A stretch of DNA of 42,791 nucleotides from IMG/VR virus record IMGVR_UViG_2537562189_000008, positions 1 through 42,791 of that record; one strand, 5' to 3'. The notes under the pieces were generated by a model. That model was not told the origin of the DNA. It saw nothing but the letters and a program-made list of their open reading frames with translations, and did not search any database. Below are positions 1 through 42,791 of this stretch, in pieces. Positions within the stretch are counted from its first letter, which is position 1. The number at the start of each line of letters is the position of its first letter. A program made the position numbers and the translations under genes. This DNA comes from a virus. Lineage: Duplodnaviria; Heunggongvirae; Uroviricota; Caudoviricetes.

Positions 1-1158
1 ATGCTCACCGTTAAGCAGATTGAAGCAGCAAAGCCGAAAGAAAAACCATACCGCCTACTCGATGGTAATGGCCTGTACCTTTATGTCCCTGTATCAGGGA
101 AAAAGGTATGGCAGCTTCGCTACAAGATTGACGGTAAGGAGAAAATCCTGACTGTCGGAAAATATCCGCTTATGACTTTGCAGGAAGCAAGGGATAAGGC
201 ATGGACTGCGAGGAAAGACATCTCGGTTGGCATCGATCCGGTAAAGGCGAAAAAGGCTTCGTCTAACAACAATTCATTTAGTGCGATTTACAAGGAATGG
301 TACGAGCACAAGAAGCAAGTCTGGTCAGTAGGCTATGCAACTGAACTTGCCAAAATGTTTGATGACGACATTTTACCCATCATCGGCGGTCTTGAGATTC
401 AGGATATTGAGCCGATGCAACTGCTGGAAGTAATCCGCAGATTTGAAGATCGCGGTGCAATGGAGCGAGCCAACAAAGCCCGCAGAAGATGCGGCGAGGT
501 TTTTCGTTACGCTATTGTCACCGGAAGGGCTAAATATAACCCGGCACCTGACCTTGCAGACGCCATGAAAGGATACCGCAAGAAGAACTTCCCGTTCCTT
601 CCAGCAGACCAGATGCCTGCATTCAACAAAGCACTGGCAACATTTTCAGGAAGTATCGTATCGCTCATTGCGACAAAAGTTTTACGTTATACAGCCCTAA
701 GAACGAAAGAGCTTCGTTCCATGCTATGGAAGAACGTCGATTTTGAAAACAGGATTATCACCATCGACGCCAGTGTGATGAAGGGACGCAAAATTCATGT
801 GGTCCCGATGTCAGACCAGGTGGTTGAACTTCTCACTACGCTAAGCTCAATCACCAAACCAGTCTCAGAGTTTGTTTTTGCCGGGCGCAACGATAAGAAG
901 AAGCCAATCTGCGAGAACGCGGTATTGCTTGTGATCAAACAAATCGGCTATGAAGGTCTGGAAAGCGGTCACGGATTCAGGCATGAATTCAGCACGATTA
1001 TGAACGAGCACGAATGGCCTGCTGACGCTATTGAAGTGCAGCTGGCACATGCCAACGGTGGATCTGTGCGCGGTATTTACAACCATGCTCAGTATCTCGA
1101 TAAGCGCAGAGAAATGATGCAGTGGTGGGCGGATTGGCTTGATGAAAAGGAGGGGTAG
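1..1158 (+). CDS. int: Tyrosine integrase, P4/IntS-type with N-terminal arm-binding (DUF4102-like) region
   Basis: 385-aa ORF; N-terminus LTVKQIEAAKPKEKPYRLLDGNGLYL typical of P4-family integrases; C-terminal catalytic region with R..H..R..Y-type motifs (HGFRHEF, YNHAQY). Confidence 0.9.
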   Translation: MLTVKQIEAAKPKEKPYRLLDGNGLYLYVPVSGKKVWQLRYKIDGKEKILTVGKYPLMTLQEARDKAWTARKDISVGIDPVKAKKASSNNNSFSAIYKEWYEHKKQVWSVGYATELAKMFDDDILPIIGGLEIQDIEPMQLLEVIRRFEDRGAMERANKARRRCGEVFRYAIVTGRAKYNPAPDLADAMKGYRKKNFPFLPADQMPAFNKALATFSGSIVSLIATKVLRYTALRTKELRSMLWKNVDFENRIITIDASVMKGRKIHVVPMSDQVVELLTTLSSITKPVSEFVFAGRNDKKKPICENAVLLVIKQIGYEGLESGHGFRHEFSTIMNEHEWPADAIEVQLAHANGGSVRGIYNHAQYLDKRREMMQWWADWLDEKEG

Positions 1159-1248
1159 TGCCACCTACATCACTGCATGCATACACAGTAGTCTTAAGGC
1201 GCATTCAGATCAACTGTCATTTACTATGATTAACCTTAATCTTGCAAA

Positions 1249-1854
1249 ATGTTGAGGTTTTTCTTAATCTTTACACCTATTCACATTTCTGGCGAGCATA
1301 GAATGATAAGCAGCAAGGAAGATTACAAGTCATACCTTCTCCTTGACGAAAAGGCTATGAGGCTTCAGGGGTCAAGGTTAAAAAATATAATATTCAACGA
1401 TATATGGAGATTCCTTAGATTGCTAAGGAGGTTGGAGTATCTTACTAATTGCAAAGGAAATAAAGTTTTAATTCTGATTACAAGACTTAGGTTACGCAAA
1501 ATTCAAATGAAACTTGGATTTTCAATACCTATCAATACCTTTGGTCCAGGGTTATCAATACCACATTATGGTAACATAGTTGTTAACGCAGGAGCCAGGA
1601 TAGGTGCAAATTGCCGAATTCATGTAGGTACGAATATTGGCACATCAGCTGGAGCAGGACTTGAATCCCCTGTAATTGGTGATAATTGCTACATTGGTCC
1701 TGGAGCAAAAATTTACGGAAAGATAGTTATAGGTGACAATTGTGCAATAGGCGCGAATGCAGTCGTTAACAAAGATTTTAAAGATGGAAATTGCACTATT
1801 GCTGGCGTCCCTGCCAAGATAACATCATATAAAACATCAAAAGGTTATATATAA
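1249..1854 (+). CDS. Hexapeptide-repeat (left-handed beta-helix) O-acetyltransferase, serine-acetyltransferase/WcaB-like; start uncertain (alternative ATG at 1300)
   Basis: Repeated [LIV]-G-x-x-x-x hexapeptides (NAGARIGANCRIHVGTNIG, IGDNCYIGPGAKIYGKIVIGDNCAIGANAVV); strongly AT-rich relative to flanking phage genes; no clear Shine-Dalgarno at either start. Confidence 0.6.
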   Translation: MLRFFLIFTPIHISGEHRMISSKEDYKSYLLLDEKAMRLQGSRLKNIIFNDIWRFLRLLRRLEYLTNCKGNKVLILITRLRLRKIQMKLGFSIPINTFGPGLSIPHYGNIVVNAGARIGANCRIHVGTNIGTSAGAGLESPVIGDNCYIGPGAKIYGKIVIGDNCAIGANAVVNKDFKDGNCTIAGVPAKITSYKTSKGYI

Positions 1855-3924
1855 TTATTGATAGAAAACAGTTTTCAGTCCTGTGTTAGTCCCAACAGAG
1901 GTAATCCCTCTGTAAAGGCCGACATTACTGTTGGTTGTGCTATCAACCCTAACGATTCCATCAATGTTATTTATAAGTGAATTTGTGGTTTGTACAGCGT
2001 TGACAGCATAAGATTTACTTTGTGCTGATATATTTGATGCAACTAAAGTACCAGTTGTCATTGATACACCAACGCTTGACGAACCACTCTCAAAAACTGA
2101 ATTTTTAACAATAGCTTTTGCAACCCCACCAGAAATGTTTATATCTGCTCCGTTAAATGCCTGACTGATTCTCTTGACGTCTGACACGCTGATCAGAGAT
2201 ATACTTCCACCTGATAATATATCAAAGAAGAATGAAGACCTTGTGGGATTTGAACTTGATACTGAAATATCACTTAAGTAAACATTACCAATATTAAATC
2301 CGTATCTGATTTCTAACAAAATCGCCCCGTCATAACCTTGCCCATATATGCCATTAATATTTACATACGGTGTTGTGTTATTAACTGCCCGAATTGCGAC
2401 TATGTATCTTGATCCTTCAGAGTGAATGTTATTCGCGTTTACCTGCCCGGAAGTTATCTGTAGACCTGCGCTTAGCTCATAGGTTGCTGTCGTCTTAAGA
2501 TAAACATCACTGATAGTATTGAACCCATCAGATGAATCAACACCATTGCCAATCCTTCCTCGCCCACTAACACCACGAACAACACAGGAACTACCATAAA
2601 CACTAACACAACTATACATAGGGTTAGTTGCTGAGGCGTCATCACAAACCGCAAATACATTTGTTACTGTAACATCATTGGCCTGAACTTTGACTGCTCG
2701 CTTAAGTGCATTGTAAGTATAAACGCCATCAACCTTTATTTTCTTCCCGCTGAGCATATTTGATGATGAGTTGTAAATCTGAATAACAACACCATCAGCA
2801 TCTTCCCAAGGGTTTAGCTTGTAAATCCTTACGTTACTTATAACTCCACTTGATACCTCATCATCATTTGATGGTACTGGATCAAGTGCCGTTCCTACAA
2901 GAATCCCTCGACATGGCCCAATTACATCACCCTGAATACCATTTCCAATGGTGGTAATATTATGTATTGATATGTTATCAACGACAAAATTCAATACAGA
3001 ATTTGCATCTATGAAAATACCATAAGTTAGTTGAGAACCATTACTATCAAAAACATCAACATTCTTAACTACTGGATTAACAGCCCCTGTTTTGATATGA
3101 ACAGGCCTTCTAATTGCCATCATATTGCAGTTAACTTTAATATTGTTAAGCATGCATGAGTTTACTGTTATAAATGATCCTTCATCTCCGATAGCAACAA
3201 TTTCACCATTAATCAAATCTTTCGTAATATTGATGGTGCTGGCTTTAACTGTAGTTCCGTTAAGGTCCACATTCAATCCGTGCGCCATAATAGATTCAAT
3301 TGAATATTTCGCATCAGCACTCGTATCGATATACTGAGATGGCCAAACCAGTGTGTTATGAGGTGAAGAGTATTTATAAGATAGGCCATTCCTTGTTAAA
3401 TATAACTGTGATGCTGATACCGAAAACCCATCGGCAAGACCTGTAATTCCCGGAGCATATTCGTAAATCTCACCTGAGGATGTGGTGATTTTAAAACCAA
3501 CATTTGGATCTGAATCCATGGCACCATGTAATGCCCCATTTACTAAATTAACCCCACCAACACCATCTAACTCCTGTCTTAGTTGGTCAGGGTCATACTT
3601 CAGCACATTAGGAAAATAGAACTGCTGCGCACCATACGCATCATATACAGCCATAGAATGGCCTTGCACAGTTACGAACTTGGCAATCTGCCCGTTATAT
3701 ACCGGGTAACCAGCAGCGTTAATGATGATTGGTTGCGAAACAGGAATGTGAGAACCGTCTTCGTTTTCCACATAAACCTGAATCTGGTTTTCAGGATTTA
3801 CCGGATCAGTGTCAATTTTACCGATATAAATTTTGCCATTGGCAACCGCTTTAAAAGAACGCGCCATAGTGAAGAGTTGAGAAGGCATGCTCACTACAAC
3901 ATTGGCATTTATTGAATCTGTCAT
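1855..3924 (-). CDS. Tailspike protein with P22-type N-terminal head-binding domain and a divergent beta-helix receptor-binding domain
   Basis: 689-aa ORF; N-terminus [12 protein letters not shown]...[38 protein letters not shown] matches P22 gp9 head-binding domain from memory; remainder is Ser/Thr/Asn/Gly/Val-rich as in beta-helix tailspikes; AT-rich C-terminal portion. Confidence 0.9.
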
Positions 3925-3981
3925 TTAATTTGCTCCAGATACAAGGAATCACCGAAGCATGGCTACGATGAATTTTGGGCA

Positions 3982-4008
3982 TAAAAAAACCCAGCCGAAG
4001 CTGGGTTG
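3982..4008 (-). terminator. Rho-independent terminator between ant and the tailspike gene
   Basis: Minus-strand hairpin AACCCAGC-TTCG-GCTGGGTT followed by a T-run (plus-strand aaaaaaacccagccgaagctgggtt). Confidence 0.7.
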
Positions 4009-4024
4009 TCGCGTTGGTTATCTG

Positions 4025-4903
4025 TCAGTAGTTATGTACTGAAGGAGGTAATTCTTTATTCTTAAGTCTCATCCATGCGGAAAGATTCGTTGGTCCGTCT
4101 GGCTCATTGATATCAACATCTCGTGTGTGATTGATTAAAACGTCTCTCGCCATTCCGATAACATACGAGAATTCATGACCGTAGTCGTAGCATCTGCCGG
4201 AATAGTTCGATTGAATTTGTTTTAATGCCGGATACAGTTCGCAGAATAATGCCTGTGAACGGTTAGCATAATCCCATAGCCATACAAGGCTGTTTGCTTC
4301 TTTTGCAGAAAGCTCGTTTGCTTTCTTCTCTTGTTTGCCGATAAACTCGCCTTCAAGCACTACCCTGTGGATGTACTCTACGGCCAGCGGGATTTGTTCA
4401 ATTGAAAGTTCATCAATGCTGTCAATACCAAAACGCTGATGAACCATATTGTATGCATCGTCATAGCGAAGTCCTTTCTTTCCTACCAGCATGTTTACTG
4501 CATCGCGTAGCGCCGTTCTTTCCTCAACAGTGGTTTTCTTGCCTTTCACATACTCGCCATGTTTGCGAATTGAAGGTAGAACTTCTGCTGTTACCCACTT
4601 GCGGAATTTGTGCGGGACCGAACCTTTATTGACAGCATCGCGGCAGCGCAGAACCAATGTATACATACCTGATTCGCTAACAATGCTTAGATTCTGCTCA
4701 CCACCAAGGGTGTAACTTAAAGTTACTCCCTTTTCATCGTCATCAAGTGCAGTAAGCGCCTTGCGTGAGTTAGTCAGGGTTAAAGCATCACAAACATCTT
4801 TTGCTACAAACCACGGCTCACCGCATTTGTTGATGACGCGGATTTCACTGTCGCCGAATTTGAAGATGGTGAAATCGTTTTGTGCCTTTGCTATACTTTT
4901 CAT
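4025..4903 (-). CDS. ant: Antirepressor Ant (Bro-N domain N-terminus); ORF extends to 4969 but start at 4903 has a good Shine-Dalgarno
   Basis: Position downstream of arc as in P22 immI; N-terminal Bro-N-like region ([28 protein letters not shown]); AGGAAA 7 nt upstream of the ATG at 4903. Confidence 0.85.
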
Positions 4904-4971
4904 GTCAATATTTCCTAATCCGATTTGTTGATACCGAAGCCCTGACTGTTCCCGCAGTTGGGGCTTCAACT

Positions 4972-5133
4972 TTACGCGCCAATGCGCCCTTCCTTCTTAA
5001 AGCTTTCCATTACTCTCTGATAAATCTCAGAGTTAACAGACCGACCATTCTCTTCCGCCACCTTGCGTACCAAATCCAATACTTCTTTAGGCCACCGCAA
5101 ATTGAACTGCGGCATCTTGCTCATTCCTTTCAT
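4972..5133 (-). CDS. arc: Arc repressor (ribbon-helix-helix)
   Basis: 53-aa product [53 protein letters not shown] matches P22 Arc from memory; ORF track reading frame extended upstream to 5196. Confidence 0.9.
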
Positions 5134-5149
5134 ATTCACCTCACAATAT

Positions 5150-5196
5150 AGGTCCACCGTGGACCTATTGAGAATATAGTAGAGTGCTTCTATCAT
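5150..5196. promoter_or_regulatory. immI operator region: Mnt operator (palindrome AGGTCCACCGTGGACCT, 5150..5166) and Arc operator (ATAGTAGAGTGCTTCTATCAT, 5176..5196) between divergent arc and mnt
   Basis: Perfect 17-bp palindrome and 21-bp near-palindrome directly visible in the intergenic region; match recalled P22 Omnt/Oarc. Confidence 0.8.
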
Positions 5197-5223
5197 GTCA
5201 ATACACTAACTTGGAGTGATGGC

Positions 5224-5475
5224 ATGGCTAGAGATGATCCGCACTTTAACTTCCGTATGCCTATGGAAGTAAGGGAGAAATTAAAATTCAGGGCGGAGGC
5301 GAATGGGAGATCAATGAACTCCGAGTTGTTACAAATCGTCCAAGATGCTCTATCAAAACCATCGCCTGTGACTGGATATCGCGACGATGCAGAACGACTC
5401 GCTGATGAGCAGTCCGAACTTGTTAAGAAGATGGTGTTTGATACGCTGAAGGATTTGTACAAAAAACCCACCTGA
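5224..5475 (+). CDS. mnt: Mnt repressor (ribbon-helix-helix, maintenance of lysogeny)
   Basis: 83-aa ORF MARDDPHFNFRMPMEVREKLKFRAEANGRSMNSELLQIVQDAL... matches P22 Mnt from memory. Confidence 0.9.
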   Translation: MARDDPHFNFRMPMEVREKLKFRAEANGRSMNSELLQIVQDALSKPSPVTGYRDDAERLADEQSELVKKMVFDTLKDLYKKPT

Positions 5476-5490
5476 CGGTGGGTTTCATAA

Positions 5491-6459
5491 TTAGATTTCT
5501 GGTTTCATTCTTCCAAAAACCTTTTCTATTCCTTTTTCGTATTCTTCTCTTGTCTCACTCATCGCTGCGACCCCAAGAAGCTTACCGATATGCTGACGCA
5601 AAGCCTTGACACCAATTTCAGAAAGGAACAGATGCAACTTATCAGATTGTTTTCCGTTCTCGTCTCGGCTGGCTCGAATCTGTTCAAGGATTTTACCTTT
5701 ACTCTTTGCTAGCGGGGTGTATATCTGCATGTTGGTTAGCTGCCCAAAACGAATAGGCCGTCCTTTCTCTGGCCTATTCAGGCCGTACAGTCGATACCAC
5801 TCCTCGTATAGCTCATCTGGAAATTCCTTTTCATATTGACGAGCCTCTTCACGAACAAACGCTTTGAACTCGTCAATGACAGCCTGAACTTCTGGACGAT
5901 AACCAGCAAGCGCATACGCAACCCCCTTAATTCCCGCCTTAGCGGAGGCATTAATAAGTCTCTGTGCTGCGGCGGCTGCCTTTAACCGTGATTGTGGTAG
6001 ATCGTCATTATCTTTGGCTTCTATTAGTGCCCTACCAATATCAACAATTGCTGTAATGTCATAACCTAACGCTTGATGAACGGTTTTAGACTTCGAAGTA
6101 AGTTGAAATTTATAGGGATTTTCCATTTTTCGCTGCAATTCTAGATCTCGGTATTTGCTCATATACTGAGCGCCAAGCAGTTGATCTAAATCCCTGGCAT
6201 GTTCACCAATCCCTAGCAACTGAGATAATCCAGTTTTCGTAACAACGACAGTTTTCGACTCGTCATCCAGTACATAACATTCAGCATCAATGCCAAAATC
6301 ATCTAAAAAGTTACCACGATGAGTTGCCCTGAGAATCTTACTTTTCCATCTTGCAGCAGCTGCTTTCTTTGCTATTTCAGAACGCTGCTCTTTAGTCAGC
6401 GACTTTGCGCGAGCGATCCCGCCCTTAGCTTTCCCTTCGCCACTTTTCTTTTCAGTCAT
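5491..6459 (-). CDS. Hypothetical protein (322 aa) with basic N-terminal KGG/ARW-type motif; occupies the sieA-equivalent accessory slot; ORF extends to 6522 but the ATG at 6459 has a Shine-Dalgarno
   Basis: N-terminus MTEKKSGEGKAKGGIARAKSLTKEQRSEIAKKAAAARW; AGGTG 8 nt upstream of ATG at 6459; no recognisable catalytic motif. Confidence 0.6.
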   Translation of the reverse strand: MTEKKSGEGKAKGGIARAKSLTKEQRSEIAKKAAAARWKSKILRATHRGNFLDDFGIDAECYVLDDESKTVVVTKTGLSQLLGIGEHARDLDQLLGAQYMSKYRDLELQRKMENPYKFQLTSKSKTVHQALGYDITAIVDIGRALIEAKDNDDLPQSRLKAAAAAQRLINASAKAGIKGVAYALAGYRPEVQAVIDEFKAFVREEARQYEKEFPDELYEEWYRLYGLNRPEKGRPIRFGQLTNMQIYTPLAKSKGKILEQIRASRDENGKQSDKLHLFLSEIGVKALRQHIGKLLGVAAMSETREEYEKGIEKVFGRMKPEI

Positions 6460-6615
6460 AATGCAAGCACCTTTGTTGTGATTTATGCTTGCATTATATA
6501 CACTGTGCACACATACAAGCAAGCATAAAACTAAAACAAAATGCTTGCATTACAACCGCGCTACTCCAACTACACATTATCATCTGGTATCCTGCTCAAA
6601 ACTAAGGAGGTTGGT

Positions 6616-7005
6616 GTGAAGCAATTTCTTGCTGCTATGTTCTTATTCATATCTTTTGGGGCTACAGCAGAGTGCTGGGTCGTTGGAGATATGCGCGGAA
6701 TAAGCTATTCAGAACGAAATAATTTCCATCCGGAAGAAGATGGTTTTAGTGGAACATTCATCATTAAGACAAGCGGTGAAGATGCCAGCATCACATATTC
6801 TGGGACAGATGCGGGCGGCATGGCTTACAAAGCATTGTCTAAAAACTCCATCATAGGAATCGGCGCGAATGGCGAAACTCAACGCGTTATCGACTCATGG
6901 GTAATACATCCTACTGGAACAGTTTTAATGTCAAAAACCATTTCCGGTTATGGAAATATGGATTCAACCAAAGCTTTTGTTGGAAAAGTAAAAAGAAAAT
7001 GTTAG
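6616..7005 (+). CDS. Small secreted/periplasmic protein of unknown function (GTG start; signal peptide)
   Basis: AAGGAGG 6 nt upstream of GTG at 6616; product begins VKQFLAAMFLFISFGATAE (hydrophobic signal peptide, A-x-A-like cleavage site, no lipobox); ORF track lists the longer ATG-initiated frame 6541..7005. Confidence 0.55.
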   Translation: MKQFLAAMFLFISFGATAECWVVGDMRGISYSERNNFHPEEDGFSGTFIIKTSGEDASITYSGTDAGGMAYKALSKNSIIGIGANGETQRVIDSWVIHPTGTVLMSKTISGYGNMDSTKAFVGKVKRKC

Positions 7006-7029
7006 CGATTGAATCCAATTTCCCATACG

Positions 7030-8871
7030 TTACTGCTGTGTTGCCTCAGTAGCAAACAGCGGTCTGATGGCATTCGCAGCGTTATTTAGCGCTCTTTCAT
7101 AGGCTGGTGTTCCTGCTTTGGTGTTTGCCAAACGAAGAAGCATATTCCTTGCGGCTTTGGACTCATACAAACGCATCATTGCACCAAAGCCAGCCTCAAG
7201 CCCCATTGATACTCCAAGAGTCGCAGTTGCGCCAATCGTCCTTATCCTGTTGGCTTGTGATTGCCCCGTCTGAGTTACTACATTTGCGGTGTCTGACCTT
7301 GCTGTTTGCTGTAGAACTTCATGAAGAGCATCAAGCTCTTTCATGTGCTTTCCAGAAAAAATAGTGTTGTAAATTTCACCGCCTGACTGAGATTTAAGCT
7401 TATTAACTTCAGTGATGAACTTGGCTGGAGAGTCACCGGCCTTTTCCGCTATTTTGCTGACGTAAGCTGCACGCATAGCATCTTTCCCTTTATCATCCAA
7501 TGCGCTCCAGATTCGTTTCACGTCAGATGGCTTTCTGCTTAATACAACGGTATTTATAAGTTCAGGACTGGCTTCACTGCTTGCCTTGTTGAGCTTGTTA
7601 GCAATGTTTTTATTAAGCACCTTATTATAAACGTTTGCATAATCGGAATTTGCTTTAAGGTATTTTGCTGCGTCTGACGCACCGAGGTTTTTTGCAACTG
7701 CGTTACGAAGGTCTTTTGACATTGCATTCTCTACCATATTGGTAGCTGCTTTTGCCTGGTTGGGGAAGACCATAGAATCTCCCTGAACATTAGATCTAAA
7801 TGCTGTTCTGTGCTGACGCAAGAGATCAAACGTAACATCCAAATCAGTTGCAGGGTTTGCTAATTCTTCACGTAGGTTACGCAAGGATGTAAGCAGGCTT
7901 TGATTGGCTGAAGTCCCAAGCCGTTCCTGTCTTGCGATCGCTGTATTCAGAGCATTCATGGTATTTGTGGTATCAACTGCGGCATTACCCATTTTATTGG
8001 TGACGTCATTGATAACAGCGCCAGCGGCATCCTTCCGCCCCCTTAACGTGGTGGTCAGAGATTTCACCACATCATCAGGGTTGTACTCACCAAAACGGTC
8101 AAAATAATTGCTTACCAGCTTACTACGCGTTGCATATTGCTCCGCTCTCTTTGAGCCTGTCCCGAGCAAAGCCCCCTCGGCATCCTGAGTAAGGCCGCGA
8201 GTGAAAGCATTTTTCGGCGGGATAACATCAGATGTCATTGGTGTCACGCCCATCGATTCTGATGTGGCAATTTTCTTCGCCACTTCTGGCGCAATATCAC
8301 CTTTTATAGCCGTTATTCCACGCCCTATTCCCTTTGCTGCTGCGGAAAGAACCCCCTGAGCGGCAAGGTTAACTCCGGCGTTTCTTGCTGCATTTTGTGC
8401 GAAATCGCCTTTCTGATTTGCAGCCTCTGCCAGTGAGCCAATAGCCATGCTTCCTGCCGTTCCAACTCCTGGAACTAAATACCCACCAATTGTTTCACCG
8501 GCTTGCGCGTAGGGGTCTGTCGGTCTGTCTACTGGACGATAAACATCATCCAAAACCTTGGGTCCACCAAGCCCCTGACTGATTGCATTAATCAGACTTG
8601 CGCCACCCTGCAATACGTCAAATGGTATGTTTACCAGACCACGACCAGCCTGTTCTGCAATTTGCCCTGCACTTTGACCACCAGTGAGCCAATCGCCAGC
8701 TTGTTGCATCAATGATGGTTCTTCACGTGCTGGTTCATTGCTATCCTGGCTGACAGTTTGTTGCTGAACAGACTGTCCAGCAAAATACTCATCAATGGCA
8801 GATCCAATATCTTCCGTGCTCGTACCATCAGGGAAGGTAAATGTCTTACCGTTTGCAGTTACTTTCATCAT
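7030..8871 (-). CDS. Ejection (injection) protein, P22 gp16-like
   Basis: 613-aa ORF at the position and size of P22 gene 16, last of the 7-20-16 ejection-protein triad. Confidence 0.8.
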
Positions 8872-10274
8872 TCCACCGTAAATTGAATGCCTGATTTTGA
8901 GGTATATGATCCAACCTGATTCCGTGGTTCTCCTGAAGGTGTCGAATCTTGCGCTGGTGCTGCGTCAGTATTCATTGACATATACCGCTTAACGGCACTC
9001 CCCAATGATTCACCTTTTTTAACATCCAACCCCAATATCTGACCGCCATTACGCGATTGTCCAGGGTTGCCATTCGCGCTCATCCACTCAGCTTTAAACT
9101 CATTAAACTGCGCGTTTCGTCGCTCAAGGTTTGCCATTGCATCAAGCCATCTTGCGACCGTCTCAGGGTTATCCATGTCAGTTGGCGCACCCTGTCGAAC
9201 GATCTCAACGTCTTTATCCGTTGCTGGGCCGGGAGGTAGGAATTTAAGAACCTGACTGTTAACAAGGGCATTTTGGCGAATGCGCAAATCACGCAATGTC
9301 GTATCGCTTCCGGTAAGTTTTGCGAACATGTTCTGTGCGTTACCGAACAAACCTGTCGTTGGTTTTTCTGCTCTGAACTGTTGAGCAAGCGCACTCATAG
9401 AATTGGCTGAGTTTGCTGATGCTGTAGCATTGTTTACAGCCGTCTCGATGCCTTTTTCCATGTTTACTGACAGCTTAGGTGCTTCGCTAATCAACTGCTG
9501 AGCCTTTTCCTGCGCTTGCTGCATTTTAAACCCGAACTCTTGCTGATCCAGAGCCAAGCGTTGTGCTGCGATATTGTGCCCAGTCATTGCTGACTGATAG
9601 GAAAGGTTTTGCCCTCTCGCCTGAAGTGCCTCGCCAGCCTGATTGCTGCGGATTGTCTCTGCAAGTTTTCCGCGATCAATCTCACGACCAGCCATCTTGT
9701 CCTGAACATTGAAGTAATCAATCGGACCAAGAGCAGCCATTCCAAGGTGATCAACAAACTCACCAAATCCTGAAGGATTCTGCTGATACATCTGAGCAAC
9801 GTTATTAGGGTCAACACCGACGCGCGCCAGCTCATTGGCGTTGTTTTGCAGCCATGATTGCATTGCTTCTGGAGACGATGACGCAAGGCGTGCGCCAGCC
9901 GCTAAGGTGCCGATAGAATTACGCTGATCTTCATCAATGAATCCCATGCCTTTACGAACGGATTCAATCTGTTCTGGATATTGAGTAGCCAACTGACGCA
10001 AAGCACCGCGATCACCAGACGCATAAGCATTAGCGTATGCCTGCTGAAATTCTTTCTGCCGCTGAGCCTGCTTTTCCTGCTGAAACACCCCCGCAATACC
10101 TGAAAGGCCTTGCAAAGCAGTCAGCCCAACATTGTTAGCGCCTGAACGCTCAATATCATTGTTCTGCCTGATAAACTGAAGCGTATTGCCGATGTCATTT
10201 ACGCTCGGAGCGTTTGAGTTGACGCCGCCGATACCAGCTAACAATCCGCCGTTTGTTCCTTGCCAAGTAGCCAT
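8868..10274 (-). CDS. Ejection protein, P22 gp20-like
   Basis: 468-aa ORF, size and synteny with P22 gene 20; overlapping stop/start with neighbours. Confidence 0.8.
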
Positions 10275-10283
10275 GATTACCCC

Positions 10284-10976
10284 TTAAAACAACGAGCCAA
10301 GCAATCCGATACCAGCACCAATGCCAGCGCCCCAAGGCGTTGATGTTCCCAAAAGACTGGCAAGACCTGCACCGGCAATCGCACCAGACGTTCCGCCACT
10401 AATTGCAGTCTGAAGACTTGATGGTTTATTGGCATTAGCAGCGGCAAGAGCTGCGCTTTGCTGTGCAATGCTGCTCATGTTGTTGGCGTACGTCTGCCCG
10501 GCGTTTGCCTGACCTTGCAGCGCACCAAGCCCAACGTTTGCCAGATTGTTGTAATTGCTCATCTGGTTTGATAACCAAGACTGACCGAGTGTCGGCGCGA
10601 TCGTAGCCAGTTGATTGCTTGTGGCTGTCGAACCAAGTCCGCCAGTCGCTTCCGCAGCAGCAAGACTCTGGTAACGAGCCTGACCTGCAAGGTCTTTATA
10701 CTGCTGAGAATTGTAATACTGATTAAGTGCCTGCCCCTGACCTTCTAAACTGGAAAGATTCTGAAGCTGGTTAACATACTGCTCCGCAAGCGGCGTGAAC
10801 GGAGCAAGGTTTTTCATGATCGTCTGCCACTGCTGATTTTGCAGGTCTGCGGCATACTTCTGAGCTTCTGCGGCATACTTTGCGCTTTTATCAGAACTGC
10901 CACCTTTCCCGCCTTTTTCAGGGCAATAAGGTTCCTCGCCGCGCAGTTTTCTGCCCAGCTTAAATGCATATAACAT
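10284..10976 (-). CDS. Ejection protein, P22 gp7-like
   Basis: 230-aa ORF; Gly/Ala/Gln-rich, synteny with P22 gene 7. Confidence 0.75.
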   Translation of the reverse strand: MLYAFKLGRKLRGEEPYCPEKGGKGGSSDKSAKYAAEAQKYAADLQNQQWQTIMKNLAPFTPLAEQYVNQLQNLSSLEGQGQALNQYYNSQQYKDLAGQARYQSLAAAEATGGLGSTATSNQLATIAPTLGQSWLSNQMSNYNNLANVGLGALQGQANAGQTYANNMSSIAQQSAALAAANANKPSSLQTAISGGTSGAIAGAGLASLLGTSTPWGAGIGAGIGLLGSLF

Positions 10977-10978
10977 GG

Positions 10979-11434
10979 CTATCTCCCGTGATTCAGGAAG
11001 TCGATTAGTTCTTCGCGTGTGGCGCTGTAAAACGTCACGTCATCCACGCCTTTGAAGTATTTTTTGATGGTTCCTACACGATTAAGGCCAATCATTGCGC
11101 AGTACATCTGACCGTGGCGGAATTTGCGTGCAGCGAACGATGTGACGCACTGAACGGTGGTGTTAGTCAGAATGTATCGCCAGAAAGCCAGCCCGATTTC
11201 CTTGCTGAATCCGCGAATCTCTGGCAGGTACATGGCGTGGCAATCAAAGGTCAGCGGCTGAATCTCCTGATAGTAAACAATTCCGCCGAACTGCCCGTGC
11301 ACGTTAACCTCAAAGTAACGGCATTCATGTTTGTAGTCATATCCATCACCGTTGTTGCTCCCGGCGATAATGTCAGGGTGATTTCCTACTGCTTCGATCA
11401 GGTCGATGTTTCGCGTTGGTTTGAATGTAATCAT
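10979..11434 (-). CDS. Head assembly/ejection-protein chaperone, P22 gp14-like
   Basis: 151-aa ORF between gp26-like and gp7-like genes. Confidence 0.65.
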   Translation of the reverse strand: MITFKPTRNIDLIEAVGNHPDIIAGSNNGDGYDYKHECRYFEVNVHGQFGGIVYYQEIQPLTFDCHAMYLPEIRGFSKEIGLAFWRYILTNTTVQCVTSFAARKFRHGQMYCAMIGLNRVGTIKKYFKGVDDVTFYSATREELIDFLNHGR

Positions 11435-12135
11435 CAGTCAATCAGCCCATGTAATCTAAGTGCTGTTTCAAGCGCCAGAATACGCTGCCGCGCCTGCTGC
11501 AAACCTGTAGCGATAGCTGCGACTTCGGATTGTGTGTACGTAGTGCCGACCGTGTATGACTGGTTAGCGTTGAATGAGCCAAGAAGTGGTGTGCCTGTGG
11601 CCGCTGTCCATCCGGTCTGCCTTGCTCCAACGACCTGAATTCCATCAACTGAATATGATGTTTTTACATCCAGCGGTGACGCAAGAGACTGCGATTCTGT
11701 TACGGTTTTCGATACGTAATCACTCTTAATGCCAGAGACATCGTTTTCTACGTCATCCAGTCTTTGGTCAACAGTGACCAGATGCGCCTGAATATCGATA
11801 ACCTCATCCAGCAAGTAATCAACATCGCTACGCAGTACGACTATCTTCCCTTCGGCGGTTGTTAACCTGACCTCAAGGAGATTTATCGCTTTTGTGTTTG
11901 CGGTGATTCTTGCGTCGTGATCAGCCAGTTCGACATCCTGTTCATCGTTTTTCACCTGTGCATCGTAAGCGCCCTGACCAGCCTGATTTGCCTTCCCGGC
12001 AATTGCGCCGACATCAGCCCCCTGATTAATGACATACAACAGGTAAGACTGGCTGAAGATATTGCGTGGAAGGATTGATGTATCGAGCCGCGTCGCCTGC
12101 ACAATAACAGGAGTGTTGAGATTCGAATCCGCCAT
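11434..12135 (-). CDS. Tail needle protein (P22 gp26-like trimeric coiled coil)
   Basis: 233-aa ORF; N-terminus [35 protein letters not shown]... and C-terminal ...LRLHGLID match P22 gp26 from memory. Confidence 0.9.
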
Positions 12136-13553
12136 TACTCAATCCTTATCTGAGCGCCAGAAAGAGTTACAGGTGACTTCGTGATAACGCGCAATTTGAA
12201 GCCAACATTTTTCCTGATTCGCCCGACACGCTTCCACAAAACGCGTTTGTCGTAAACGAACGGTTCATTCTGCTCAATCATCTGCTCACGACCATAATTT
12301 ATGCCGTCAGTGGTTGCAGAGAGGAACAGGCGGTCGGCGTACTGCGCAACTCCAGTTGACGATTCAACTTCAAGGTCGAAAACTCTGGCGTTATCCGCTT
12401 TGAACAACGGAGTAAACAGCAGGTGTTCCTGTTGCTTGTCGTACTGGCTGCTGATATCGAACTGCAATTTTCCTGTCATCGATTCAAGCTTATCGCCGCA
12501 CGTTATCTGATTGCCTTCGTAAATGAAGTCGATAGCGCGGTACACATCGTCATACAGGCCTGTTTTCAGCACACACCATTGCGGACCATTGGCACTTGAA
12601 GATGCGTCGTACACCAGAACATGGCGCGGAAGGTGGATAATCAGCAACTCATGCGCATCAAATCGCAGCGATTCCATCACGCCATCAGCCAGTTCATCAG
12701 CAGTGTAGGAGCGGAGGATTTTCTCAATGCTCGCGCTGGCAATTGGTGACACCTGACCGGAGCCGATGATATACACAGACGGCGCACCCGTTGCCGGATT
12801 GCTGATGAACGCATACGAATCAGCAAACGGCGTTTTGCAGTAAGTCCCGGCGATGCCTTTTTGCACCATCAGTGATGGCTGTGCGACATACAAAGCAGCA
12901 CCAACGGTGGTTGCGCCAGTCAGGGAGAAATATTCAATAGTCGATGAACCAAAGCAGACGATGAAGTCTCGCCATGTCCCGATACCGATGATGCCGTCCG
13001 GCTGAGACTCGGCACGATATTGTGCGCTGTAACGGTCAGGATGCGATTCGTCTTCAAGGTCAGTGATAAACCATGAATCAGTGCCGTCTTTTGACCACGC
13101 ATAACGCCCACGTAATCGCGTAATGTCGCGGACTGAGCCTAACTCATACTGCGTGAATCCGCTGTCTGTAGGCCAGTTTGAGACGGTTTTAACCGTGCCA
13201 TCATAGCGATACTCGACCAGTTTCCCGTTAACGCCTACCGCCTGTGATGTCCGACCATGCGCCATTGATACACGGCCACTTCCGGCGACGTCACCGACTT
13301 CACTTTCGCCTTTGTAGAGCTTTCCACCACACACACGATAAACAGCATTCTGCGCCATGTTGTACTCGACGCCGCGCGATATACCGTTCACATCAGAACG
13401 TTTGGCAATGCCCGGGAATGAGCGAAGATATCCGCTGCTGTTGAGTATTTCTTTGGGTGTAGCCAACATATTCACTGGCAGATAGTCGATATAGTCAGCG
13501 TTTCTAAAGTCTTTGCCGACACCTTTCATAAGCGGAAGTTGCTGAATCGGCAT
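12135..13553 (-). CDS. Tail hub/adaptor protein, P22 gp10-like
   Basis: 472-aa ORF identical in length to P22 gp10 and in the expected position. Confidence 0.8.
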
Positions 13554-13562
13554 TTATTCACC

Positions 13563-14024
13563 TCACGTACTCGGATCATCTTTCTCGATGTAAAACCGAT
13601 TCCACGTAAACGCGCTTTTGTTACCACTACCGCGAGGCATGTCATTTCGCCGCTCAAGTGGTGGTATTTTGGTTAAAGCGATGCAGATTGTCTGATATGC
13701 ACTGTCAGCAGCGGTAAGGAGAGCGTCTGACGGCTGAATGACGTTATCCATGCACACCTGCACAGCGAGCTTCAAAGCGACGCCATCATTTGCCCATGCA
13801 GGGATACCTGAATCATCGTCAGGTAACGGCATGATGCCGTTTTCTGTATCAGCAAACTGATATCCAAGCTCGATACCTTTAGCCTGCCATGCTGCCATCA
13901 TGTCTTCGAGGTCATTAATGGCATCTTCAATTGCCTGAGGGTCAGCATCTGTCAACGTGGCATTGGAATACAGCCCGGCTTTTCGTAAAGCCTTAAGAAC
14001 GAGATCACCCTTCGTTTTCGCCAT
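13563..14024 (-). CDS. Head completion / tail adaptor protein, P22 gp4-like
   Basis: 153-aa ORF between coat-proximal genes and gp10-like gene. Confidence 0.75.
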   Translation of the reverse strand: MAKTKGDLVLKALRKAGLYSNATLTDADPQAIEDAINDLEDMMAAWQAKGIELGYQFADTENGIMPLPDDDSGIPAWANDGVALKLAVQVCMDNVIQPSDALLTAADSAYQTICIALTKIPPLERRNDMPRGSGNKSAFTWNRFYIEKDDPST

Positions 14025-14193
14025 CTTCTTCCGCCTTAGCCACTTTATGCTTCGTTGCGGTTTCTTCAGGAGTTTTTACCCAGCCTTTTTTCAGGTGAGA
14101 TTTAACTTCTTCGTCATCAACAATGATGTAATCGACAGCAAACTGACCACAGGTGATCATGTTGCCAGGCTTATAGAGCATTGTTCGTGCCAT
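14005..14193 (-). CDS. Small hypothetical protein between coat and gp4 genes (62 aa from internal ATG with Shine-Dalgarno)
   Basis: ORF 14005..14232; GGGAGA upstream of ATG at 14193; product MARTMLYKPGNMITCGQFAVDYIIVDDEEVKSHLKKGWVK... Confidence 0.5.
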   Translation of the reverse strand: MARTMLYKPGNMITCGQFAVDYIIVDDEEVKSHLKKGWVKTPEETATKHKVAKAEEDGENEG

Positions 14194-14234
14194 TGTCTTC
14201 TCCCAATAAAAATGGGGCCGAAGCCCCACCAAAA

Positions 14235-15488
14235 TTACTGCCCGGCAATAACGATGCCCGTATATTCAGGAACAAGTACAGAGCAACCGTACAGAGTGGT
14301 GAAACGAGCAGTGGTTACGCCTTTGATGTGGTCGAAGGCGTAAGACATGATCAGCGTAGCGCCCTGCTCTGTGGTTGCTGTCATTACCTGTGGACCCTGA
14401 CCAGTCGGGAACGCCAGTTTGCCGTACATCAGCTCAACAGAACCATCAGCCCAGAACAGGTTAGCAGGTGCTGCGTTCTTGTTGAGAATGGTGATTGCTG
14501 CTGATTCTGCCGGTTTGGCATCGACGTTTGCATATGGACGACTCGCAACATCAGTATTTTCAACAGGGAGAATCTTTGGAGAAATTGTTACGGTAGTTCC
14601 GCTAACAGCCAGAACACGGAATACCTGCGGTTGACCGGTGGTATCTTTTGTGATCTGGTGTACGGAATTCACACCGGCAATGGTGAACGCATCACCAACC
14701 TGCAAGCCAGATGCAGATACCGTAATAGTCCCCTGTCGGTTATCAACTGGCATACCATTTGAATCTTTCGCTTCAACCTTGTGTTCAGGTTGGCCTGATA
14801 CTGTCAAGGATTCAGTGCTTCCTTTCGGTAATCGACCAGAAATATCGGTCTTGTAGCTATCAAAGGAAGCAACCGGAGGGATCTGCGCTTTTTCGTATGC
14901 TGTCAGGGTTGCGCCCTGAGCATAGGCACGGTGACCAAGCTCGCCAGCAAGGTCTTTGTAGTTGAAGGGGTTCCAGAAAGAGCGACGGTTGATACCCTGC
15001 GGTACACCTATCGCCGTCATGGTGGCATCAATACCTGCCGCACAGTTCCACAAATCACGGCCCTGTGTACCTGTGGTTGAGTCAGCCATCGTGATCACGT
15101 TAGTAGCACGCTGCGTGACCATGGAAATCAGGTCAGAGTCAATCTGTGCAGCAAGGCGCATACCTGCGGCTCGACCAGCCTCAGTTTTATGTTCCGGGTC
15201 ACGCATTTCACGCGCATCCAGAGTGTACAGAATGTTTTTCGGCTCCTTGAACACAGAAGGAACAAGGCGCTGAACCAGTGCGGTAGGCGTTTTGCTGCTG
15301 AGATCGAGGCCTTCCTCAATGTTCATGTGGTAATGCTGCGGGCGATACAGAACATCACCTGCTCGCTGCATTGCTGTATCACCGGGACGGAATTTTTTAG
15401 CGTTACGGGAAACTACGCAGGCGGCCTCAAAGCCTTCAACGTAGTTTTCGAACATGATTTCAAGGTCTTTTGCTAATTGGTTAGCCAT
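14235..15488 (-). CDS. Major capsid (coat) protein, P22/Sf6 gp5-like
   Basis: 417-aa ORF downstream of scaffold gene; motif AKKFRPGDTAMQR resembles P22 coat AKKYTPPAASMQR. Confidence 0.85.
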   Translation of the reverse strand: MANQLAKDLEIMFENYVEGFEAACVVSRNAKKFRPGDTAMQRAGDVLYRPQHYHMNIEEGLDLSSKTPTALVQRLVPSVFKEPKNILYTLDAREMRDPEHKTEAGRAAGMRLAAQIDSDLISMVTQRATNVITMADSTTGTQGRDLWNCAAGIDATMTAIGVPQGINRRSFWNPFNYKDLAGELGHRAYAQGATLTAYEKAQIPPVASFDSYKTDISGRLPKGSTESLTVSGQPEHKVEAKDSNGMPVDNRQGTITVSASGLQVGDAFTIAGVNSVHQITKDTTGQPQVFRVLAVSGTTVTISPKILPVENTDVASRPYANVDAKPAESAAITILNKNAAPANLFWADGSVELMYGKLAFPTGQGPQVMTATTEQGATLIMSYAFDHIKGVTTARFTTLYGCSVLVPEYTGIVIAGQ

Positions 15489-15506
15489 GCTTAATGCTCC
15501 GATAGG

Positions 15507-16400
15507 TTATTTTTTTGCCTTTTTAGCGGCGAAATACGGCGTCCAGTCACCAGTTTCCAGCGCCTTGGCTTTCAATTTGTCGAGGTTGTTGATTACTGCG
15601 CCGTTGCTCCCCTTAACTGTCGGGGTTGTGGCTGCCGTGGTTTTTGCTTTTGGCATGATTCTGGCCTTCGATTCGATACGTTCCAGCAGACGACCAATTG
15701 CTACGGGGTTGGTAGCTTCTGCCAGTTGCTTGCGCAGTTCAGCGTTGCGACCGAGTGCCAGAACAACGATTTCCGGCTTCTCTGACTCAAACAGGATCGC
15801 GTTTTGTGTCTCGATGGGAATTTCCTCGAGTACGGCCTGCTCAGCTTCCTGATAGCCAGGAACTTTGAGAGCCTTAACACGGTGCTGATATTTGGATAAT
15901 CGCTCTTGATAGGCAGCCTGAAGCTCCTGCTCCTTCTGCTTGCGAGCCATCTCCTGTTGCTGGTACTTTCCGTTATCCTCTGCCCACTTAGCCATGCGTT
16001 GCTGATAGATTTCTTCATCGAAACCGATGTCCTCATCATCCAGTTTTGGCATTCGCGGTGGTTGAGTGATTACCGGCTGCTGCTCGACGGGTTTCTGAGA
16101 CTGACGCATCAGCTCTTTCAGCTCGCGGTCTTTCTCTTTAATCGTCTTGCGCAGGTGTTTTACCAGTCCATGCTCTGCGCTATCTTCGCTGGTTGGCGAA
16201 TCCAGCTTTTCGTCACCAAAGTAGAATTCCTGTTCTGATTCGTCGTCATCAGTTTCAGTAGCTTCCTCTGCATCATTGCCGGAGGACTCACTGCCATCTT
16301 CTGTTTCGACTTCTTCAGCCAGTTCGACATCATCAGGAATCTGCTCTGACGCGTCGGTTTCGATTTCAACTTCTGGTGTGTTTTCTGCCATCTGGTCCAT
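15507..16400 (-). CDS. Scaffolding protein
   Basis: 297-aa highly acidic, coiled-coil-rich ORF between portal and coat genes; C-terminal basic helix-turn-helix-like tail (KLKAKALETGDWTPYFAAKKAKK). Confidence 0.85.
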   Translation of the reverse strand: MDQMAENTPEVEIETDASEQIPDDVELAEEVETEDGSESSGNDAEEATETDDDESEQEFYFGDEKLDSPTSEDSAEHGLVKHLRKTIKEKDRELKELMRQSQKPVEQQPVITQPPRMPKLDDEDIGFDEEIYQQRMAKWAEDNGKYQQQEMARKQKEQELQAAYQERLSKYQHRVKALKVPGYQEAEQAVLEEIPIETQNAILFESEKPEIVVLALGRNAELRKQLAEATNPVAIGRLLERIESKARIMPKAKTTAATTPTVKGSNGAVINNLDKLKAKALETGDWTPYFAAKKAKK

Positions 16401-16490
16401 TTGTTACCCCTGTTTACTCGATGTTCAGCCCATCGGAAGGCAATAGGGTGCCAGGCCTCATAAAGACAGCCATTGCACGTTATGGGTTAA

Positions 16491-18689
16491 TTACTGCTGT
16501 GGTTGTTGCTGAGTTGATTTTTGCAGGATGCTGCTGATGTCCATGCGCTGCGCATGGCCCTGTGCCTGACTTTTCAGGACAAGCTCTGCATCAGCACGGG
16601 CATTGTCTCCTTGCTGTTGCTGGAACTGTCCGAGCAGTTTCAGAGCCTCGCGGATATCAGATTTCTGCTGGCTATCGGCAGATGCGAGGATTTTCACAAC
16701 ATTTGCCGCTGCAACCTGAGCATCAGTCTGTGCCTGGAATGCTTTAACCTGAATGGCTGCCTGTTCGTTCTGCGCTTTCTGCAATTCAGCCTGACCAGCC
16801 AGAAGCTGACCTTGCGCTGCAACCATAGCCGGATCTGGCTGACTGGCCTGTTGTTGTTTCGCCTGTTCAACCATCTGCTGTTCTTCAGGCGTTCTCGGCT
16901 TGATAACGCCAGACAGAAGCAACTGATTGCGGTTGTATTCTTTCAGGTCGTCCATCCCTTCGCCGTCCATATTGTCGAGAATCATCGACGATACAAGGTC
17001 GTGCTTCGGCGTTCCTGGCGGGATAAGTGCCAGCATGGAAAGTAACGACTTAACCGTTGCATCACGGCGAGTAGCGAACGACTGACCGACATCGACAGTC
17101 ACTTCGTAGTTACCCTGCGAAAGGTCGTTAAGCGCGATAACCTGCCCTGTCTGACGGTCAACCACTTCACCAGTCATCAGCGCCACGTCATCGCTGCCAT
17201 CCTCATTAACGATGCGCATTGGCGTATCGCTGCCATAGACTTCACGAGCCATAGAAAGCCACACGACGCCAGCACGACGCATGGATTTAGCCATGTTGTC
17301 CATGTAGATATAGGACTGCGTGTCCATCCGGTTAAAGATGCTATCAACGGTATCGGTGGCGACGTTGCTCGGCATGTTCTCAAGCTGCGACGCACCTGTA
17401 ATTTGCTGAATAGCCGTTCCGGTGTACTGCAATAGCCCGGCAAGAGCTGGAGGCATTTGTGTCGGAGGCGTATAACTGCTGACCTGAGCCTGCGCAGTAA
17501 TATCTCCGTTTTTGTTTTTCAGACTGACCATCGGGAGGAACGCCGGGCGCTTTTTGTTGCGCTCCGCCCAATGAGTGGCGAGAGGACCAGGAATCATGTC
17601 AACATCAACTACAGGAATGCCATCACCGCCAGCCTGAGTAGCGTTATCTGCAATCATGGAAACCATCAGGTTCTCAAGACGCTGTGCATCCATCGCTTTT
17701 GCTGCGTGGCCTTCGATTCGCTCCTGATTATCAACAAATGAACGACGCCCATATACCGGGATGAGAGGAATATGTTCGCCCGGAATACGCTTCGGTTCTT
17801 CCAGCCATTCAGCGCCAGACAGAAGACCGCAATAAACTCTGCGTTTCTTCACTGTCCTCTCACCGATCAGCTCGAATGCACCGTCGGTTAGCTCGTCAAC
17901 AATATCTTTGATTTGATCTTCATCATAGATTGCCGTTTCTCCGCTAACAGGGTTGCGCCACGCCGTGAGCTTCACCTTCTCTATGCGAACTTCGTAGTAG
18001 CGTCCAACATAGATAGCATCAGGAGTTGACCAGTCATATTGAGTGCCAGTGTCATCACGAGAAAGACTTGCTGCGATGGAATCAGGGTATTCAGCCTCGA
18101 ACGCTTTGGGCGTCATGGAGAACATTTCCATAGCCCACATAGCATCAGAGCGGTCATATTGTTTGCTGTCCTGATCGAAGAAGACGCATGTGGCCGGGTC
18201 GTAAACAGGAAGAAGGCTGATGCGTCGCTGCTCGTTACTTGGGTCCATTTCATCTTCGTAATCGGCACACATGCGGAAACAACCGAATCCGCCCGTTACA
18301 GCATCATCAAATGCGTTATCACACGCTTCGCCACCGGATGTTTCCTGATAGTCAGCGCGGAATTTGCCGTTCATCTTTTCGGCTAACGCTTCCGATGCCT
18401 TATCGTCCTTCGGCCTGAATTTAACGCTGATGCGATTCTGTCGATACTCGCCAATGATGCGATCACATTCACGGGCAATCTTATTCAGTTCAAAGCGCGG
18501 GTAATGCTCAAACCTGCCTTCATCAAATGAGTAACCAGCGTTTGTGCTGCCTTCCCACTGTGCGCCGGATACCCGGACGAAACGTTGAGCCTCAATAATC
18601 TGCTCACGCATATCCTGCGTTGCTGACCAGGCATTATCAAAGTTGCACAGCACCTTGCGATGCCAGTCAGTCATCTTTTTTTCTGCCAT
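16491..18689 (-). CDS. Portal protein (P22 gp1-like)
   Basis: 732-aa ORF immediately downstream of terminase large subunit; Gln-rich C-terminal barrel-like tail. Confidence 0.85.
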   Translation of the reverse strand: MAEKKMTDWHRKVLCNFDNAWSATQDMREQIIEAQRFVRVSGAQWEGSTNAGYSFDEGRFEHYPRFELNKIARECDRIIGEYRQNRISVKFRPKDDKASEALAEKMNGKFRADYQETSGGEACDNAFDDAVTGGFGCFRMCADYEDEMDPSNEQRRISLLPVYDPATCVFFDQDSKQYDRSDAMWAMEMFSMTPKAFEAEYPDSIAASLSRDDTGTQYDWSTPDAIYVGRYYEVRIEKVKLTAWRNPVSGETAIYDEDQIKDIVDELTDGAFELIGERTVKKRRVYCGLLSGAEWLEEPKRIPGEHIPLIPVYGRRSFVDNQERIEGHAAKAMDAQRLENLMVSMIADNATQAGGDGIPVVDVDMIPGPLATHWAERNKKRPAFLPMVSLKNKNGDITAQAQVSSYTPPTQMPPALAGLLQYTGTAIQQITGASQLENMPSNVATDTVDSIFNRMDTQSYIYMDNMAKSMRRAGVVWLSMAREVYGSDTPMRIVNEDGSDDVALMTGEVVDRQTGQVIALNDLSQGNYEVTVDVGQSFATRRDATVKSLLSMLALIPPGTPKHDLVSSMILDNMDGEGMDDLKEYNRNQLLLSGVIKPRTPEEQQMVEQAKQQQASQPDPAMVAAQGQLLAGQAELQKAQNEQAAIQVKAFQAQTDAQVAAANVVKILASADSQQKSDIREALKLLGQFQQQQGDNARADAELVLKSQAQGHAQRMDISSILQKSTQQQPQQ

Positions 18690-18690
18690 A

Positions 18691-20106
18691 TCAACCTACA
18701 CCACAAGGAATTGAGTAACTGGAATAGTCGGGTTGCGCAGCCGACTCCGGGCAATGCATACACATCATCAGCGCATCAGCCAGGTTAGGAGATGGAATAC
18801 CGAGCTTTTGCTTCATCTCGACTTTGGTCATCAGCTCAAGCTTCCCGTTACCGTTGAATTTGCGTTGGATCTGCGTCAGTTCTGCAAACAGCTTCTCCAG
18901 AATATTCTCGCCTATCGCTTCTTTGTCGAAACTCAGCATGTCGTCGGGGTCTGCATACTCACCGTAGACAACCGCCCGATATGTCAGATACAGCCTGTCA
19001 GCCAGCGCGTAATAGAATTGCGCTCGCTTATTGCGGAACACATCACCAATAGTGCGAACGTTGTCGCCCTGTACGACTTCATCAGCCCATGCTCCGGCCT
19101 GATAAGGCGCATCCTCATCGAATGGCGATTCGCTGCCCTTGAACATCGTGGCGGTGATTTTCTTACCGGAGAACGCTTCCGTTGTCTGTCTGCGTAGACC
19201 TGCACCAACACCATCACCATCCCACAAGTAGTGGTCAGCGCCGTCTTCAATCGCCAGAGAAGTAGCCCAGTCAGCGCCCTCGTTGATGTCCATCAGTAGA
19301 CCTTCGGCAATGCGCTTAACCACCGAGCCGTGACGCGATGCGTAACCTTTAGCATCTGGCCCTGTATCTGATGGGTCATGCGCAGAAATAACAGCGCCTT
19401 TCGCTTTCCATCCGAGTTTCTTGTGCGCATCGGTTGCGGCTTCAAGCCATTCACGTTTGATGATTGCCATATCACTTGCGCTTACTGGCTCGCCAAGCCA
19501 GATGTGACGATACAGCGTCGGATTTCTGCGTTTGCACTCTTCCATCTCCAGACGGAGGACTTCAGGAAAGTGCGGGTTGTCGGTGTAGTTCACCGTCAGC
19601 AGACAAATATCATCAGGAGGGTTTACGACGAATCGCTGATAGGTATCGTCGAGGATGTTTTTCGGGTTGAAACTTACCCATATTTCAGAGAACGGCTTAC
19701 GGATGGTCGGTATCAGAATATCCCATGATTCCTTCGTTACCGCTTCCGCTTCCTCCACCCAGCAGATATCAATACCTTCGAGCGATTTAATCTTCGTCGG
19801 GTTGTTTTTGATGCCGTAGAACATGAATTCAGCATTCGTTCCGAGATGACGAATCATGGAACGCTGAATTTCAAACTCAGCCGAATACCCTTCACGCTCG
19901 ATAGTGTCTTCAAGCAACCGGATTACCGAATCGCTGATACTGTTTTGCAGTTCACGAGCGCAGAGAATACGCACTGGCTGCCGACGCGCCGCTTCAACAA
20001 GCAGCCTCGCAATTGCCCATGACTTACCGCTACCTCGACCGCCTTTGGCGACTTTGTAGCGATGCGCCTCAATGAACGGTTCAAAGATAGGATTAATCGA
20101 GGTCAT
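18691..20106 (-). CDS. Terminase large subunit
   Basis: 471-aa ORF with Walker A KGGRGSGKS and Walker B-like ICWVEEAE; matches Sf6 gp2 from memory. Confidence 0.9.
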   Translation of the reverse strand: MTSINPIFEPFIEAHRYKVAKGGRGSGKSWAIARLLVEAARRQPVRILCARELQNSISDSVIRLLEDTIEREGYSAEFEIQRSMIRHLGTNAEFMFYGIKNNPTKIKSLEGIDICWVEEAEAVTKESWDILIPTIRKPFSEIWVSFNPKNILDDTYQRFVVNPPDDICLLTVNYTDNPHFPEVLRLEMEECKRRNPTLYRHIWLGEPVSASDMAIIKREWLEAATDAHKKLGWKAKGAVISAHDPSDTGPDAKGYASRHGSVVKRIAEGLLMDINEGADWATSLAIEDGADHYLWDGDGVGAGLRRQTTEAFSGKKITATMFKGSESPFDEDAPYQAGAWADEVVQGDNVRTIGDVFRNKRAQFYYALADRLYLTYRAVVYGEYADPDDMLSFDKEAIGENILEKLFAELTQIQRKFNGNGKLELMTKVEMKQKLGIPSPNLADALMMCMHCPESAAQPDYSSYSIPCGVG

Positions 20107-20525
20107 TTTCCGAATAGAGTGCTCATCGGTGATGTTTCAATCTGAATTGCGCCGCCGTCCTTACCGACAAGCTCGTTAGTTACCTTGTCGCCATACTTAC
20201 GGGGATTCATTCGGGCCAGCGCCCATTTGCGGGTATCAACGCGAAGTCTTGCCTTTGCCACCTCAGCAGCATCTGGAATCGCATTGTCAGCAATTTCGAA
20301 TATCTCTTCGAAAATAGAATCAGCTCGTGCCTCAGTTGCCTTCGCGTACTTGTCGCGAAAATCCTCATGCTTTGCCAACCAGCGGAAAACAGTGGACTTA
20401 TCCGGCATACCAGGACGCTTACATACTTTCAGCAAACTTTCGCCAGAAGAAAGCAACGAGCAGATATCGTCAGCCACCTCCGGCATATAATCAGAGGGGC
20501 GACCAGCTTTTGGTTCAGTCGCCAT
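20103..20525 (-). CDS. Terminase small subunit (Sf6 gp1-like)
   Basis: 140-aa product MATEPKAGRPSDYMPEVADDICSLLSSGESLLKVCKRPG... matches Sf6 small terminase from memory; ORF track begins two codons upstream at 20531. Confidence 0.85.
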   Translation of the reverse strand: MATEPKAGRPSDYMPEVADDICSLLSSGESLLKVCKRPGMPDKSTVFRWLAKHEDFRDKYAKATEARADSIFEEIFEIADNAIPDAAEVAKARLRVDTRKWALARMNPRKYGDKVTNELVGKDGGAIQIETSPMSTLFGK

Positions 20526-20548
20526 ATTCATCTCACTTAATTGTCATT

Positions 20549-20728
20549 TCAGGCTGAGGACTCTTTCGCGCCTTCAATCAGTGACTGCTTCAGTAATTCG
20601 AGTGTACCAATCGCCTCGCATAAACTGATTTCACCATCGTAATCATGGATGACGCTTTCCAGCCGCTCGTATAGCTCTTGAGTAATTGGGAATTTCTTCT
20701 CCTTACCCAAATTGATTACGCGGCTCAC
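20549..20728 (-). CDS. Possible small protein (59 aa, GTG start) upstream of small terminase
   Basis: Open frame with GGAG 6 nt upstream of GTG; start region overlaps the stop of the upstream gene (ATGATGTGA); not in ORF track because of non-ATG start. Confidence 0.3.
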   Translation of the reverse strand: MSRVINLGKEKKFPITQELYERLESVIHDYDGEISLCEAIGTLELLKQSLIEGAKESSA

Positions 20729-20729
20729 A

Positions 20730-20972
20730 TCATGCTCCGGTAGTGAACAGGTCTAACGCTTCCTTCGATTTACGCACCGCTTCGATTGTGCGGGTCGTGA
20801 TATCTGAATTAGCGCCGCCTGACTGGAAGTGAATTTTGAATAGCTCAAGCTTCAGTTCGTCAGTGCCAATGAACTGAAATGCTTCCTCTGCGGCTGCGTT
20901 CTGGTTCATGACCAGTTTGTAAATCTCTAACTGGAATTTCTGTTCTTCAGTCATGGGAATAATCTCTGCCAT
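20730..20972 (-). CDS. Hypothetical small protein (80 aa)
   Basis: ORF in late-operon orientation between the moron gene and terminase genes; no recognisable motif. Confidence 0.55.
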   Translation of the reverse strand: MAEIIPMTEEQKFQLEIYKLVMNQNAAAEEAFQFIGTDELKLELFKIHFQSGGANSDITTRTIEAVRKSKEALDLFTTGA

Positions 20973-21219
20973 TGTTGGCTCCGTTTATCCGTTAAAAGGG
21001 ATATCAGTTAAGTTATCCCGTGTAGGGTATAAGCCATTGTCGAGACCACTCATTGAATGGCCTCTGCAATAACCGATGTCTTTCCATCAGTCCGCCACCA
21101 CAAAGAATCTTTTTTGCCATAAGGCTGGAGGTTCATCTTTCAGTGGCTGCCAGTGTTATTTCCCCACTTTCTGGCTTGGGTTGTTTCGCTGTACTGCCGT
21201 TAATTAGTGAGCCCGGGGA

Positions 21220-21705
21220 TTATTTCAGTTCGTTACCAGGCATTTCTTTTAGCTCTTTCAAATGACAACGATTGAGGCTAAACCACTCCCCGTGCGACCT
21301 ATAGTTGTAATATTTTTGGTGCAATTTGGTTTCAAGCTCTCTATCGGCCGGAATCCTTGCAATTAGATTTAGCTTCCCACCACTCATGCGAGATATCTCT
21401 GAAATTCGTTTATTAACCCTGCGACTAAACCCTATTTTTGTTAGCCCACTATCTTCAGCATGCAGAACGTACACATATGATTTTTGCGAAGCACTGGGTG
21501 CGACTTTGTTGTAATTAATCATGTCAAACATGAAGCCTTGCTTTAGCAAAGTTTCAAAAAAGATAGAATTAACACACCCATTCCTTCTCAGCTCTGCACT
21601 TAGCTTGTCAATTTCCTCTATGATGTCGCCAGACCCCTTTCCACTTATAAGAAAATCTTGGTACATGCGACCAATTCTTGAGGTAATTTCAACAAAGTTA
21701 TTCAT
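21220..21705 (-). CDS. T5orf172 (GIY-YIG-like) domain protein with unknown N-terminal domain; AT-rich moron
   Basis: C-terminal half SYVYVLHAEDSGLTKIGFSRRVNKRISEISRMSGGKLNLIARIPADRELETKLHQKYYNYRSHGEWFSL fits the T5orf172/Mug113 pattern (YVY...KIG...R..E...LH..Y..R..EWF); markedly lower GC than flanking genes. Confidence 0.75.
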   Translation of the reverse strand: MNNFVEITSRIGRMYQDFLISGKGSGDIIEEIDKLSAELRRNGCVNSIFFETLLKQGFMFDMINYNKVAPSASQKSYVYVLHAEDSGLTKIGFSRRVNKRISEISRMSGGKLNLIARIPADRELETKLHQKYYNYRSHGEWFSLNRCHLKELKEMPGNELK

Positions 21706-21850
21706 AGCGTTTACCTTTTAGAAAGATGAGCCTGTTCGCACAGAAAAGCCGTCCCCGAGATGGTCGCCACCATATACGGCAGTTCTCAGGCTCAGCTTTC
21801 TGAAAGACTCGGGATTGTTACGCGCTGCGATGCGCGGTTTACTGCAGATG

Positions 21851-21876
21851 TAAAAAAGCCCCGCAAATGCGAGGCT
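21851..21876 (-). terminator. Rho-independent terminator downstream of Rz/Rz1
   Basis: Minus-strand hairpin GCCTCGCA..TGCGGGGC followed by TTTTTT (plus-strand aaaaaagccccgcaaatgcgaggct). Confidence 0.5.
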
Positions 21877-22046
21877 AAATCCTGGTATTTGTAATGACTG
21901 GCTCTTATCTCAACGCAGCCCCTTACCGCGCGCCAGATGCTCAACTTCAAGCATCAGCAATGAGATGTTTAATCTGGATTCACTCCAGAAGTGATCACCA
22001 CCCTGTCTACAGAGCCAGATGTGAAGGATGATGAGTAAAATTATCG

Positions 22047-22517
22047 CTATCGCCGAAGGCATTGCGTCCTGATGTATTCCTGAAGCGTTCTCAGTGCTGT
22101 TTGGTCGCGGATAATTCCGTCCCGGACACCGAGAACGTTTCGTCCAGCAACTGGAGAGAGTTCGACGGTGGCATCATTGCCCATGCCGGAGGCGCCGGAG
22201 GTTTCGGCTGAGGATGGCACAGGGCATTTTCCTTTGACGAGCACCCTGCCACCATTATCAAGCTTGCGACGAAGAGCATCATTTTCAGCTTTCGCATCAG
22301 CTAACTCCTTCGTGTATTTAGCATCGAGTACATCAGCAGCACGCTGGCGTTGCTGCATGTCAGTAATGGTGGCGGTCGCCTGCTTCAGCTCACTGACTTT
22401 TTTATCTCGCTGCTCTTTGTAGGCGATGGCGTTATCACGGTAATGATTGACCGCCCATGACAGGCAGACGATGATGCAGATAACCAGAGCGGAGATAATC
22501 GCGGTTACTCTGCTCAT
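22047..22517 (-). CDS. Rz: Spanin, inner-membrane subunit (Rz)
   Basis: 156-aa ORF with N-terminal TM helix ([20 protein letters not shown]) then coiled-coil periplasmic domain; follows the endolysin gene. Confidence 0.9.
22091..22297 (-). CDS. Rz1: Spanin, outer-membrane lipoprotein subunit (Rz1), embedded in Rz in the +1 frame
   Basis: [21 protein letters not shown] with lipobox-like VAGC followed by Pro-rich segment [11 protein letters not shown]; entirely inside Rz. Confidence 0.85.
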
Positions 22518-22990
22518 ACCTCAATCTCTCTGACCGTTCCGCCAGCTTCTTTGAATTTTGCAATCAGGCTATCAGCCTTATGCTCGAACTGACCATAACC
22601 AGCCCCCGGCAGTGAAGCCCAGATATTGCTGCAACGGTCGATAGCCTGACGGATATCACCGCGATCAATCATCGGTAAAGCGCCACGCTCTTTAATCTGC
22701 TGCAATGCCACAGCGTCCTGGCTTTTGGGAGAGAAGTCTTTCAGGCCAAGCTGCTTACGATAGGCATCCCACCAACGGGAAAGAAGCTGGTAACGTCCGG
22801 CTGCTGTTGATTTGAGTTTGGGGTTTAGCGTGACAAGTTTGCGAGGGTGATCGGAGTAATCAGTAAATAGCTCTCCGCCAACAATGACGTCATAACCATG
22901 ATTTCTGGTTTTCTGACGTCCGTTATCTGTCCCCTCTGACCACGCCAGCATATCGAGGAACGCCTTACGTTGATTATTGATCTCCACCAT
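22514..22990 (-). CDS. R: Endolysin, lambda R-type lytic transglycosylase
   Basis: 158-aa product [51 protein letters not shown]... matches lambda R from memory. Confidence 0.92.
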
Positions 22991-23297
22991 CTTCTACTCC
23001 GGCTTTTTTAGCAGCGAAGCGTTTGATAAGCGAACCAATCGAGTCAGTACCGATGTAGCCGATGAACACGCTCGTTATATAAGCGAGATTGCTACTTAGT
23101 CCGGCGAAGTCGAGAAGGTCACGAATGAACCAGGCGATAATGGCGCACATCGTTGCGTCGATTACTGTTTTTGTAAACGCACCGCCATTATATCTGCCGC
23201 GAAGGTACGCCATTGCAAACGCAAGGATTGCCCCGATGCCTTGTTCCTTTGCCGCGAGAATGGCGGCTAACAGGTCATGTTTTTCTGGCATCTTCAT
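22974..23297 (-). CDS. S: Holin, lambda S-type (class I) with dual-start motif M-K-M
   Basis: 107-aa product [41 protein letters not shown]... matches lambda S from memory; three hydrophobic segments. Confidence 0.92.
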
Positions 23298-24084
23298 GTC
23301 TTACCCCCAATAAGGGGATTTGCTCTATTTAATTAGGAATAAGGTCGATTACTGATAGAACAAATCCAGGCTACTGTGTTTAGTAATCAGATTTGTTCGT
23401 GACCGATATGCACGGGCAAAACGGCATGAGGTTGTTAGTGCAACCTCTTGCCACCCGCTTTCACGAAGGTCATGTGTAGAAGGCCGCAGCATAACTATCA
23501 CTGATGAATTCAGGATAGTCAGTGGCTACGGCTCAGTTTGGGTTGTGCTGTTGCTGGGCGGCGATGACGCCTGTACGCATTTGGTGATCCGGTTCTGCTT
23601 CCGGTATTCGCTTAATTCAGCACAACGGAAAGAGCACTGTATGTTGCCGGGCCAGATGTCGGCTGCACAGGGAGTCATTGCCGACCCACGCCCTAAACAC
23701 ATTCGTAAATGCGCTTAGGGTTGTCTCCCCTGGTATCCAGTTATTCCCCGGCTGGGGATACTCCGCGCGACGCTAATGCGTTTCGTCCCTCATGGACTCG
23801 TCAGGCGCGCAATGCTCTTACCTGTTGTGTGCCCATTATTAATCACACCGGGCCAGTGCGCCGAATTTGTTTACAAGGAGTCGGAAGACCTTGCTGACTT
23901 ACAGGCTATTACGCCGCCATCAGAACAACATCATCGTTTGCATTTATCTTTGTGGTCAGTTTCTAAAAAACCGCAAAGTCGCCAACTCTGACGAAAACTA
24001 TCGTTGTGCTGCCACAACGATAAGAGCACTCGGTGCATTTAAGCCAAGCCCCATAAGGGAGAATGCTCTTACCTGTTACACAGA

Positions 24085-24143
24085 TATAAAAAATCCCGAA
24101 ACCGTTATGCAGGCTCTAACTATTACCTGCGAACTGTTTCGGG
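24085..24143 (-). terminator. tR'-like terminator ending the short late leader (6S-type) RNA
   Basis: Minus-strand long hairpin (CCCGAAAC...GTTTCGGG) followed by ATTTTTTATATCTG; about 190 nt downstream of the pR' -10 element. Confidence 0.75.
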
Positions 24144-24286
24144 ATTGCATTTTACAGACCTCTCAGCCTGCGATGGTTGGAGTTCCAGACGATGCGTCGA
24201 AGTGACCAACTAGGCGGAATCGGTAGTAAGCGCCGCCTCTTTTCATCTCACTACCACAACGAGCGAATTAACCCATCGTTTGGTCA

Positions 24287-24315
24287 AATTTACCCAACTT
24301 TATTCAAAAAGTCAA
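24287..24315 (-). promoter_or_regulatory. Late promoter pR' with overlapping qut (Q-utilisation) region
   Basis: Minus-strand TTGACT (-35, 24310..24315), 17-bp spacer, TAAATT (-10, 24287..24292); located about 70 nt downstream of the Q stop codon as in lambda. Confidence 0.8.
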
Positions 24316-24357
24316 TATCATGCCGTTAATATGTTGCCATCCGTGGCAATCATGCTG

Positions 24358-24981
24358 CTAACGTGTGACCGCATTCAAAATGTTGTCTGCGATTGACTCT
24401 TCTTTGTGGCATTGCACCACCAGAGCGTCATACAGCGGCTTAACAGTGCGTGACCAGGTGGGTTGAGTAAGGTTTGGGATTAGCATCGTTACAGCGCGAT
24501 ATGCGGCGCTTGCTGGCATCCTTGAATAGCCGACACCTTTGCATCTTCCGCATTCTTTCTCAACAACTCTCCCCCACTGCTCTGTTTTTGCTATATCAAC
24601 CGCACGGCCTGTACCGTGACAATCTCTGCATCTTGCACCCGGCGTTGCGGCACTACGGCAATAATCCGCATAAGCGAATGTTGCGAGAACTTGCAGTACC
24701 TTTGCCTTAGTATTTCCTTCAAGCTTTGCCACACCACGGTATTTCCCCGATACCTTGTGTGCAAATTGCATCAGATAGTTGATAGCCTTTTGTTTGTCGT
24801 TCTGGCTGAGTTCATGCTTACCGCAGAATGCAGCCATTCCGAATCCGGCTTGTGATTGCGCCATCCCCATAGCAGCCATCACATCAGTACCGGAAAGAGA
24901 GTCAGAAGCCGTGGCCCGTGGTGAGTCGCTCATCATCGGGCTTTTTGGCGAATGAAATTTAGCTACGCTTTCGAGTCTCAT
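24358..24981 (-). CDS. Q: Late antiterminator Q (lambda-type)
   Basis: 207-aa product MRLESVAKFHSPKSPMMSDSPRATASDSLSGTDVMAAMGMAQ... with zinc-binding C..C..C..C region; matches lambda Q from memory. Confidence 0.92.
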   Translation of the reverse strand: MRLESVAKFHSPKSPMMSDSPRATASDSLSGTDVMAAMGMAQSQAGFGMAAFCGKHELSQNDKQKAINYLMQFAHKVSGKYRGVAKLEGNTKAKVLQVLATFAYADYCRSAATPGARCRDCHGTGRAVDIAKTEQWGRVVEKECGRCKGVGYSRMPASAAYRAVTMLIPNLTQPTWSRTVKPLYDALVVQCHKEESIADNILNAVTR

Positions 24982-25166
24982 CGTCTTCCCCTCTTGCCCT
25001 GTTTGACCATCAGGACGCCGTTAACTATTACGTGACGCTCGCCTTTGCTGTCTCGGTTGTACTTGAGCACTGTTCCTCTTGCGCAGGAAAGTATCCTCGC
25101 CACTTCGGTCTGATTGCCTCGTGTCTGGATAAGAAGCTCTGGTATCGTTTGAATTGTGGCGTTCAT
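24978..25166 (-). CDS. ninH: NinH-like protein
   Basis: 62-aa ORF; motif GNQTEVAR...C.RGTV.KY...G..H.IVN.VLMV matches recalled lambda NinH; stop overlaps Q start (ATGA). Confidence 0.75.
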   Translation of the reverse strand: MNATIQTIPELLIQTRGNQTEVARILSCARGTVLKYNRDSKGERHVIVNGVLMVKQGKRGRR

Positions 25167-25525
25167 ACGTTCTCCAGTTCGGTGATTTTTATTCCAAGCC
25201 GTCCGCCTGGTACTTTCACACCACGAATTACGCGAATGTCATCGAATTGCTCGTCGTCTTCCGCAAATCCGGCGTGGATAAGGGAGTCGAGTAAACCTTT
25301 CAGGATGTTGTCGAGGTCGCGGCGGCGAGAGTCTGGAACGTCTGCGATGACTTTGATGCGGAGTCGTGATTTGGTGAAAATGTCTAACTTGAGTTGGCGG
25401 ATTATTTGCTGTACATCTTTTCGGTATTTCTGGCCTTTATCGCTGATGTAGTATTGGCTTCCCCTTCTTCGCCAGTAGGTATTCACCGACGGCGGGTATG
25501 GAAGCACAAACTGATATTCGCTCAT
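25163..25525 (-). CDS. rusA: Holliday-junction resolvase RusA
   Basis: 120-aa ORF; motifs LPYPPSVNTYW and PDSRRRDLDNILKGLLDSL match RusA family. Confidence 0.85.
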   Translation of the reverse strand: MSEYQFVLPYPPSVNTYWRRRGSQYYISDKGQKYRKDVQQIIRQLKLDIFTKSRLRIKVIADVPDSRRRDLDNILKGLLDSLIHAGFAEDDEQFDDIRVIRGVKVPGGRLGIKITELENV

Positions 25526-25812
25526 GACTTAATCTTCCCCTCCTTCAGCAGTATCGCCTGCGTCCTGATCACGCCTTCGAGGTGGTAAAGTCTGGCGTCT
25601 TTGTTGTCGAGATTATGGGTGCGTCGGTCGATTTCATCGTGACACGCGCTACAAGCCCATGCGCCGATCAGGTCGTCAGGCTTCATTCCCGTTCCGCAAA
25701 TTCCAGCCATCCGGTAATGTGCCAGAACTGTAGTTTCAGGATTACCATTGCATACGCCGTAAATACGTACCTGGCATTCTCTGCCGCGCGCTTCTTTGCG
25801 TAGTTTAGCCAT
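25522..25812 (-). CDS. DUF1364/YbcO-like cysteine-rich nin-region protein
   Basis: 96-aa ORF with Cys cluster (RECQVRIYGVCNG...ACSACHDEID) typical of lambdoid YbcO-like proteins. Confidence 0.6.
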   Translation of the reverse strand: MAKLRKEARGRECQVRIYGVCNGNPETTVLAHYRMAGICGTGMKPDDLIGAWACSACHDEIDRRTHNLDNKDARLYHLEGVIRTQAILLKEGKIKS

Positions 25813-26534
25813 TAAGCAGCCTCCCCTGTTACTTTCAGCATTCCGCTATAGAGCAGCCTTCTGGTCAGCCACTGTTGACCACGCCCGGTGATTTTTGTGG
25901 TGAACGATATCTGTATTCCGTGATTTGTGTTGAACGCTGTTTCTTTCACTGTGAAATAGCCGCGATCCATATATTCCTGCATTGGCACATTGCGCCGGGA
26001 ACCTGAAGCAATAAGGATTTTGTGATCGCGCATCCACGCAAACAGTTTGTTTGGACCAATACCGACAACCTTTGCAAAGTTTCCAATCAAAATTCCGCTG
26101 GCCTCGCCAACGCGATCGGCAAACTCAACTTTAGGTGCGGCAATTGCGAGCTGGTTTTCCAGTTGCATTTTCTGCTCAGCAAGATCAGCAGCAAGGCGCA
26201 ACGCTTCTGGTAGCGTTTTGGGGATATTAACCGCAGCTTCTTCAAGCTCTCGCCAGCGGTCAACAAGGCGAGCGGTGAATTCCGGCGACAACTGGGCAAC
26301 AACGACAATACTGTCTCGCTTACCTTGTTCGCCTTCGAAAACGTAATGCTCGTACTGAACATTGAACCCTAAGTTATTGATTCTTTCGGAAACCTCAATT
26401 TGAGGAAGCCGGATAACACCATTTTTAGCCAGCGTTTCGATGGTACGTTTCACATTGTCATGACGCTTACCAACCAACTCAGCGATTTCAATGCTTGTCA
26501 TTTTGATGGCATTGCCATTTATTAACTCATTCAT
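25812..26534 (-). CDS. Rha-family regulatory protein with C-terminal KilAC/ANT domain (antirepressor-like)
   Basis: N-terminal IEIAELVGKRHDNVKRTIETL (Rha-like) and C-terminal FAKVVGIGPNKLFAWMRDHKILIASG...NVPMQEYMDRGYF (KilAC-like). Confidence 0.7.
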   Translation of the reverse strand: MNELINGNAIKMTSIEIAELVGKRHDNVKRTIETLAKNGVIRLPQIEVSERINNLGFNVQYEHYVFEGEQGKRDSIVVVAQLSPEFTARLVDRWRELEEAAVNIPKTLPEALRLAADLAEQKMQLENQLAIAAPKVEFADRVGEASGILIGNFAKVVGIGPNKLFAWMRDHKILIASGSRRNVPMQEYMDRGYFTVKETAFNTNHGIQISFTTKITGRGQQWLTRRLLYSGMLKVTGEAA

Positions 26535-26703
26535 CGTCTTCTTCCTCGTACATTGAGCTATTCGGATCGCTCATAAGCTCTGCGCAGCAATCGGAGCACA
26601 CGTGAACTTCCAGAACATGCAGCTTCTGACCGCAGTTAGCGCACGTTAAAGCTCGCTCGACGCTTTCTTTCTGGTATTGAAGGGATTGGGATGGGCTAAG
26701 CAT
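26527..26703 (-). CDS. ninF: NinF-like protein
   Basis: 58-aa product from internal [57 protein letters not shown] matches lambda NinF from memory; ORF track frame extends to 26760. Confidence 0.75.
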   Translation of the reverse strand: MLSPSQSLQYQKESVERALTCANCGQKLHVLEVHVCSDCCAELMSDPNSSMYEEEDDE

Positions 26704-27103
26704 GGCTTTCACCATTAAAAAGTCGCTTGTAAGCATCAATGTCTCGTTTTGCTTCACCAAGCTTTCGTCTTAATTCCATGTTTTCTGATTCAAGCTTTTC
26801 CATGTCTTGTTGGTATCGATCGCGGTGTTCTTTCCATGCTTTTTGATACGCCTTCATGTATGTCATGTTGGCCTTTCTCTTTGCCTGACGAACTGCGTGG
26901 TGGTTTTTCACAAACCAGTCAGGGTCGTTAAATGCTGCTCTGGCGCATGTATACCAATAATTTGTTGCCTCCCTGTTTAGCCAATAAATACTGATAAATG
27001 GCAACCGGATAGACACCATTTTTCGTTGTGACTCTTTCTCGCCAAACATGTGGCCTTTTTTGATGCTAAGTCCAAATCCAGGTTGAATTAAAAGCATTGT
27101 CAT
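26696..27103 (-). CDS. Hypothetical nin-region protein (NinX-position), start coupled to ninE stop
   Basis: ORF 26696..27139; ATG at 27103 overlaps ninE stop (ATGA); basic/coiled-coil C-terminus. Confidence 0.5.
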
Positions 27104-27276
27104 TTCCTCGCACGATGTCTTAGCCACCGGATATCCCACAGGTGAGCCGTGTAGTTGAAGGTTTTTACGTCAGATTCTTTTGGGATTGGCTTGCGTTTAT
27201 TTCTGGAGCGTTTCGTTGGAAGGTATTTGCAGTTTTCGCAGATGATGTCGGTGATACTTCGTCGCTGTCGTCTCAT
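27100..27276 (-). CDS. ninE: NinE-like protein (58 aa; below ORF-track size cut-off)
   Basis: Own translation [58 protein letters not shown] matches recalled lambda NinE; start overlaps upstream stop (ATGA). Confidence 0.7.
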
Positions 27277-28118
27277 GCCGCATCCTCAAAATTAAATCCA
27301 AGCTGACATGAAAATGCTTCACATGATTCAGAACACGAACCTGAATCATACTGTCGCATTGATGTCATTCTTGAGGCTAACTCATCTCTTGATATATCAC
27401 TAAACAAGGCAATCAGTGATTTAAGTGTATTATTCCCTCGATACATAACCGGTTCCTTTCCTGTTTTTATTTCTGTATCAAGGATGTTGATAAATGCATC
27501 TGCAAGTTCTGGCTCATCCATGGCTGCCAGCGCAACCTTTTGCATACTTTTTTTTATACAGAAAACACAATTACCAAGATGCTCCTGTATGCCAAGATCA
27601 AACTTCTGCCCACTCCACCAATCAAGCACATCCTGTTTTTCAAAATCGCTTATATCAGCCAGGTACCGAAAACCATTAGCCCTTTTAAGCCTGTTTGGTT
27701 CATCTGTGCGAATGCCAAGCCATGTGATGTAATTTCCTTTCCCAAACTTTTCCTGACAATATTTGGTGAATGGAACAGACTTCATTCTGTCGGTACAGAA
27801 CGCACCGCCGATATATGGATGTCCGTATTTATTCAACATCCTTTTCCACGGTATAAGATCTGGACCAATATCAGTGACACCTATCTCTTCATAACTACTG
27901 GCCTTCCCCATTTCTGGATTAGGTATTACACGAAGGCAATGTAAGTCTATTTTCCAGTTACTGACGATATTTCGGATGAACTCATATGTTTTAGGGTGCT
28001 CTGCCCCTGTATCCATGAAAACGTAATGCACGTCTTCACCAGCCTGTCGCTTTTGCTCCATTAGCCAGAGCAAATATGCTGACGTCCTGCCACCGGAGAA
28101 ACTAACGACATTTATCAT
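27273..28118 (-). CDS. NinC-like PAPS-reductase-family (PP-loop ATP pyrophosphatase fold) protein
   Basis: PP-loop motif [14 protein letters not shown] near the N-terminus when started at the ATG overlapping ninB stop; ORF track frame extends to 28178. Confidence 0.7.
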
Positions 28119-28555
28119 GCAGCCTTGTCTCCCCATCTTGCTTTCCACTCCAGAGCCAGTCGCGCTTCGTCTGACCACTTAACGCCACGCTCTGTACCGA
28201 ATGCCTGTATAAGCTCTAATAGCTCCGCAAATTCGCTTACACGCATCCTGCTGGTTGACTGGCCTATTACCACAAAGCCATTCCCGGCAAGGTTAGGAAC
28301 AACATCCTGCTGCTTTAATGCTGCGGTAAACACACACTTCCAGCTTTCTGCATCCAGCCAGCGACCATGCCATTCAACCTGACGAGAGACGTCACCAAGG
28401 CAAGCCCAAAGCTTCCTGTTTTGGTCTAAGCTGCGGTTGCGTTCCTGAATGGTTACTACGATTGGTTTGGTTGGGTCTGGAAGGATTTGCTGTACCGCGT
28501 GAATAGCGTTTTGCTGATGTGCTGGAGATCGAATTTCAAAGGTTAGTTTTTTCAT
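28115..28555 (-). CDS. ninB: NinB (Orf-family recombination mediator)
   Basis: 146-aa product MKKLTFEIRSPAHQQNAIHAVQQILPDPTKPIVVTIQERNRSLDQNRKLWACLGDV... matches lambda NinB from memory. Confidence 0.88.
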   Translation of the reverse strand: MKKLTFEIRSPAHQQNAIHAVQQILPDPTKPIVVTIQERNRSLDQNRKLWACLGDVSRQVEWHGRWLDAESWKCVFTAALKQQDVVPNLAGNGFVVIGQSTSRMRVSEFAELLELIQAFGTERGVKWSDEARLALEWKARWGDKAA

Positions 28556-28571
28556 GACTTCCCTCTCCCCC

Positions 28572-28603
28572 AAATAAAAAGGCCTGCGATTACCAGCAGG
28601 CCT
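28572..28603 (-). terminator. tR2-like rho-independent terminator between helicase gene and ninB
   Basis: Minus-strand hairpin AGGCCTGC-TGGTAATC-GCAGGCCT followed by TTTTTATTTG. Confidence 0.65.
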
Positions 28604-28631
28604 GTTATTAGCTCAGTGATGTAGATGGTCA

Positions 28632-31112
28632 TCAGAATCCTCCTTTCTTCTTGGACTGCGGTTCCTCGCGTTCACGTCGGCGCATTTCAGCAGACTGTTG
28701 GTCTGTGTCATAAATAGCGCCATTTGCCTGAATGCAATACACCGTGCCGGTATTGCCATGACGATTGAGACGAAGGATTAGTTCGGTTTCACCAGGTGGA
28801 ACACTGTCATCAAAAGCGCCTTCACGATGGATCCCAACCCAATAATCGCAATCCTGTTCAATCTGCCCTGTATCTCGTGAGTCACTTGGTAATGGGCGTT
28901 TATTGGTTCGGCTTTCCAGTGCGCGGTTAAGCTGTGTCAGAAGCACAACAACGCAATCAAGCTCTTTGGCAAGGTTCTTCAGTCCTTTGGTGATCATGCC
29001 GTAAGCAAGGTCGTTGCGATCGGCCTTCTCAGCGGTCATTAGTGTCAGGTAATCGACCAGAATCATGCCAACACATCCTTTTTCTCGCTTGATTCGACGG
29101 CTTTCGCTGACGATTTGAGCCAGAGATAATCCCGGCGTGTCGTCGATGTAAAGCATGTCGATTTCACTCAAGCGATTAGCTGTTTCGATCGCCCTGTTGA
29201 AGTCACCATCGTAATCACCCTGATAGCCGTCATCAGCGTCATTTGTCGCCGGAAGGTAAAAAATATTCGGGTTAACACCAGACTTCTGCCCTACCAGTTT
29301 TTCCAGTATCTGGTCACCTGGCATTTCAAGGCTGAACATCAGAGCGGGCTTTTTCTCATGCACTGCGCAGTTGATTGCCATCTGGCTGTATAGCGTGGTG
29401 TTGTGGGTTAGAATGTATCCGTCAGTTGCATACAAATGTCTCTCGTGGGATACCATGATGCAAATGCACTCTTCACGTCCAATATACTCAACCGACGTGA
29501 TAACAGGCGCACTTGTTTTGATGCGTTTTGCAGTGAATTTTTGCTTCAGGCGTGGAGATTTTATGTGTGATAGAACCTCATCAGGCAACCTGATTGCGCA
29601 AATATGGGCATCCATACCTTTGCGCATTTCTCCCTTATAACTGAATTTCGGCTCCTGTTTGGTTGTCATACGACACACGCCACCAAGAGAATGCACCAGC
29701 CGCTTTACACCATCTGACAGGAACTTGCTTGCCGAGCTAAAGCGCAGGGCATTATTTCCTTCAACCCAACCATCGGTTTCAAGTAATCCGCATAGAACAT
29801 CAATACGAGTTTGCTTATCAGCAGAAAAAATAATATCCGGGATAATTTTAATCTCTGACATCCGGCCGTAGATACCAAGCCGTTGCATAACCCGCGTAAG
29901 AGATAATTTGCGGCTAAACTTGTGAGATAGGGAGTAATCGCAGCCAGAAACATGCCTGACTTCAATATCGTCACCCACTTCAGATCTTACTCGCTCAATG
30001 ATGTATGGTTCCGTCATGCTGATTCGTGGCGTACCTGCAAGATTTCCATCGCCAAGTAACGCACCTAACAGCCATGGGCTAATCCCTAAATCAACAGGCA
30101 ATCCGAAGTCACCGCTAATACCAGGAACATGAATGCGGCTTTGATAGCGAACGCATTCCATCATGTCCCGTAGGCGGCAGGTGTCTACAACATCAACGCC
30201 ACCGGTAATACGGTTACTATGAATTTCCCACAAATGATCATCCGCGCAATCAACGGTTCTTCCGTCAGAGAACGTAACTCGGTAAATATCTCGCTCCCCT
30301 TGAGGAAAAACTCCAGACACGAATGATGGTTGTCCATCCACTGATGCTAGGGAATCTCCAACACATACGTCACGAAATGTTGTCCATGAACCATCAGCAA
30401 GCAAAATGCGTGAATTAAGCGGTTGCGCTTTCCCCATCTTAGGGCGAGCGCCAATGACAAACAGAGAGCCTTTCACCAGACCTTTCGGTGACAGCATCCT
30501 GTCCAGCGATGGGATCCCTGTGCTCATTCCTCGTTGTTCGCCTGACGGGTCAAATCGCTTCTCAAGGTCGCTAACCCAGTCTTCCATGACCTCACCAAAT
30601 GAGCGAAGGCCGCGACGCGATCCGGTTTTTGCATGGTCTGTCAGTTGCGTGAAAATCGACTGAATAGCTTCGTACTTCTGCGTTGCAGTCATTCCGTTGC
30701 GGGAATAGAGCAATTCCGTCGCTTCAGTCATGCGGTTGATGGCGTAGCGTTCCATTGCGGTTTCGCGAACCTGCATTGCATAAGCAACGATGTTTGCTGC
30801 GCTTGGCGTGTTCTTTGCGATCTCAGCGATATAAGCAAAACCGCCAACAGACACCGTTAACGATTTGCGCTCCAGTTCATCGAAAAGCGTCAGGCCATCT
30901 ACTGGCTTTTGCTCCCGGTGCATTCTGGTTATTTCTTCGAAAAGGATTTTGTGTGGTCGGCTGTAAAATGAATCAGGCTTCAGCATCGCCAGAACTTTCT
31001 GGACGCGCTCACTGCTGTCATCATCCAGAAGCAATCCACCAATCACCGCCTGCTCTGCCTCGATGCTATGGGGCGGCGCATAAAAATTATCGGTCATCGT
31101 GTTCACCCTCAC
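28632..31112 (-). CDS. Replicative DNA helicase (DnaB family, P22 gene 12-like) interrupted by an intein
   Basis: 826-aa ORF; DnaB N-terminal domain (YAPPHSIEAEQAVIGGLLLDDD); Walker A GARPKMGK split from its Thr and the downstream DnaB motifs (TLYSQMAINCA...MFSLEM) by a 343-aa insertion bearing Hint and LAGLIDADG motifs. Confidence 0.88.
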   Translation of the reverse strand: MRVNTMTDNFYAPPHSIEAEQAVIGGLLLDDDSSERVQKVLAMLKPDSFYSRPHKILFEEITRMHREQKPVDGLTLFDELERKSLTVSVGGFAYIAEIAKNTPSAANIVAYAMQVRETAMERYAINRMTEATELLYSRNGMTATQKYEAIQSIFTQLTDHAKTGSRRGLRSFGEVMEDWVSDLEKRFDPSGEQRGMSTGIPSLDRMLSPKGLVKGSLFVIGARPKMGKAQPLNSRILLADGSWTTFRDVCVGDSLASVDGQPSFVSGVFPQGERDIYRVTFSDGRTVDCADDHLWEIHSNRITGGVDVVDTCRLRDMMECVRYQSRIHVPGISGDFGLPVDLGISPWLLGALLGDGNLAGTPRISMTEPYIIERVRSEVGDDIEVRHVSGCDYSLSHKFSRKLSLTRVMQRLGIYGRMSEIKIIPDIIFSADKQTRIDVLCGLLETDGWVEGNNALRFSSASKFLSDGVKRLVHSLGGVCRMTTKQEPKFSYKGEMRKGMDAHICAIRLPDEVLSHIKSPRLKQKFTAKRIKTSAPVITSVEYIGREECICIMVSHERHLYATDGYILTHNTTLYSQMAINCAVHEKKPALMFSLEMPGDQILEKLVGQKSGVNPNIFYLPATNDADDGYQGDYDGDFNRAIETANRLSEIDMLYIDDTPGLSLAQIVSESRRIKREKGCVGMILVDYLTLMTAEKADRNDLAYGMITKGLKNLAKELDCVVVLLTQLNRALESRTNKRPLPSDSRDTGQIEQDCDYWVGIHREGAFDDSVPPGETELILRLNRHGNTGTVYCIQANGAIYDTDQQSAEMRRREREEPQSKKKGGF
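29400..30428 (-). other. Intein (Hint splicing domain plus LAGLIDADG homing endonuclease) inserted in the helicase P-loop; Ala at position 1 with Trp, Cys and Thr at the positions expected for a class-3-type intein
   Basis: Residues A229..N571 of the helicase ORF: block A-like ILLADGSW...CVGDSLASVDG, block B-like GRTVDCADDHLW, LAGLIDADG motifs LLGALLGDGNL and LCGLLETDGWVEG, C-terminal ...CICIMV...YILTHN followed by Thr as +1 extein residue restoring GK-T. Confidence 0.75.
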
Positions 31113-31986
31113 GAACTTTCAGGTAGGTATTGTCGTTAAGCAGGAAATCAAATCCCTTTTTGTGCCAGACGGTTCCGCGTTGATGGTTTGGGCGCTCTTC
31201 GAACATCCATCGGCAATTTTCGCCTACGTAGCTCAAATAATTTCTCCAGTCCTGCATCGTGAACCCATGCCCGTCAAGTTGGCGTGTTATTACTCCGGCT
31301 TTGCGCCAGAACGTTCGGATCTGGTTTTTACGCTTGTCATTCAGTGCGCGGATTCTTGGCGCTTCAGGAAGGATTTCGTGGTAAGCATCGACAACATCCT
31401 GACAGCTGACGGAAGGTTTTTTCTTGTCAGACTTTTTGTCTGCTGTGGCACTCTCTAATACGTCAGTATTAGAGATAATATTATTATATTCTTTATCTGT
31501 GGTAATTTGCTGGTAATCTACTGGTACAGTATTGCTTACAGGCATTGGTATTGCTGGCTTTGAGGTGGTAATTTGCTGGTAATCTGCTGGTACAAAACTT
31601 GACTGATAATCGTCATATTTCTCTACCGAGAAAACTGAGAATTTACCGTGTGAAACCCAGTCAATCATGCCGAGTTTTTTGAACTTTCTAAGCAGGTACT
31701 GAACGCGATCTGGTTTGAGTCCTGTTTCAAACGCCAGAGAGTTTCTACCGCCAAGTAGCTTCCCTCTGCCTACCATAATTTCTCCTGCGTCAGTCATTAC
31801 ATACTCAGGCGTATGCTTTGCTTTGAGGATTAAGTGAACCCACAGATGCGCAGCTTCTGCGTCCTTGTAAAACGGCACATCCATAATTTTACGGTGCAGC
31901 AAGGCATACCCCTTACCGCTGCTTTGATGCGGTTGTTGTAGCCTTCTGGCCTCTCTGGCTTCGGCTAGATTAGATATGTTACTCAT
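31087..31986 (-). CDS. Replication initiation protein (lambda O / P22 gene 18 functional analogue) containing internal origin iterons
   Basis: 299-aa ORF directly upstream of the helicase gene; internal DNA iterons encode repeated ...DYQQITT... peptides. Confidence 0.7.
31500..31594. repeat. Putative replication origin iterons (two 29-bp direct repeats TGGTAATTTGCTGGTAATCT[A/G]CTGGTACA with 11-bp internal periodicity) next to an AT-rich tract
   Basis: Direct repeats at 31500..31528 and 31566..31594; AT-rich stretch 31455..31499. Confidence 0.65.
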
Positions 31987-32125
31987 GACCTTTCTCCTTC
32001 TGCATCAGCTTCACCTTTTCCAACTCAGCCCGGAATCGACCAGGCTGCTTGAAGCTGGACAGGAAGCGATCACGTAGTATGTGTTTGTGAATTTTGTCCT
32101 GGTAAGGACTGAGTTGTTTTGTCAT
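31979..32125 (-). CDS. Small protein between cII and the initiator gene (48 aa; P22 orf48-position)
   Basis: Own translation [48 protein letters not shown]; AGGAG 5 nt upstream of ATG; stop overlaps initiator start. Confidence 0.55.
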
Positions 32126-32157
32126 AATGACTCCTGTGGATTGATCCAGTAATTCCC

Positions 32158-32451
32158 TCAGAATTCCATCTGGATTTGTTCAGAACGCTCGGTTGCCGCC
32201 GGGCGTTTTTTATTGGTGAGAATCGAAGCAACTTGTCGTGCCAATCGAGCCATGTCGTCGTCAACGACGCCCCATTCAAGAACAGCAAGCAGCATTGAGA
32301 ACTTTGGAATCCAATCCCTCTTCCACCTGCTGATCTGCGACTTATCAACTCCCACAGCTTCCGCTGTCTTCTCAGTTCCAAGCATTGCGATTTTGTTAAG
32401 CAACGCACTCTCGATTCGTAGAGCCTCGTTGCGTTTGTTTGCACGAACCAT
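32158..32451 (-). CDS. cII: Transcriptional activator CII
   Basis: 97-aa product [75 protein letters not shown]... matches lambda CII from memory; ORF track frame extends upstream to 32538. Confidence 0.9.
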
Positions 32452-32497
32452 ATGTAAGTATTTCCTTAACAAATAAGAAGTTATGCGCATCAACTTA

Positions 32498-32540
32498 TGC
32501 GCGTTGTATTCCCGCATTTCGGCGGGAATGAGGACCATGA
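32498..32540 (-). promoter_or_regulatory. nutR-like site: boxA (TGCTCTTTAACA) and boxB hairpin (CCCGCCGAAATGCGGG) between cro and cII, followed by a tR1-like hairpin (GCGCAT-AAGTTG-ATGCGC, about 32465..32499)
   Basis: boxA consensus-like sequence overlapping the cro stop; identical boxB hairpin also present at nutL. Confidence 0.65.
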
Positions 32541-32559
32541 CTGTTAAAGAGCAATTTGC

Positions 32560-32745
32560 TTATGCCGCTTTGCGGTAAGCGCTTTCTTGATACTTCAGGG
32601 CGCCAGCTGTAACGACTTCCAGTCGATAGGCGTCTTTCTCTGGGATGACTTCCTTCCACTGAGAGACTGCTGCGTCGCTAATGCCTAACGCTTTAGCTAC
32701 AGCACGCTGGGTTCCGAAGTGGTCGATAACATCTTTCTTGTACAT
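32560..32745 (-). CDS. cro: Cro repressor (P22-type)
   Basis: 61-aa product MYKKDVIDHFGTQRAVAKALGISDAAVSQWKEVIPEKDAYRLEVVTAGALKYQESAYRKAA matches P22 Cro from memory. Confidence 0.92.
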   Translation of the reverse strand: MYKKDVIDHFGTQRAVAKALGISDAAVSQWKEVIPEKDAYRLEVVTAGALKYQESAYRKAA

Positions 32746-32759
32746 AGACTCGCTCCGAA

Positions 32760-32825
32760 ATTAAAGAACACTTAAATTATCCACTAAAGGAATCTTAAGT
32801 CAAGTTTATTTAAGATGTCTTAACT
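32760..32825. promoter_or_regulatory. OR operator/promoter region (PR/PRM) between divergent cro and c2; 18-bp operator-like near-palindromes ATTAAAGAACACTTAAAT and ATTTAAGATGTCTTAACT plus a central CTTAAG-containing site
   Basis: Repeated TTAAG/CTTAA half-sites arranged as 18-bp imperfect palindromes in the 80-bp divergent intergenic region. Confidence 0.75.
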
Positions 32826-33476
32826 ATGAAAACTCAATTGATGGGAGAGCGCATTCGCGCTCGGAGAAAAGAACTCAAGATCAGGCAAGCCGCACTTGGA
32901 AAGATGGTCGGCGTGTCTAATGTTGCCATATCTCAGTGGGAACGCTCTGAGACAGAGCCAAATGGAGAGAATCTTCTTGCCCTGGCTAATGCGTTGAAGT
33001 GTTCCCCTGACTATCTGATGAAAGGAGAGGAAAGTCTTTCAAACATTGCCTATCACAGTAGGCATGATCCAAGAGGGTCATACCCTCTGATTAGCTGGGT
33101 GAGCGCAGGATGCTGGATGGAAGCTGTAGAACCATATCATAAGCGTGCAATAGATAACTGGTACGATACAACCGTAGACTGTTCAGAAGATTCGTTTTGG
33201 TTGGACGTGAAGGGAGACTCAATGACGGCTCCGGCCGGTCTCAGTATCCCTGAAGGAATGATAATACTCGTCGATCCTGAAGTAGAGCCGCGTAACGGGA
33301 AACTGGTAGTTGCAAAGCTCGAAGGAGAAAACGAGGCAACTTTCAAGAAGTTAGTTATTGATGCAGGCAGGAAGTTTCTAAAACCACTTAACCCACAATA
33401 TCCGATGATCGAGATCAACGGAAACTGCAAAATCATCGGCGTAGTTGTCGATGCAAAACTAGCAAACCTTCCATAA
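32826..33476 (+). CDS. c2: Prophage repressor C2 (LexA/S24 peptidase-type, autocleavable)
   Basis: 216-aa product; N-terminal HTH (IRQAALGKMVGVSNVAISQWERS), C-terminal S24 motifs (GDSM, K in VVAKLEGENEATFKKL); matches P22 C2 from memory. Confidence 0.92.
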   Translation: MKTQLMGERIRARRKELKIRQAALGKMVGVSNVAISQWERSETEPNGENLLALANALKCSPDYLMKGEESLSNIAYHSRHDPRGSYPLISWVSAGCWMEAVEPYHKRAIDNWYDTTVDCSEDSFWLDVKGDSMTAPAGLSIPEGMIILVDPEVEPRNGKLVVAKLEGENEATFKKLVIDAGRKFLKPLNPQYPMIEINGNCKIIGVVVDAKLANLP

Positions 33477-33477
33477 G

Positions 33478-33500
33478 GGGGCATTCGCCCCTTTTTTTTA
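33478..33500 (+). terminator. Rho-independent terminator after c2
   Basis: GGGGC-ATTC-GCCCC hairpin followed by TTTTTTTT immediately after the c2 stop. Confidence 0.75.
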
Positions 33501-33540
33501 TTTCCTTTAAAAATCAAAGCCAAACTTAAGTTACGAAAGA

Positions 33541-33596
33541 AAATTTAAGTTTTCTTCAAAAATACTCTTGACCATTAATTAAAGAGATCTTAAATT
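33541..33596 (+). promoter_or_regulatory. pL promoter with OL operator sites
   Basis: TTGACC (33568..33573), 17-bp spacer, TAAATT (33591..33596); operator-like palindrome ATTAAAGAGATCTTAAAT (33578..33595) and additional ATTTAAG half-sites upstream. Confidence 0.65.
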
Positions 33597-33641
33597 TAAG
33601 CCATCAGCAGGACGCTGGTAGCCAAACGGAACAGATTGGCA

Positions 33642-33682
33642 GGCTCTTTAACATTGATGGGATTGTCCCGCCGAAATGCGGG
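33642..33682 (+). promoter_or_regulatory. nutL-like site (boxA GGCTCTTTAACA; boxB hairpin CCCGCCGAAATGCGGG)
   Basis: Same boxA/boxB pair as at nutR, located between pL and the N-like gene. Confidence 0.65.
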
Positions 33683-33790
33683 AACCAAAGAGTAGTTGGC
33701 TTTGGGGTGACGTGAAGTGCAGCTGCACGACGGCAACCGGAAGATAAGCACCCGGCGCGTCACCGCCAAAGTCAATCATCGGAGGTCAAC

Positions 33791-34063
33791 ATGACAGTAG
33801 TCATTACATATCTGGCTGACGATAACGCCAGAAATCGCCGCAGAGCACGCAGACAGGCTCAACGTGAACAGGCAATGCAAGAACAGCGACTGGCGCGAAA
33901 AATTGAGCTAAAGCTCTCTGGTTGCGTCAGAGCAGATAAAGCAGCATCACTCGGAAGCATTCGCTGCAAGAAGGCAGATGAATGCAGTGGAAGTATTTGC
34001 CTGCCAAACGTAGCCATTTACGCGGCAGGCTACCGGAAATCAAAACAACTGACGGCGAGGTAA
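33791..34063 (+). CDS. N-like transcription antiterminator (arginine-rich motif)
   Basis: 90-aa ORF first in the pL operon; arginine-rich motif NARNRRRARRQAQREQ near N-terminus; GGAGG 5 nt upstream of ATG. Confidence 0.7.
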   Translation: MTVVITYLADDNARNRRRARRQAQREQAMQEQRLARKIELKLSGCVRADKAASLGSIRCKKADECSGSICLPNVAIYAAGYRKSKQLTAR

Positions 34064-34065
34064 TT

Positions 34066-34458
34066 ATGGGTCAGGAAGAAAAATATGAGCTTAAAAAGCT
34101 CATTGGAGAAGACGCTATAGAAGAAATTGCAGCATTAACAACAGCTATAAAGAATATTAGGTATGCGCTAAATACGCTTATCTCCTCATGCGACAAAAAT
34201 AGCAGGGAATTTTTGATACTTGGCGCAGCTCTAGGAATAGTTGATGCGGCAACGCTTCACCTAATTACTCATGACGATATTCTTATTGAGCCGTATGAAA
34301 CATTACTGCTTGTCAGGCAAAAAATGGATGATGCCGCAGCAAATGGAGACCTTCAACTTTACATCGACTTAAGGAAAGTATTAAGGCGAATGGTCAAAAC
34401 TGAAGGAGATATCCCCCTGAGCGATGCTAAACAAGGAATACAAGCAAAGCTGGAATGA
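34066..34458 (+). CDS. Hypothetical protein (130 aa), AT-rich early-left accessory gene at the ral/sieB-equivalent position
   Basis: ORF track 33982..34458; ATG at 34066 follows N stop with GAGG upstream; no TM segments or recognisable motifs; low GC. Confidence 0.55.
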   Translation: MGQEEKYELKKLIGEDAIEEIAALTTAIKNIRYALNTLISSCDKNSREFLILGAALGIVDAATLHLITHDDILIEPYETLLLVRQKMDDAAANGDLQLYIDLRKVLRRMVKTEGDIPLSDAKQGIQAKLE

Positions 34459-34774
34459 CCATTATCCTGATGAAGTATCGAAAGCACAGTCAGCAATTAG
34501 CAAAGCTCTTGGGGAAGAATGATGAATAGGAAATACATTGTTGAATGTTATAGAGCGAGAAACAAAAGAAGTAATTAAACATTTCGAATTTGATAATTAT
34601 AGAAAAGCTGACCGCGTCGAAGAAGGATTGTTGCGACAAAGTAATCTCGAAAAATTTGATGTTGTCATGCGATGCGAATAAGCGCCTATAGCAGATTTGC
34701 GAGTTTGCTATGTGAGCAATGTCGCTCGTAACTAAACAGGAGCCGACTTGTTCTGATTATTGGAAATCTTCTTT

Positions 34775-34801
34775 GCCCTCCAGTGTGAGGGCAATTTTTT
34801 T
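34775..34801 (+). terminator. Rho-independent terminator (tL-like) just upstream of the coiled-coil protein gene
   Basis: GCCCTC-CAGTGT-GAGGGC hairpin followed by AATTTTTTTT. Confidence 0.7.
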
Positions 34802-34813
34802 GACGGAGGATAT

Positions 34814-35782
34814 ATGAGTGAAGTAACAGATTTAGTTGTTATTGAAAAAGCAAATGCAATGACTGTATTTCAGTCTGCCGACCAGATTGAAGAAATCCTT
34901 CAAAAGGTTGAACGTGAAGTTATGTCCTTTGTGCCTGATATCGCAACGGCAAAGGGCAGAAAGGAGATCGCTTCTCTGGCGTATAAAGTTGCGCAGACGA
35001 AAACATATCTCGATGGTCTTGGCAAAGACCTTGTTGCTGAACTGAAGGAAATTCCAAAGCTAATTGATGCCAACCGCAAGACAGTGCGTGATCGCCTTGA
35101 TGAGCTGAAAGCCAAGGTACGCCAGCCTCTTACTGATTATGAGGAAGAACAGGCGCGGATTAAAGCCGAAGAAGAAGCTAAGGCAGCAGCTGAAGCTCTC
35201 GCAAAGCAAATTGAGTCTGACCATGAAATAGCGATTTTGATGGATCGCGAATTTGACCGCCAAAGAGAAGAGGCAAGACTCAAAGCGGAGCAGGAAAAGC
35301 GAGAGCATGAAGAACGCTTAAAAAGAGAAGCTGAAGAGAAAGCCAGAGCAGAAGCCGAAGCAAAGGCAAAAGCCGAAATTGAAGCAGCAGCAAGGCGAGA
35401 AGCAGAAGCTAAGGCCGCAGCGGAACGTGCAGAGCGTGAACGCATTGAAGCCGAGCAACGAGCACAGCGCGAAGCAAAAGAGGCAGCAGAACGAGCTGAA
35501 AGAGAAAAGCAGGCAGCAATTGAAGCAGAACGCAGAAAAGCACAGGAGGAGGCTGAACGAATCCGTCGTGAGGCTGAAGCAAAAGAGCAAGCCAGAATAG
35601 CAGAAGAAAAAAGAATCAAGGACGAAGAAGAGCGTAGAGCAAAGGATAAAGCTCACCGGAAAGAAGTAAATAACAAAATACTTGCTGACCTTATCAAGGT
35701 TGGCGCATCAGAAGATGTTGCTAAAAATATCATAACAGCCATCGTAAAAGGCGAAGTATTCGCAACAAAAATAACCTACTAA
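34814..35782 (+). CDS. Hypothetical protein with long charged Ala/Glu/Lys/Arg coiled-coil core
   Basis: ORF track 34760..35782; GGAGG upstream of ATG at 34814; about 150 residues of AEAK/ERER low-complexity helix flanked by globular termini. Confidence 0.6.
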   Translation: MSEVTDLVVIEKANAMTVFQSADQIEEILQKVEREVMSFVPDIATAKGRKEIASLAYKVAQTKTYLDGLGKDLVAELKEIPKLIDANRKTVRDRLDELKAKVRQPLTDYEEEQARIKAEEEAKAAAEALAKQIESDHEIAILMDREFDRQREEARLKAEQEKREHEERLKREAEEKARAEAEAKAKAEIEAAARREAEAKAAAERAERERIEAEQRAQREAKEAAERAEREKQAAIEAERRKAQEEAERIRREAEAKEQARIAEEKRIKDEEERRAKDKAHRKEVNNKILADLIKVGASEDVAKNIITAIVKGEVFATKITY

Positions 35783-35806
35783 TAAAACCAACATAAGGAA
35801 CCACCC

Positions 35807-35938
35807 ATGATTTACGCAATCGCGGGAGGCGCTCGCATGGGTGCCTTCCAATTAAATGAATCTTTACTTGAACGAATCACCCGTAAATTACGTGACGGAT
35901 GGAAAAGAGTTGAGGTCTTATTATGCGCAATGAAATAG
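35807..35938 (+). CDS. cIII: CIII-like protease (FtsH) inhibitor (43 aa)
   Basis: Own translation MIYAIAGGARMGAFQLNESLLERITRKLRDGWKRVEVLLCAMK; core ESLLERITRKLRDGWKR matches recalled lambda CIII; AAGGA upstream. Confidence 0.65.
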   Translation: MIYAIAGGARMGAFQLNESLLERITRKLRDGWKRVEVLLCAMK

Positions 35939-36075
35939 CCATCAATCACCAGATGCTTCGTGCTGCACAGAACAAAGCAGTAATAGCCAGATTTATTGGT
36001 GATTCCAAAATGTGGCTTGAAGCAAATAAAGCGATGAAATCAGCTATCAATCTTCCGTGGTATCGCAGGAAATGA
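35923..36075 (+). CDS. Kil-like small protein (50 aa)
   Basis: Own translation MRNEIAINHQMLRAAQNKAVIARFIGDSKMWLEANKAMKSAINLPWYRRK; GAGG upstream; position after cIII as in lambda/P22. Confidence 0.5.
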   Translation: MRNEIAINHQMLRAAQNKAVIARFIGDSKMWLEANKAMKSAINLPWYRRK

Positions 36076-36242
36076 GTTTTACAGATAACTGGTCAGACGA
36101 AGAATTCATTCGTCAGATGAAAGAATTAATCGGTAACGAAGGAGATATTCATGTCACTTGCAACCACAGTGAAGGAGAGCAAGTTACAGAGACGCATGTA
36201 CACGCAGCAGGCGTTAATGTATCGCCAGAAGGGAGATCGTGA
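36072..36242 (+). CDS. Small hypothetical protein (56 aa), arf-position
   Basis: ATG overlaps preceding stop (ATGA); product MSFTDNWSDEEFIRQMKELIGNEGDIHVTCNH... Confidence 0.4.
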   Translation: MSFTDNWSDEEFIRQMKELIGNEGDIHVTCNHSEGEQVTETHVHAAGVNVSPEGRS

Positions 36243-36331
36243 AGGTGTTCGCGTATTTTTAAATGCGGCAAAGACTGAAGTATTAAATCAGCGTTATTTC
36301 CTTGGGCCATGTCCATTCTGAGAACAATCAT

Positions 36332-36937
36332 ATGAGCAAAGAATTTTACGCAAGACTGGCAGCCATTCAGGAGAATCTGAACGCGCCAAAGAATCAGTAC
36401 AACTCATTCGGAAAATATAAATACAGAAGCTGCGAAGACATTCTTGAAGGCGTTAAGCCGCTACTGAATGGCCTGTTTTTATCAATCAGCGATGAAGTTG
36501 TGTTGATTGGTGATCGGTATTACGTGAAAGCCACGGCAACTATTACCGATGGCGAAAACAGTCATACGGCAACCGCCCTTGCACGAGAGGAAGAAAGCAA
36601 GAAAGGAATGGATTCTGCACAAGTTACTGGAGCTACAAGCTCTTATGCACGCAAGTATTGCCTCAATGGTTTGTTCGGCATAGATGATGCGAAAGATGCA
36701 GATACAGACGAGCATAAACATCAGCAGAACGCAGCAGCAAAGCAATCAAAGCCATCACCTACACCTGAACAGGTTTTAAAGGCATTCACTGACGCAGCAA
36801 TGCAGAAAAACACCGTAGAAGAGCTTAAACAGGCGTTCGCCAAAGCGTGGAAGATGCTCGAAGGCACACCTGAGCAGCACAAAGCGCAGGACGTTTACAA
36901 CATCAGACGAGACGAATTAGAAGGAGCGGCTGCTTAA
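36332..36937 (+). CDS. erf: Erf, essential recombination function (ssDNA annealing protein)
   Basis: Product MSKEFYARLAAIQENLNAPKNQYNSFGKYKYRSCEDILEGVKPLL... matches P22 Erf from memory; ORF track frame begins at 36302. Confidence 0.88.
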   Translation: MSKEFYARLAAIQENLNAPKNQYNSFGKYKYRSCEDILEGVKPLLNGLFLSISDEVVLIGDRYYVKATATITDGENSHTATALAREEESKKGMDSAQVTGATSSYARKYCLNGLFGIDDAKDADTDEHKHQQNAAAKQSKPSPTPEQVLKAFTDAAMQKNTVEELKQAFAKAWKMLEGTPEQHKAQDVYNIRRDELEGAAA

Positions 36938-37320
36938 TGGCACATTCGATTACTGTAAGACTAAACAAGCCCGCAAGAGAGTTTCAGGCCGGGGAAAATA
37001 TCGGATTCAACATCCGTGCTGGCGTTCAGTATTACGATCGCCAGACAAAAAAGAAAGAATGGACAAACTACAGCGCCGTTGTATTTGCCAAGCCGGGAGC
37101 GCAAGCGGATTACTACCGTAGTGTTCTTGTTGAAGGTGGCATTGTGGAAATTACCGGAGAAAACATCAGGGTTGATGTTTATCAGGGGCAAAATGGTCAA
37201 TCAATCACTCTTGAATTACTGAATGCAAAGATTGGATTTGCAACTTCAGGAAACAGCCAACAGCAGCAAAGTAGCAATCATCAAAATAATCCTGAATACG
37301 ACGATTCAATTCCCTTCTAA
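36937..37320 (+). CDS. ssb: Single-stranded DNA-binding protein (short phage SSB)
   Basis: 127-aa ORF with OB-fold-like N-terminus and the characteristic acidic C-terminal tail ...EYDDSIPF. Confidence 0.75.
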   Translation: MAHSITVRLNKPAREFQAGENIGFNIRAGVQYYDRQTKKKEWTNYSAVVFAKPGAQADYYRSVLVEGGIVEITGENIRVDVYQGQNGQSITLELLNAKIGFATSGNSQQQQSSNHQNNPEYDDSIPF

Positions 37321-37343
37321 ATTAGCAAAATAAGGATTCCATT

Positions 37344-37637
37344 ATGCCAGCGCCTCTGTATGGTGCGGATGACCCGCGCCGCTGTTCCGGCAATTCCGTA
37401 TCGGAGGTGCTGGATAAATTCAGAAAAAACTACGACCTGATAATGTCGCTACCGCAGGAAACGAAAGAGGAAAAGGAATTTCGCCATTGTATATGGCTTG
37501 CAGAGAAAGAAGAACGCGAGCGAATTTACCAGACATCAATCCGACCATTCCGCAAAGCCACATATACCCACTTCCCTGAAATTGACCCGCGCCTGCGTAA
37601 TTACCGCTCACGCTATGGCGCTATCAGTAATGACTGA
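37344..37637 (+). CDS. Hypothetical early protein (97 aa), possibly Abc2-like anti-RecBCD by position
   Basis: Position after erf/ssb and size match P22 abc2; sequence identity not verifiable from memory. Confidence 0.45.
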
Positions 37638-37647
37638 GGAATTTACC

Positions 37648-37812
37648 ATGAGAGGACTTGCATACAATCCCGGCATTCTTCCGGCAGAAATGATTATTCG
37701 CCAACGCGTAAAGCCAATGCCATCGAGAGAGGAATTGCTTAAGAGAAATTCTTTTCCGTCAGTAAATCAAAACAAATATCTGAATGCGATGTTGCGGAGT
37801 GGGAAGAAATGA
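37648..37812 (+). CDS. Small hypothetical protein (54 aa)
   Basis: ATG with GAGGA 7 nt upstream; ORF track lists longer overlapping frame 37498..37812. Confidence 0.4.
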
Positions 37813-38249
37813 AACAAATGTCACTAATTGAGATGGATGGTTTTCTGAAAGGTAAATGCATCCCAAGTGATTTAAAGGTTAACGAAACAAACGCTGAATA
37901 TCTTGTCCGTAAGTTCGGTGAACTTGAATCAAAACTAGAAACGGCGTTGCTGGAGTGTCGTTCTGCTGGAATCACGATTGATAACCTTGAGGCTAAATGC
38001 GCGAAGATGGCTGCTGAAAATACCTCACTTAAGCAATCTGAGAAGGAATTTAATGACTTTTGTCGTGAGGAGTTTAGCGAATGGGAAGATGATGTTACTG
38101 AAACCCCAGCCACCGACGCTTTCCTAGCTGAAGTTCGAGCGCAGGGTGTAGATATGGCAGCTTGCGCCCTTGATAACGTAAACCAGTTCAATTACGCAAA
38201 CATGCTCGATGATTTAGCGCAGAAGATTCGCAAAGGAGTGCAGTCATGA
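37809..38249 (+). CDS. Hypothetical early protein (146 aa)
   Basis: ORF with overlapping stop/start coupling to neighbours in the early-left operon. Confidence 0.55.
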
Positions 38250-38431
38250 AAAACCGTAAAGCCAAAATCATCGTTCTTCGCGCTCTGAAAAACTGCTACC
38301 CGCGCCAATGGCTGAATGTAAGCAATCGACGCATGGTTCTCTTCACGCTAGGTGGTGTTAGCCGTGAAGGGCATCAATTCAAAAACAGCGCAGCACAGAA
38401 TCGCTGGAAGAATCATGCGAGGTTCCAATGA
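38246..38431 (+). CDS. Small basic hypothetical protein (61 aa)
   Basis: Translationally coupled ORF (ATGA overlaps on both sides). Confidence 0.45.
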   Translation: MKNRKAKIIVLRALKNCYPRQWLNVSNRRMVLFTLGGVSREGHQFKNSAAQNRWKNHARFQ

Positions 38432-38541
38432 GCAATATCGACAAGCGGCCTCTACGTGACAAGCTGTCACCGTATGACACAGAAGAGATGCTTGAGGCTA
38501 TGCGTATTTTTCTGGAAGAACAGGGAGGTGAGCAAAAATGA
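38428..38541 (+). CDS. Small hypothetical protein (37 aa)
   Basis: Own translation MSNIDKRPLRDKLSPYDTEEMLEAMRIFLEEQGGEQK; coupled starts/stops. Confidence 0.35.
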   Translation: MSNIDKRPLRDKLSPYDTEEMLEAMRIFLEEQGGEQK

Positions 38542-38855
38542 CGATCACAAAACAACGGGTAGAAGAAATCATATCCCGCATTGAAATGTATGGGCATGGC
38601 GCAGGGTATACCGCCGAAGAGGTTTATGACCTGGCTGTACTGGCGCTGAATTTATCAAATATCGCAAAACTCAAGCGATACGAGCTTGATATGGATGGTT
38701 GTGACTCGTTCGGTCAGGATTGTGGCGCTGACATGACTGAAGATTCTGATGGCGATTATGTCCTGTTTGATGACGTGGTTAAGTTGTTTGAGTTTGATAC
38801 AACCACTCAGAAGATAGAAAGCCCAGCAAAGGAGGCAACCAGTGAGCAAAATTGA
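38538..38855 (+). CDS. Hypothetical acidic early protein (105 aa)
   Basis: ORF in early-left operon with coupled start. Confidence 0.5.
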   Translation: MTITKQRVEEIISRIEMYGHGAGYTAEEVYDLAVLALNLSNIAKLKRYELDMDGCDSFGQDCGADMTEDSDGDYVLFDDVVKLFEFDTTTQKIESPAKEATSEQN

Positions 38856-39249
38856 CTATCAGGCACTGCGTGAGGCGGCAGAGAAAGCCGGTGAAGATAA
38901 GTGGCAGGCTAAAAAAATAAATGGTGATTTTTTCGTTATTCGTCACGGTAGTTATACAAGACAGCATGGCTACACATCGTATCAACCCATTGCGGAGATT
39001 GATTGTAAGCCAGTCCGGGATTTTGTTGCCAAGGCTAATCCGGCTACCGTGCTGGAATTACTGGATGAACTGGAAGCAGCAAAAAAGCGCATTGCAGAAC
39101 TGGAAGCGCGGGAAATACTGCTCCCGGAACGTAGCAGCATGCTTCATCGAACAGATTTTCACGATGATTACCAAACGGTAATGGCATACAAAGTTTCTGA
39201 GGTCATCGCTGCAATCCGCGCCGCTGGCATTCGCATCAAAGGAGAGTGA
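38842..39249 (+). CDS. Ead/Ea22-like protein
   Basis: Motif NPATVLELLDELEAAKKRIAELEARE typical of lambdoid Ead/Ea22 family. Confidence 0.6.
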   Translation: MSKIDYQALREAAEKAGEDKWQAKKINGDFFVIRHGSYTRQHGYTSYQPIAEIDCKPVRDFVAKANPATVLELLDELEAAKKRIAELEAREILLPERSSMLHRTDFHDDYQTVMAYKVSEVIAAIRAAGIRIKGE

Positions 39250-39250
39250 T

Positions 39251-39448
39251 ATGGATAAAAACACTACTGCTTACTGGAGTCTGTCACTTGATACCGAATG
39301 TCCCAAATGTGGTCACAATTTCGATCTGCTTTGTGATCCAGATTTCTGGGAGTTTTCTGGAGCTAAACAGGCATGTGAAGAAATAAAAGGTTACGAAACA
39401 TGCTGTCCAGAATGTAACCATGAATTTAAAACAGATTTTGTGTATTGA
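39251..39448 (+). CDS. Small zinc-ribbon protein (65 aa)
   Basis: Two CxxC pairs (CPKCG ... CCPECN). Confidence 0.55.
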   Translation: MDKNTTAYWSLSLDTECPKCGHNFDLLCDPDFWEFSGAKQACEEIKGYETCCPECNHEFKTDFVY

Positions 39449-39458
39449 GGCATAACAA

Positions 39459-39872
39459 ATGACCACTATTACCAGAGAAAACGCGGAGATTAAATCATTC
39501 ATCACTGGTTTCCTGAGCGACCCGGCGCACGATAACCAATCTTCAGACAGCCTGCTTGCCAATGTGTTTCGTATCGCACTGGCATCACTGGAAGCAGAGC
39601 CAGTGGCGTGGAAGGCAACCTTCACGCAAATTAACCATGAATGTAATACGTTCACCCTTATGAATTCTGACAAAGCAGAAATCGAACGGTGGGTGCGACT
39701 GCATAAAGTAGGTGATTTTCGGGCAGAAATAACACCGCTTTACGCAGCGCCGCCAGCGATGGTAGTGCCTGATGAAATGGATTTGCTTACCTGCCATCTC
39801 GACGGTGTAACTGAAACATATGCTGATGGCTGGAACGCCTGCCGCGCCACCATGCTTAAGGGAGATAAATAA
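39459..39872 (+). CDS. Hypothetical early protein (137 aa)
   Basis: ORF in early-left operon; no recognisable motif. Confidence 0.5.
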   Translation: MTTITRENAEIKSFITGFLSDPAHDNQSSDSLLANVFRIALASLEAEPVAWKATFTQINHECNTFTLMNSDKAEIERWVRLHKVGDFRAEITPLYAAPPAMVVPDEMDLLTCHLDGVTETYADGWNACRATMLKGDK

Positions 39873-40189
39873 TGATTAATCGAACCAAACTGGAGCACAT
39901 CCTCGAGTATGCCAGACAGCAGAGGCGCTTTGGTCAGCATTGCAAAATCCCGCCAGGAGATATGGTTGAAATCGTGGAGATTGCCATGCGCAAGGCTGGC
40001 AACTCTCCGGTAATTCCGGATGGTTGGGTTATGGTGCCGAAGGAGTTAACCCCGGAAATGATGAGAGCCGTTCAGATTAGAAGTGAGCTTGGGGGGTATG
40101 CCACTTCCAATCTATCTGGTGCATACAATATGTTTTCTGAGTTCTGGAATGTTGCTGTCTCAGCTGCGCCTAAGGTGGATGATTTATGA
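39872..40189 (+). CDS. Hypothetical early protein (105 aa)
   Basis: ORF with ATGA coupling to downstream Lar-like gene. Confidence 0.5.
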   Translation: MINRTKLEHILEYARQQRRFGQHCKIPPGDMVEIVEIAMRKAGNSPVIPDGWVMVPKELTPEMMRAVQIRSELGGYATSNLSGAYNMFSEFWNVAVSAAPKVDDL

Positions 40190-40488
40190 ATCTATATCGC
40201 TGCCCATTCTGTGGTTCCACTGTGCTTAACATCGGATACTCATTCAGTATCAGAGGGAAAATGCGCTATGTGTCATGCAAATGTGGTGCCCAAGGACCAG
40301 AAAAACGAACTAAATCTGAAGCGATTTCTTCATGGAATAGTCGAATGAAAGTATGGGTTTATGATCCAGAAACCATATTAAACGCTGAAGAGCGCAGGAG
40401 AACGGAAGTCTATATTCATAACCTTAATGAAGATGGATTTACACCAGTGCTTGTAAAGGCTACTCCGCAGGAGGTTAACCATGGCTAA
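40186..40488 (+). CDS. Lar-family restriction-alleviation-like protein with C-terminal extension
   Basis: N-terminus MNLYRCPFCGS...C.CGAQGP......AISSWNSR fits Lar zinc-binding pattern. Confidence 0.6.
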   Translation: MNLYRCPFCGSTVLNIGYSFSIRGKMRYVSCKCGAQGPEKRTKSEAISSWNSRMKVWVYDPETILNAEERRRTEVYIHNLNEDGFTPVLVKATPQEVNHG

Positions 40489-40551
40489 CCTGCAACTTGC
40501 CGTCAAAGGTGAATAACAATCCTCGCACTCGCGGGGATTTCTTTTATCTGA

Positions 40552-40576
40552 ACTCGCTACGGCGAGTTTTGTTTTA
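40552..40576 (+). terminator. Rho-independent terminator
   Basis: AACTCGC-TACG-GCGAGTT hairpin followed by TTGTTTT. Confidence 0.6.
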
Positions 40577-40588
40577 TGGAGATGATAA

Positions 40589-40756
40589 ATGCACTTCCGA
40601 GTCACAGGCGAATGGAATGGAGAACCATTCAACAGAGTTATCGAAGCAGAGAACATCAACGACTGCTATGACCACTGGATGATATGGGCGCAGATAGCAC
40701 ATGCAGACGTAACCAATATTCGAATTGAAGAACTGAAAGAACACCAAGCCGCCTGA
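40589..40756 (+). CDS. Small hypothetical protein (55 aa)
   Basis: Own translation MHFRVTGEWNGEPFNRVIEAENINDCYDHWMIWAQIAHADVTNIRIEELKEHQAA; GGAG 7 nt upstream. Confidence 0.45.
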   Translation: MHFRVTGEWNGEPFNRVIEAENINDCYDHWMIWAQIAHADVTNIRIEELKEHQAA

Positions 40757-40770
40757 TGGCGGTTTTTTAT
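40746..40770 (+). terminator. Rho-independent terminator overlapping the stop of the small ORF
   Basis: GCCGCC-TGAT-GGCGG hairpin followed by TTTTTTAT. Confidence 0.7.
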
Positions 40771-40813
40771 TGCCTGATTTGCAGGTTCGATTCCCTATTC
40801 GGAGATAGCACTC

Positions 40814-41014
40814 ATGCAACACGAACTACAGCCTGATTCCCTGGTTGATTTGAAATTCATCATGGTCGATACTGGCTTCGGTAAAACCTTCATCTATGAC
40901 CGGATTAAGTCCGGAGACCTGCCTAAAGCCAAAGTTATCCACGGGCGAGCAAGATGGTTATATCGTGACCATTGTGAATTCAAAAATAAGCTCTTAAGCC
41001 GCGCCAATGGGTAA
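40814..41014 (+). CDS. torI: AlpA/TorI-family excisionase (recombination directionality factor)
   Basis: 66-aa product MQHELQPDSLVDLKFIMVDTGFGKTFIYDRIKSGDLPKAKVIHGRARWLYRDHCEFKNKLLSRANG; winged-helix AlpA pattern; matches recalled TorI of KplE1. Confidence 0.75.
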   Translation: MQHELQPDSLVDLKFIMVDTGFGKTFIYDRIKSGDLPKAKVIHGRARWLYRDHCEFKNKLLSRANG

Positions 41015-41087
41015 AATAGCGGGTAAAATATTTTTCACATCTAAAAAACACCATTCCAATCAATCCCCTGCCGCCTCAAGTAGATGT

Positions 41088-41102
41088 CTGCAGGGGACAC
41101 CA
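41088..41102. other. Putative attR core: 15-bp identity to the 3' end of tRNA-Arg (argW), CTGCAGGGGACACCA
   Basis: Sequence equals acceptor-stem 3' strand plus discriminator plus CCA of recalled argW; upstream flank is not tRNA-like, as expected for the displaced core copy. Confidence 0.6.
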
Positions 41103-41543
41103 GATACCCTTCAAACGAAATCTACCTTCACCCCGTAAAAGATGGGTTTGGCAGCACACTTGCCTTATATCTACTCATTTTTACTGCAACAGGTTGAAAT
41201 CTCAGCACTGTCAGAAAGCGCTGATGACTAAACAGCCCTGGGCCGGGCGATGTAACCATCACACAGAATCCTGATAGCGAAATATGGCGTGACTCGATAC
41301 TTCACTCCGCAATGCATTCCTTGATGAATTCGCAGGACCGTGATACACGGGACAGGTCACTGAATGACGACAATGTCCTGGAAATCAGCGAACCGCGCAT
41401 CTGAAGTACATTTGAGCGACTGTACCAGAACATGAATGAGGCGTTTGGATTAGGCGATTATTAGCAGGGCTAAGCATTTTACTATTATTATTTTCCGGTT
41501 GAGGGATATAGAGCTATCGACAACAACCGGAAAAAGTTTACGT

Positions 41544-42791
41544 CTATATTGCTGAAGGTACAGGCGTTTCCATAACTATTTGCTCGCGTTTTTTACTCAA
41601 GAAGAAAATGCCAAATAGCAACATCAGGCAGACAATACCCGAAATTGCGAAGAAAACTGTCTGGTAGCCTGCGTGGTCAAAGAGTATCCCAGTCGGCGTT
41701 GAAAGCAGCACAATCCCAAGCGAACTGGCAATTTGAAAACCAATCAGAAAGATCGTCGACGACAGGCGCTTATCAAAGTTTGCCACGCTGTATTTGAAGA
41801 CGGATATGACACAAAGTGGAACCTCAATGGCATGTAACAACTTCACTAATGAAATAATCCAGGGGTTAACGAACAGCGCGCAGGAAAGGATACGCAACGC
41901 CATAATCACAACTCCGATAAGTAATGCATTTTTTGGCCCTACCCGATTCACAAAGAAAGGAATAATCGCCATGCACAGCGCTTCGAGTACCACCTGGAAT
42001 GAGTTGAGATAACCATACAGGCGCGTTCCTACATCGTGTGATTCGAATAAACCTGCATAAAAGACAGGAAAAAGTTGTTGATCAAAAATGTTATAGAAAG
42101 ACCACGTCCCCACAATAAATATGACGAAAACCCAGAAGTTTCGATCCTTGAAAACTGCGATAAAATCCTCTTTTTTTACCCCTCCCGCATCTGCCGCTAC
42201 GCACTGGTGATCCTTATCTTTAAAACGCATGTTGATCATCATAAATACAGCGCCAAATAGCGAGACCAACCAGAAGTTGATATGGGGACTGATACTAAAA
42301 AATATGCCGGCAAAGAACGCGCCAATAGCATAGCCAAAAGATCCCCAGGCGCGCGCTGTTCCATATTCGAAATGAAAATTTCGCGCCATTTTTTCGGTGA
42401 AGCTATCAAGCAAACCGCATCCCGCCAGATACCCCAAGCCAAAAAATAGCGCCCCCAGAATTAGACCTACAGAAAAATTGCTTTGCAGTAACGGTTCATA
42501 AACGTAAATCATAAACGGTCCGGTCAAGACCAGGATGAAACTCATACACCAGATGAGCGGTTTCTTCAGACCGAGTTTATCCTGAACGATGCCGTAGAAC
42601 ATCATAAATAGAATGCTGGTAAACTGGTTGACCGAATAAAGTGTACCTAATTCCGTCCCTGTCAACCCTAGATGTCCTTTCAGCCAAATAGCGTATAACG
42701 ACCACCACAGCGACCAGGAAATAAAAAAGAGAAATGAGTAACTGGATGCAAAACGATAGTACGCATTTCTGAATGGAATATTCAGTGCCAT
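41544..42791 (-). CDS. cscB: Sucrose permease CscB-like MFS (LacY family) transporter; host flank
   Basis: 415-aa 12-TM ORF starting MALNIPFRNAYYRFASSYSFLFFISWSLWW...; matches recalled CscB; GC and codon usage differ from adjacent phage DNA. Confidence 0.75.
   Translation of the reverse strand: MALNIPFRNAYYRFASSYSFLFFISWSLWWSLYAIWLKGHLGLTGTELGTLYSVNQFTSILFMMFYGIVQDKLGLKKPLIWCMSFILVLTGPFMIYVYEPLLQSNFSVGLILGALFFGLGYLAGCGLLDSFTEKMARNFHFEYGTARAWGSFGYAIGAFFAGIFFSISPHINFWLVSLFGAVFMMINMRFKDKDHQCVAADAGGVKKEDFIAVFKDRNFWVFVIFIVGTWSFYNIFDQQLFPVFYAGLFESHDVGTRLYGYLNSFQVVLEALCMAIIPFFVNRVGPKNALLIGVVIMALRILSCALFVNPWIISLVKLLHAIEVPLCVISVFKYSVANFDKRLSSTIFLIGFQIASSLGIVLLSTPTGILFDHAGYQTVFFAISGIVCLMLLFGIFFLSKKREQIVMETPVPSAI

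Follow-up and report, generated by a model that had tools for sequence, protein, structure and literature searches.

We propose with moderate confidence that positions 1159-3556 of the DNA analyzed here (42,791 nucleotides, hereafter the window) are an imported receptor module, in which an O76-specific tailspike is paired with a cytoplasmic O-acetyltransferase that would mask the receptor in lysogens. The cassette is most likely a new version of the ordinary lysogenic-conversion module that recognizes an O-antigen and then masks it, given that it occurs only in O76 hosts among complete Escherichia coli genomes and that the block has moved between unrelated phages.

Anatomy of the cassette and its prophage backbone

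The features of the cassette and of the prophage around it are the following.

1..1158, plus strand: IntS-type tyrosine integrase, the left backbone flank, outside the imported block
1159..1302, plus strand: AT-rich region upstream of the acetyltransferase (GC 0.375), part of the conserved E. coli cassette
1303..1854, plus strand: 183-aa left-handed beta-helix (LbH, hexapeptide) O-acetyltransferase of the CysE/WcaB/EpsC-like branch (WP_000625801.1)
1852..1857, no strand: stop-to-stop junction TAA/TTA, with stops at 1852-1854 and 1855-1857 and zero intergenic bases
1855..3556, minus strand: imported tailspike body, residues ~123-689 (567 residues), a right-handed parallel beta-helix
3557..3924, minus strand: P22-type head-binding (particle-attachment) domain, derived from the backbone
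3988..4007, minus strand: terminator-like hairpin with a T-run, upstream of the tailspike gene (context)
40779..40794, plus strand: attR core TTGCAGGTTCGATTCC, the 3′ part of argW, marking the right end of the prophage
41544-42791: host cscB (LacY_symp, 644 bits), beyond the right end of the prophage

The backbone is a P22-like E. coli prophage (Lederbergvirus, CUS-3/Kapi1-type) integrated at argW. Its integrase contains the Pfam domains Phage_integrase, Phage_int_M, and Arm-DNA-bind_3, shares 97% DNA identity with the integrase gene of CUS-3, and is named intS in RefSeq, where it adjoins tRNA-Arg (argW) in three genomes. The attR core is identical over 16 nt to the 3′ region of tRNA-Arg in L001; a 16-nt attL core is also annotated in CUS-3. 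In FORC_042, an O76 strain without the prophage, the argW site is empty and followed by the same MFS/csc genes. HK620 and epsilon34 carry an annotated terminator at the position equivalent to the hairpin at 3988..4007. With the gene order argW, int, acetyltransferase, tailspike, a modification gene sits between int/att and the tailspike of a temperate phage, the arrangement that characterizes prophage seroconversion and receptor-masking modules.

The acetyltransferase gene (plus strand, ending at 1854) and the tailspike gene (minus strand, 1855-3924) are convergent and meet stop to stop in the context TATATA-TAA/TTA-TTGATA, with the stops abutting as an earlier note on this DNA had read them. 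That note had also described the acetyltransferase as equally AT-rich, in agreement with GC contents of 0.370 for this gene and 0.380 for the tailspike body; the corresponding values are 0.429 for the tailspike N-terminus and 0.478 for int. GC content is 0.38 over the cassette as a whole and 0.475 elsewhere in the prophage.

The region at 1159..1302 presumably holds the acetyltransferase promoter and ribosome-binding site. A simple scan returned no usable sigma-70 promoter upstream of 1303. Ahead of the acetyltransferase gene, homology of K-12 and CUS-3 to the window stops near 1195; comparison with K-12, CUS-3, and other cassettes showed no promoter or regulatory element in common, and the region could not be aligned with the corresponding upstream regions of L003, L007, L009, and L004. 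Given that the simple scan found no sigma-70 site and that the sequence ahead of the gene is not conserved from one context to the next, expression of the acetyltransferase in the lysogen enters our model as an assumption. Phase-variation repeats like those of neuO were absent, as positions 1000-4200 hold only two trivial two-copy tandem arrays.

The 689-aa tailspike is a chimera: its head-binding domain is of the P22 type and its beta-helix body is new, as the earlier note had recognized. Residues 4-114 match Pfam Head_binding (PF09008) at 217 bits (cut-off 24), and the N-terminus matches the Sf6 and P22 tailspike N-termini in the PDB at E = 1e-63 to 1e-45, with E = 3e-63 for residues 1-118 of Sf6 gp14. 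From 3566 onward, covering the head-binding region and the sequence upstream of it, DNA identity to CUS-3 is 92.6%. The remaining ~570 residues match no Pfam family, and no sequence similarity was detected between the body and the tailspikes of HK620, Sf6, P22, or Kapi1. A single-sequence AF2 prediction of the whole tailspike was unusable (pLDDT 43); the body was instead modeled from an alignment, and it has the right-handed parallel beta-helix of a P22-type tailspike. Among 50,697 phage records, the only relative exceeding 30% identity to the body is one tailspike of the Shigella boydii Agtrevirus Gloob (50.7%). A search of IMG/VR with the receptor-binding domain retrieved only four copies, near-identical and all from E. 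coli, and an alignment-based scan of GTDB species representatives and JGI metagenome contigs gave no matches. The tailspike belongs to cluster P0121, with 117 sequences, and the acetyltransferase to cluster P0001, with 49. The body is presumably an O76 O-antigen depolymerase.

The acetyltransferase and related conversion modules

An open reading frame was called at 1249..1854 (plus strand), and the earlier note placed the start of the acetyltransferase accordingly at 1249. The true start is almost certainly the ATG at 1303, given that the RefSeq protein WP_000625801.1 begins there, that all homologues are 183 aa long from that position, and that DNA homology between cassettes begins at 1302. 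The assignment to the hexapeptide acetyltransferases made in the same note stands: the protein matches Pfam Hexapep (PF00132) at 46.8 bits (cut-off 27), and 114 LbH enzymes in the PDB match at E < 0.01. The protein's top sequence matches in the PDB are to serine acetyltransferases, over their LbH domains, and the alignments include the catalytic His. The protein also matches phrog_2154 (E = 1.7e-45), an unnamed family of about 183-200 residues with more than 5,000 database relatives, in which H88 and H107 are invariant. Some homologues of ~60% identity stand alone, away from any polysaccharide locus; for two of the homologues at this level (L025 and L026), the genomic context was uninformative.

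Like WcaB, EpsC, and CysE, the window enzyme has an N-terminal helical region and a C-terminal LbH domain with a conserved catalytic His, but it scores far below the curated cut-offs for all three equivalogs. The RefSeq label "serine O-acetyltransferase" would make it a true CysE, an identity rejected at 63 bits for TIGR01172 (cut-off 210.65) and 45 for NF008349 (cut-off 397). It has no match to SATase_N (PF06426), a domain present in the genuine CysE that adjoins the acetyltransferase in L004. Scores against EpsC (79.3, cut-off 150) and WcaB (38.7, cut-off 194.65) likewise fall short. Pfam found no PF01757 (Acyl_transf_3 membrane domain) in the protein; as a soluble LbH protein without this domain, the enzyme must act in the cytoplasm.

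Several characterized phages place a seroconversion gene near int and the tailspike, namely Sf6, Sf101, P22, and BTP1 (PMC8787464, PMC4413052, PMC10408124). Another close parallel is CUS-3, a P22-like prophage of E. coli K1 that is also integrated at argW and also carries a hexapeptide-family O-acetyltransferase gene, neuO, between int and the tailspike. In CUS-3, neuO and the tailspike gene share a strand, and neuO contains a poly-psi heptanucleotide phase-variation tract, whereas the window gene is convergent with its tailspike and has no such tract. The CUS-3 target is the K1 capsule rather than an O-antigen, and the two tailspike bodies are unrelated. Between the window enzyme and the polysialic-acid O-acetyltransferase, only generic LbH repeats align (E = 3e-6, 53 residues). 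With only this match and no heptanucleotide tract, the window enzyme was not assigned to the NeuO/OatWY-type capsule O-acetyltransferases.

The prophage enzymes GtrC of BTP1, Oac of Sf6, and OacB of Sf101 O-acetylate the O-antigen recognized by the phage's own tailspike (PMC4413052, PMC8787464). Their genes lie beside the tailspike/int region, as does that of the window acetyltransferase; however, they encode integral-membrane Acyl_transf_3 proteins, with or without an SGNH domain, that act at the periplasmic face, in contrast to the soluble LbH enzyme found here. The earlier note had pointed to gtr genes beside the integrase of KplE1, and K-12 CPS-53/KplE1 does have yfdG/H/I directly after intS, in the same slot and on the int strand, facing the tail genes, as is also the case for P22 gtrABC. 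Both gene sets modify the O-antigen from a prophage, as proposed for the window. They do so by glucosylation through three membrane proteins, whereas the window enzyme would acetylate, and there is no sequence relationship.

Movement between phage backbones and restriction to O76 hosts

A block spanning 1302-3556, comprising the acetyltransferase ORF and the receptor-binding domain, occurs in unrelated podovirus prophages at 87-88% DNA identity. The ends of the shared DNA coincide exactly with the acetyltransferase start codon (1302) and the junction between the head-binding domain and the body (3556), and the same block is present in no fewer than three further, unrelated backbones. The two parts are adjacent and convergent in the window, L003, L007/L008, and L009. 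L003 is a podovirus prophage whose terminase is of the T7 type; its acetyltransferase is 86% and its receptor-binding domain 89% identical, with a zero-spacer junction at 3657/3658. A prophage of Enterobacter hormaechei (L007/L008; host GCA_019840865.1) has identities of 94.5% and 88%, again with a zero-spacer junction (10364/10365). In a Proteus vulgaris prophage (L009), protein identities drop to 75% and 64%, and the two genes overlap by 4 nt. Beyond the acetyltransferase, the far flank varies with the backbone and consists of int, holin, or lysozyme genes.

More distant relatives of the receptor-binding domain differ in what accompanies it. Two temperate phages (L010 and L011; 58-61% identity) have an unrelated OafA-type O-acetyltransferase (Acyl_transf_3 plus SGNH) in the same convergent position; these enzymes contain PF01757 and belong to the same class as BTP1 GtrC, Sf6 Oac, and Sf101 OacB. 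The lytic-looking L012-L014 and Agtrevirus Gloob (~50% identity) have no linked acetyltransferase. Both the acetyltransferase and the receptor-binding domain are under purifying selection, with dN/dS of 0.07-0.13. Their dS values are discordant between lineages, so the two have not shared one history throughout.

The nearest chromosomal homologue of the acetyltransferase (72%) is the last gene of a Wzx/Wzy-type Providencia O-antigen cluster and is 90% identical to the Proteus phage copy. This cluster resembles that of O76 in two glycosyltransferases (49% and 35%), wzy (28%), both epimerases (51-55%), and ugd (72%). The cassette probably originated in Morganellaceae, which its GC content of 0.38 fits.

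Among 5,426 complete E. coli genomes, three carry the cassette and five are O76; all three carriers are among the five (hypergeometric p = 3.8e-10), an association resting on n = 3 complete genomes apart from the window. This co-occurrence points to the O76 O-antigen as the probable acetylation target, although a capsule or another glycan linked to O76 might take its place. JNE132847, an O76 lysogen like KD602, has been typed serologically as O76:H7 (PMC10790564). The O76 wzx and wzy genes of the carriers are 99.9-100% identical, and the acetyltransferase protein is identical in the window and the three O76 genomes. Across the four E. coli copies, variable columns account for 0.5-1.4% of the cassette (1.4% in the upstream region at 1159..1302), compared with 6.7% of int and 9.8% of the tailspike N-terminus, which puts variability in the cassette ~10-fold below that of either flank. 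From carrier to carrier, the prophages have different integrase alleles, immunity genes, and DNA-ejection genes, and one has been truncated by IS100 with the cassette still intact. Judging from these sequences, the cassette appears to have spread recently among E. coli prophage backbones. The earlier note had suggested a swapped cassette for receptor recognition and receptor modification; its presence in unrelated backbones, its low variability relative to the flanks, and the replacement of the enzyme in distant relatives all support such a cassette, with acetylation of the receptor and exclusion as its putative functions.

The O76 structure, as cited in PMC10304059, has a single partial O-acetyl group (GalNAc3Ac, ~70%), and an extra phage-dependent acetyl group is not reported for the structure as cited there. 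The O76 cluster encodes its own 189-aa acetyltransferase. A relationship between this resident enzyme and the phage acetyltransferase was rejected, as the two have nothing in common beyond LbH repeats.

Proposed mechanism, alternatives, and implications

In the explanation that we favor, the distal 567 tailspike residues, fused in frame to the resident head-binding domain, would bind the O76 O-antigen of the host, a GalNAc/GlcA tetrasaccharide, and would probably cleave it. Once integrated, the prophage would express the soluble, acetyl-CoA-dependent LbH enzyme, which may place an O-acetyl group on the O-unit at the cytoplasmic face, ahead of its export. Such a modification would have to be accepted by the glycosyltransferases that act afterward and by Wzx, Wzy, and WaaL. 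The lysogen surface would thereby become a poor substrate for this tailspike family, with superinfection exclusion, progeny spared from adsorption to debris, and seroconversion as the expected outcomes. The acetyltransferase and the body move together across unrelated phage backbones and host genera.

The acetyltransferase could instead be an unrelated moron that acts on another substrate (a small molecule, antibiotic, serine, colanic acid, ECA, or capsule) and was dragged along passively in tailspike-body swaps because it lies directly 3′ of the receptor-binding domain. We regard this as unlikely. It would accommodate the RefSeq label, the CysE LbH domains among the best PDB sequence matches, the ~60% homologues found as orphan genes away from polysaccharide clusters, and the discordant dS of the two genes. 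As described above, however, the protein fails the cysE equivalog and lacks SATase_N. The far flank is different in every backbone, leaving no common homology by which the gene could be dragged along, and yet the block boundary falls exactly at the acetyltransferase start codon. Passive carriage is also at odds with strong purifying selection, with an intact acetyltransferase in a decayed prophage, and with the distribution of enzymes among relatives, where distant ones have an unrelated O-antigen acetyltransferase class in the same position and lytic ones have none. The location of the nearest chromosomal homologue in an O76-related O-antigen cluster further speaks against an unrelated substrate.

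Receptor and acetylation target might both be another polysaccharide that covaries with O76, for example a K antigen or a group 4 (O-antigen) capsule, much as the endosialidase and NeuO of CUS-3 both address the K1 capsule. This appears very unlikely, since the carriers share near-identical O76 wzx/wzy genes while their prophage backbones differ, and since the acetyltransferase homologue resides in an O-antigen-type Wzx/Wzy cluster, the Providencia O-antigen locus. For a group 4 capsule, the distinction would be small, as the repeat unit would be the same. It is similarly quite improbable that the enzyme creates the receptor, with the tailspike requiring an acetylated glycan, or that it serves the host through immune evasion or serum resistance with no effect on adsorption. 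Since the homologue in Providencia belongs to the resident O-antigen genes, an acetylated form does occur in nature, and seroconversion is known to alter immunogenicity (PMC8787464). Creating the receptor, though, would increase wasteful adsorption to lysogens, lytic relatives of the receptor-binding domain manage without a linked acetyltransferase, and the characterized cases of this layout all lower recognition (BTP1: PMC4413052).

Beyond the masking module that we favor, a more elaborate combined reading is possible and is offered tentatively. Under it, recognition and masking would form a selected, free-standing unit that hops among P22-like phages, T7-gp14-type podoviruses, and Proteus prophages, and from Morganellaceae to Enterobacteriaceae. 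The zero-spacer layout would have a function of its own: late transcription of the tailspike gene would cross the acetyltransferase gene in antisense, with the reverse in the lysogen, so that masking would be active during lysogeny but switched off in the lytic cycle. Finally, the tailspike would act as a lyase on O76-like O-units, with GlcA as its cleavage site, and acetylation by the partner enzyme would block it.

The earlier note called the receptor-binding domain novel. This applies to the parts but not to the principle, because modules of this kind are already known from CUS-3, BTP1, Sf6, and P22. Through this cassette, O76, a serogroup that includes HUS-associated STEC O76:H7, gains concrete candidates for a specific depolymerase and for a serotype modifier carried by a phage. 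The cassette also suggests that a widespread, unnamed family labeled "serine O-acetyltransferase" consists of polysaccharide O-acetyltransferases. A tailspike body and its presumed disarming enzyme can pass together, as a single heritable unit, from one phage family to another, which matters for predicting host range from receptor-binding proteins and for inferring serotype from the O-antigen cluster alone.

A convergent gene pair in a P22-like prophage

The window spans a complete P22-like (Lederbergvirus) prophage, with ~62-64% of positions 4000-28000 covered at 95-96% identity by phiv205-1, Kapi1, and CUS-3. Its left end falls at the integrase ATG, and the gene pair and its surroundings are as follows.

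1-1158 (+): IntS-type integrase (int), GC 0.478
1159-1302: segment following int, GC 0.375
1303-1854 (+): hexapeptide-repeat acetyltransferase (Pfam Hexapep), 183 aa, directly after int, GC 0.370
1855-3924 (-): tailspike, 689 aa, convergent with the acetyltransferase, GC 0.429 in the N-terminus and 0.380 in the body
40779-40794: attR core TTGCAGGTTCGATTCC, right prophage end, host DNA beyond
41544-42791: cscB, host gene, LacY-family permease (LacY family, 644 bits)
Remaining prophage: GC 0.475

The earlier note had described an AT-rich acetyltransferase gene and tailspike gene that converge with abutting stops, and both ORFs were recovered: TAA at 1852-1854 meets TTA (the reverse complement of TAA) at 1855-1857 with 0 nt between, and both are lower in GC than the remaining prophage. 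The acetyltransferase start, placed there at 1249, was moved to 1303, since RefSeq uses this start, all homologues are 183 aa and begin at its equivalent, and DNA homology to other cassettes begins at 1302. Tailspike residues 4-114 match the P22 head-binding domain (Pfam, 217 bits) and a Pfam search of the remaining ~570 residues returned no family match, in agreement with the proposal of a P22-type N-terminus on a different body. The expected beta-helix was also borne out, as the body was confidently modeled as a right-handed beta-helix (pLDDT 90.1).

The plus-strand ORF matches Pfam Hexapep (46.8 bits, cut-off 27) and phrog_2154, and comprises a helical N-terminal region and a C-terminal left-handed beta-helix (LbH) domain. 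In the PDB, the LbH domains of serine acetyltransferases match it best by sequence, and the His of their catalytic "DH" motif aligns with the invariant H88. The RefSeq name for the protein (WP_000625801.1), serine O-acetyltransferase, was rejected: the cysE score is 63 bits against a cut-off of 210, and Pfam finds no SATase_N domain. All other named NCBIfam equivalogs likewise fell under their cut-offs (e.g., EpsC 79/150, WcaB 39/195). The name is probably a misnomer for the whole ~183-200-aa family. Relatives at about 55-65% identity number >5,000 across Proteobacteria; phage records contain no close relative, with best matches of 36-42% over the LbH half. Distant CysE-like LbH genes (33-42% over that half) named "serine acetyltransferase" occur in several phages, for example at NC_031069.1 17362-17706, OR565852.1 1518-1769, and ON470591.1 505-822. 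Among the carriers are Streptococcus thermophilus 987-group phages, Citrobacter phage phiNP, and one E. coli phage, where the copy abuts a tail-fibre assembly gene.

Elsewhere in the window, an 826-aa replicative DnaB-type helicase (28632-31112, -) carries the DnaB N-terminal domain in residues 13-117, and DnaB_C is confined to 572-792. Between them lie ~450 residues with a weak hit to LAGLIDADG_3 (22.5 bits, at cut-off), suggestive of an inserted intein or homing endonuclease. The early/nin region includes a gene for a PAPS-reductase-domain protein of 301 aa (27273-28178, -; 34.6 bits). A 154-aa ORF without a Pfam match (6541-7005, +; hydrophobic N-terminus, …FLFISFGATAEC…) has the P63C-domain gene on one side and the DNA-ejection genes on the other, lies on the strand opposite to the surrounding late genes, and is possibly another lysogeny-expressed moron. 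Two complete E. coli genomes that also hold the cassette, JNE132847 and KD602, have a 486-bp hypothetical-protein ORF between Arc-family and DNA-transfer genes, likened to it by size.

Distribution of the cassette across phage backbones

The loci below come from following the nearest relatives of the acetyltransferase back to their contigs and, independently, from following those nearest to the tailspike body.

Loci with relatives of the two genes (identity to the window; lytic or temperate status of L010-L014 is inferred from gene content)
L003: podovirus prophage, 52-57% GC, T7-type terminase; convergent, zero spacer; acetyltransferase 86% (aa); 780-aa tail protein, last 572 residues 89%, first 208 unrelated
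L007/L008: Enterobacter hormaechei GCA_019840865.1, prophage with T7 gp14-like internal proteins; convergent, zero spacer; acetyltransferase 94.5% (aa), body 88%
L009: Proteus vulgaris prophage, Tail_spike_N adaptor; convergent, 4-nt overlap; acetyltransferase 75% (aa), body 64%
L010: temperate-looking, siphovirus GpJ context; body 61%
L011: temperate-looking, backbone that of L009; body 58%, acetyltransferase gene broken
L012: lytic-looking, 127-kb contig, several tailspikes; body ~50%
L013: lytic-looking, DNA polymerase A present; body ~50%
L014: lytic-looking, N4/SU10-like; body ~50%
Shigella boydii Agtrevirus Gloob: lytic-looking, 158 kb; body 50.7%

Window positions 1302-3556 align with L007 as a single colinear DNA block (87.9% identity), bounded by the acetyltransferase start codon and tailspike codon ~123, the head-binding/body junction. 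The far flank varies by backbone, being int in the window and L003 (whose integrase cluster takes in Enterobacter, Salmonella, and Cedecea); in L007 and L009 it consists of holin or lysis genes. On this comparative evidence, the acetyltransferase and tailspike body move as one unit. The body family comprises 22 clusters among 5.8 billion proteins, and 35 representatives at E < 1e-3 (11 at E < 1e-30) among 1.84 billion; the N-terminal adaptors that it is joined to are of no fewer than four types (PF09008, PF03906, PF18668, and none recognized).

The window is homologous to CUS-3 over 1-1150 (97%) and 3566-4357 (92.6%), with none between; CUS-3 fills the same gap with neuO and an endosialidase body. 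In K-12 CPS-53/KplE1, the slot beside the integrase holds yfdG/H/I, confirming the gtr genes that the earlier note had placed there. The flanks are common to 1,972 of 5,426 complete E. coli genomes, and the insert occurs in only three (K99B, JNE132847, and KD602). Across these three and the window, the acetyltransferase protein is identical. Variable columns amount to 1.4% in 1159-1302, 0.5% in the acetyltransferase gene, and 0.7% in the body, whereas they reach 6.7% in int and 9.8% in the head-binding domain; immunity and ejection genes also differ among the prophages of the three genomes. This conserved cassette within variable flanks and backbones indicates recent placement into, or exchange among, diverged P22-like backbones. 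The K99B prophage (NZ_CM135133.1 3158526-3173423) has been cut down by IS100 with both cassette genes intact; its DNA-transfer gene is truncated, and BREX and helicase fragments adjoin. Values of dN/dS (0.07-0.13 for the acetyltransferase, 0.11-0.13 for the body) indicate that both genes are maintained. Discordant dS between lineages (acetyltransferase and body, 0.24 and 0.57 vs L007; 1.42 and 0.47 vs L003) argues for recombination inside the gene pair as well.

Host O-antigen and the proposed receptor modification

JNE132847 is a STEC strain serologically typed O76:H7 (PMC10790564), and its O-antigen cluster contains O76 wzx and wzy. A search with these genes identified five O76 genomes among the 5,426, and all three carriers fall within them (hypergeometric p = 3.8e-10, a value that ignores clonality and rests on only three typed carriers). 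The cassette is thus restricted to O76 hosts in this set. The diverging backbones of the carriers speak against inheritance of one prophage. A natural prophage-free comparator is the O76 genome FORC_042, where argW is empty and the csc genes follow directly.

In the source cited here for the structure (PMC10304059, citing Perepelov et al. 2013), O76 is described as a linear tetrasaccharide built from one GlcA, two GalNAc, and one GalNAc3Ac with ~70% acetylation; no second O-acetyl group is reported for O76. Within the O76 cluster lies a resident acetyltransferase gene (189 aa) whose product is unrelated to the phage enzyme. In Providencia, a Wzx/Wzy polysaccharide cluster ends with the gene for a 72% homologue of the phage enzyme, which shares 90% identity with the Proteus phage copy. 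This cluster adjoins trmL-cysE-gpsA-secB and corresponds to the Providencia O-antigen locus; an OafA-type acetyltransferase gene lies immediately upstream of the homologue. Compared with the O76 cluster, the Providencia contig (L004, 1-10552) encodes glycosyltransferases at 49% (full length) and 35% identity, wzy at 28%, two 4-epimerases at 51-55%, and ugd at 72%. These similarities suggest related GalNAc/GlcA O-units in Providencia and E. coli O76, and such a repeat unit as the native substrate of the acetyltransferase. O76 O-antigen would be its substrate in the lysogen, and the low GC of the cassette would fit a Morganellaceae source. The GlcA in O76 makes a lyase mechanism chemically possible for the tailspike, as a lead only.

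Two temperate-looking relatives (L010, L011) carry an unrelated Acyl_transf_3+SGNH (OafA/Oac-type) acetyltransferase in place of the LbH enzyme, convergent and 23-42 nt downstream of the tailspike. There, another acetyltransferase class functionally replaces the LbH enzyme. All lytic-looking relatives (L012, L013, L014, Gloob) lack an acetyltransferase beside the tailspike. A lysogenic-conversion function would be expected to give such a temperate-only pattern; a function in the virion or during infection would not.

Soluble LbH polysaccharide acetyltransferases (WcaB/WcaF, NeuO) act on a cytoplasmic nucleotide sugar or Und-PP-linked intermediate. In the proposed mechanism, the tailspike would dock through the resident head-binding domain and recognize or cleave O76 O-antigen. 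In the lysogen, where the acetyltransferase would be expressed, the soluble enzyme would O-acetylate the O-unit from acetyl-CoA at the cytoplasmic face, with a nucleotide sugar or Und-PP-linked intermediate as acceptor. Acetylation may thereby mask the receptor, leaving a polymer on which this tailspike family acts poorly. A promoter scan ahead of 1303 gave no site, the sequence preceding the gene is not conserved among cassette contexts, and the cassette region contains no phase-variation repeats. Since no terminator separates the two genes, transcription of either one would continue in antisense through its neighbour; a functional role for this is speculation. The same receptor-modification logic was shown experimentally for BTP1 GtrC (PMC4413052) and proposed for P22 gtr, Sf6 Oac, Sf101 OacB, and Kapi1 (PMC8787464); for Klebsiella, a published study describes K-type-linked acetyltransferases of prophages (PMC13123978).

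The observation in the earlier note is real, and its reading as a swapped recognition and modification cassette is supported by the same block in unrelated backbones. This kind of module is already well known; the tailspike body is new, and the LbH enzyme family is not yet characterized in phages. By comparison across backbones, the cassette shows clearly that genes for recognition and modification are transferred together.

What the first reader, a model, noticed from the sequence alone, without database searches (positions are those of the whole stretch)
5491..7005. Uncharacterised divergent gene pair at the sieA-equivalent accessory slot
Between mnt and the gp16-like ejection gene, where P22 carries sieA, this prophage has a 322-aa protein with a basic KGG/ARW-type N-terminus (minus strand) and, diverging from it, a GTG-initiated 129-aa signal-peptide protein with a strong Shine-Dalgarno (AAGGAGG). 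Neither resembles SieA or anything I can name. The slot and the secreted partner make a superinfection-exclusion or defence role a reasonable hypothesis.
Basis: partly seen in the sequence, partly recalled or inferred. Interest (0 to 1): 0.7.

Follow-up and report, generated by a model that had tools for sequence, protein, structure and literature searches.

The report
Two independent prophage accessory gene cassettes
Two unrelated add-on genes sit side by side in a P22-like phage genome and are not a functional pair: one is a small secreted barrel protein, related to the old 'Hex' phage-exclusion gene of phage 434, in the slot where P22 keeps sieA, and the other is a self-contained P63C-family gene with its own conserved promoter and operator.

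Summary
Both ORFs are real and sit at the stated coordinates, but they are not a gene pair. In 5,426 complete E. coli genomes the large gene occurs in 46, the small gene in 146, and the two together in only 12. In viral contigs they assort independently (Fisher p = 0.73).

The small gene (6616-7005, +) starts at the same GTG, with the same Shine-Dalgarno and leader, as P22 sieA. That leader drives at least 13 unrelated cargo families, 12 of them with a hydrophobic N-terminus. This cargo is a full-length homologue of phage 434 Hex ('heterologous exclusion' of P22) and Sf6 gp38, in the same PHROG (phrog_2651). It has a signal peptide, two conserved cysteines and a confident 8-stranded beta-barrel model. 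A periplasmic superinfection-exclusion role is therefore the best-supported reading, by homology and position only.

The large gene (5491-6459, -) is a P63C-family protein (phrog_2384). It is a mobile single-gene unit also found next to cI and in nin regions. Its sigma-70-like promoter lies between two GCAAGCA-N16-TGCTTGC palindromes, which are conserved in 59 distinct homologous upstream regions. Autoregulated DNA binding is my inference; its function remains unknown.

Both genes are new members of known families. Interest is moderate.

The parts
5462..5485 (.). Bidirectional intrinsic terminator (CCCACC-N4-GGTGGG; U6 tail on the minus strand) between the convergent mnt and P63C genes. It forms the 3' end of the P63C unit.
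   Evidence: RNA fold -16.2 kcal/mol, z -3.9 on the minus strand and -14.4 kcal/mol, z -3.2 on the plus strand. Matches of the P63C unit in other genomes begin at about window 5461. A terminator is annotated at the same place in epsilon34.
5491..6459 (-). ORF A: a 322-aa P63C-family protein. It has a basic KGG...ARW N-terminal motif (aa 10-38), an alpha/beta core (about aa 40-190) and a helical P63C domain (aa 199-286).
   Evidence: Pfam PF10546 E 6.8e-14, 52.7 bits against a cut-off of 26.1; phrog_2384 E 1.7e-104. More than 1,682 homologues. AF2 model pLDDT 73.8 overall, with the core at 85-95. RefSeq WP_000136767.1 'P63C domain-containing protein'.
6463..6492 (.). Proximal palindrome GCAAGCA-N16-TGCTTGC. 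On the minus strand it runs from just after the -10 hexamer to 3 nt before the P63C ATG, and its spacer holds the Shine-Dalgarno-like AAAGG.
   Evidence: The cores are at least 95% conserved across 59 distinct homologous upstream regions while the spacers vary. The spacer is 15-16 nt in 57 of 59 regions. The ATG follows 1-4 nt after the palindrome.
6493..6522 (-). Putative sigma-70 promoter of the P63C gene, read on the minus strand: -35 TTGCTT (6522-6517), an 18-nt spacer, and -10 TATAAT (6498-6493).
   Evidence: Read by hand. The -35 matches only 3 of 6 positions, so the strict scan missed it. A TATAAT/TATTAT-like hexamer directly abuts the third core in most of the 59 homologous regions. 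No transcript data.
6519..6548 (.). Distal palindrome GCAAGCA-N16-TGCTTGC, overlapping the putative -35 of the P63C promoter.
   Evidence: The gap between the two palindromes is 25-26 nt in 55 of 57 regions. There are 200 exact 7-mer cores in the 59 regions, against 0.57 expected from shuffles.
6565..6618 (+). sieA-type expression cassette head: a -35-like TCCAA (6565-6569), an extended -10-like TGGTATCCT (6585-6593), the leader, Shine-Dalgarno AAGGAGG (6604-6610) and the GTG start (6616-6618).
   Evidence: Aligns with the annotated P22 PsieA, leader and sieA GTG. In P22, 85 bp upstream of sieA was included in a single-copy construct that excludes (PMC10883804). Matches to the P63C unit in other E. 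coli genomes end at about 6618. The 22-nt leader plus GTG precedes 13 unrelated cargo families in IMG/VR.
6616..7005 (+). ORF B: a 129-aa Hex-family (phrog_2651) secreted protein. The predicted signal peptide covers aa 1-18 (6616-6669). The mature protein is 111 aa and 11.9 kDa, an 8-stranded beta barrel with conserved Cys20 and Cys129.

Best explanation
The locus holds two separate single-gene accessory cassettes that happen to be neighbours in the variable region between mnt and gene 16 of a P22-like (Lederbergvirus-type) phage genome.

(1) ORF B is the cargo of the 'sieA cassette'. A conserved promoter-like element, leader, Shine-Dalgarno and GTG start are shared with P22 sieA and with at least 12 other, mostly envelope-targeted, cargo proteins. 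ORF B is a Hex-family protein. My inference is that the prophage expresses it as it does sieA, that it is exported by its signal peptide, and that it folds in the periplasm into a soluble 8-stranded beta barrel, probably closed by a Cys20-Cys129 disulfide. I further infer that it blocks a superinfecting phage during DNA delivery across the envelope, for example by binding the incoming trans-periplasmic ejection apparatus or a host envelope factor that the apparatus needs. This would match the exclusion of P22 reported for 434 hex.

(2) ORF A is a P63C-family moron with its own promoter and terminator. The promoter is bracketed by two GCAAGCA-N16-TGCTTGC palindromes that are conserved across the family. 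I infer that the protein binds these sites and represses its own gene, possibly through its basic N-terminal motif or its weakly Bro-N/Ant-like core. Its downstream function is unknown; I guess a regulatory or antirepressor-like role rather than defence.

Shown: the coordinates, the homologies, the independence of the two genes, the shared leader, and the conservation of the operator-like sites. Inferred: expression, localisation, disulfide, exclusion, and autoregulation.
For: Independence. The pair is adjacent in 12 of 5,426 E. coli genomes, against 46 with P63C and 146 with ORF B. The IMG/VR contingency table gives odds ratio 0.54, p = 0.73. The same P63C protein sits beside SieA, and ORF B sits beside other neighbours.

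Cassette. The leader and GTG are shared with P22 sieA, epsilon34 gp14 and Emek orf129. There are 13 cargo families, 12 with a hydrophobic N-terminus, and the Hex-like family is the commonest at 30 of 117. In P22, 85 bp upstream of sieA was included in a single-copy construct that excludes, where the authors consider expression likely governed by PsieA.

Hex homology. Supported. The Hex ORF of PMC3564112 is this family's 134-aa protein plus 24 upstream codons, and the paper's sHex start E43 equals E19, the predicted signal-peptidase site. The exclusion phenotype of hex is described in PMC3564112.

P63C unit. It occupies the slot next to cI in lambdoid prophages, preceded by a terminator. It also occurs in the nin region of 933W. 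The operator architecture is conserved in 59 distinct upstream regions and in ST104 ORF23, which is 31% identical in protein. The diverged 933W-type variant carries a different palindrome.
Confidence: 0.6

Rival explanations
1. The two divergent genes form one two-component defence or exclusion system, with a cytoplasmic P63C protein working together with a secreted partner.
For: They are adjacent, divergently transcribed and share a 156-bp control region in this window and in 11 other E. coli genomes. Both families also occur in the other classical prophage-expressed slot, downstream of cI.
Against: The two genes assort independently. They are adjacent in 12 genomes, against 46 and 146 with each alone, and the IMG/VR odds ratio is 0.54, p = 0.73. 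P63C lies next to at least 5 different cargo families, and the Hex-like gene is most often next to a 139-aa protein (phrog_6823) or directly after mnt. The recombination junction falls between them, at the cassette leader. Neither protein has a PADLOC hit.
Confidence: 0.04
2. ORF B works as published for 434 Hex: a cytoplasmic protein that stabilises lysogeny by blocking RecA-stimulated autocleavage of the prophage repressor, not by excluding other phages.
For: PMC3564112 reports three results. Deleting hex raises spontaneous induction in recA+ cells but not in recA- cells. An sHex fragment inhibits cleavage of the 434 and P22 repressors in vitro. sHex partly complements the deletion in trans. 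The window's phage is P22-like.
Against: Every family member has an N-terminal signal peptide followed by a conserved (A/S)-x-(A/S)|xCW motif and a C-terminal Cys. The published sHex begins exactly at the predicted signal-peptidase site. The protein studied was a 61-residue fragment of an MBP fusion built on an ORF extended by 24 codons upstream. Here the gene is not linked to the repressor; it sits in a slot whose other cargo are almost all envelope proteins.
Confidence: 0.1
3. ORF B is a periplasmic protective factor that benefits the host and is unrelated to phage entry. Examples would be an inhibitor of lysozyme, an inhibitor of a type VI or colicin-type effector, or a ligand-binding barrel.
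Against: There is no sequence or profile match to MliC/PliC, Rap/Tai or any Pfam, NCBIfam or PDB family. The one member with a reported phenotype (434 hex) is reported to exclude a phage. The slot's founding member, SieA, is an exclusion protein.
Confidence: 0.15
4. The P63C protein is itself an anti-phage effector, acting by abortive infection or as a nucleic-acid-targeting protein kept silent by its operator until infection.
For: It occupies classical prophage moron slots: the rex/hex position next to cI, the immI accessory region, and the nin region. It has tight-looking promoter control and conserved acidic, His and Cys residues.
Against: There is no PADLOC hit, no recognisable catalytic fold and no report in the searchable literature. 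Its only structural echoes are Bro-N, Ant and KilA regulatory domains, and those are weak.
Confidence: 0.12

Closest known systems
Phage 434 Hex ('heterologous exclusion') = Sf6 gene 38 = the ORFs next to the repressor in HK446, HK633 and Sf101 (phrog_2651)
   Same: Full-length homology at 27% identity, linked by a continuum of intermediate sequences. Same PHROG and same size (129 against 134 aa). Both have a signal peptide, the mature N-terminal xCW(V/I)V motif, the C-terminal STK(A/S)FVG-V...C motif, two conserved Cys, and prophage carriage.
   Different: Location and presumably promoter. Hex lies directly downstream of cI and is co-transcribed from PRM, whereas ORF B lies in the sieA cassette next to gene 16. 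The sequences are far diverged. No phenotype is known for ORF B. The published molecular role of Hex (repressor protection) is hard to reconcile with the secreted architecture.
P22 SieA (Pfam SIEA, PF26849)
   Same: Same genomic slot and orientation, and the same leader, Shine-Dalgarno and GTG start. Both are prophage accessory genes next to the ejection-protein genes, whose products are SieA's genetic targets.
   Different: There is no sequence or architectural relationship. SieA is a 164-aa polytopic inner-membrane protein. ORF B is a soluble secreted barrel with no transmembrane segment after the signal peptide.
P63C-domain proteins (Pfam PF10546, named after Myxococcus phage Mx8 p63; phrog_2384; 933W L0095, ST104 ORF23, BP-4795)
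   Same: Passes the Pfam threshold and matches phrog_2384 end to end. Same length class, same N-terminal KGG motif, and the same kind of accessory positions in temperate phages.
   Different: Nothing functional is known for any member, so there is no mechanism to compare. The 933W-type variant (29% identity) lacks the ARW end of the N-terminal motif and carries a different upstream palindrome.
Phage morons and the lambda rexAB slot
   Same: ORF A has the classic moron layout of promoter, gene and terminator, inserted between conserved phage genes. An 80%-identical orthologue sits in the rex-equivalent position after cI.
   Different: There is no homology to RexA or RexB. Expression in lysogens is not shown.
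Periplasmic or envelope exclusion proteins of other phages (T4 Sp and Imm, T5 Llp, phi80 Cor) - recalled from my own knowledge, not tested
   Same: The concept is the same: a small prophage- or phage-encoded envelope protein that stops DNA entry.
   Different: No sequence or demonstrated fold relationship. These were not retrieved by any search here.

Membership tests
Hex family (434 Hex / Sf6 gp38, phrog_2651) | Full-length sequence homology to 434 Hex | tested here: met
   BLASTP E 4e-12 over 129 of 134 aa. tblastn against phages E 1e-4 to 2e-5 at 100% coverage. Both proteins hit phrog_2651, at 9.2e-61 and 1.4e-58. A profile built without Hex finds proteins 48% identical to Hex at E 6e-13 and 1.6e-12 in 1.84 billion sequences.
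Hex family (434 Hex / Sf6 gp38, phrog_2651) | Signal peptide, conserved xCW at the mature N-terminus, and a conserved C-terminal Cys | tested here: met
   C20, W21, G28, D42, W95, G123 and C129 are invariant in 52 sequences. 106 of 111 full-length representatives have a Cys in the last 12 residues.
Hex family (434 Hex / Sf6 gp38, phrog_2651) | Position immediately downstream of the cI-type repressor, on the PRM transcript | tested here: not met
   Here the gene lies between the P63C gene and gene 16, behind the sieA-type leader. No second copy lies near the repressor in this window.
Hex family (434 Hex / Sf6 gp38, phrog_2651) | Excludes a heterologous phage (P22) from the lysogen | not testable with these tools
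   The phenotype is known only from PMC3564112, which cites Susskind and Botstein 1980. The original paper is not held.
SieA (Pfam PF26849) | Sequence membership and a polytopic inner-membrane architecture | tested here: not met
   ORF B has no Pfam hit at E <= 1. The model is a signal helix plus 9 beta strands. SieA cargo forms a separate cluster.
SieA (Pfam PF26849) | Genomic slot between gene 16 and mnt/gene 9, with the PsieA leader and GTG start | tested here: met
   Alignment with P22. In E. coli strain elppa4, SieA replaces ORF B next to the identical P63C protein.
P63C domain (Pfam PF10546) / phrog_2384 | Profile match above the curated threshold | tested here: met
   52.7 bits against a cut-off of 26.1, at aa 199-286. 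phrog_2384 E 1.7e-104 over aa 6-321. All 40 aligned homologues match P63C.
Bro-N / KilA-N / Ant N-terminal DNA-binding domains | Profile or fold match of the alpha/beta core (aa 40-190) | tested here: inconclusive
KGG repeat (Pfam PF10685) | Profile match of the N-terminal KGG...ARW motif | tested here: not met
   No hit at E <= 10. The motif occurs only once in the window.
Known anti-phage defence systems (PADLOC-DB v2) | Profile match of either protein | tested here: not met
   No families matched at E <= 1 for either protein.
MliC/PliC-type periplasmic lysozyme inhibitors | Sequence or specific fold match | tested here: inconclusive

The most novel reading that the evidence does not exclude
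The slot next to the ejection-protein genes of P22-like phages may be a cassette-exchange site. A fixed promoter, leader and GTG start would serve as the recombination joint for a large, fast-turning repertoire of envelope-located exclusion proteins. The Hex-family barrel, the commonest cargo, would then be a new class of soluble periplasmic exclusion factor that intercepts the trans-envelope DNA-delivery apparatus. That would also mean the published cytoplasmic mechanism of 434 Hex needs revisiting. Separately, the P63C family (more than 1,600 members) would be autoregulated DNA-binding proteins that recognise GCAAGCA-N16-TGCTTGC.
Probability: 0.3. Interest if true: 0.65.

Novelty: new member of a known kind. 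Interest (0 to 1): 0.42.

Why it matters
Hex is a phage-exclusion gene named in 1980, and a 2024 review of superinfection exclusion does not mention it. This work shows three things about its family. Its members are secreted, two-cysteine beta barrels. The family is the most frequent cargo of the sieA cassette in the sample scanned. It is annotated only as 'hypothetical' in 146 complete E. coli genomes. Together these make the exclusion mechanism directly testable and raise a concrete conflict with the one published biochemical model.

The shared-leader cassette, carrying 13 cargo families of which 12 are envelope-targeted, offers a simple sequence handle for harvesting candidate exclusion proteins.

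For the P63C family, which is large and has no assigned function, the conserved promoter-operator layout gives the first experimentally usable feature.

Neither gene is a new kind of system, and the 'pair' that motivated the finding does not exist as a unit.

Tried and rejected
- PADLOC and NCBIfam gave nothing meaningful for either protein.
- Profile searches of PDB sequences found nothing: 0 hits for P63C and only chance hits for ORF B.
- The idea that the intergenic repeats are operators of the phage's main repressor was rejected. The exact 9-mer occurs only in 6461-6550 and nowhere near the immunity region.
- A known RNA family in the intergenic region was rejected. Only sub-threshold microRNA-precursor hits appeared, reflecting a generic long hairpin.
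- A lipoprotein reading of ORF B was rejected, because Glu at position -1 before the Cys does not fit a lipobox (my own knowledge).
- An outer-membrane-barrel reading is considered unlikely. The strands are short, the mature GRAVY is -0.31, there is no C-terminal aromatic residue, and the terminal Cys pair is conserved.
- My early note that the window is E. coli O111:H8 TW05614 was withdrawn. Only 5200-7100 is identical; the left 5.2 kb matches other strains best, at 97.4%.
- The strict promoter scan found nothing in the intergenic region, so both promoter proposals rest on hand reading plus conservation.
- Literature: 'P63C domain' returns no functional study. The papers by Iyer et al. 2002 and Susskind and Botstein 1980 are not held.
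Full report
**What is there.**
The window is a roughly 42.8-kb P22-like phage or prophage genome. Its left part reads, in order:
- intS at 1-1158
- an O-acetyltransferase-like ORF at 1249-1854
- the tailspike at 1855-3924 (-)
- ant at 4025-4969 (-), with sar RNA at 4905-4971
- arc, then mnt at 5224-5475 (+)
- the two ORFs of the finding
- the gene 16 and gene 20 homologues, from 7030 onward (-)

The stretch 5200-7100 is 100% identical to E. coli O111:H8 TW05614. The rest of the window is a different mosaic, so the source strain is not in the collection.

**The two genes are not a unit.**
Counts among 5,426 complete E. coli genomes:

| Feature | Genomes |
|---|---|
| ORF A allele (>= 80% coverage) | 46 |
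| ORF B | 146 |
| The two adjacent | 12 (8 with this allele, 4 with an 88% variant) |

The identical P63C protein (WP_000136767.1) sits beside SieA in strain elppa4 and beside a different 134-aa ORF in phage vB_EcoP-611R6. ORF B in turn has several alternative neighbours:
- a 139-aa phrog_6823 protein, in other O111:H8 strains and arranged as in epsilon34
- a Rap1a/Tai-type immunity protein, in E. coli C
- a different 349-aa P63C protein, in strain T309.Ta3
- no P63C gene at all, in phage Emek

In IMG/VR contigs, P63C is the upstream neighbour of Hex-like cargo in 2 of 26 cases and of other cargo in 10 of 75. The odds ratio is 0.54 and Fisher's p is 0.73.

**ORF B sits in a cassette.**
Aligning the upstream regions shows about 45 nt, TGGTATCCTGC(T/A)CAAAACTAAGGAGGTTGGTGTG, shared by P22 sieA, epsilon34 gene 14, Emek orf129 and this window. 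After the GTG the coding sequences are unrelated. In P22 this is the annotated PsieA region and sieA start. In P22, 85 bp upstream was included in a single-copy sieA construct that excludes P22, and the authors consider expression there likely governed by PsieA (PMC10883804). Matches to the P63C unit in other E. coli genomes stop at window position about 6618, which is the GTG.

I scanned IMG/VR for the 22-nt leader plus GTG. The 117 complete ORFs that start at that GTG fall into 13 unrelated families:

| Cargo family | n |
|---|---|
| Hex-like (ORF B type) | 30 |
| epsilon34 gp14-like (annotated as similar to HK620 hckB) | 28 |
| 109-aa family | 15 |
| 62-aa family | 11 |
| 103-106-aa family | 7 |
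| 75-aa family | 7 |
| 140-aa family | 5 |
| SieA | 4 |
| five rarer families | 10 in all |

Twelve of the 13 families begin with a signal peptide or a transmembrane segment. The slot is therefore a shared expression head with exchangeable, envelope-directed cargo.

**ORF B is a Hex-family protein.**
tblastn against phage genomes found full-length 27% matches to the ORF immediately downstream of the repressor in 434, lambda-imm434, Sf6 (gene 38), HK446, HK633 and Sf101. The pairwise BLASTP E-value is 4e-12. The shared features are the signal peptide, the mature N-terminus ECW(V/I)V, and the C-terminal STK(A/S)FVG-V...C motif.

Several results confirm the relationship:
- Both proteins hit phrog_2651, which PHROGs labels 'unknown function'.
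- A profile search seeded with both sequences recovered 115 proteins that form a continuum from 91% to 22% identity.
- A profile built only from ORF B relatives recovered proteins 48% identical to Hex at E about 1e-12, among 1.84 billion sequences.
- C20, W21, G28, D42, W95, G123 and C129 are invariant in 52 sequences.

The Hex ORF studied in PMC3564112 (158 aa) is this 134-aa protein plus 24 upstream codons that overlap cI. The authors' mass-spectrometry-defined 'sHex' runs from E43 to N103. That corresponds to E19-N79, so it begins exactly at the predicted signal-peptidase site. According to that paper, Susskind and Botstein (1980) showed that lambda-imm434 lysogens of Salmonella exclude P22 and that hex- lysogens do not. 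I could not read the original paper.

**Structure of ORF B.**

No solved structure is related by sequence. The mature protein is 111 aa and 11.9 kDa, with GRAVY -0.31. The short strands, the hydrophilic composition and the conserved terminal Cys pair favour a soluble periplasmic barrel over a membrane barrel. The first and last strands would be neighbours in a closed barrel, which fits a disulfide between the two Cys. This is inference, because I could not measure distances in the model.

**Most likely mechanism of ORF B (inferred).**
The prophage would express ORF B from the sieA-type promoter. The protein would be exported and would interfere with DNA delivery by a superinfecting phage in the periplasm. 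P22-like phages build a trans-envelope conduit from gp7, gp20 and gp16, and SieA escape mutations map to gp16 and gp20 (PMC10883804). A periplasmic binder of that apparatus, or of a host factor it needs, is therefore the simplest model.

Two rivals remain. One is the published cytoplasmic repressor-protection role of Hex. The other is a host-protective inhibitor role. Both are listed with their evidence under rival explanations.

**ORF A is a self-contained P63C unit.**
Pfam P63C covers aa 199-286, and phrog_2384 covers the whole protein. More than 1,682 homologues exist. Relatives occupy three different accessory slots:
- An 80%-identical orthologue lies downstream of a cI-type repressor in lambdoid prophages of Klebsiella and relatives, after a terminator. 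This is the rex/hex position.
- ST104 ORF23 (31% identity) is likewise next to cI.
- 77%-identical copies lie in Salmonella P22-like prophages, beside SieA or a 161-aa ORF.
- The 933W-type variant L0095 lies in the nin region. A copy that gives identical PHROG scores occupies the immI slot in strain T309.Ta3.

**The P63C control region.**
The 156-bp intergenic region contains two palindromes of identical geometry, GCAAGCA-N16-TGCTTGC, at 6463-6492 and 6519-6548. Read on the minus strand, the 26 nt between them carry a perfect TATAAT (6498-6493), which abuts the proximal palindrome. A TTGCTT lies 18 nt upstream and overlaps the distal palindrome. The ATG follows 3 nt after the proximal palindrome, and the spacer holds the Shine-Dalgarno-like AAAGG (read by hand).

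The exact 9-mer ATGCAAGCA occurs three times in the 42.8-kb window, and all three copies are in this region. I compared 59 distinct upstream regions, taken from 82 homologous loci. They span protein identities from 100% to 58% (ST104 ORF23, also included, is 31%) and include both the cI-slot and immI-slot contexts. The results:
- The cores are at least 95% conserved while the spacers vary.
- 57 of 59 regions have at least 4 cores when one mismatch is allowed.
- There are 200 exact cores in total, against 0.57 expected by shuffling.
- The palindrome spacers are mostly 15-16 nt, and the gap between palindromes is 25-26 nt.

Many loci have a strong terminator (GGTCGCAGAAATGCGGCCTTTTTT) just upstream. 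A bidirectional terminator at 5462-5485 follows the gene in this window. The diverged 933W-type variant, whose N-terminal motif lacks ARW, carries three TGCACGT half-sites instead.

The unit moves between unrelated phage backbones and between genera. The simplest reading is therefore that the P63C protein binds these sites and regulates its own promoter. A conserved host factor, or a hairpin function (the region folds at -48.9 kcal/mol, z -7.45), is not excluded. From what is known of P22 late transcription, the gene's orientation would also expose it to late-operon read-through (my own knowledge).

**Comparison and novelty.**
Both proteins belong to catalogued families, phrog_2651 and phrog_2384/PF10546, and near-identical copies are common in public genomes. 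Four things appear not to have been noted in the sources I could search:
- the commonest sieA-slot cargo is a Hex homologue
- the Hex family is secreted
- the slot is a shared-leader cassette with many envelope cargos
- P63C genes carry a conserved two-palindrome promoter

A 2024 review of superinfection exclusion does not mention Hex, and 'P63C domain' retrieves no functional study. My verdict is that these are new members of known kinds. The exclusion hypothesis is plausible for the small gene only, and interest is moderate.

Noticed in passing
L009 1929-2405 (phage 434) compared with PMC3564112: The published 158-aa Hex ORF equals 24 upstream codons plus a 134-aa protein that has a clear signal peptide. 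The mass-spectrometry-defined sHex fragment starts at E43, which is E19, the predicted signal-peptidase site. This is hard to reconcile with the proposed cytoplasmic action on RecA and repressor.
   Followed up: partly
window 6616 vs 6637; L001 7438-7806: RefSeq starts the small gene at an internal ATG (122 aa), which cuts off the charged start of the signal peptide. The GTG at 6616, with AAGGAGG upstream, is the same start used for P22 sieA.
   Followed up: yes
L011 2917-2956 (ST104 ORF23) and many IMG/VR loci: Annotated or longest-ORF starts that give 'MQAHFT...' are probably artefacts. That ATG is the third operator half-site (ATGCAAGCA) read as codons. The conserved start is the ATG just after the fourth half-site.
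   Followed up: partly
L006 3101-3436 (E. coli strain C prophage): A Rap1a/Tai-family (type VI immunity-like) protein lies between mnt and a Hex-like gene. The same variable region therefore also carries periplasmic immunity-type cargo.
   Followed up: no
L005 2965-3384; L014 2793-3212 (epsilon34 gene 15): A 139-aa protein (phrog_6823, with a weak sub-threshold PEGA hit) is the commonest upstream neighbour of Hex-like genes, in 12 of 26 cases. It occupies the same position and strand as P63C. Its function is unknown.
   Followed up: partly
L012 2882-2917 (933W, upstream of L0095); L007 3383-3418: The 933W-type P63C variant has three TGCACGT half-sites at its start instead of GCAAGCA, and a different N-terminal basic motif. 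This may be co-variation between protein and site, but it rests on only two classes.
   Followed up: partly
window 4905-4971 (+): sar antisense RNA (Rfam RF00262, 71.6 bits, above the gathering score) lies at the arc-ant junction, confirming a complete P22-type immI region.
   Followed up: yes
window 1249-1854 (+): A 201-aa ORF between the integrase and the tailspike is annotated as a serine O-acetyltransferase in matching E. coli genomes. It is a candidate O-antigen-modifying (lysogenic conversion) gene.
   Followed up: no
L008 3501-4284 (E. coli MRE162): The 3' half of this P63C gene is fused to a DnaB-like helicase fragment and placed beside the cII/cro/cI genes. This looks like a large internal deletion of a P22-like prophage that ends inside the P63C gene.
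   Followed up: no
PQ850609.1 (phage Huey): A Hex homologue there is annotated as the lipid A acylation protein PagP. This is probably a fold-based mislabel that stems from the 8-stranded barrel.
   Followed up: no

Follow-up and report, generated by a model that had tools for sequence, protein, structure and literature searches.

The intrinsic terminator tR2 lies within ninA, a 26-codon lambdoid phage gene that is probably translated

We analysed a 42,791-nucleotide stretch of DNA from a virus of the Caudoviricetes (IMG/VR record IMGVR_UViG_2537562189_000008, positions 1 to 42,791; hereafter the window). On its minus strand, between a gene for a DnaB-type helicase and ninB, lies an 81-nt reading frame whose start and stop codons overlap both neighbours. 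This frame, ninA (28552..28632), is assigned by PHROG 5907 and by its UniRef name; it runs from an ATG at 28632-28630 to a TGA at 28554-28552, and its 26 codons encode MTIYITELITGLLVIAGLFIWGRGKS. The frame and its translation were exactly as originally predicted, although the interval first given for it, 28572-28631, lies within the ORF and covers only 60 of the 81 nt of the full span. The upstream gene (28635..31112, minus strand) encodes a replicative helicase of 826 aa, recognised from its ORF and its Pfam matches to DnaB (2.1e-30), DnaB_C (2.2e-53) and LAGLIDADG_3 (residues 439-485). Because the DnaB_C match is split into two stretches and is accompanied by LAGLIDADG_3, the helicase contains an intein with a homing-endonuclease domain. 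Its 3' end reads ...AAG AAA GGA GGA TTC TGA, and these last codons contain the Shine-Dalgarno sequence of ninA, AAGGAGG (28639..28645, minus strand), a perfect match placed 6 nt 5' of the ATG that the original prediction had not mentioned.

The two junctions of ninA differ in form. The helicase stop codon TGA (28632..28634, minus strand) shares its A with the ninA ATG (TGATG). The ATG thus overlaps the helicase stop as had been proposed, but it does so by one base, and the ATGA reported at this position exists only with respect to a further in-frame TGA in tandem with the first. The real ATGA overlap sits at the opposite end of the gene, where the ATG of ninB (28555-28553) overlaps the TGA of ninA (28554-28552). 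The downstream gene ninB (28115..28555, minus strand) encodes 146 aa and matches Pfam NinB at 1.1e-54; a putative Shine-Dalgarno region for it, GGAGAGGG (28561..28568, minus strand), was read from the sequence and also encodes NinA residues 22-24. Elsewhere in this gene cluster, a 133-aa ORF between NinE and NinF (26699-27097, minus strand) is without a Pfam match.

Codons 10-18 of ninA form the tR2 hairpin, AGGCCTGC-TGGTAATC-GCAGGCCT (28580..28603, minus strand), which has 8 bp (6 of them G-C), a loop of 8 and a folding energy of -15.7 kcal/mol (z = -3.4). The T-tract that follows, TTTTATTT (28572..28579, minus strand), occupies codons 18-21 (L-F-I-W). Hairpin and T-tract are those of lambda tR2 (NC_001416) without a sequence difference, which bears out the description of the element as tR2-like. 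The further claim that the coding sequence is itself the hairpin is true of codons 10-18; codons 18-21 belong to the T-tract, and the terminator includes neither codons 1-9 nor codons 22-26. Codons 1-10 (28603..28632, minus strand) place 30 nt between the upstream stop codon and tR2, and it is here that variation is codon-periodic (see below). Folding of 111 nt revealed no competing antiterminator helix involving the tR2 stem, with the terminator hairpin dominating (overall z = -1.75), and an Rfam search of 28300-28900 gave no match.

A single transmembrane-like helix is predicted in NinA at residues ~3-21, in agreement with the original prediction. The best 19-residue hydropathy in the ninA frame is 2.04 for genes with the tR2 hairpin and 1.52 for those with a second hairpin type found in relatives of HK97 gp56 (described below). 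With both hairpin types, the ninA frame is the sole open frame and also the most hydrophobic, and the other two frames contain stops. At residues 11-21, the GC stem and the T-tract in part dictate a hydrophobic sequence.

Judged by its sequence, this tiny hydrophobic frame is the long-named lambdoid gene ninA of the early-right operon and is not new. We sought named relatives by exact protein-cluster look-up and by tblastn. The exact 26-aa peptide is deposited as 'NinA protein' (NCBI, UniRef K7PHM1), and PHROG 5907 was matched at E = 1.6e-19, with NinA residues 1-26 on profile positions 1-26 of 27; Pfam and NCBIfam searches with NinA matched no model. Curated records of P22, Sf6, L and phage 21 annotate a terminator within the ninA CDS. 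Among these, the Sf6 record places gene 45, 'tR2' and 'bsq6; boundary sequence' on the ninA segment, and the phage 21 record names its CDS 'similar to lambda Orf26'; the SPN9CC record annotates the ninA CDS without a terminator feature. The nin genes of lambda and P22 listed in published papers include ninA, and in the RefSeq lambda record (NC_001416, 40567-40647) the gene is not annotated. Little of this is new: curated phage records already contain and name the gene and show that tR2 overlaps it, and experiments on its start site have been published.

The gene is widespread in Escherichia coli. Of 5426 complete genomes of this species, 2055 (~38%) contain its DNA, at 3010 places in all, and ninA was an annotated feature in 0 of the 30 RefSeq E. 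coli rows sampled. Relatives of the HK97 gp56 type (the MTIYITELITGAIYTVALFYWIKNEGDPDGHR cluster) are labelled 'histone H1' in many NCBI records of E. coli, Salmonella and Shigella, an evident propagated misannotation. With ninA unannotated in the RefSeq rows shown and its relatives mislabelled, the gene is under-counted in small-protein catalogues. The NinA peptide was not found in the supplements of a paper on small genes detected by Ribo-seq in O157:H7 Sakai, and a full-text literature search for the peptide string returned nothing. In the DLP12 prophage of E. coli K-12, emrE follows renD, with no ninA or tR2 there. One contig labelled 'Pseudomonas sp. 30_B' (NZ_JAFGYY010000031.1, locus L168) carries a lambda-type ren-ninA-ninB junction with lambda's codon-5 ATT, and may represent contamination of the assembly by lambda DNA.

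The HK97 gp56-type NinA (32 aa, MTIYITELITGAIYTVALFYWIKNEGDPDGHR) also belongs to PHROG 5907 and has the same first 10 codons as the ninA studied here. Its codons 10-18 likewise hold an intrinsic terminator, which begins at the same nucleotide and is read in the same frame, again with 21 codons to a conserved Trp. Its hairpin differs, having a 10-bp stem, a 5-nt loop and a folding energy of -12.6 to -14.6 kcal/mol, and its tail is longer and acidic, with a stop codon 11 nt inside the next gene. The pairing registers of the two hairpins are offset by one, and we therefore rejected the idea that compensatory change within a single helix gave rise to both. True compensatory change occurred only within the HK97 type, in which a pair passed from T-A through T-G to C-G by synonymous third-position changes.

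We gathered related IMG/VR loci with three anchors, namely the tR2 hairpin, the back-translated N-terminus and the second hairpin type; the first of these introduces no bias into the 5' part of the ORF, and the second none into the hairpin and tail. The ATG was in register in 224/234 hairpin-anchored loci. The loci out of register represented one haplotype with a 1-nt deletion (5 loci) and one homing-endonuclease insertion (5 loci), and a nonsense allele (E7 to stop) with the hairpin kept was present at a single locus among the 224. It had been proposed that a frame not conserved in related phages, beside a conserved hairpin, would argue against a gene; a broken frame with the hairpin kept proved to be rare.

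The junctions are likewise conserved in position, though not in the genes that they join. In 211/211 loci, the stop codon of a long upstream ORF falls at -3 to +1 relative to the ninA ATG, and upstream homology ends exactly at that ATG. We distinguished 14 upstream junction strings, which represent at least 7 unrelated 3' ends, among them ren and two helicase types. A Shine-Dalgarno-like motif lies 6-10 nt 5' of the ATG in 13 of these strings; the remaining string was seen at one locus. The helicase-ninA junction of the window also occurs in 50 related loci. On the downstream side, the start of the following gene falls between -17 and +13 nt relative to the ninA stop in ~94% of 218 loci, and the stop and next start overlap exactly as ATGA or GTGA in 74/218. 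At least 8 different junctions fall within or just past the ninA tail, where homology ends just after the T-tract.

Differences among these loci follow the codons of ninA outside the hairpin. In codons 2-10 of the tR2-anchored set, the 12 variant alleles comprised 8 synonymous and 4 conservative changes, 0 of them at second positions (synonymous excess p = 0.0016, or 0.001 with a transition/transversion-matched null). The excess was weaker when the second hairpin set was added (9 synonymous vs 10 non-synonymous, p = 0.036). Nucleotide diversity at the three codon positions of the combined sets was 0.060/0.003/0.054, i.e., ~20-fold lower at second positions of codons 2-10 than at first and third positions (second-position depletion p = 0.024). 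Nearly all replacements in these codons were I/V/L/M or T/A swaps, and swaps that keep U at position 2 would be the signature expected of a hydrophobic helix. Codons 11-22 showed no clear protein-level constraint: L13Q was present in 8 loci, W21 was changed to L, C or a stop, and changes in the tR2 stem mostly kept pairing via G-U. The tail beyond W21 is hypervariable. Because DNA identity is so high, all of these conservation statistics rest on few independent events.

A chance control was provided by unrelated terminators. Scanning genomes for the hairpin pattern returned 3/120 relevant matches; the rest were almost all unrelated terminators of other phyla and were reused in a control set drawn from representative bacterial genomes, 133 unrelated terminators that share the stems and the T-run. 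The frame equivalent to ninA was open through the hairpin in 124/133 of these, and the openness of a frame through such a hairpin is trivial. An ATG-started ORF crossed the hairpin in the equivalent frame in 20/133 (15%), and an ATG together with a Shine-Dalgarno-like motif was present in 1/133 (0.75%). Because only 1 of the 133 controls had both, an ATG with a perfect Shine-Dalgarno sequence joined to both neighbours is no routine by-product of a terminator.

Published work bears directly on the start site. Li et al. (2016) used a reporter in which tR2 was preceded by natural lambda sequence, and described the NinA initiation site as 'not weak' (PMC4824070). Mutation of the NinA RBS or AUG restored a two-fold loss of the upstream reporter (RFP) and raised termination efficiency by ~10%; the authors ascribed the loss of RFP to trans-translation, set off when ribosomes read terminated transcripts that lack a stop codon (PMC4824070). 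In lambda, tR2 lies 30 bp after the NinA AUG and 16 bp before the NinA stop; the same study found that the in vivo efficiency of tR2 is maximal, ~0.9, only when a stop codon is at least about 30 bp away, and that ribosomes do not repress terminators located in the initial 100 bp of an ORF (PMC4824070). For NinA these authors cite Kroger and Hobom (1982) and a lambda ribosome-profiling study (PMC4824070). The whole nin region can be deleted with plaque formation kept (PMC10695390), and NinA is non-essential.

Several variant loci depart from this arrangement. An HNH/AP2-type endonuclease gene is inserted in ninA right after codon 10 in 5 loci (L010, L066, L077, L087 and L116). In L010 (6334-7079) the inserted gene encodes 203 aa and is AT-rich, and the same gene is present in the E. 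coli O157:H7 matches H68, H69 and H125; judged by eye and from the 'HNH endonuclease' labels of the records, it resembles a homing endonuclease. What remains of ninA after the insertion is a 34-aa ninA' (MTIYITELIAGLSLLMVLTVYIIKYILYANKKTN) that overlaps the HNH start, and the HNH stop codon comes to lie immediately next to the tR2 hairpin. We considered this hairpin-less L010 variant as a transmembrane peptide independent of the terminator and rejected it, because its new tail comes from the AT-rich HNH insertion. In L281 and four other loci, there is a 1-nt deletion in ninA codon 2, and a tandem TAA TAA stands 3 nt before an HK97-type hairpin; by the stop-distance rule of Li et al., a stop 3 nt away should weaken the terminator of this haplotype. 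Finally, ninA in L132 (~993-1320) has no stop past a third hairpin variant and forms an in-frame 109-aa fusion ORF with the downstream gene.

Together, these data suggest that ninA is probably a genuine translated 26-codon gene, within whose coding sequence the intrinsic terminator tR2 is also encoded, and they favour a real micro-protein, one of two options that the original prediction had left open, over a by-product of the terminator. The evidence for this reading is the anatomy of the locus, the conservation of the frame over many contexts and two hairpins, the codon-periodic substitutions and the active use of the lambda start in a reporter. Ribosomes leaving the helicase gene, or binding AAGGAGG, would start at the stop-overlapping ninA ATG. 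The first ten codons would hold the helicase stop ~30 nt from the hairpin, allowing tR2 to fold and to terminate unmodified transcription. On transcripts ending at tR2, ribosomes translating ninA would reach the 3' end without a stop codon and presumably be rescued by tmRNA, lowering the yield of the upstream message; we infer this rescue for the phage context. On antiterminated read-through transcripts, the ribosome would instead melt the hairpin and complete NinA, and the ninA TGA overlapping the ninB ATG would hand translation to the interlinked nin genes, so that coupling is inferred on both flanks. The product would be a single-helix hydrophobic peptide under mild purifying selection, likely inserted in the inner membrane. 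It is roughly an even bet that this peptide has a function of its own, beyond the act of its translation.

The main rival, which we regard as possible but on balance doubtful, is that translation alone matters and the peptide is disposable, i.e., that reading ninA serves as a bridge that spaces the helicase stop from tR2, destabilises terminated transcripts and couples ninB. Start and stop coupling kept beside many unrelated neighbours fits such a bridge, as do the changes in upstream expression and in termination efficiency that were measured when the start site was mutated (PMC4824070), the hypervariable tail, L13Q and variable W21, the persistence of frameshift and nonsense alleles, and the dispensability of the nin region (PMC10695390). 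A bridge would need an open frame alone, yet the second positions of codons 2-10 are ~20-fold less diverse, nearly all replacements stay within I/V/L/M or T/A so that the hydrophobic helix is retained, and each of two different hairpins, read in the ninA frame, gives residues compatible with a helix. The codon periodicity of the existing differences also weighs against the view that the 80-bp block is kept mainly as a recombination boundary sequence, with the terminator as its sole function and the ORF incidental. A boundary role would account for the near-identity of the block, for the breaks in homology at the ATG and just past the T-tract beside many different flanks, and for the Sf6 label 'bsq6; boundary sequence' on exactly the ninA segment, all in line with the module-exchange linker model (PMC3233612); it does not explain that periodicity, nor the Shine-Dalgarno motifs kept in non-homologous upstream genes, and we consider it unlikely as the whole explanation. 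The status of the block as a boundary sequence is nevertheless real, and it is compatible with a coding role rather than exclusive of one.

Far less credible than either is that ninA is an untranslated accident, in which a GC stem and a T-run happen to read as hydrophobic codons. A 26-codon open frame is by itself not improbable, as the 124/133 open control terminators illustrate, and the gene is annotated neither in RefSeq lambda nor in the sampled RefSeq E. coli rows. An accident is nonetheless hard to reconcile with a perfect Shine-Dalgarno sequence at optimal spacing, with similar motifs supplied by nearly all unrelated upstream genes, with the rarity of an ATG plus Shine-Dalgarno motif among control terminators (0.75%), with a start site active in a reporter (PMC4824070) and with codon-periodic variation outside the hairpin.

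If ninA is indeed a translated gene containing tR2, it might also be a built-in regulatory device, an extension that we think improbable. Every tR2-terminated transcript would become a non-stop message because the ninA start precedes tR2 and its stop follows, and tmRNA with RNase R would then actively remove mRNA of the replication genes that is made without antitermination. On read-through transcripts the peptide would be completed and the coupled chain of nin genes turned on, giving a translation-based timer for the passage from early to delayed-early expression. In such a device, the conserved hydrophobic NinA might additionally act at the membrane.

The closest known counterparts of this gene are the NinA of lambda, 21, P22, Sf6, L and epsilon34 (PHROG 5907), which occupy the same place between a replication gene and ninB and have tR2 within the CDS. 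Compared with lambda ninA, the gene in the window differs at one nucleotide, codon 5 being ATC here and ATT in lambda, a synonymous change. Its surroundings differ more: the upstream neighbour is an intein-containing DnaB-type helicase here and ren in lambda, the start overlap is TGATG rather than ATGA, and the Shine-Dalgarno sequence is stronger (AAGGAGG vs GGAG). The ninA block also resembles other lambdoid boundary sequences, in that a conserved segment (labelled bsq6 in Sf6) is found in at least 7 upstream and at least 8 downstream contexts; the boundary-sequence model is summarised in PMC3233612.

Small size and a single hydrophobic helix are features that NinA shares with type I toxins (Hok, Ldr, TisB and Ibs), from which it differs in being embedded in an operon chain. 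We know of no toxicity of NinA. A scan of 27800-29400 for promoter-like sites on either strand gave zero, and so none for an antisense RNA. We rejected the toxin reading on the combined lack of a Pfam or NCBIfam match, a promoter-like site and an Rfam match.

Like the leader-peptide attenuators of pyrBI and trp, ninA is a short translated ORF linked to an intrinsic terminator, a likeness already drawn by Li et al. (PMC4824070). In such a layout, termination could respond to the position of the ribosome because the ORF is physically linked to the terminator. Unlike those leaders, ninA is without regulatory codon runs, and its ORF extends through and beyond the terminator. We rejected attenuation of this kind, as no antiterminator fold was seen and the effect of the NinA start on termination in the reporter is ~10% (PMC4824070). 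Compared with lambda tR2 considered simply as a terminator, the element in the window has the same sequence and lies in a translated frame rather than between genes. ninA would be a clean natural case of a terminator that is also coding sequence, kept in frame across two hairpins, in a gene carried by ~38% of complete E. coli genomes and absent from the features of the RefSeq rows shown.

Follow-up and report, generated by a model that had tools for sequence, protein, structure and literature searches.

Closest described inteins

Class 3 inteins are defined by their first residue together with positions in blocks B, F and G (PMC2807308, PMC3196547): residue 1 is other than Cys, Ser or Thr (Tori et al. 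2010; Tori and Perler 2011), a Trp occupies B:12, two residues past the conserved His B:10, and the Cys at F:4 is the obligate initiating nucleophile. Their splicing route, through a block F thioester branched intermediate, is lost when Cys F:4 is mutated, and they have been reported as a monophyletic clade. The prototype, MP-Be DnaB of Mycobacteriophage Bethlehem (Tori et al. 2010, PMC2807308), is hosted by a phage DnaB-family helicase, as is the insert studied here, and sits in the ATPase P-loop, a location reported as typical of class 3 (PMC2807308). By its published description it also shares with our insert a nonnucleophilic first residue, the W/C/T triplet, Thr+1, a terminal Asn, a length of ca. 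340 aa and a LAGLIDADG endonuclease, while it differs in having Pro1 rather than Ala1 and in coming from an actinobacteriophage rather than from an enterobacterial lambdoid prophage. Mechanistically, the insert is nothing new, P-loop inteins of phage DnaB-type helicases being the founding example of class 3.

Among natural proteins in the PDB, those closest in sequence to the splicing domain (E values of 1e-6 to 1e-5) were the class 3 mini-inteins Mycobacterium smegmatis (Msm) DnaBi1 (6bs8) and Mycobacterium chimaera (Mch) DnaB1 (6rix/6riy). Both share the DnaB P-loop site, Ala1, His65 and Trp67 with identical numbering, Cys F:4 and the Thr-His-Asn end; they differ in being chromosomal, in having lost the endonuclease (139 to 146 aa), in Ser+1 and in an acidic residue at B:7 instead of B:9. 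Splicing of Msm DnaBi1 is redox and zinc regulated through Cys48-Cys118 (PMC6195587, PMC7664689). Two further matches were class 1 inteins. PI-SceI (yeast VMA1 intein; 1lwt, 1vde) likewise has a two-motif LAGLIDADG endonuclease nested in its Hint domain, but it carries Cys1 and Cys+1, is ca. 110 aa larger, with an extra DNA recognition region, and is only ca. 15% identical. The gp41-1 split intein from a cyanophage-like DnaB-type helicase (6qaz; engineered W/C/T variant, 6riz) gave a high splicing-domain sequence match and shares the ILTHN C terminus with Thr at G:5, but it is naturally split, begins with Cys1 and lacks an endonuclease.

Replication protein P of the Stx2a phages phi24B and Min27 contains an intein (Smith et al. 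2012, PMC3430580) that is 46% identical to ours over the full 343 aa, with the same architecture, a site in Walker A and the same class 3 signature (GHGK/ACPL...HLW...CLCIMV...ATHN/T). It belongs likewise to the replication module of E. coli lambdoid prophages, although its host is a nonorthologous T7 gp4-like primase-helicase with a toprim domain and not a DnaB-like protein. It was published, unclassified, as residues 372 to 702 (PMC3430580); in the present analysis its boundaries fall at 372 to 713. Within the literature on inteins in Stx phage helicases, lambdoid phages and Salmonella prophage DnaB, the phi24B note was the only report found. An EP-Min27 Primase entry is probably listed in InBase.

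An insertion splits the P-loop of a prophage helicase

The window, that is, the whole 42,791-nucleotide stretch of IMG/VR record IMGVR_UViG_2537562189_000008 that was analyzed, carries on its minus strand an open reading frame (28632 to 31112) of 826 aa counted from the first GTG (31112). The start codon is likely the ATG at 31097, which gives an 821-aa precursor, and the exact-sequence match for the latter at NCBI is "helicase DnaB [Escherichia coli]." A word-indexed protein search returned 28 matches, without the full-length helicase, and exact look-up and an exhaustive search of cluster representatives were used besides. The gene belongs to a lambdoid, P22-like E. coli prophage, and by its domain profiles it encodes a replicative helicase of the phage DnaB family, in agreement with the family named in the initial annotation: TIGR03600 (phage_DnaB) scored 557.5 bits against a curated cutoff of 498.65, in two stretches, one on each side of the insert, and the DnaB N- and C-terminal Pfam domains (PF00772 and PF03796, the latter spanning aa 572 to 792 of the 826-aa frame) flank the insert, while LAGLIDADG_3 and Hom_end_hint fall within it. 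Orthologues free of the insert are found in HK620, Sf6 and HK633.

The coordinates first proposed for the insert were exact (Table 1). The protein reads GARPKMGK, then AQPLNSR...YILTHN, then TTLYSQ, so that the insert lies between the Lys and the Thr of Walker A, with the junction residues that the initial annotation had given. When 600 nucleotides of joined flanks were compared with intein-free alleles, they gave a single ungapped end-to-end match with up to 99.5% identity, which makes the insertion boundary unambiguous at the nucleotide level. Removal of the insert gives a helicase of 478 aa (483 aa from the GTG) carrying an intact GK-T, and the expectation that excision would restore Walker A holds in this sense. 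We are highly confident that the insert represents a class 3 intein in which a LAGLIDADG homing endonuclease is nested.

TABLE 1 Features of the helicase precursor gene and its intein (window coordinates; intein residues numbered from Ala1)
Feature	Coordinates	Strand	Details
Helicase precursor CDS	28632..31097	-	821 aa from the likely ATG start; stop codon 28632-28634
N-extein, 223 aa	30429..31097	-	DnaB N-terminal domain, linker and first Walker A half, ending GARPKMGK; PF00772 and start of PF03796
Intein, 343 aa (Ala1-Asn343), class 3 signature, nested LAGLIDADG homing endonuclease (predicted)	29400..30428	-	ORF aa 229-571
Splicing block A (AQPLNSRILLADG)	30390..30428	-	Ala1, codon GCG, 30426-30428
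Splicing block B (GRTVDCADDHLWEI)	30222..30263	-	His65 = B:10 (30234-30236); Trp67 = B:12 (30228-30230)
Endonuclease block C, first LAGLIDADG motif (SPWLLGALLGDGNL)	30039..30080	-	Asp127 at 30048-30050
Endonuclease block D (KIIPDII)	29829..29849	-	Lys194 at 29847-29849
Endonuclease block E, second LAGLIDADG motif (RIDVLCGLLETDGWV)	29763..29807	-	Asp219 at 29772-29774; Pfam LAGLIDADG_3
Endonuclease block H (LVHSLGGV)	29676..29699	-	S247, L248 and G249 invariant in alignment A1
Splicing block F region (EECICIMVSHERHLYA)	29427..29474	-	Cys323 = F:4 (29460-29462); Cys321 at 29466-29468
Splicing block G (GYILTHN) and C-extein Thr+1	29397..29420	-	Thr341 = G:5, His342 = G:6, Asn343 = G:7; Thr+1 at 29397-29399
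C-extein, 255 aa and stop	28632..29399	-	Begins with Thr+1 (TTLYSQ); RecA-like ATPase domain; PF03796
Intein-free site of HK620 and Sf6 helicases			CCTAAGATGGGGAAAACCACGCTATACAGCCAG

Hint fold and endonuclease domain

In the AlphaFold model of the intein (pLDDT, 91.3; pTM, 0.90), the N- and C-terminal parts form the horseshoe-like beta structure of the Hint fold. Foldseek retrieved PI-SceI as the best match to the whole model (E value, 1.5e-16; TMq, 0.73) and aligned the splicing part with the class 3 mini-inteins MchDnaB1 and MsmDnaBi1 (6rix, 6riy and 6bs8; TMt, 0.74 to 0.86); further matches were the Ssp and Npu DnaB inteins, the Mxe GyrA intein and, for the endonuclease domain, I-DmoI. Both the Hint blocks and the two LAGLIDADG motifs of the initial annotation were recovered by Pfam (PF14528, 25.1 bits; cutoff, 22.5) and in the model, the motifs being LLGALLGDG (intein aa 120 to 128) and LCGLLETDG (aa 212 to 220). 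A bare in-frame insertion, and nothing more, would also suit a LAGLIDADG or DNA-binding module permanently lodged in the helicase. The probability that we give to such an arrangement is virtually nil: with the P-loop Gly-Lys-Thr split, ATPase function would be impossible unless the insert is removed, the Hint fold is complete and is followed by the terminal His-Asn and Thr+1, and insert-free alleles are collinear to the base. Fold and boundary evidence together effectively refute a non-splicing domain fusion, and where the initial annotation had provided for an unrelated fusion without a Hint fold, a Hint fold was found instead.

For the intein, the endonuclease domain has the residues expected of a two-motif LAGLIDADG enzyme, namely, an acidic residue ending each helix (Asp127 and Asp219) and the block D Lys194. 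Asp218, Asp326 and Lys301 of PI-SceI have active-site roles. The first motif aligns with PI-SceI 209 to 219, which makes Asp127 the counterpart of Asp218 (with no variation at L121, G122, L125 or G128 in alignment A1); Asp219 is the counterpart of Asp326 (D219 and G220 invariant), and K194-I-I-P aligns with K301-N-I-P (K194 and P197 invariant).

Class 3 signature

Similarity to inteins was also clear by sequence, with phmmer E values of 1e-6 to 1e-8 against PDB inteins and 2,794 cluster representatives matching the insert at an E value of ≤1e-30; together with the Foldseek results, this resemblance is far beyond chance. When the insert was aligned to two experimentally characterized members of class 3, Msm DnaBi1 (6bs8) and Mch DnaB1 (6rix/6riy), the class 3 positions matched, with Trp, Cys and Thr at B:12, F:4 and G:5 as the class 3 reading required. 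All the residues of the class are present (Ala1, His B:10, Trp B:12, Cys F:4, Thr G:5, His-Asn and Thr+1). Taking G56 of GRTVDCADDHLW as B:1, His65 is B:10 and Trp67 is B:12; H65, L66 and W67, the counterpart of HQW in the two mycobacterial inteins, show no variation in alignment A1, and the class 3 signature as a whole is likewise constant there. The Trp had been rightly assigned to a class 3 position, but it had been placed after block B, when it lies inside the block. The Cys, previously located only to the block F region, can now be specified as the second one of C321-I-C323, a C-x-C motif common to several relatives, since it is Cys323 that pairs with the catalytic Cys of Msm DnaBi1 (...vrCvev...) in the alignment. 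Ala as first residue and Thr before the terminal His-Asn (Thr341-His342-Asn343) were both borne out.

These residues are strongly conserved. Among the 178 nearest cluster representatives, H-W-C-T-H-N was found in all 166 that align across the motif positions, and Cys stands at F:4 in every relative aligned there. Residue 1 is more variable: of the 134 relatives aligned at that position, 125 have Ala and 9 have Ser, Ser1 being found in PhoH-type relatives. The +1 residue is Thr in most, Ser in 11 and Cys in 1.

Ala1 also occurs in class 2 KlbA inteins (PMC2807308), and the block B acid of our intein is placed otherwise than in Msm DnaBi1, features that could fit a KlbA-type route in which Thr+1 attacks the N-terminal junction directly and Cys323 is merely structural. 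Such a route is barely credible, given that class 2 is known only from archaeal KlbA, with Cys+1 and without the W/C/T triplet (PMC2807308, PMC3196547), while here Trp, Cys and Thr are present and invariant in all close relatives that align. Moreover, the nearest natural splicing domains in the PDB, in sequence and fold searches alike, are class 3 inteins, and Cys F:4 was absolutely required in each class 3 intein tested (PMC2807308, PMC6195587).

Proposed splicing and homing pathway

The class 3 mechanism was modeled by homology on MP-Be DnaB and Msm DnaBi1 (precedents in PMC2807308, PMC3196547, PMC6195587 and PMC7664689), and from it we infer how the precursor would mature. With its P-loop split by the intein, the translated 821-aa precursor would be unable to bind ATP. 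Cys323, the predicted initiating nucleophile, would be activated by the block B residues His65 and Trp67, take its position together with Thr341 and attack the Lys-Ala1 peptide bond to form the block F thioester branched intermediate, from which the N-extein would be transferred onto the side chain of Thr+1. Cyclization of Asn343 would free the 38-kDa intein, and an O-to-N acyl shift would leave a normal peptide bond in a 478-aa helicase reading GARPKMGK-TT. The freed intein, in turn, is predicted to act as a site-specific endonuclease that cuts the joined site of intein-free helicase alleles and homes, with repair off the intein-bearing copy, during coinfection or a phage-prophage encounter, copying the intein in.

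Two observations qualify this pathway. The class 1 intein gp41-1 onto which Ala1 and W/C/T were grafted did not splice efficiently (PMC7664689), so the class 3 signature alone is no guarantee of activity. In addition, the acidic residue of block B, D64 of a conserved D/E-H-L-W, occupies B:9 here and B:7 (DxxH) in Msm DnaBi1 (PMC6195587), and active-site details may differ from those of the latter accordingly.

Distribution, movement and selection

The helicase site is polymorphic for the presence of the intein. The intein allele is rare, being found in 18 of 5,426 complete E. coli genomes, strains 631 and NT1F10 among them, and intein-free alleles are common, with empty alleles at 98 to 99.5% identity in 357 E. 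coli genomes and 87 phage records. Near-identical copies of the intein also occupy a second helicase type, where the intein is 99.7% identical in nucleotides while the flanking exteins are only 72 to 75% identical (for ET791, exteins were compared in a gapped alignment, as they carry indels); empty alleles of this second type were found as well, and the core of the insertion site (AAGATGGGGAAA/ACCACGCT) is identical in the two. Transfer between diverged alleles of this kind indicates recent movement and, by implication, a probably active endonuclease. Along similar lines, within the first helicase type the intein diverged less (0 to 0.4%) than its flanks (0.6 to 2.1%). GC3 was 0.405 in the intein versus 0.556 and 0.496 in the exteins. 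Spread of the intein among E. coli prophages seems to be under way, and the locus offers an unusually clean natural snapshot of homing: one site, near-identical inteins, helicase alleles 25 to 28% diverged at the DNA level and many empty alleles. E. coli is the best genetic host for such a locus, and homing, coconversion and class 3 chemistry would be directly approachable with HK620, Sf6 and lambda-hybrid phages.

Both parts of the intein are under purifying selection. Compared with a third copy (L017) that is 81% identical, dN/dS was 0.062 over the whole intein (Hint-N, 0.057; endonuclease, 0.072; Hint-C, 0.031), although with dS at ca. 1.15, near saturation, the exact omega is rough. Values of ca. 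0.06 in the splicing and endonuclease domains suggest that both presumed activities are selected. The prophage may be defective, in which case selection on the window's own copy would be relaxed.

In all the E. coli genomes examined, RefSeq cuts the gene into two "incomplete" pseudogenes; GenBank has plain "helicase DnaB." Read literally, the RefSeq annotation implies a dead intein remnant in a helicase pseudogene of a decaying prophage: PGAP gives N- and C-terminal pseudogenes with the insert unannotated at 6 of 6 RefSeq loci examined, inactive class 3-like inteins are known (e.g., Arth_1007; PMC3196547), and the intein DNA had no megablast match among 50,697 records of isolated phages, in which relatives were reached by tblastn only. 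We nevertheless consider this highly improbable. The reading frame runs unbroken from N-extein through intein to C-extein in 19 of 19 copies (the window, 6 other E. coli copies and 12 IMG/VR loci), and the catalytic residues are all intact, when Arth_1007 is without His B:10 and Cys F:4. The low dN/dS and the movement between diverged helicases described above also speak against decay, and the ends of the pseudogene calls coincide exactly with those of the intein, which is what an annotation pipeline that does not model inteins here should produce. Such labels bias both prophage completeness estimates and intein censuses.

A bolder proposal is that the class 3 intein is an active homing element sweeping lambdoid prophages of E. 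coli, Salmonella and Shigella and that its splicing is conditional, for example, redox or metal sensitive via Cys323 and Cys321, in the manner of Msm DnaBi1; we regard this combination as unlikely. If splicing were conditional, helicase maturation, and hence prophage replication after induction, would be gated posttranslationally by host cell state, and E. coli would provide a native, genetically tractable system for class 3 intein biology.

According to a review, E. coli and Salmonella seem to be devoid of inteins (PMC5050341), which is contradicted by the 18 E. coli genomes above and by the 79 that carry the related Stx phage intein. Salmonella and Shigella labels occur among the members of the intein's 90% cluster. 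Strain ET846 has a second place matching the intein.

A DnaB-family helicase interrupted in its Walker A motif

We have little doubt that the 343-aa insert in the helicase gene functions as a class 3 intein and carries a homing endonuclease. The helicase likely starts at the ATG at 31097, which gives 821 aa, and exact look-up found an identical 821-aa sequence in NCBI labelled "helicase DnaB [Escherichia coli]". The translated ORF reads GARPKMGK, then AQPLNSR…YILTHN, then TTLYSQ. The initial annotation had placed the insert at 29400-30428, between GARPKMGK and the Thr after ILTHN, with excision restoring Walker A; the segment that we found coincides exactly with these coordinates, and its removal in silico yields GARPKMGK-TT, a normal Walker A motif. 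The proposed host, a DnaB-family helicase, was likewise borne out by NCBIfam TIGR03600 (phage replicative helicase, DnaB family; 557.5 bits, cutoff of 498.65), which matched in two stretches that skipped the insert, and by Pfam DnaB N-terminal and DnaB_C domains, one on each side. Within the insert, Pfam LAGLIDADG_3 scored over and Hom_end_hint under threshold.

Overall, the window represents a lambdoid prophage of the P22-like kind with a mosaic makeup, and among complete E. coli genomes none matched more than 75% of the 12 kb around the helicase. Clustering at 90% puts the precursor in a group of 449 members, some of them labelled as Salmonella enterica serovar Alachua and Shigella boydii. 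At the place of the ORF just downstream of ninB, other intein loci have different nin-region genes, an illustration of the mosaic backgrounds in which the intein lies.

Coordinates of the helicase, its intein, and related features
Feature	Sequence	Position	Strand	Remarks
Helicase ORF	window	28632..31112	minus	DnaB family; 826 aa counted from first GTG
Intein insert	window	30428..29400	minus	343 aa
C-x-C motif	window	29460-29468	minus	Cys321-Ile-Cys323
O-like replication gene	window	31087..31986		adjoins helicase
ninB	window	28115..28573		adjoins helicase on other side
ORF just downstream of ninB	window	27273-28178	minus	301 aa; phosphoadenosine phosphosulfate reductase family per matching E. 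coli prophage regions
Helicase equivalent (window 28632..31097)	RefSeq E. coli locus L001	5332-7797		split pseudogene annotation, as in L003-L007
phi24B gene P	L002	1888-4794		intein aa 372-713, in Walker A, GHGK/A…ATHN/T (slashes, junctions)
Intein variant	L017 (IMG/VR UViG 3300022758_000093)	3001-4029		third helicase type (819 aa), same site

Fold and class 3 signature

In a phmmer search of PDB sequences, the insert matched splicing domains of inteins as well as endonucleases of the PI-SceI type. Among natural splicing domains, the class 3 inteins Msm DnaBi1 (6bs8, 1.3e-6) and Mch DnaB1 (6rix and 6riy) matched best; another match was the gp41-1 helicase intein, and the top match overall, 6riz, is an engineered W/C/T variant of it (PMC7664689). 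An AlphaFold model built from an 18-sequence alignment was confident (pLDDT of 91.3, pTM of 0.90). In Foldseek searches of the PDB with this model, PI-SceI ranked first (E value of 1.5e-16, TMq of 0.73), followed by other intein endonucleases, while class 3 mini-inteins covered the Hint part (TMt of 0.74 to 0.86) and I-DmoI the LAGLIDADG part. These matches confirm the predicted combination of a Hint splicing element and a LAGLIDADG endonuclease, and because of them an unrelated domain fusion is ruled out.

Class 3 inteins are defined by a non-nucleophilic residue 1, Trp at B:12 (block B, position 12), Cys at F:4, Thr at G:5, and Thr or Ser at +1 (PMC2807308, PMC3196547). Here, block B (G56-RTVDCADD-H65-L-W67) places His at B:10 and Trp at B:12, block F (E320-C-I-C323) has its second Cys at F:4, and block G ends in T341-H342-N343, followed by Thr+1. 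In HMMER alignments, the His, Trp, Cys, and Thr lie opposite their catalytic counterparts in Msm DnaBi1 and Mch DnaB1, so the class 3 pattern with Ala1 suggested initially holds by both block numbering and alignment. Among 178 relatives checked (the best 150 50%-cluster representatives plus 28 word-index matches), all 166 that aligned across the motif positions had H-W-C-T-H-N. At residue 1, 134 relatives aligned, with Ala in 125 and Ser in the other 9, and +1 was mostly Thr (Ser in 11, Cys in 1). His65, Leu66, and Trp67 were invariant in our 18-sequence alignment of the intein and its relatives. A distinctive trait of this subfamily is that the acidic residue of block B stands at B:9 (D/E-H-L-W), in contrast to B:7 (DxxH) in Msm DnaBi1 (PMC6195587).

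By homology with MP-Be DnaB, Msm DnaBi1, and Mch DnaB1 (PMC2807308, PMC6195587, PMC7664689), Cys323 would attack the Lys-Ala1 bond to form a block F thioester branch, the N-extein would pass to Thr+1, cyclization of Asn343 would release the intein, and an acyl shift would complete the Gly-Lys-Thr P-loop. The unspliced precursor should be devoid of ATPase activity because its P-loop is split, and the free intein is predicted to target empty alleles with its homing endonuclease. The predicted catalytic Cys is part of a C-x-C motif, which recurs as CQC and CLC in PhoH-type and phi24B relatives and is absent from some family members. Msm DnaBi1 is redox and zinc regulated, and by analogy the motif might be relevant to conditional splicing.

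Known systems and diverged relatives

MP-Be DnaB, the founding class 3 intein, has the same architecture, insertion site, and signature, and class 3 inteins reportedly prefer helicase P-loops and have a phage origin (PMC2807308, PMC3196547), with which the window intein agrees. It is thus mechanistically unsurprising, class 3 inteins of helicase P-loops being already known. An intein with 46% identity and the same Ala1/Trp/Cys/Thr signature occurs in the Stx2a phages phi24B and Min27, but in a different helicase family, the gp4-like primase-helicase P. The phi24B intein was noted without classification in PMC3430580; its DNA occurs in 79 of 5,426 complete E. coli genomes, and Stx2a-converting carriers also include many O157:H7 prophages. 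According to one review, E. coli and Salmonella seem to lack inteins (PMC5050341), and our literature search brought up no paper on an intein in the DnaB-like helicase that belongs to replication modules of the HK620/Sf6 type.

The family is large (2,794 representatives at an E value of ≤1e-30), mostly DnaB proteins of roughly 800 aa with the insert near residue 210-230; UvrD-like, PhoH-like, and other NTPases also host relatives, at GK/T or an equivalent site. Seven PhoH-like ATPases (P0009, P0012, P0014, P0016, P0019, P0021, and P0022) bear inteins 29 to 35% identical that start at Ser1 (…YMRGR/SQPLD…) and retain Trp B:12, Cys F:4, Thr G:5, and Thr+1, fitting the minority type of W/C/T inteins in which the N-terminal residue is a potential nucleophile (PMC2807308). 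Besides the 87% aa-identical variant in L017, three proteins (P0001, P0029, and P0030) have inteins 50 to 59% identical directly after GARPKMGK; therefore, several diverged lineages of intein have occupied a single site in this helicase family.

Endonuclease, selection, and annotation

Both LAGLIDADG motifs announced by the initial annotation were located and end in Asp (D127 and D219), and block D reads K194-I-I-P. D127, D219, and K194 align to Asp218, Asp326, and Lys301 of PI-SceI, respectively, which are catalytic. G128, K194, P197, D219, and G220 were invariant in the alignment.

In all six RefSeq loci examined, PGAP renders the helicase as two "incomplete" pseudogenes ending exactly at the intein boundaries, with the 1,029-nt intein left unannotated, as though the gene were dead; in GenBank, the protein entries for the full 821 aa carry just the name "helicase DnaB." Arguing that the gene is not dead, the reading frame runs uninterrupted through every one of the six further E. 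coli loci and the 12 IMG/VR loci examined, which encode precursors of 821, 808, or 819 aa, and the catalytic residues of the intein are all intact. Moreover, compared with the L017 copy (81% nt identity), the dN/dS ratio (Nei-Gojobori) is 0.062 (Hint-N, 0.057; endonuclease, 0.072; Hint-C, 0.031), rough values given a dS of ~1.15, yet far under 1. Therefore, the splicing and endonuclease functions have both been under purifying selection. The intein is worth recording for annotation.

Distribution and mobility

Intein DNA was present at ≥99.6% identity in 18 of the 5,426 complete E. coli genomes, while the joined flanks aligned over their full length and without gaps, at up to 99.5% identity, to 357 genomes and 87 phage records, including HK620, Sf6, HK633, HK75, and Stx1 phage. 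The host helicase was of the window's type in 16 of the 18. The ET791 and ET846 genomes and two IMG/VR prophages (L013 and L015) instead carry this intein (99.7% nt, 99.4% aa) in another helicase (808-aa precursor), whose exteins share only 72 to 75% nt and 62 to 68% aa identity with those of the window; this second type also has intein-free alleles (seven genomes). Between the two types, identity falls right outside the junctions, apart from a 20-bp core, AAGATGGGGAAA/ACCACGCT, that is identical in both. Within the window's type, intein divergence (0 to 0.4%) was lower than flank divergence (0.6 to 2.1%). GC3 was 0.405 in the intein versus 0.556 and 0.496 in the exteins, and AT skew was +0.09 to +0.11 across the intein (window 29550-30450) and changed sign to negative in the helicase sequence on either side, as would fit an insert of foreign origin. 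Together, presence/absence, transfer between types, the shared core, low divergence, and composition appear, from sequence comparison, as classic footprints of recent homing. The intein is also of note as a tractable natural homing system.

Isolates ET791 and ET846 were both obtained in China, from samples of the frog Hoplobatrachus rugulosus, and ET846 has two intein-matching places in its single genome. In P0002 (NCBI/Logan; 565 aa, 235-kb contig), a chimeric ORF joins the helicase N-part and intein residues 1 to ~110 (99% identical) straight to a PF11134 phage-stabilization-type structural protein, seemingly the result of a deletion in the prophage that had one endpoint within the intein.

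Follow-up and report, generated by a model that had tools for sequence, protein, structure and literature searches.

The region analysed here occupies positions 34066 to 34813 of a 42,791-nucleotide stretch of viral DNA (IMG/VR record IMGVR_UViG_2537562189_000008, positions 1 to 42,791), the whole of which is called the window. The window represents an E. coli phage or prophage of mosaic, lambdoid / P22-like character. In the phage collection, phiv205-1, HK620 and CUS-3 come closest to it, each with at most 56% coverage of the half that was searched (20000-42791). On the + strand, an S24/LexA-type repressor gene (32826-33476) is followed by a pL-like promoter, nutL and N, and then by the region under study. 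HK620 and the window are 98.8% identical over pL, nutL, N and most of hkaQ, all of which are annotated in the HK620 record. The features at this locus are the following.

33568-33596, + strand: pL-like early leftward promoter (TTGACC-17-TAAATT consensus match; pL is annotated at the equivalent position in HK620)
33641-33683, + strand: nutL, read from the sequence and placed by its 98.8% identity to the nutL annotated in HK620
33791-34063, + strand: N antitermination gene, 90 aa (Pfam PF25694 N_peptide, E 1.2e-15; phrog_271, E 8e-34)
34066-34458, + strand: hkaQ-family gene, 130 aa (phrog_7374, identity to HK620 HkaQ, and dN/dS)
34415-34420, + strand: recombination junction at a 6-nt microhomology, CCCTGA, that the end of hkaQ shares with a phrog_1273 gene (seen on aligning the window with HK620 and locus L020)
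34421-34522, + strand: 3' stump of a phrog_1273 gene, its last 32-34 codons (profile positions 68-101 of 103, E 1.9e-4)
34519-34681, + strand: phrog_6949 small gene, frameshifted (phrog_6949 profile; alignments to mEp043, mEp213, APC_JM3.2 and E. coli prophages)
34546, + strand: extra T that changes GAA-GTT to GAATGTT (alignments to homologues)
34687-34712, + strand: 11-bp hairpin with a UNCG loop and no U-run after it, just 3' of the small-gene stop codon
34714-34801, + strand: bsq4 boundary sequence and intrinsic terminator tL2A (identity to Sf6; Sf6 and HK620 annotation)
34814-35782, + strand: Sf6 gene-33-like gene, 322 aa, the first past the terminator (phrog_1376, E 1.6e-110; annotations of relatives)

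The pL-like promoter is flanked by an operator-like 19-nt inverted repeat (33541-33559 and 33579-33597), and nutL contains boxA (GCTCTTTAAC, 33644-33653) and a boxB hairpin (33668-33683). In relatives, the slot between N and the terminator holds ral, sieB-like genes, Nmad5, and 'Smchd1' or DUF2528 genes. This slot is an accessory-gene hotspot, in keeping with an earlier note on this DNA that had described it as the position of ral/sieB-type functions. The protein encoded just beyond the terminator (34814-35782) is highly charged and rich in Ala, Glu, Lys and Arg; it carries the PGAP label 'TolA' but scores 8.6 bits on the TolA model, for which the cut-off is 59.

The same note had drawn attention to a 130-aa, AT-rich ORF straight after N (34066-34458), to some 350 bp thereafter that lack any ATG ORF of at least 60 codons on either strand (34459-34813, 355 bp), and to a frame of about 47 codons in this tract that has only a TTG start and follows AGGAAA (frame at 34538-34681, AGGAAA at 34528-34533). 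As descriptions of the sequence, these statements are accurate. The region is AT-rich, yet it is not extreme, because its GC content (39.9% in the ORF and 38.9% across 34459-34813, where the window as a whole has 46.7%) falls only at the 6th and 5th percentiles, respectively, among segments of the same size. The ORF-poor gap is also not exceptional, because it is the fifth-longest of its kind in the window. The minus-strand ORFs of the tract yielded no family match. The ORF-poor appearance is due to the stump of a truncated gene, to a second gene that is frameshifted, and to a conserved non-coding boundary with its terminator.

The 130-aa protein matches phrog_7374 (E 9e-79, residues 1-120 on a 120-position profile) and is 98.3% identical over residues 1-119 to HkaQ of phage HK620 (AAK28865.1), which is annotated as 'unknown' in the HK620 record. 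The HkaQ portion comprises residues 1-118 (34066-34420), and the final 12 codons (34421-34458) run out of frame in the stump of another gene. The statement in the earlier note that this protein has no recognisable motif holds for Pfam (0 families at E<=1) and NCBIfam (no match). It does not hold for the protein as a whole, which is already catalogued as HK620 HkaQ / phrog_7374, the only family returned by the PHROG scan. The Pfam and PHROG scans gave no similarity to Ral or SieB. Neither HkaQ nor the small protein discussed below has a match in PADLOC, which lists defence proteins rather than anti-defence proteins and so bears little on an anti-defence role. In the literature, one study placed insertions between hkaP and hkaQ of HK620, using that intergenic region as a neutral site (PMC4506075); searches on hkaQ, the PGAP name given below and the boundary sequences returned nothing relevant beyond that report.

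The hkaQ ATG lies 2 nt past the N stop codon and has the Shine-Dalgarno sequence GAGG, and hkaQ is probably translationally coupled to N. This start matches that of distant homologues located directly after N. Comparison with a homologue that is 64% identical across 118 aligned residues gives a dN/dS of 0.17; hkaQ is therefore a genuine protein-coding gene under purifying selection.

The HkaQ family is very small. It forms 5 clusters among 5.8 billion proteins, and an exhaustive phmmer search gave 6 matches among 1.84 billion representatives, to which a profile search adds two. The named members come from prophages of Escherichia (E. coli, E. albertii) and Symbiopectobacterium, and the most divergent ones from metagenomic contigs. 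Of the 5426 complete E. coli genomes, 96 (about 2%) carry the gene, and the matches listed include O26:H11 str. 11368 and other strains with an HK620-like arrangement. HkaQ also occurs in HK630, HK629, the Stx1a phage Stx1a_10051 and O26:H11 prophages. One of the 6 phmmer matches, to a Calx-beta repeat protein (P0009) in which the HDDxLxE block recurs in six repeats, was rejected as chance; HkaQ is modelled as helical, whereas the Calx-beta domain is a beta-sandwich.

Almost all HkaQ-family genes are followed by a convergent gene, with the two 3' ends abutting or overlapping. In three lineages the partner is SieB (PF14163); HK620 and O26 have HkaP in this place, and one case has a GhoS-like ORF. 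The loci with hkaQ and its convergent gene are these.

L001 (HK620): 2971-3858
L055: 157-946
L056: 1846-2740
L059: 49-901
L009: 4001-4714
L060: 1801-2688

A homologue of SieB or HkaP is absent within the window, which has lost the convergent partner of hkaQ.

HkaQ is acidic (pI 4.96), and AlphaFold2 returns an all-helical model that is weak (pLDDT 67.7, pTM 0.41). A fold search with Foldseek against BFVD and the PDB gave nothing below E 0.26, and a sequence-profile search of the PDB gave nothing below E 0.3. The best-conserved block of the family, IVDAATLHLIxHDDxLxEP at residues 58-78 (34237-34299), coincides with the least confident part of the model (residues 70-75, pLDDT <50). No intrinsic terminator is found on this strand between pL and 34773, and therefore HkaQ should be an immediate-early product along with N. 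We tentatively suggest that HkaQ, acidic and helical as it is, might be an early accessory factor that binds a host or rival-phage protein, in a role such as anti-exclusion, anti-defence or host takeover. A more specific proposal, which we regard as doubtful, is that HkaQ would be an immediate-early anti-exclusion or anti-defence factor, co-expressed with N, that neutralises an abortive-infection or exclusion protein of the SieB or HkaP type, like those whose genes converge on hkaQ in most relatives, with the invariant IVDAATLHLIxHDDxLxEP block as the interaction site. If HkaQ does counter exclusion or defence, it would be one more accessory factor encoded in the lambdoid pL operon.

The name 'antitermination N domain protein', which the automatic NCBI pipeline PGAP gives to some copies, would instead make HkaQ a partner of N in antitermination. 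In every context in which the upstream gene is visible, the hkaQ relative (43-98% identity) lies immediately after an N-like antiterminator; this position is seen in the window, HK620, O26 11368, and loci L010-L012, L054 and L056. At L010, HkaQ is 64% identical to the protein of the window and thus more conserved than the adjacent N (32%), except at the C-terminal end of N. Both observations would suit a protein that works with N. However, HkaQ matches neither N family in Pfam (PF25694 N_peptide and PF26859 Phage_N_antitermin; E<=1) nor any NCBIfam model, and the PGAP name sits on ORFs that reach back into N, though not in its reading frame. Furthermore, HK140, N7, CUS-3 and lambda imm21 have this type of N followed by ral or other genes and have no hkaQ; N therefore does not need HkaQ. 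A role as a partner of N is therefore improbable, and an accessory function remains our preferred, if tentative, reading of HkaQ. The N proteins beside HkaQ homologues (L010, 1009-1281; window, 33791-34063) have in common the C-terminus SGSxCLPxVAxYAAGYRxxKQxTAR. Because this C-terminus is kept despite an overall N identity of 32%, the 3' end of N and hkaQ may travel jointly as a single mosaic module.

Homology to HK620 ends at CCCTGA, and from 34421 the sequence is that of the 3' end of a phrog_1273 gene. What is left of this gene is a 32-aa ORF (34424-34522) that preserves the C-terminal 32 residues, and a full-length phrog_1273 ORF (92-98 aa) is not present at this position. The stump matches the C-termini of Sf101_0034 and of 96-aa variants at loci L020, L029, L030 and L052; the 96-aa variants end in QNWNDHYPDEVSKAQSAISKALGEE, and Sf101_0034 ends similarly. 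The join is out of frame, such that HkaQ reads through 12 foreign codons before a stop (130 versus 120 residues). The tail of HkaQ that is replaced here is the part that AlphaFold2 models as disordered. Ten complete genomes of E. coli share this junction, as do several contigs of IMG/VR; it is therefore an old recombination event at the microhomology and no assembly artefact.

Overlapping the end of the stump is a second gene, in which the TTG frame described above is contained. This frame matches phrog_6949 with E 4.2e-34, and its residues 2-47 align with profile positions 7-52 of 52. Intact phrog_6949 genes have 52-53 codons and begin ATG ATG AAT AAG AAA TAC ATT GTT GAA GTT, as in mEp043, mEp213, APC_JM3.2 and many prophages. 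In 34 of the 46 loci examined, they overlap (ATGA) a full-length phrog_1273 gene. Phage mEp213 (L003) carries two different N genes in tandem (1678-2010 and 3163-3435), with the phrog_1273 / phrog_6949 module between them. Both ATGs (34519 and 34522) persist in the window, as does GGGGAA upstream of them. The conserved start is the second ATG, because some copies have GTG or ACG in place of the first. The extra T at 34546 shifts the ATG frame after codon 8-9, and this frame then stops at 34576-34578 after 18-19 codons. An intact, ATG-initiated phrog_6949 ORF of about 52 codons is thus not present at this position.

The extra T is shared by one genome (E. coli G3) of the 60 listed among 90 matching E. 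coli genomes, and it is absent from all 41 copies in IMG/VR viral contigs and metagenomes. The G3 prophage is the closest relative over 33480-35800, with 98-99% identity. The simplest reading is that the T was inserted once, in an ancestor common to the window and G3. A search of the genome-contig collection, which holds one genome per species, did not find the small-gene pattern. AlphaFold2 models the intact phrog_6949 protein as beta-beta-alpha-beta with a pLDDT of 93.3, and the frameshift takes away residues 1-9, including half of strand 1. These findings make the small gene most likely a pseudogene of recent origin in this lineage. The possibility raised in the earlier note, that the tract holds a small protein, is thus supported insofar as a small-protein gene (phrog_6949) is present; the TTG frame, however, is not a cryptic non-ATG gene but part of a 52-codon ATG gene broken by a 1-nt insertion.

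The 47-codon frame might nevertheless still be expressed as a shortened functional protein from the TTG at 34538 (or 34541), using AGGA at 34528-34531, which lies 6 nt ahead of the TTG. The new N-terminus would read MLNVIE in place of YIVEVIE, such that most of beta-strand 1 could remain, and neither the window nor G3 has acquired secondary stops despite about 1.8% divergence over 2 kb, which is compatible with residual function. Several observations make such expression unlikely. TTG is a weak start, and the original ATG with its GGGGAA Shine-Dalgarno sequence is intact, so that ribosomes on the 18-19-codon ORF (to 34578) would cross the TTG. Moreover, G3 has the insertion with AAG in place of AGG and hence no AGGA, and the AGG is a pre-existing K-to-R polymorphism that is found with an intact gene at loci L014, L026 and L046. 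The allele itself is found in the single G3 copy among the 60 listed E. coli genomes and in none of the 41 other copies. A compensatory change of AAG to AGG that created a Shine-Dalgarno sequence was rejected, because AGG is present with intact genes and absent in G3. Programmed +1 frameshifting at the rare AGG codon was also rejected, given the lack of a slippery P-site context and of the extra T in almost all other copies.

An error of sequencing or assembly could also have produced the extra T, in which case the small gene would be intact. The change is a single-base indel that all other examined copies but one lack. An error nevertheless seems very unlikely, because the exception, E. coli G3, has the identical insertion in a complete genome obtained independently, with the prophage closest to this one, and the site, GAA-GTT, is not a homopolymer. 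Our reading of the small gene as, most likely, a pseudogene of recent origin therefore stands.

Past the small gene, the UNCG hairpin has a predicted free energy of -9.8 kcal/mol in the window and -12.4 kcal/mol in mEp043, and its loop is UGCG or UACG in 48 of 48 copies. This hairpin could be an mRNA-stabilising or processing element. It is followed by a segment of 117 nt (34714-34830) that is 100% identical to Sf6. The part up to 34801 corresponds to the element that the Sf6 record labels 'bsq4; boundary sequence', along with 'terminator; homology to phage lambda; tL2A'; the HK620 record likewise annotates tL2A. The strong terminator that had been reported at the end of the tract is present here, with an 8-bp GC-rich stem (34773-34794) and a run of seven T residues (34795-34801), a dG of -13.2 kcal/mol and a z of -4.6.

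Matches to part of the tract occur in about 395 phage records, mostly through the bsq4/tL2A element. Some part of an 831-nt query is matched by 2288 of 5426 complete E. coli genomes, but these matches mostly involve other segments and give no prevalence for bsq4/tL2A. Across 47 full copies, the stem of tL2A is nearly invariant (a single substitution in two of them) and variation is confined to the loop. Right after the T-run there is a mosaic break (34795-34813, and the equivalent positions at loci L002-L052), beyond which at least three unrelated modules are found: the gene 33-like gene, a DUF2528 gene and a third sequence. This pattern is what would be expected of a terminator that also serves as a mosaic joint. 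Termination at tL2A and its read-through by N are inferred from homology and sequence.

A small regulatory RNA encoded in the tract, such as one derived from a 3' end and ending at the terminator, would explain the very high conservation of 34714-34801. This idea draws on the 117-nt element being at least 95% identical in most of the matching phage records whatever the flanks, on a segment (34682-34813) that folds better than shuffled sequence (z -3.3), and on the UNCG hairpin ahead of the element. It is nevertheless highly improbable, since Rfam 15 covariance models gave 0 matches at E<=1 in 33400-35000, the tract showed no sigma-70-like promoter, tL2A and a recombination boundary already account for the element, and variation in the loop beside a near-invariant stem would fit any terminator and offers no evidence of covariation. 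The small RNA that the earlier note had considered is therefore not borne out.

Taken together, it is quite probable that the early leftward (pL) operon begins with this region, which is made up of four already catalogued parts: hkaQ, the scar with its stump, a broken small gene, and the boundary with its terminator. By analogy with lambda and with annotated relatives, transcription from pL would yield N and HkaQ together, ahead of any intrinsic terminator. Recombination at CCCTGA would have removed the convergent, exclusion-type gene that usually adjoins hkaQ, would have put the tail of a two-gene module (phrog_1273 plus phrog_6949) in its place, and would have left both the 3' stump of phrog_1273 and the 12-residue out-of-frame tail of HkaQ. 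Afterwards, the T at 34546 would have broken the 52-codon small gene in this phage lineage, such that its ATG would now give an 18-19-residue peptide and the remainder would be the TTG-headed frame. At the end of the tract, tL2A would stop unmodified RNA polymerase, whereas polymerase modified by N at nutL is predicted from the homologous annotations to pass it and to reach the gene 33-like gene, cIII, kil and erf. The same terminator would serve as the point at which different downstream modules are joined.

The seemingly empty tract is ordinary mosaic-phage debris and no hidden new element. The value of this result is one of clean-up: a gene-poor, AT-rich tract after N resolves into gene debris and a known terminator, and a suspicious non-ATG frame into a small gene that was already catalogued and here carries a frameshift. 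The biological interest lies in the role of HkaQ, a protein that is under selection, predicted to be immediate-early and linked to N, and carried by O26 prophages and an Stx1a-converting phage.

Among known systems, HK620 provides the closest comparison for hkaQ. As in the window, its hkaQ has the same N allele directly upstream and the same start context; unlike the window, its HkaQ is 120 aa long, ends in IPLTK and is followed by the convergent hkaP, whereas in the window the last residues are swapped for the 12-residue out-of-frame tail SDAKQGIQAKLE and there is no hkaP. Lambda Ral and SieB/Esc have in common with the 130-aa protein the slot between N and tL2, but not any sequence or profile similarity. 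The tL2A/bsq4 element of Sf6 and HK620, an annotated homologue of lambda tL2, occupies the same position in the pL operon, before gene 33, cIII and kil, and has the same hairpin and U-run; it differs from that of the window in nothing of note, and the loop alone varies among copies. The small proteins mEp043_045, mEp213_048, APCJM32_49 and WP_001037043.1 (phrog_6949, 52-53 aa) are 91-94% identical to the TTG frame over its 47 residues. Their genes are followed by the same hairpin and boundary sequence as in the window, but they begin with ATG, whereas the copy in the window is frameshifted and its phrog_1273 partner is reduced to a stump.

Follow-up and report, generated by a model that had tools for sequence, protein, structure and literature searches.

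The attR core and a conserved argW T-loop-like box upstream of torI in an HK620/Sf6-like prophage of Escherichia coli

The recombination module at the right end of the prophage

The window, that is, the whole stretch of 42,791 nucleotides that was analysed, is a P22-like (HK620/Sf6/CUS-3-like) E. coli prophage that begins at the ATG of intS and is followed at its end by the chromosomal gene cscB. The intS gene is 96-100% identical to genes annotated as 'prophage integrase IntS' and its product matches an NCBIfam integrase domain; attL and argW lie just beyond the left edge of the window. At the other end of the prophage, a small gene lies immediately inside attR and is transcribed toward the attachment core. 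Its product matches over its full length PDB entry 1Z4H, 'Tor inhibition protein' (E = 2.5e-42), so that the TorI-like excisionase gene noted in an earlier sequence-only reading of this DNA is indeed torI, which codes for a recombination directionality factor (RDF). When TorI and the orf55-like protein encoded upstream of it were compared with NCBIfam and Pfam, no NCBIfam model was matched and only a weak, sub-threshold match to HTH_17 was obtained. The features of the window that concern us here are the following.

1-1158, plus strand: intS integrase gene, a 385-aa open reading frame, at the left end of the prophage
40589-40756, plus strand: lambda orf55-like gene, 55 aa, from the list of open reading frames; the final early-left gene ahead of the recombination module
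40746-40769, plus strand: intrinsic-terminator-like hairpin, AAGCCGCC TGAT GGCGGTTT followed by a T run, from the terminator scan; directly 5' of the box
40770-40782, plus strand: TTGC-N5-TTGC, annotated in HK620 as the cII-binding site of a putative integration promoter
40779-40794, plus strand: 16-mer TTGCAGGTTCGATTCC, an exact match to argW nt 46-61
40782-40795, plus strand: conserved 'T-loop box' CAGGTTCGATTCCC, with the family-wide core GTTCGATT(C/T)CC at 40785-40794
40785-40789, plus strand: TorI-site pentamer GTTCG, inside the T-loop box
40801-40805, plus strand: torI ribosome-binding site GGAGA, by reading of the sequence; GGAGAT is kept in relatives
40814-41014, plus strand: torI, recombination directionality factor (excisionase), 66 aa; annotated torI in near-identical genomes
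41009-41017 and 41021-41029, plus strand: two direct GGGTAAAAT repeats, overlapping the torI stop codon
41080-41088, plus strand: GTAGATGTC, half-site on the phage side, to the left of the crossover region; what is left of a decayed T-loop, and an inverted repeat of GACACC
41088-41102, plus strand: attR core CTGCAGGGGACACCA, identical to argW nt 61-75 and to K-12 pawZ, from the exact match and the empty-site genomes
41103-42791, no strand: bacterial DNA right of the prophage, contiguous with argW in the empty-site genomes
41544-42791, minus strand: sucrose permease gene cscB, annotated as an oligosaccharide MFS transporter, followed by csc genes

Two of these features are exact copies of parts of a tRNA gene. 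With the argW gene of E. coli K-12 (NC_000913), which reads ...GGGCTAATTGCAGGTTCGATTCCTGCAGGGGACACCA, as the reference, both argW matches proposed in the sequence-only reading hold to the letter: TTGCAGGTTCGATTCC (nt 46-61) and CTGCAGGGGACACCA (nt 61-75) each occur once in the window, on the plus strand, and argW and the window share no further stretch of at least 12 nt. Neither match is expected by chance, the composition-aware expectation for the whole window and both strands being 1.9e-5 for the 16-mer and 5.6e-5 for the 15-mer. In the tRNA gene the two segments abut and overlap by one base; in the prophage they are 293 bp apart, with torI between them and 73 nt separating its stop codon from the 15-mer. 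The 16-mer begins with two bases of the variable loop, continues through the 5' strand of the T-stem and the T-loop, and ends two bases into the 3' strand. The rest of that 3' strand, described earlier as degenerated, is missing, since CTATT follows the 16-mer in the window where argW has TGCAG. A complete T-arm is consequently not present and no conserved helix accompanies it; ARAGORN calls no tRNA gene in the window, and an Rfam search with E values up to 10 gave no tRNA match and no relevant RNA family.

The 15-mer is the attR core

The 15-mer, which had been proposed as the likely attR core, is the attR core of the already known IntS/TorI (KplE1/HK620/Sf6) recombination module. In E. coli K-12 the same 15 bp, located at the end of CPS-53/KplE1 and in the same position relative to torI, carry the annotation of a pseudogene, pawZ. 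The duplicated core of KplE1 has 16 nt, CTGCAGGGGACACCAT (PMC2951348), and excision has been demonstrated in vitro with KplE1 attL and attR substrates carrying this core (PMC2951348, PMC3509656); more generally, the excision and integration activities of the system are known experimentally from KplE1 and HK620 substrates (PMC2951348, PMC3509656). In the window the exact 15-mer stands where prophage and chromosome meet, and it reproduces the argW 3' terminus (CTGCAGGGGACACCA(T)). The right flanks differ, with csc genes in the window and dsdC in K-12, and consequently identity with K-12 stops one base earlier (CACCAg versus CACCAt).

The corresponding left junction, on which the attR assignment also depended, was seen in strain KD602. 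Its intS region is 100% identical to positions 1-1200 of the window and is preceded by an intact argW with the core, followed by the P' arm, the end of argW lying 161 bp upstream of the intS ATG. When the empty site was reconstructed by joining the 3' part of argW to the window from 41103 onward, a match of 100% identity was obtained, and in 1,471 E. coli genomes a place was found that covers 80% or more of the query, which puts the prophage boundary inside the 15-mer. The 7-bp overlap region is probably TGCAGGG, at 41089-41095, a position suggested by the inverted repeat GATGTC / GACACC that spans it; from their symmetry, these two sequences may be taken as the two core-type half-sites of IntS. 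The GGGTAAAAT repeats at the torI stop codon, annotated as an attP repeat in HK620, contain TAAA, the motif that the P' arm sites are known to have in common (PMC2951348), and they look like arm-type IntS sites of the P arm that would fall on the attR side.

In all these respects the window agrees with the module of KplE1 (CPS-53), HK620 and Sf6: the core CTGCAGGGGACACCA, the TorI protein, the location of intS and torI at opposite ends, the GGGTAAAAT repeats at the torI stop and the 16-mer before torI are the same. We found no structural difference, and the window is a member of this group.

Origin and conservation of the T-arm match upstream of torI

An identical 16-mer is found 35 nt before the torI ATG in K-12 KplE1, in the free phages HK620 and Sf6 and in about twenty more phage records, and it also precedes torI in the CUS-3 lysogen. 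K-12 KplE1 agrees with the window at every base of 40765-40815. Among 86 loci of the E. coli type it is intact in 81, and the remaining five differ from it by one base. In these E. coli relatives three distinct left flanks, namely the lambda orf55-like gene with its hairpin, a K-12-type flank and a third hairpin, meet at the T run just 5' of the 16-mer. Convergence of such varied flanks on one point indicates that the element travels with torI, and that the 16-mer is part of the phage module and not a peculiarity of this lysogen.

The presence of a 16-bp direct repeat of the argW T-arm, which also stands at attL, raises the question of whether the prophage could recombine there, with the 16-mer as an alternative attachment core. 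The CUS-3 GenBank record (CP000711) describes it in this way: the very same 16-mer as in the window is labelled 'attL core' and 'attR core', and the phage ends there. However, the 16-mer is directly followed by torI and the true core in the CUS-3 lysogen S88, so that CP000711 ends 293 bp before the real attR is reached and leaves the excisionase gene out. Furthermore, the alignment with virion-derived genomes (HK620, Sf6, Kapi1, N7, HF4s and others) extends across torI as far as the core, the in vitro excision assays employ substrates with the 16-nt core, and a chimeric query for the argW-16-mer-torI junction, the product expected of a crossover at the 16-mer, was found in 0 of 5,426 genomes. 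The 16-mer is not a used attachment core or crossover site, and we give next to no credence to the alternative. The CUS-3 record illustrates the practical consequence, since a repeat of this kind can be mistaken for an att core and the excisionase gene is then cut off the annotated prophage.

A second possibility, put forward in the sequence-only reading, was that the 16-mer and the 15-mer are parts of a single 3' segment of the tRNA, separated by about 295 bp in which the excisionase gene lies. This does not agree with the attP region of relatives, in which the crossover region is directly preceded by a T-loop remnant of its own. With a slash marking the left edge of the crossover region, the phage DNA reads (T)TCGATGT(A/C)/TGCAGGGGAC in other genera, as in relatives from Klebsiella (CAGGTTAGATGTA/TGCAGGGGACAC), Serratia (GAGTTCGATGTA/TGCAGG) and Erwinia (TGATTCGATGTA/TGCAGG). 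The remnant beside the core, TTCGATGTA/TGCAGGG, is in the same register as TTCGATTCC/TGCAGGG of argW; in the window it has drifted to GTAGATGTC. In tRNA coordinates the upstream 16-mer overlaps this remnant at about nt 54-62. Because attP retains its own T-loop remnant beside the core, the 16-mer must be counted as a second, overlapping copy, and the presence of T-loop sequence on both sides of torI leads us to reject an insertion of torI into a single tRNA segment. The 16-mer is thus best described, from these alignments, as a second and separately conserved T-loop-like box before torI, not as the other half of a split tRNA.

The origin of the box is nevertheless clearly in a tRNA, of the argW type, as judged by its match to the gene. 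In Serratia and Pantoea the similarity to the tRNA reaches ...GATTCCTG, so that in its ancestral form the element probably extended over the T-arm as far as tRNA nt 64. Simple site-specific events would place a T-arm beside intS, not beside torI. The box is the leftmost element of the torI-attP-intS module and stands at its left mosaic boundary. Its immediate left neighbour in K-12 KplE1 (ypdJ) and in the Salmonella phage Emek is a truncated gene for a P22-type Xis, of which the first 18-21 residues are encoded; the identity with P22 xis is 90%. In HK620 and in the window the box is preceded by the lambda orf55 gene and hairpin, which in lambda directly precede xis; the 3' end of the orf55-like gene together with the hairpin matches lambda 29098-29134, just upstream of lambda xis. 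These arrangements fit the replacement of an older xis-int module, with a joint that coincides with the box or lies no more than about 25 nt from it.

We then analyzed torI-family loci from viral contigs and from genomes, each species being represented by a single genome; they formed 55 non-redundant clusters, within which identity was 90% or more for the protein and 85% or more for the upstream sequence. The box, as GTTCGATTCC with one mismatch at most, was present in 36 of the 55 clusters and started almost always 29 nt before the start codon; the lineages counted as conserved were recognised by the motif itself, and the distribution of mismatches was bimodal (0-1 or absent) and not graded. 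It was decayed, with 2-3 mismatches, in about five clusters and absent from 14. In some of the box-less clusters the upstream gene overlaps the start of torI, and in others there is a clean gap of about 27 bp, as in Dryocola (...ATTGCCTGG/AGGAAAGC-ATG). Prophages with the box come from Escherichia, Salmonella, Citrobacter, Serratia, Pantoea, Erwinia and Edwardsiella.

When the sequences were aligned on the motif, the invariant part was C-(A/T)-G-GTTCGATT(C/T)CC-C. On each side of it the information content drops, after a few bases, to 0.2-0.9 bit, and it rises again at the GGAGAT ribosome-binding site. The family-wide part is only this 13-nt core; the additional TTG that completes the 16/16 match to argW is specific to the E. 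coli lineage, and sister lineages have TTC, GA, CCT and other sequences in its place. The box is intact in at least 12 distinct flank contexts, and it is common to the TorI clade and to the clade of the Emek type, whose proteins are only about 50% identical. Between lineages that carry it, identity at the four-fold degenerate sites of torI is 29-61%. Furthermore, the box has been duplicated in tandem in at least two independent events, one in Erwinia-type phages (CAGGTTCGATTCCCGT-CAGGTTCGATTCCC, with a period of 16 bp) and one in L215 (with a period of 13 bp). Tandem duplication is typical of RDF sites.

These observations bear on whether the box is a neutral fossil, that is, a single argW-derived segment of the ancestral attP that was split by the torI cassette and survives by chance or through recent ancestry. 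That the two pieces adjoin in argW with an overlap of 1 nt, that the mosaic boundary falls at the box with a truncated P22-type xis alongside it in Emek and K-12, and that some lineages have lost the box or let it decay would all be expected of such a fossil. However, the TTCGAT in register beside the core in the attP of relatives, with which the upstream piece overlaps in tRNA coordinates, is at odds with a single split segment, and a neutral sequence should not remain intact while neighbouring bases and synonymous sites diverge, nor be duplicated twice independently. We consider this explanation unlikely. The fixed position, the many flanks, the diverged four-fold sites and the two duplications together indicate that the box is under selection and is not a neutral fossil. 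The earlier suggestion of a fossil left by an old attachment site or by module exchange is thus correct in part, as the torI module does have its left mosaic boundary at the box, but the box is maintained across diverged relatives instead of decaying.

Possible roles of the box in torI expression

The expression of the RDF decides whether a prophage is lost or maintained, and the torI promoter and the control of the RDF have been described as uncharacterised (PMC2951348). The published maps of the att sites that we consulted place TorI sites on attL only and do not mention the upstream box (PMC2951348, PMC3509656), and no description of the torI 5' region was found in the literature that we searched. 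The box is dispensable for the recombination reaction itself, as a 135-bp attR substrate that starts at the 3' end of torI, and so lacks it, supports excision in vitro (PMC3509656). Excision without the box and the existence of box-less lineages both indicate that it is an accessory element.

We propose that the right end of the window is the right half of a site-specific recombination system of the KplE1/HK620/Sf6 type, which belongs to a P22-like prophage in argW; the 15-mer (41088-41102) is the attR core at which IntS exchanges strands, and the 16-mer lies outside this site. The box, which in its E. coli form is the 16-mer, sits between the upstream terminator and the torI ribosome-binding site, is maintained by selection, and would act there as a cis-regulatory element for torI. 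We would give this account as a whole an even chance; its last part, that the box is a cis-regulatory site for torI expression, is the leading but unproven interpretation of its position and conservation. The strong terminator upstream of the box and the lack of any predicted sigma-70 promoter in 40400-41300 suggest that torI probably depends on read-through transcription, which a bound protein could gate.

The most likely binder would be TorI itself, through the pentamer GTTCG. On attL, TorI recognises 8-bp units with GTTCG, GATCG or GTCCG cores, mutation of the core abolishes its action, and through these sites TorI represses intS (PMC2951348). The window has a perfect GTTCG at 40785-40789, as in the mapped sites I1-I5, and in some lineages the box reads CAGTTCGA, which agrees with the form of the mapped sites at 7 of 8 positions. 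It is on this perfect pentamer, on the 7/8 form, on the tandem duplications and on the repression of intS by TorI that the idea of a TorI operator is based; TorI bound at the box would lead to negative autoregulation or to a roadblock to read-through transcription. Other properties of the box depart from those of a canonical TorI site, which is not supported. In the window, AGGTTCGA follows the full 8-bp form (Y-R-G-W-Y-C-G-Y) at 6 of 8 positions. A weight matrix built from 5 or 15 attL sites gives the box 3.1 or -0.9 bits, against 9-15 for true sites, and ranks it only within the top 1-3% of window positions. The base 3' of GTTCG is always A in the box and C or T in all 15 attL sites, and the additional invariant ATT(C/T)CC is not explained by TorI sites. 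Finally, functional TorI sites occur in arrays (PMC2951348), whereas the window and most lineages have a single copy of the box.

IntS would be a less likely binder than TorI, by way of the half-site TCGATTCC. This sequence, contained in the box, is exactly the left half-site of attB; as an IntS site it has the weak attB form and not the GATGTC/GGTGTC form of attP. GTTCG is the universal core of T-loops, and it is conceivable, as a tentative extension of the sequence comparison, that the phage has co-opted the argW T-loop as an operator at which TorI or IntS holds RDF expression down in lysogens. A 2013 PNAS paper on the control of torI by Rho reportedly shows that torI is silenced by Rho-dependent termination.

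A different function is suggested by the annotation of HK620 and Sf6, in which a putative integration promoter has a cII site, TTGCCTGATTTGC, that ends in the first four bases of the 16-mer. The box would then be part of a CII-activated promoter resembling lambda pI, with TTGC-N5-TTGC flanking the -35 region and a start near or inside torI, so that int would be made without the excisionase. The position is indeed homologous to that of the CII site of lambda pI: the pI region, TTGCGTGTAATTGC, aligns positionally with the TTGC-N5-TTGC of the window, whose second TTGC is formed by the opening 4 nt of the 16-mer, and both sites follow the shared orf55 hairpin and precede the ribosome-binding site of the RDF gene, which in lambda is xis. 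By this alignment the TTG specific to E. coli coincides with the second TTGC of a pI-type CII site. However, the sequence is ...GGCGGTTTTTTCTTGCGTGTAATTGCGGAGAC...ATG in lambda and ...GGCGGTTTTTTATTGCCTGATTTGC(AGGTTCGATTCCCTATTC)GGAGAT...ATG in the window, where an 18-bp T-loop-like segment separates the TTGC repeats from the ribosome-binding site. The repeats have N5 in their E. coli form and N6 in lambda, and they are not conserved across the torI family, the second TTGC being replaced by TTCC, GACA, CCCT or other sequences in most other box-bearing lineages; a conserved TTGC-N6-TTGC around -35 was thus not found. The promoter scan detected no sigma-70-like promoter, and the conserved GTTCGATTYCC would become a mere promoter spacer. 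We consider a CII-dependent function improbable for these reasons.

The box could also act in the torI leader RNA, either as a mimic of the T-loop to which T-loop-binding factors would attach or through pairing of UUCC with the GGAG of the Shine-Dalgarno sequence, which would damp the translation of TorI. The spacing between box and GGAG is nearly fixed at 6 nt while the sequence of the linker varies, RNAalifold pairs UUCC with GGAG in 9 of 9 sequences, and loci of the Edwardsiella type can form a 6-bp hairpin around the loop. Against this, the consensus helix has only four pairs (-1.0 kcal/mol) and shows no compensatory change, single-sequence folds are no better than those of shuffled sequences (z from -1.4 to +1.0), the 3' strand of the T-stem is missing in most lineages, and neither an Rfam family nor a tRNA call was obtained. 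With an invariant 4-bp helix and folds not above those of shuffles, conserved RNA structure was rejected as the main explanation, and an RNA-level role of any kind appears to us a poor prospect.

Readings of the box as a sigma-54, LexA, IHF or GANTC-methylation site were compared with the sequence by eye and do not fit across lineages.

For this group of phages the attR core is textbook knowledge, and what is new is the conserved and selected T-arm look-alike before torI. Should the box be an operator derived from a co-opted T-loop, excision would be decided by way of a site that comes from a tRNA; in the strongest form of this proposal, the P' arm repeats with GTTCG would also have arisen from copies of the T-loop. 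The box, 11-13 nt long and located 29 nt before the start codon, is a direct and cheap target for mutagenesis.

The attachment core and the end of the CUS-3 record

In the CUS-3 GenBank record CP000711, the T-arm 16-mer, identical to argW nucleotides 46-61, is annotated as the att core (L004 1540-1555; L005 1-16, both comparison loci). Because this 16-mer was taken as the core, the record stops early and lacks torI, the real attR lying 293 bp past its end. In the CUS-3 lysogen E. coli S88 (locus L119 870-1200), torI and CTGCAGGGGACACCAT come directly after the point where CP000711 ends.

At 41080-41102 the window carries an inverted repeat, in which GATGTC and GACACC flank the 7-bp centre TGCAGGG. 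Since these arms are inverted repeats of each other, and since GATGT(A/C) is retained on the left side of the core in relatives, the sequence suggests that they are the core-type half-sites for the prophage integrase IntS, with TGCAGGG as the probable overlap region.

The T-loop box upstream of torI

The T-loop box (40782-40795 in the window) is duplicated in tandem in Erwinia phage Midgardsormr38 (L008 2484-2515) and in L215, L218, L219 and L222, with a period of 16 bp in the Erwinia-type loci and 13 bp in L215. In L018 (Dryocola) and L189-L199, the terminator and the ATTGCCTGG context upstream of the xis-like gene are the same as in box-bearing loci, and there is a clean gap of ~27 bp at the expected position of the box. 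The box behaves as a discrete indel. CGAAC, which is the TorI pentamer in reverse complement, lies at 40822-40826 within torI codons 3-5, 37 bp away from the GTTCG of the box; other genera do not conserve it.

The 250 bp upstream of torI contain three terminator-like hairpins, where 0.9 would be expected (40518-40569 and 40746-40769 in the window). This excess suggests that torI is protected from read-through unless antitermination acts.

Signs of excisionase gene exchange

In Salmonella phage Emek (L010 2473-2532) and in K-12 ypdJ (L002, about 10185-10235), the T-loop box is directly preceded by a truncated P22-type xis, comprising the first 18-21 codons with 90% identity to P22 Xis. This truncated gene is the remnant of a replaced xis-int module; the Emek annotation joins it in frame to the torI-like ORF. 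Elsewhere, two xis clades, L167, L171 and L173 versus L274 and L297, show only about 50-60% protein identity, yet between the terminator and the ribosome-binding site their upstream sequences are nearly identical, which implies that a recombination joint lies close to the start codon.

The prophage-chromosome junction

One further reading frame spans attR:

41007-41138, + strand: 43-aa ORF, positional homologue of HK620 hkaB and Sf6 gene 17

It overlaps the torI stop codon, crosses attR and ends in bacterial DNA; as its 3' end in the lysogen is chromosomal, this ORF is unlikely to be a genuine gene. The flank itself (41103-42791) is the csc sucrose-utilisation cluster, in place of which K-12 has dsdC. 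In the empty-site search, argW was directly joined to the csc-side flank, with no prophage between them, in 1,471 of the 5,426 complete genomes.
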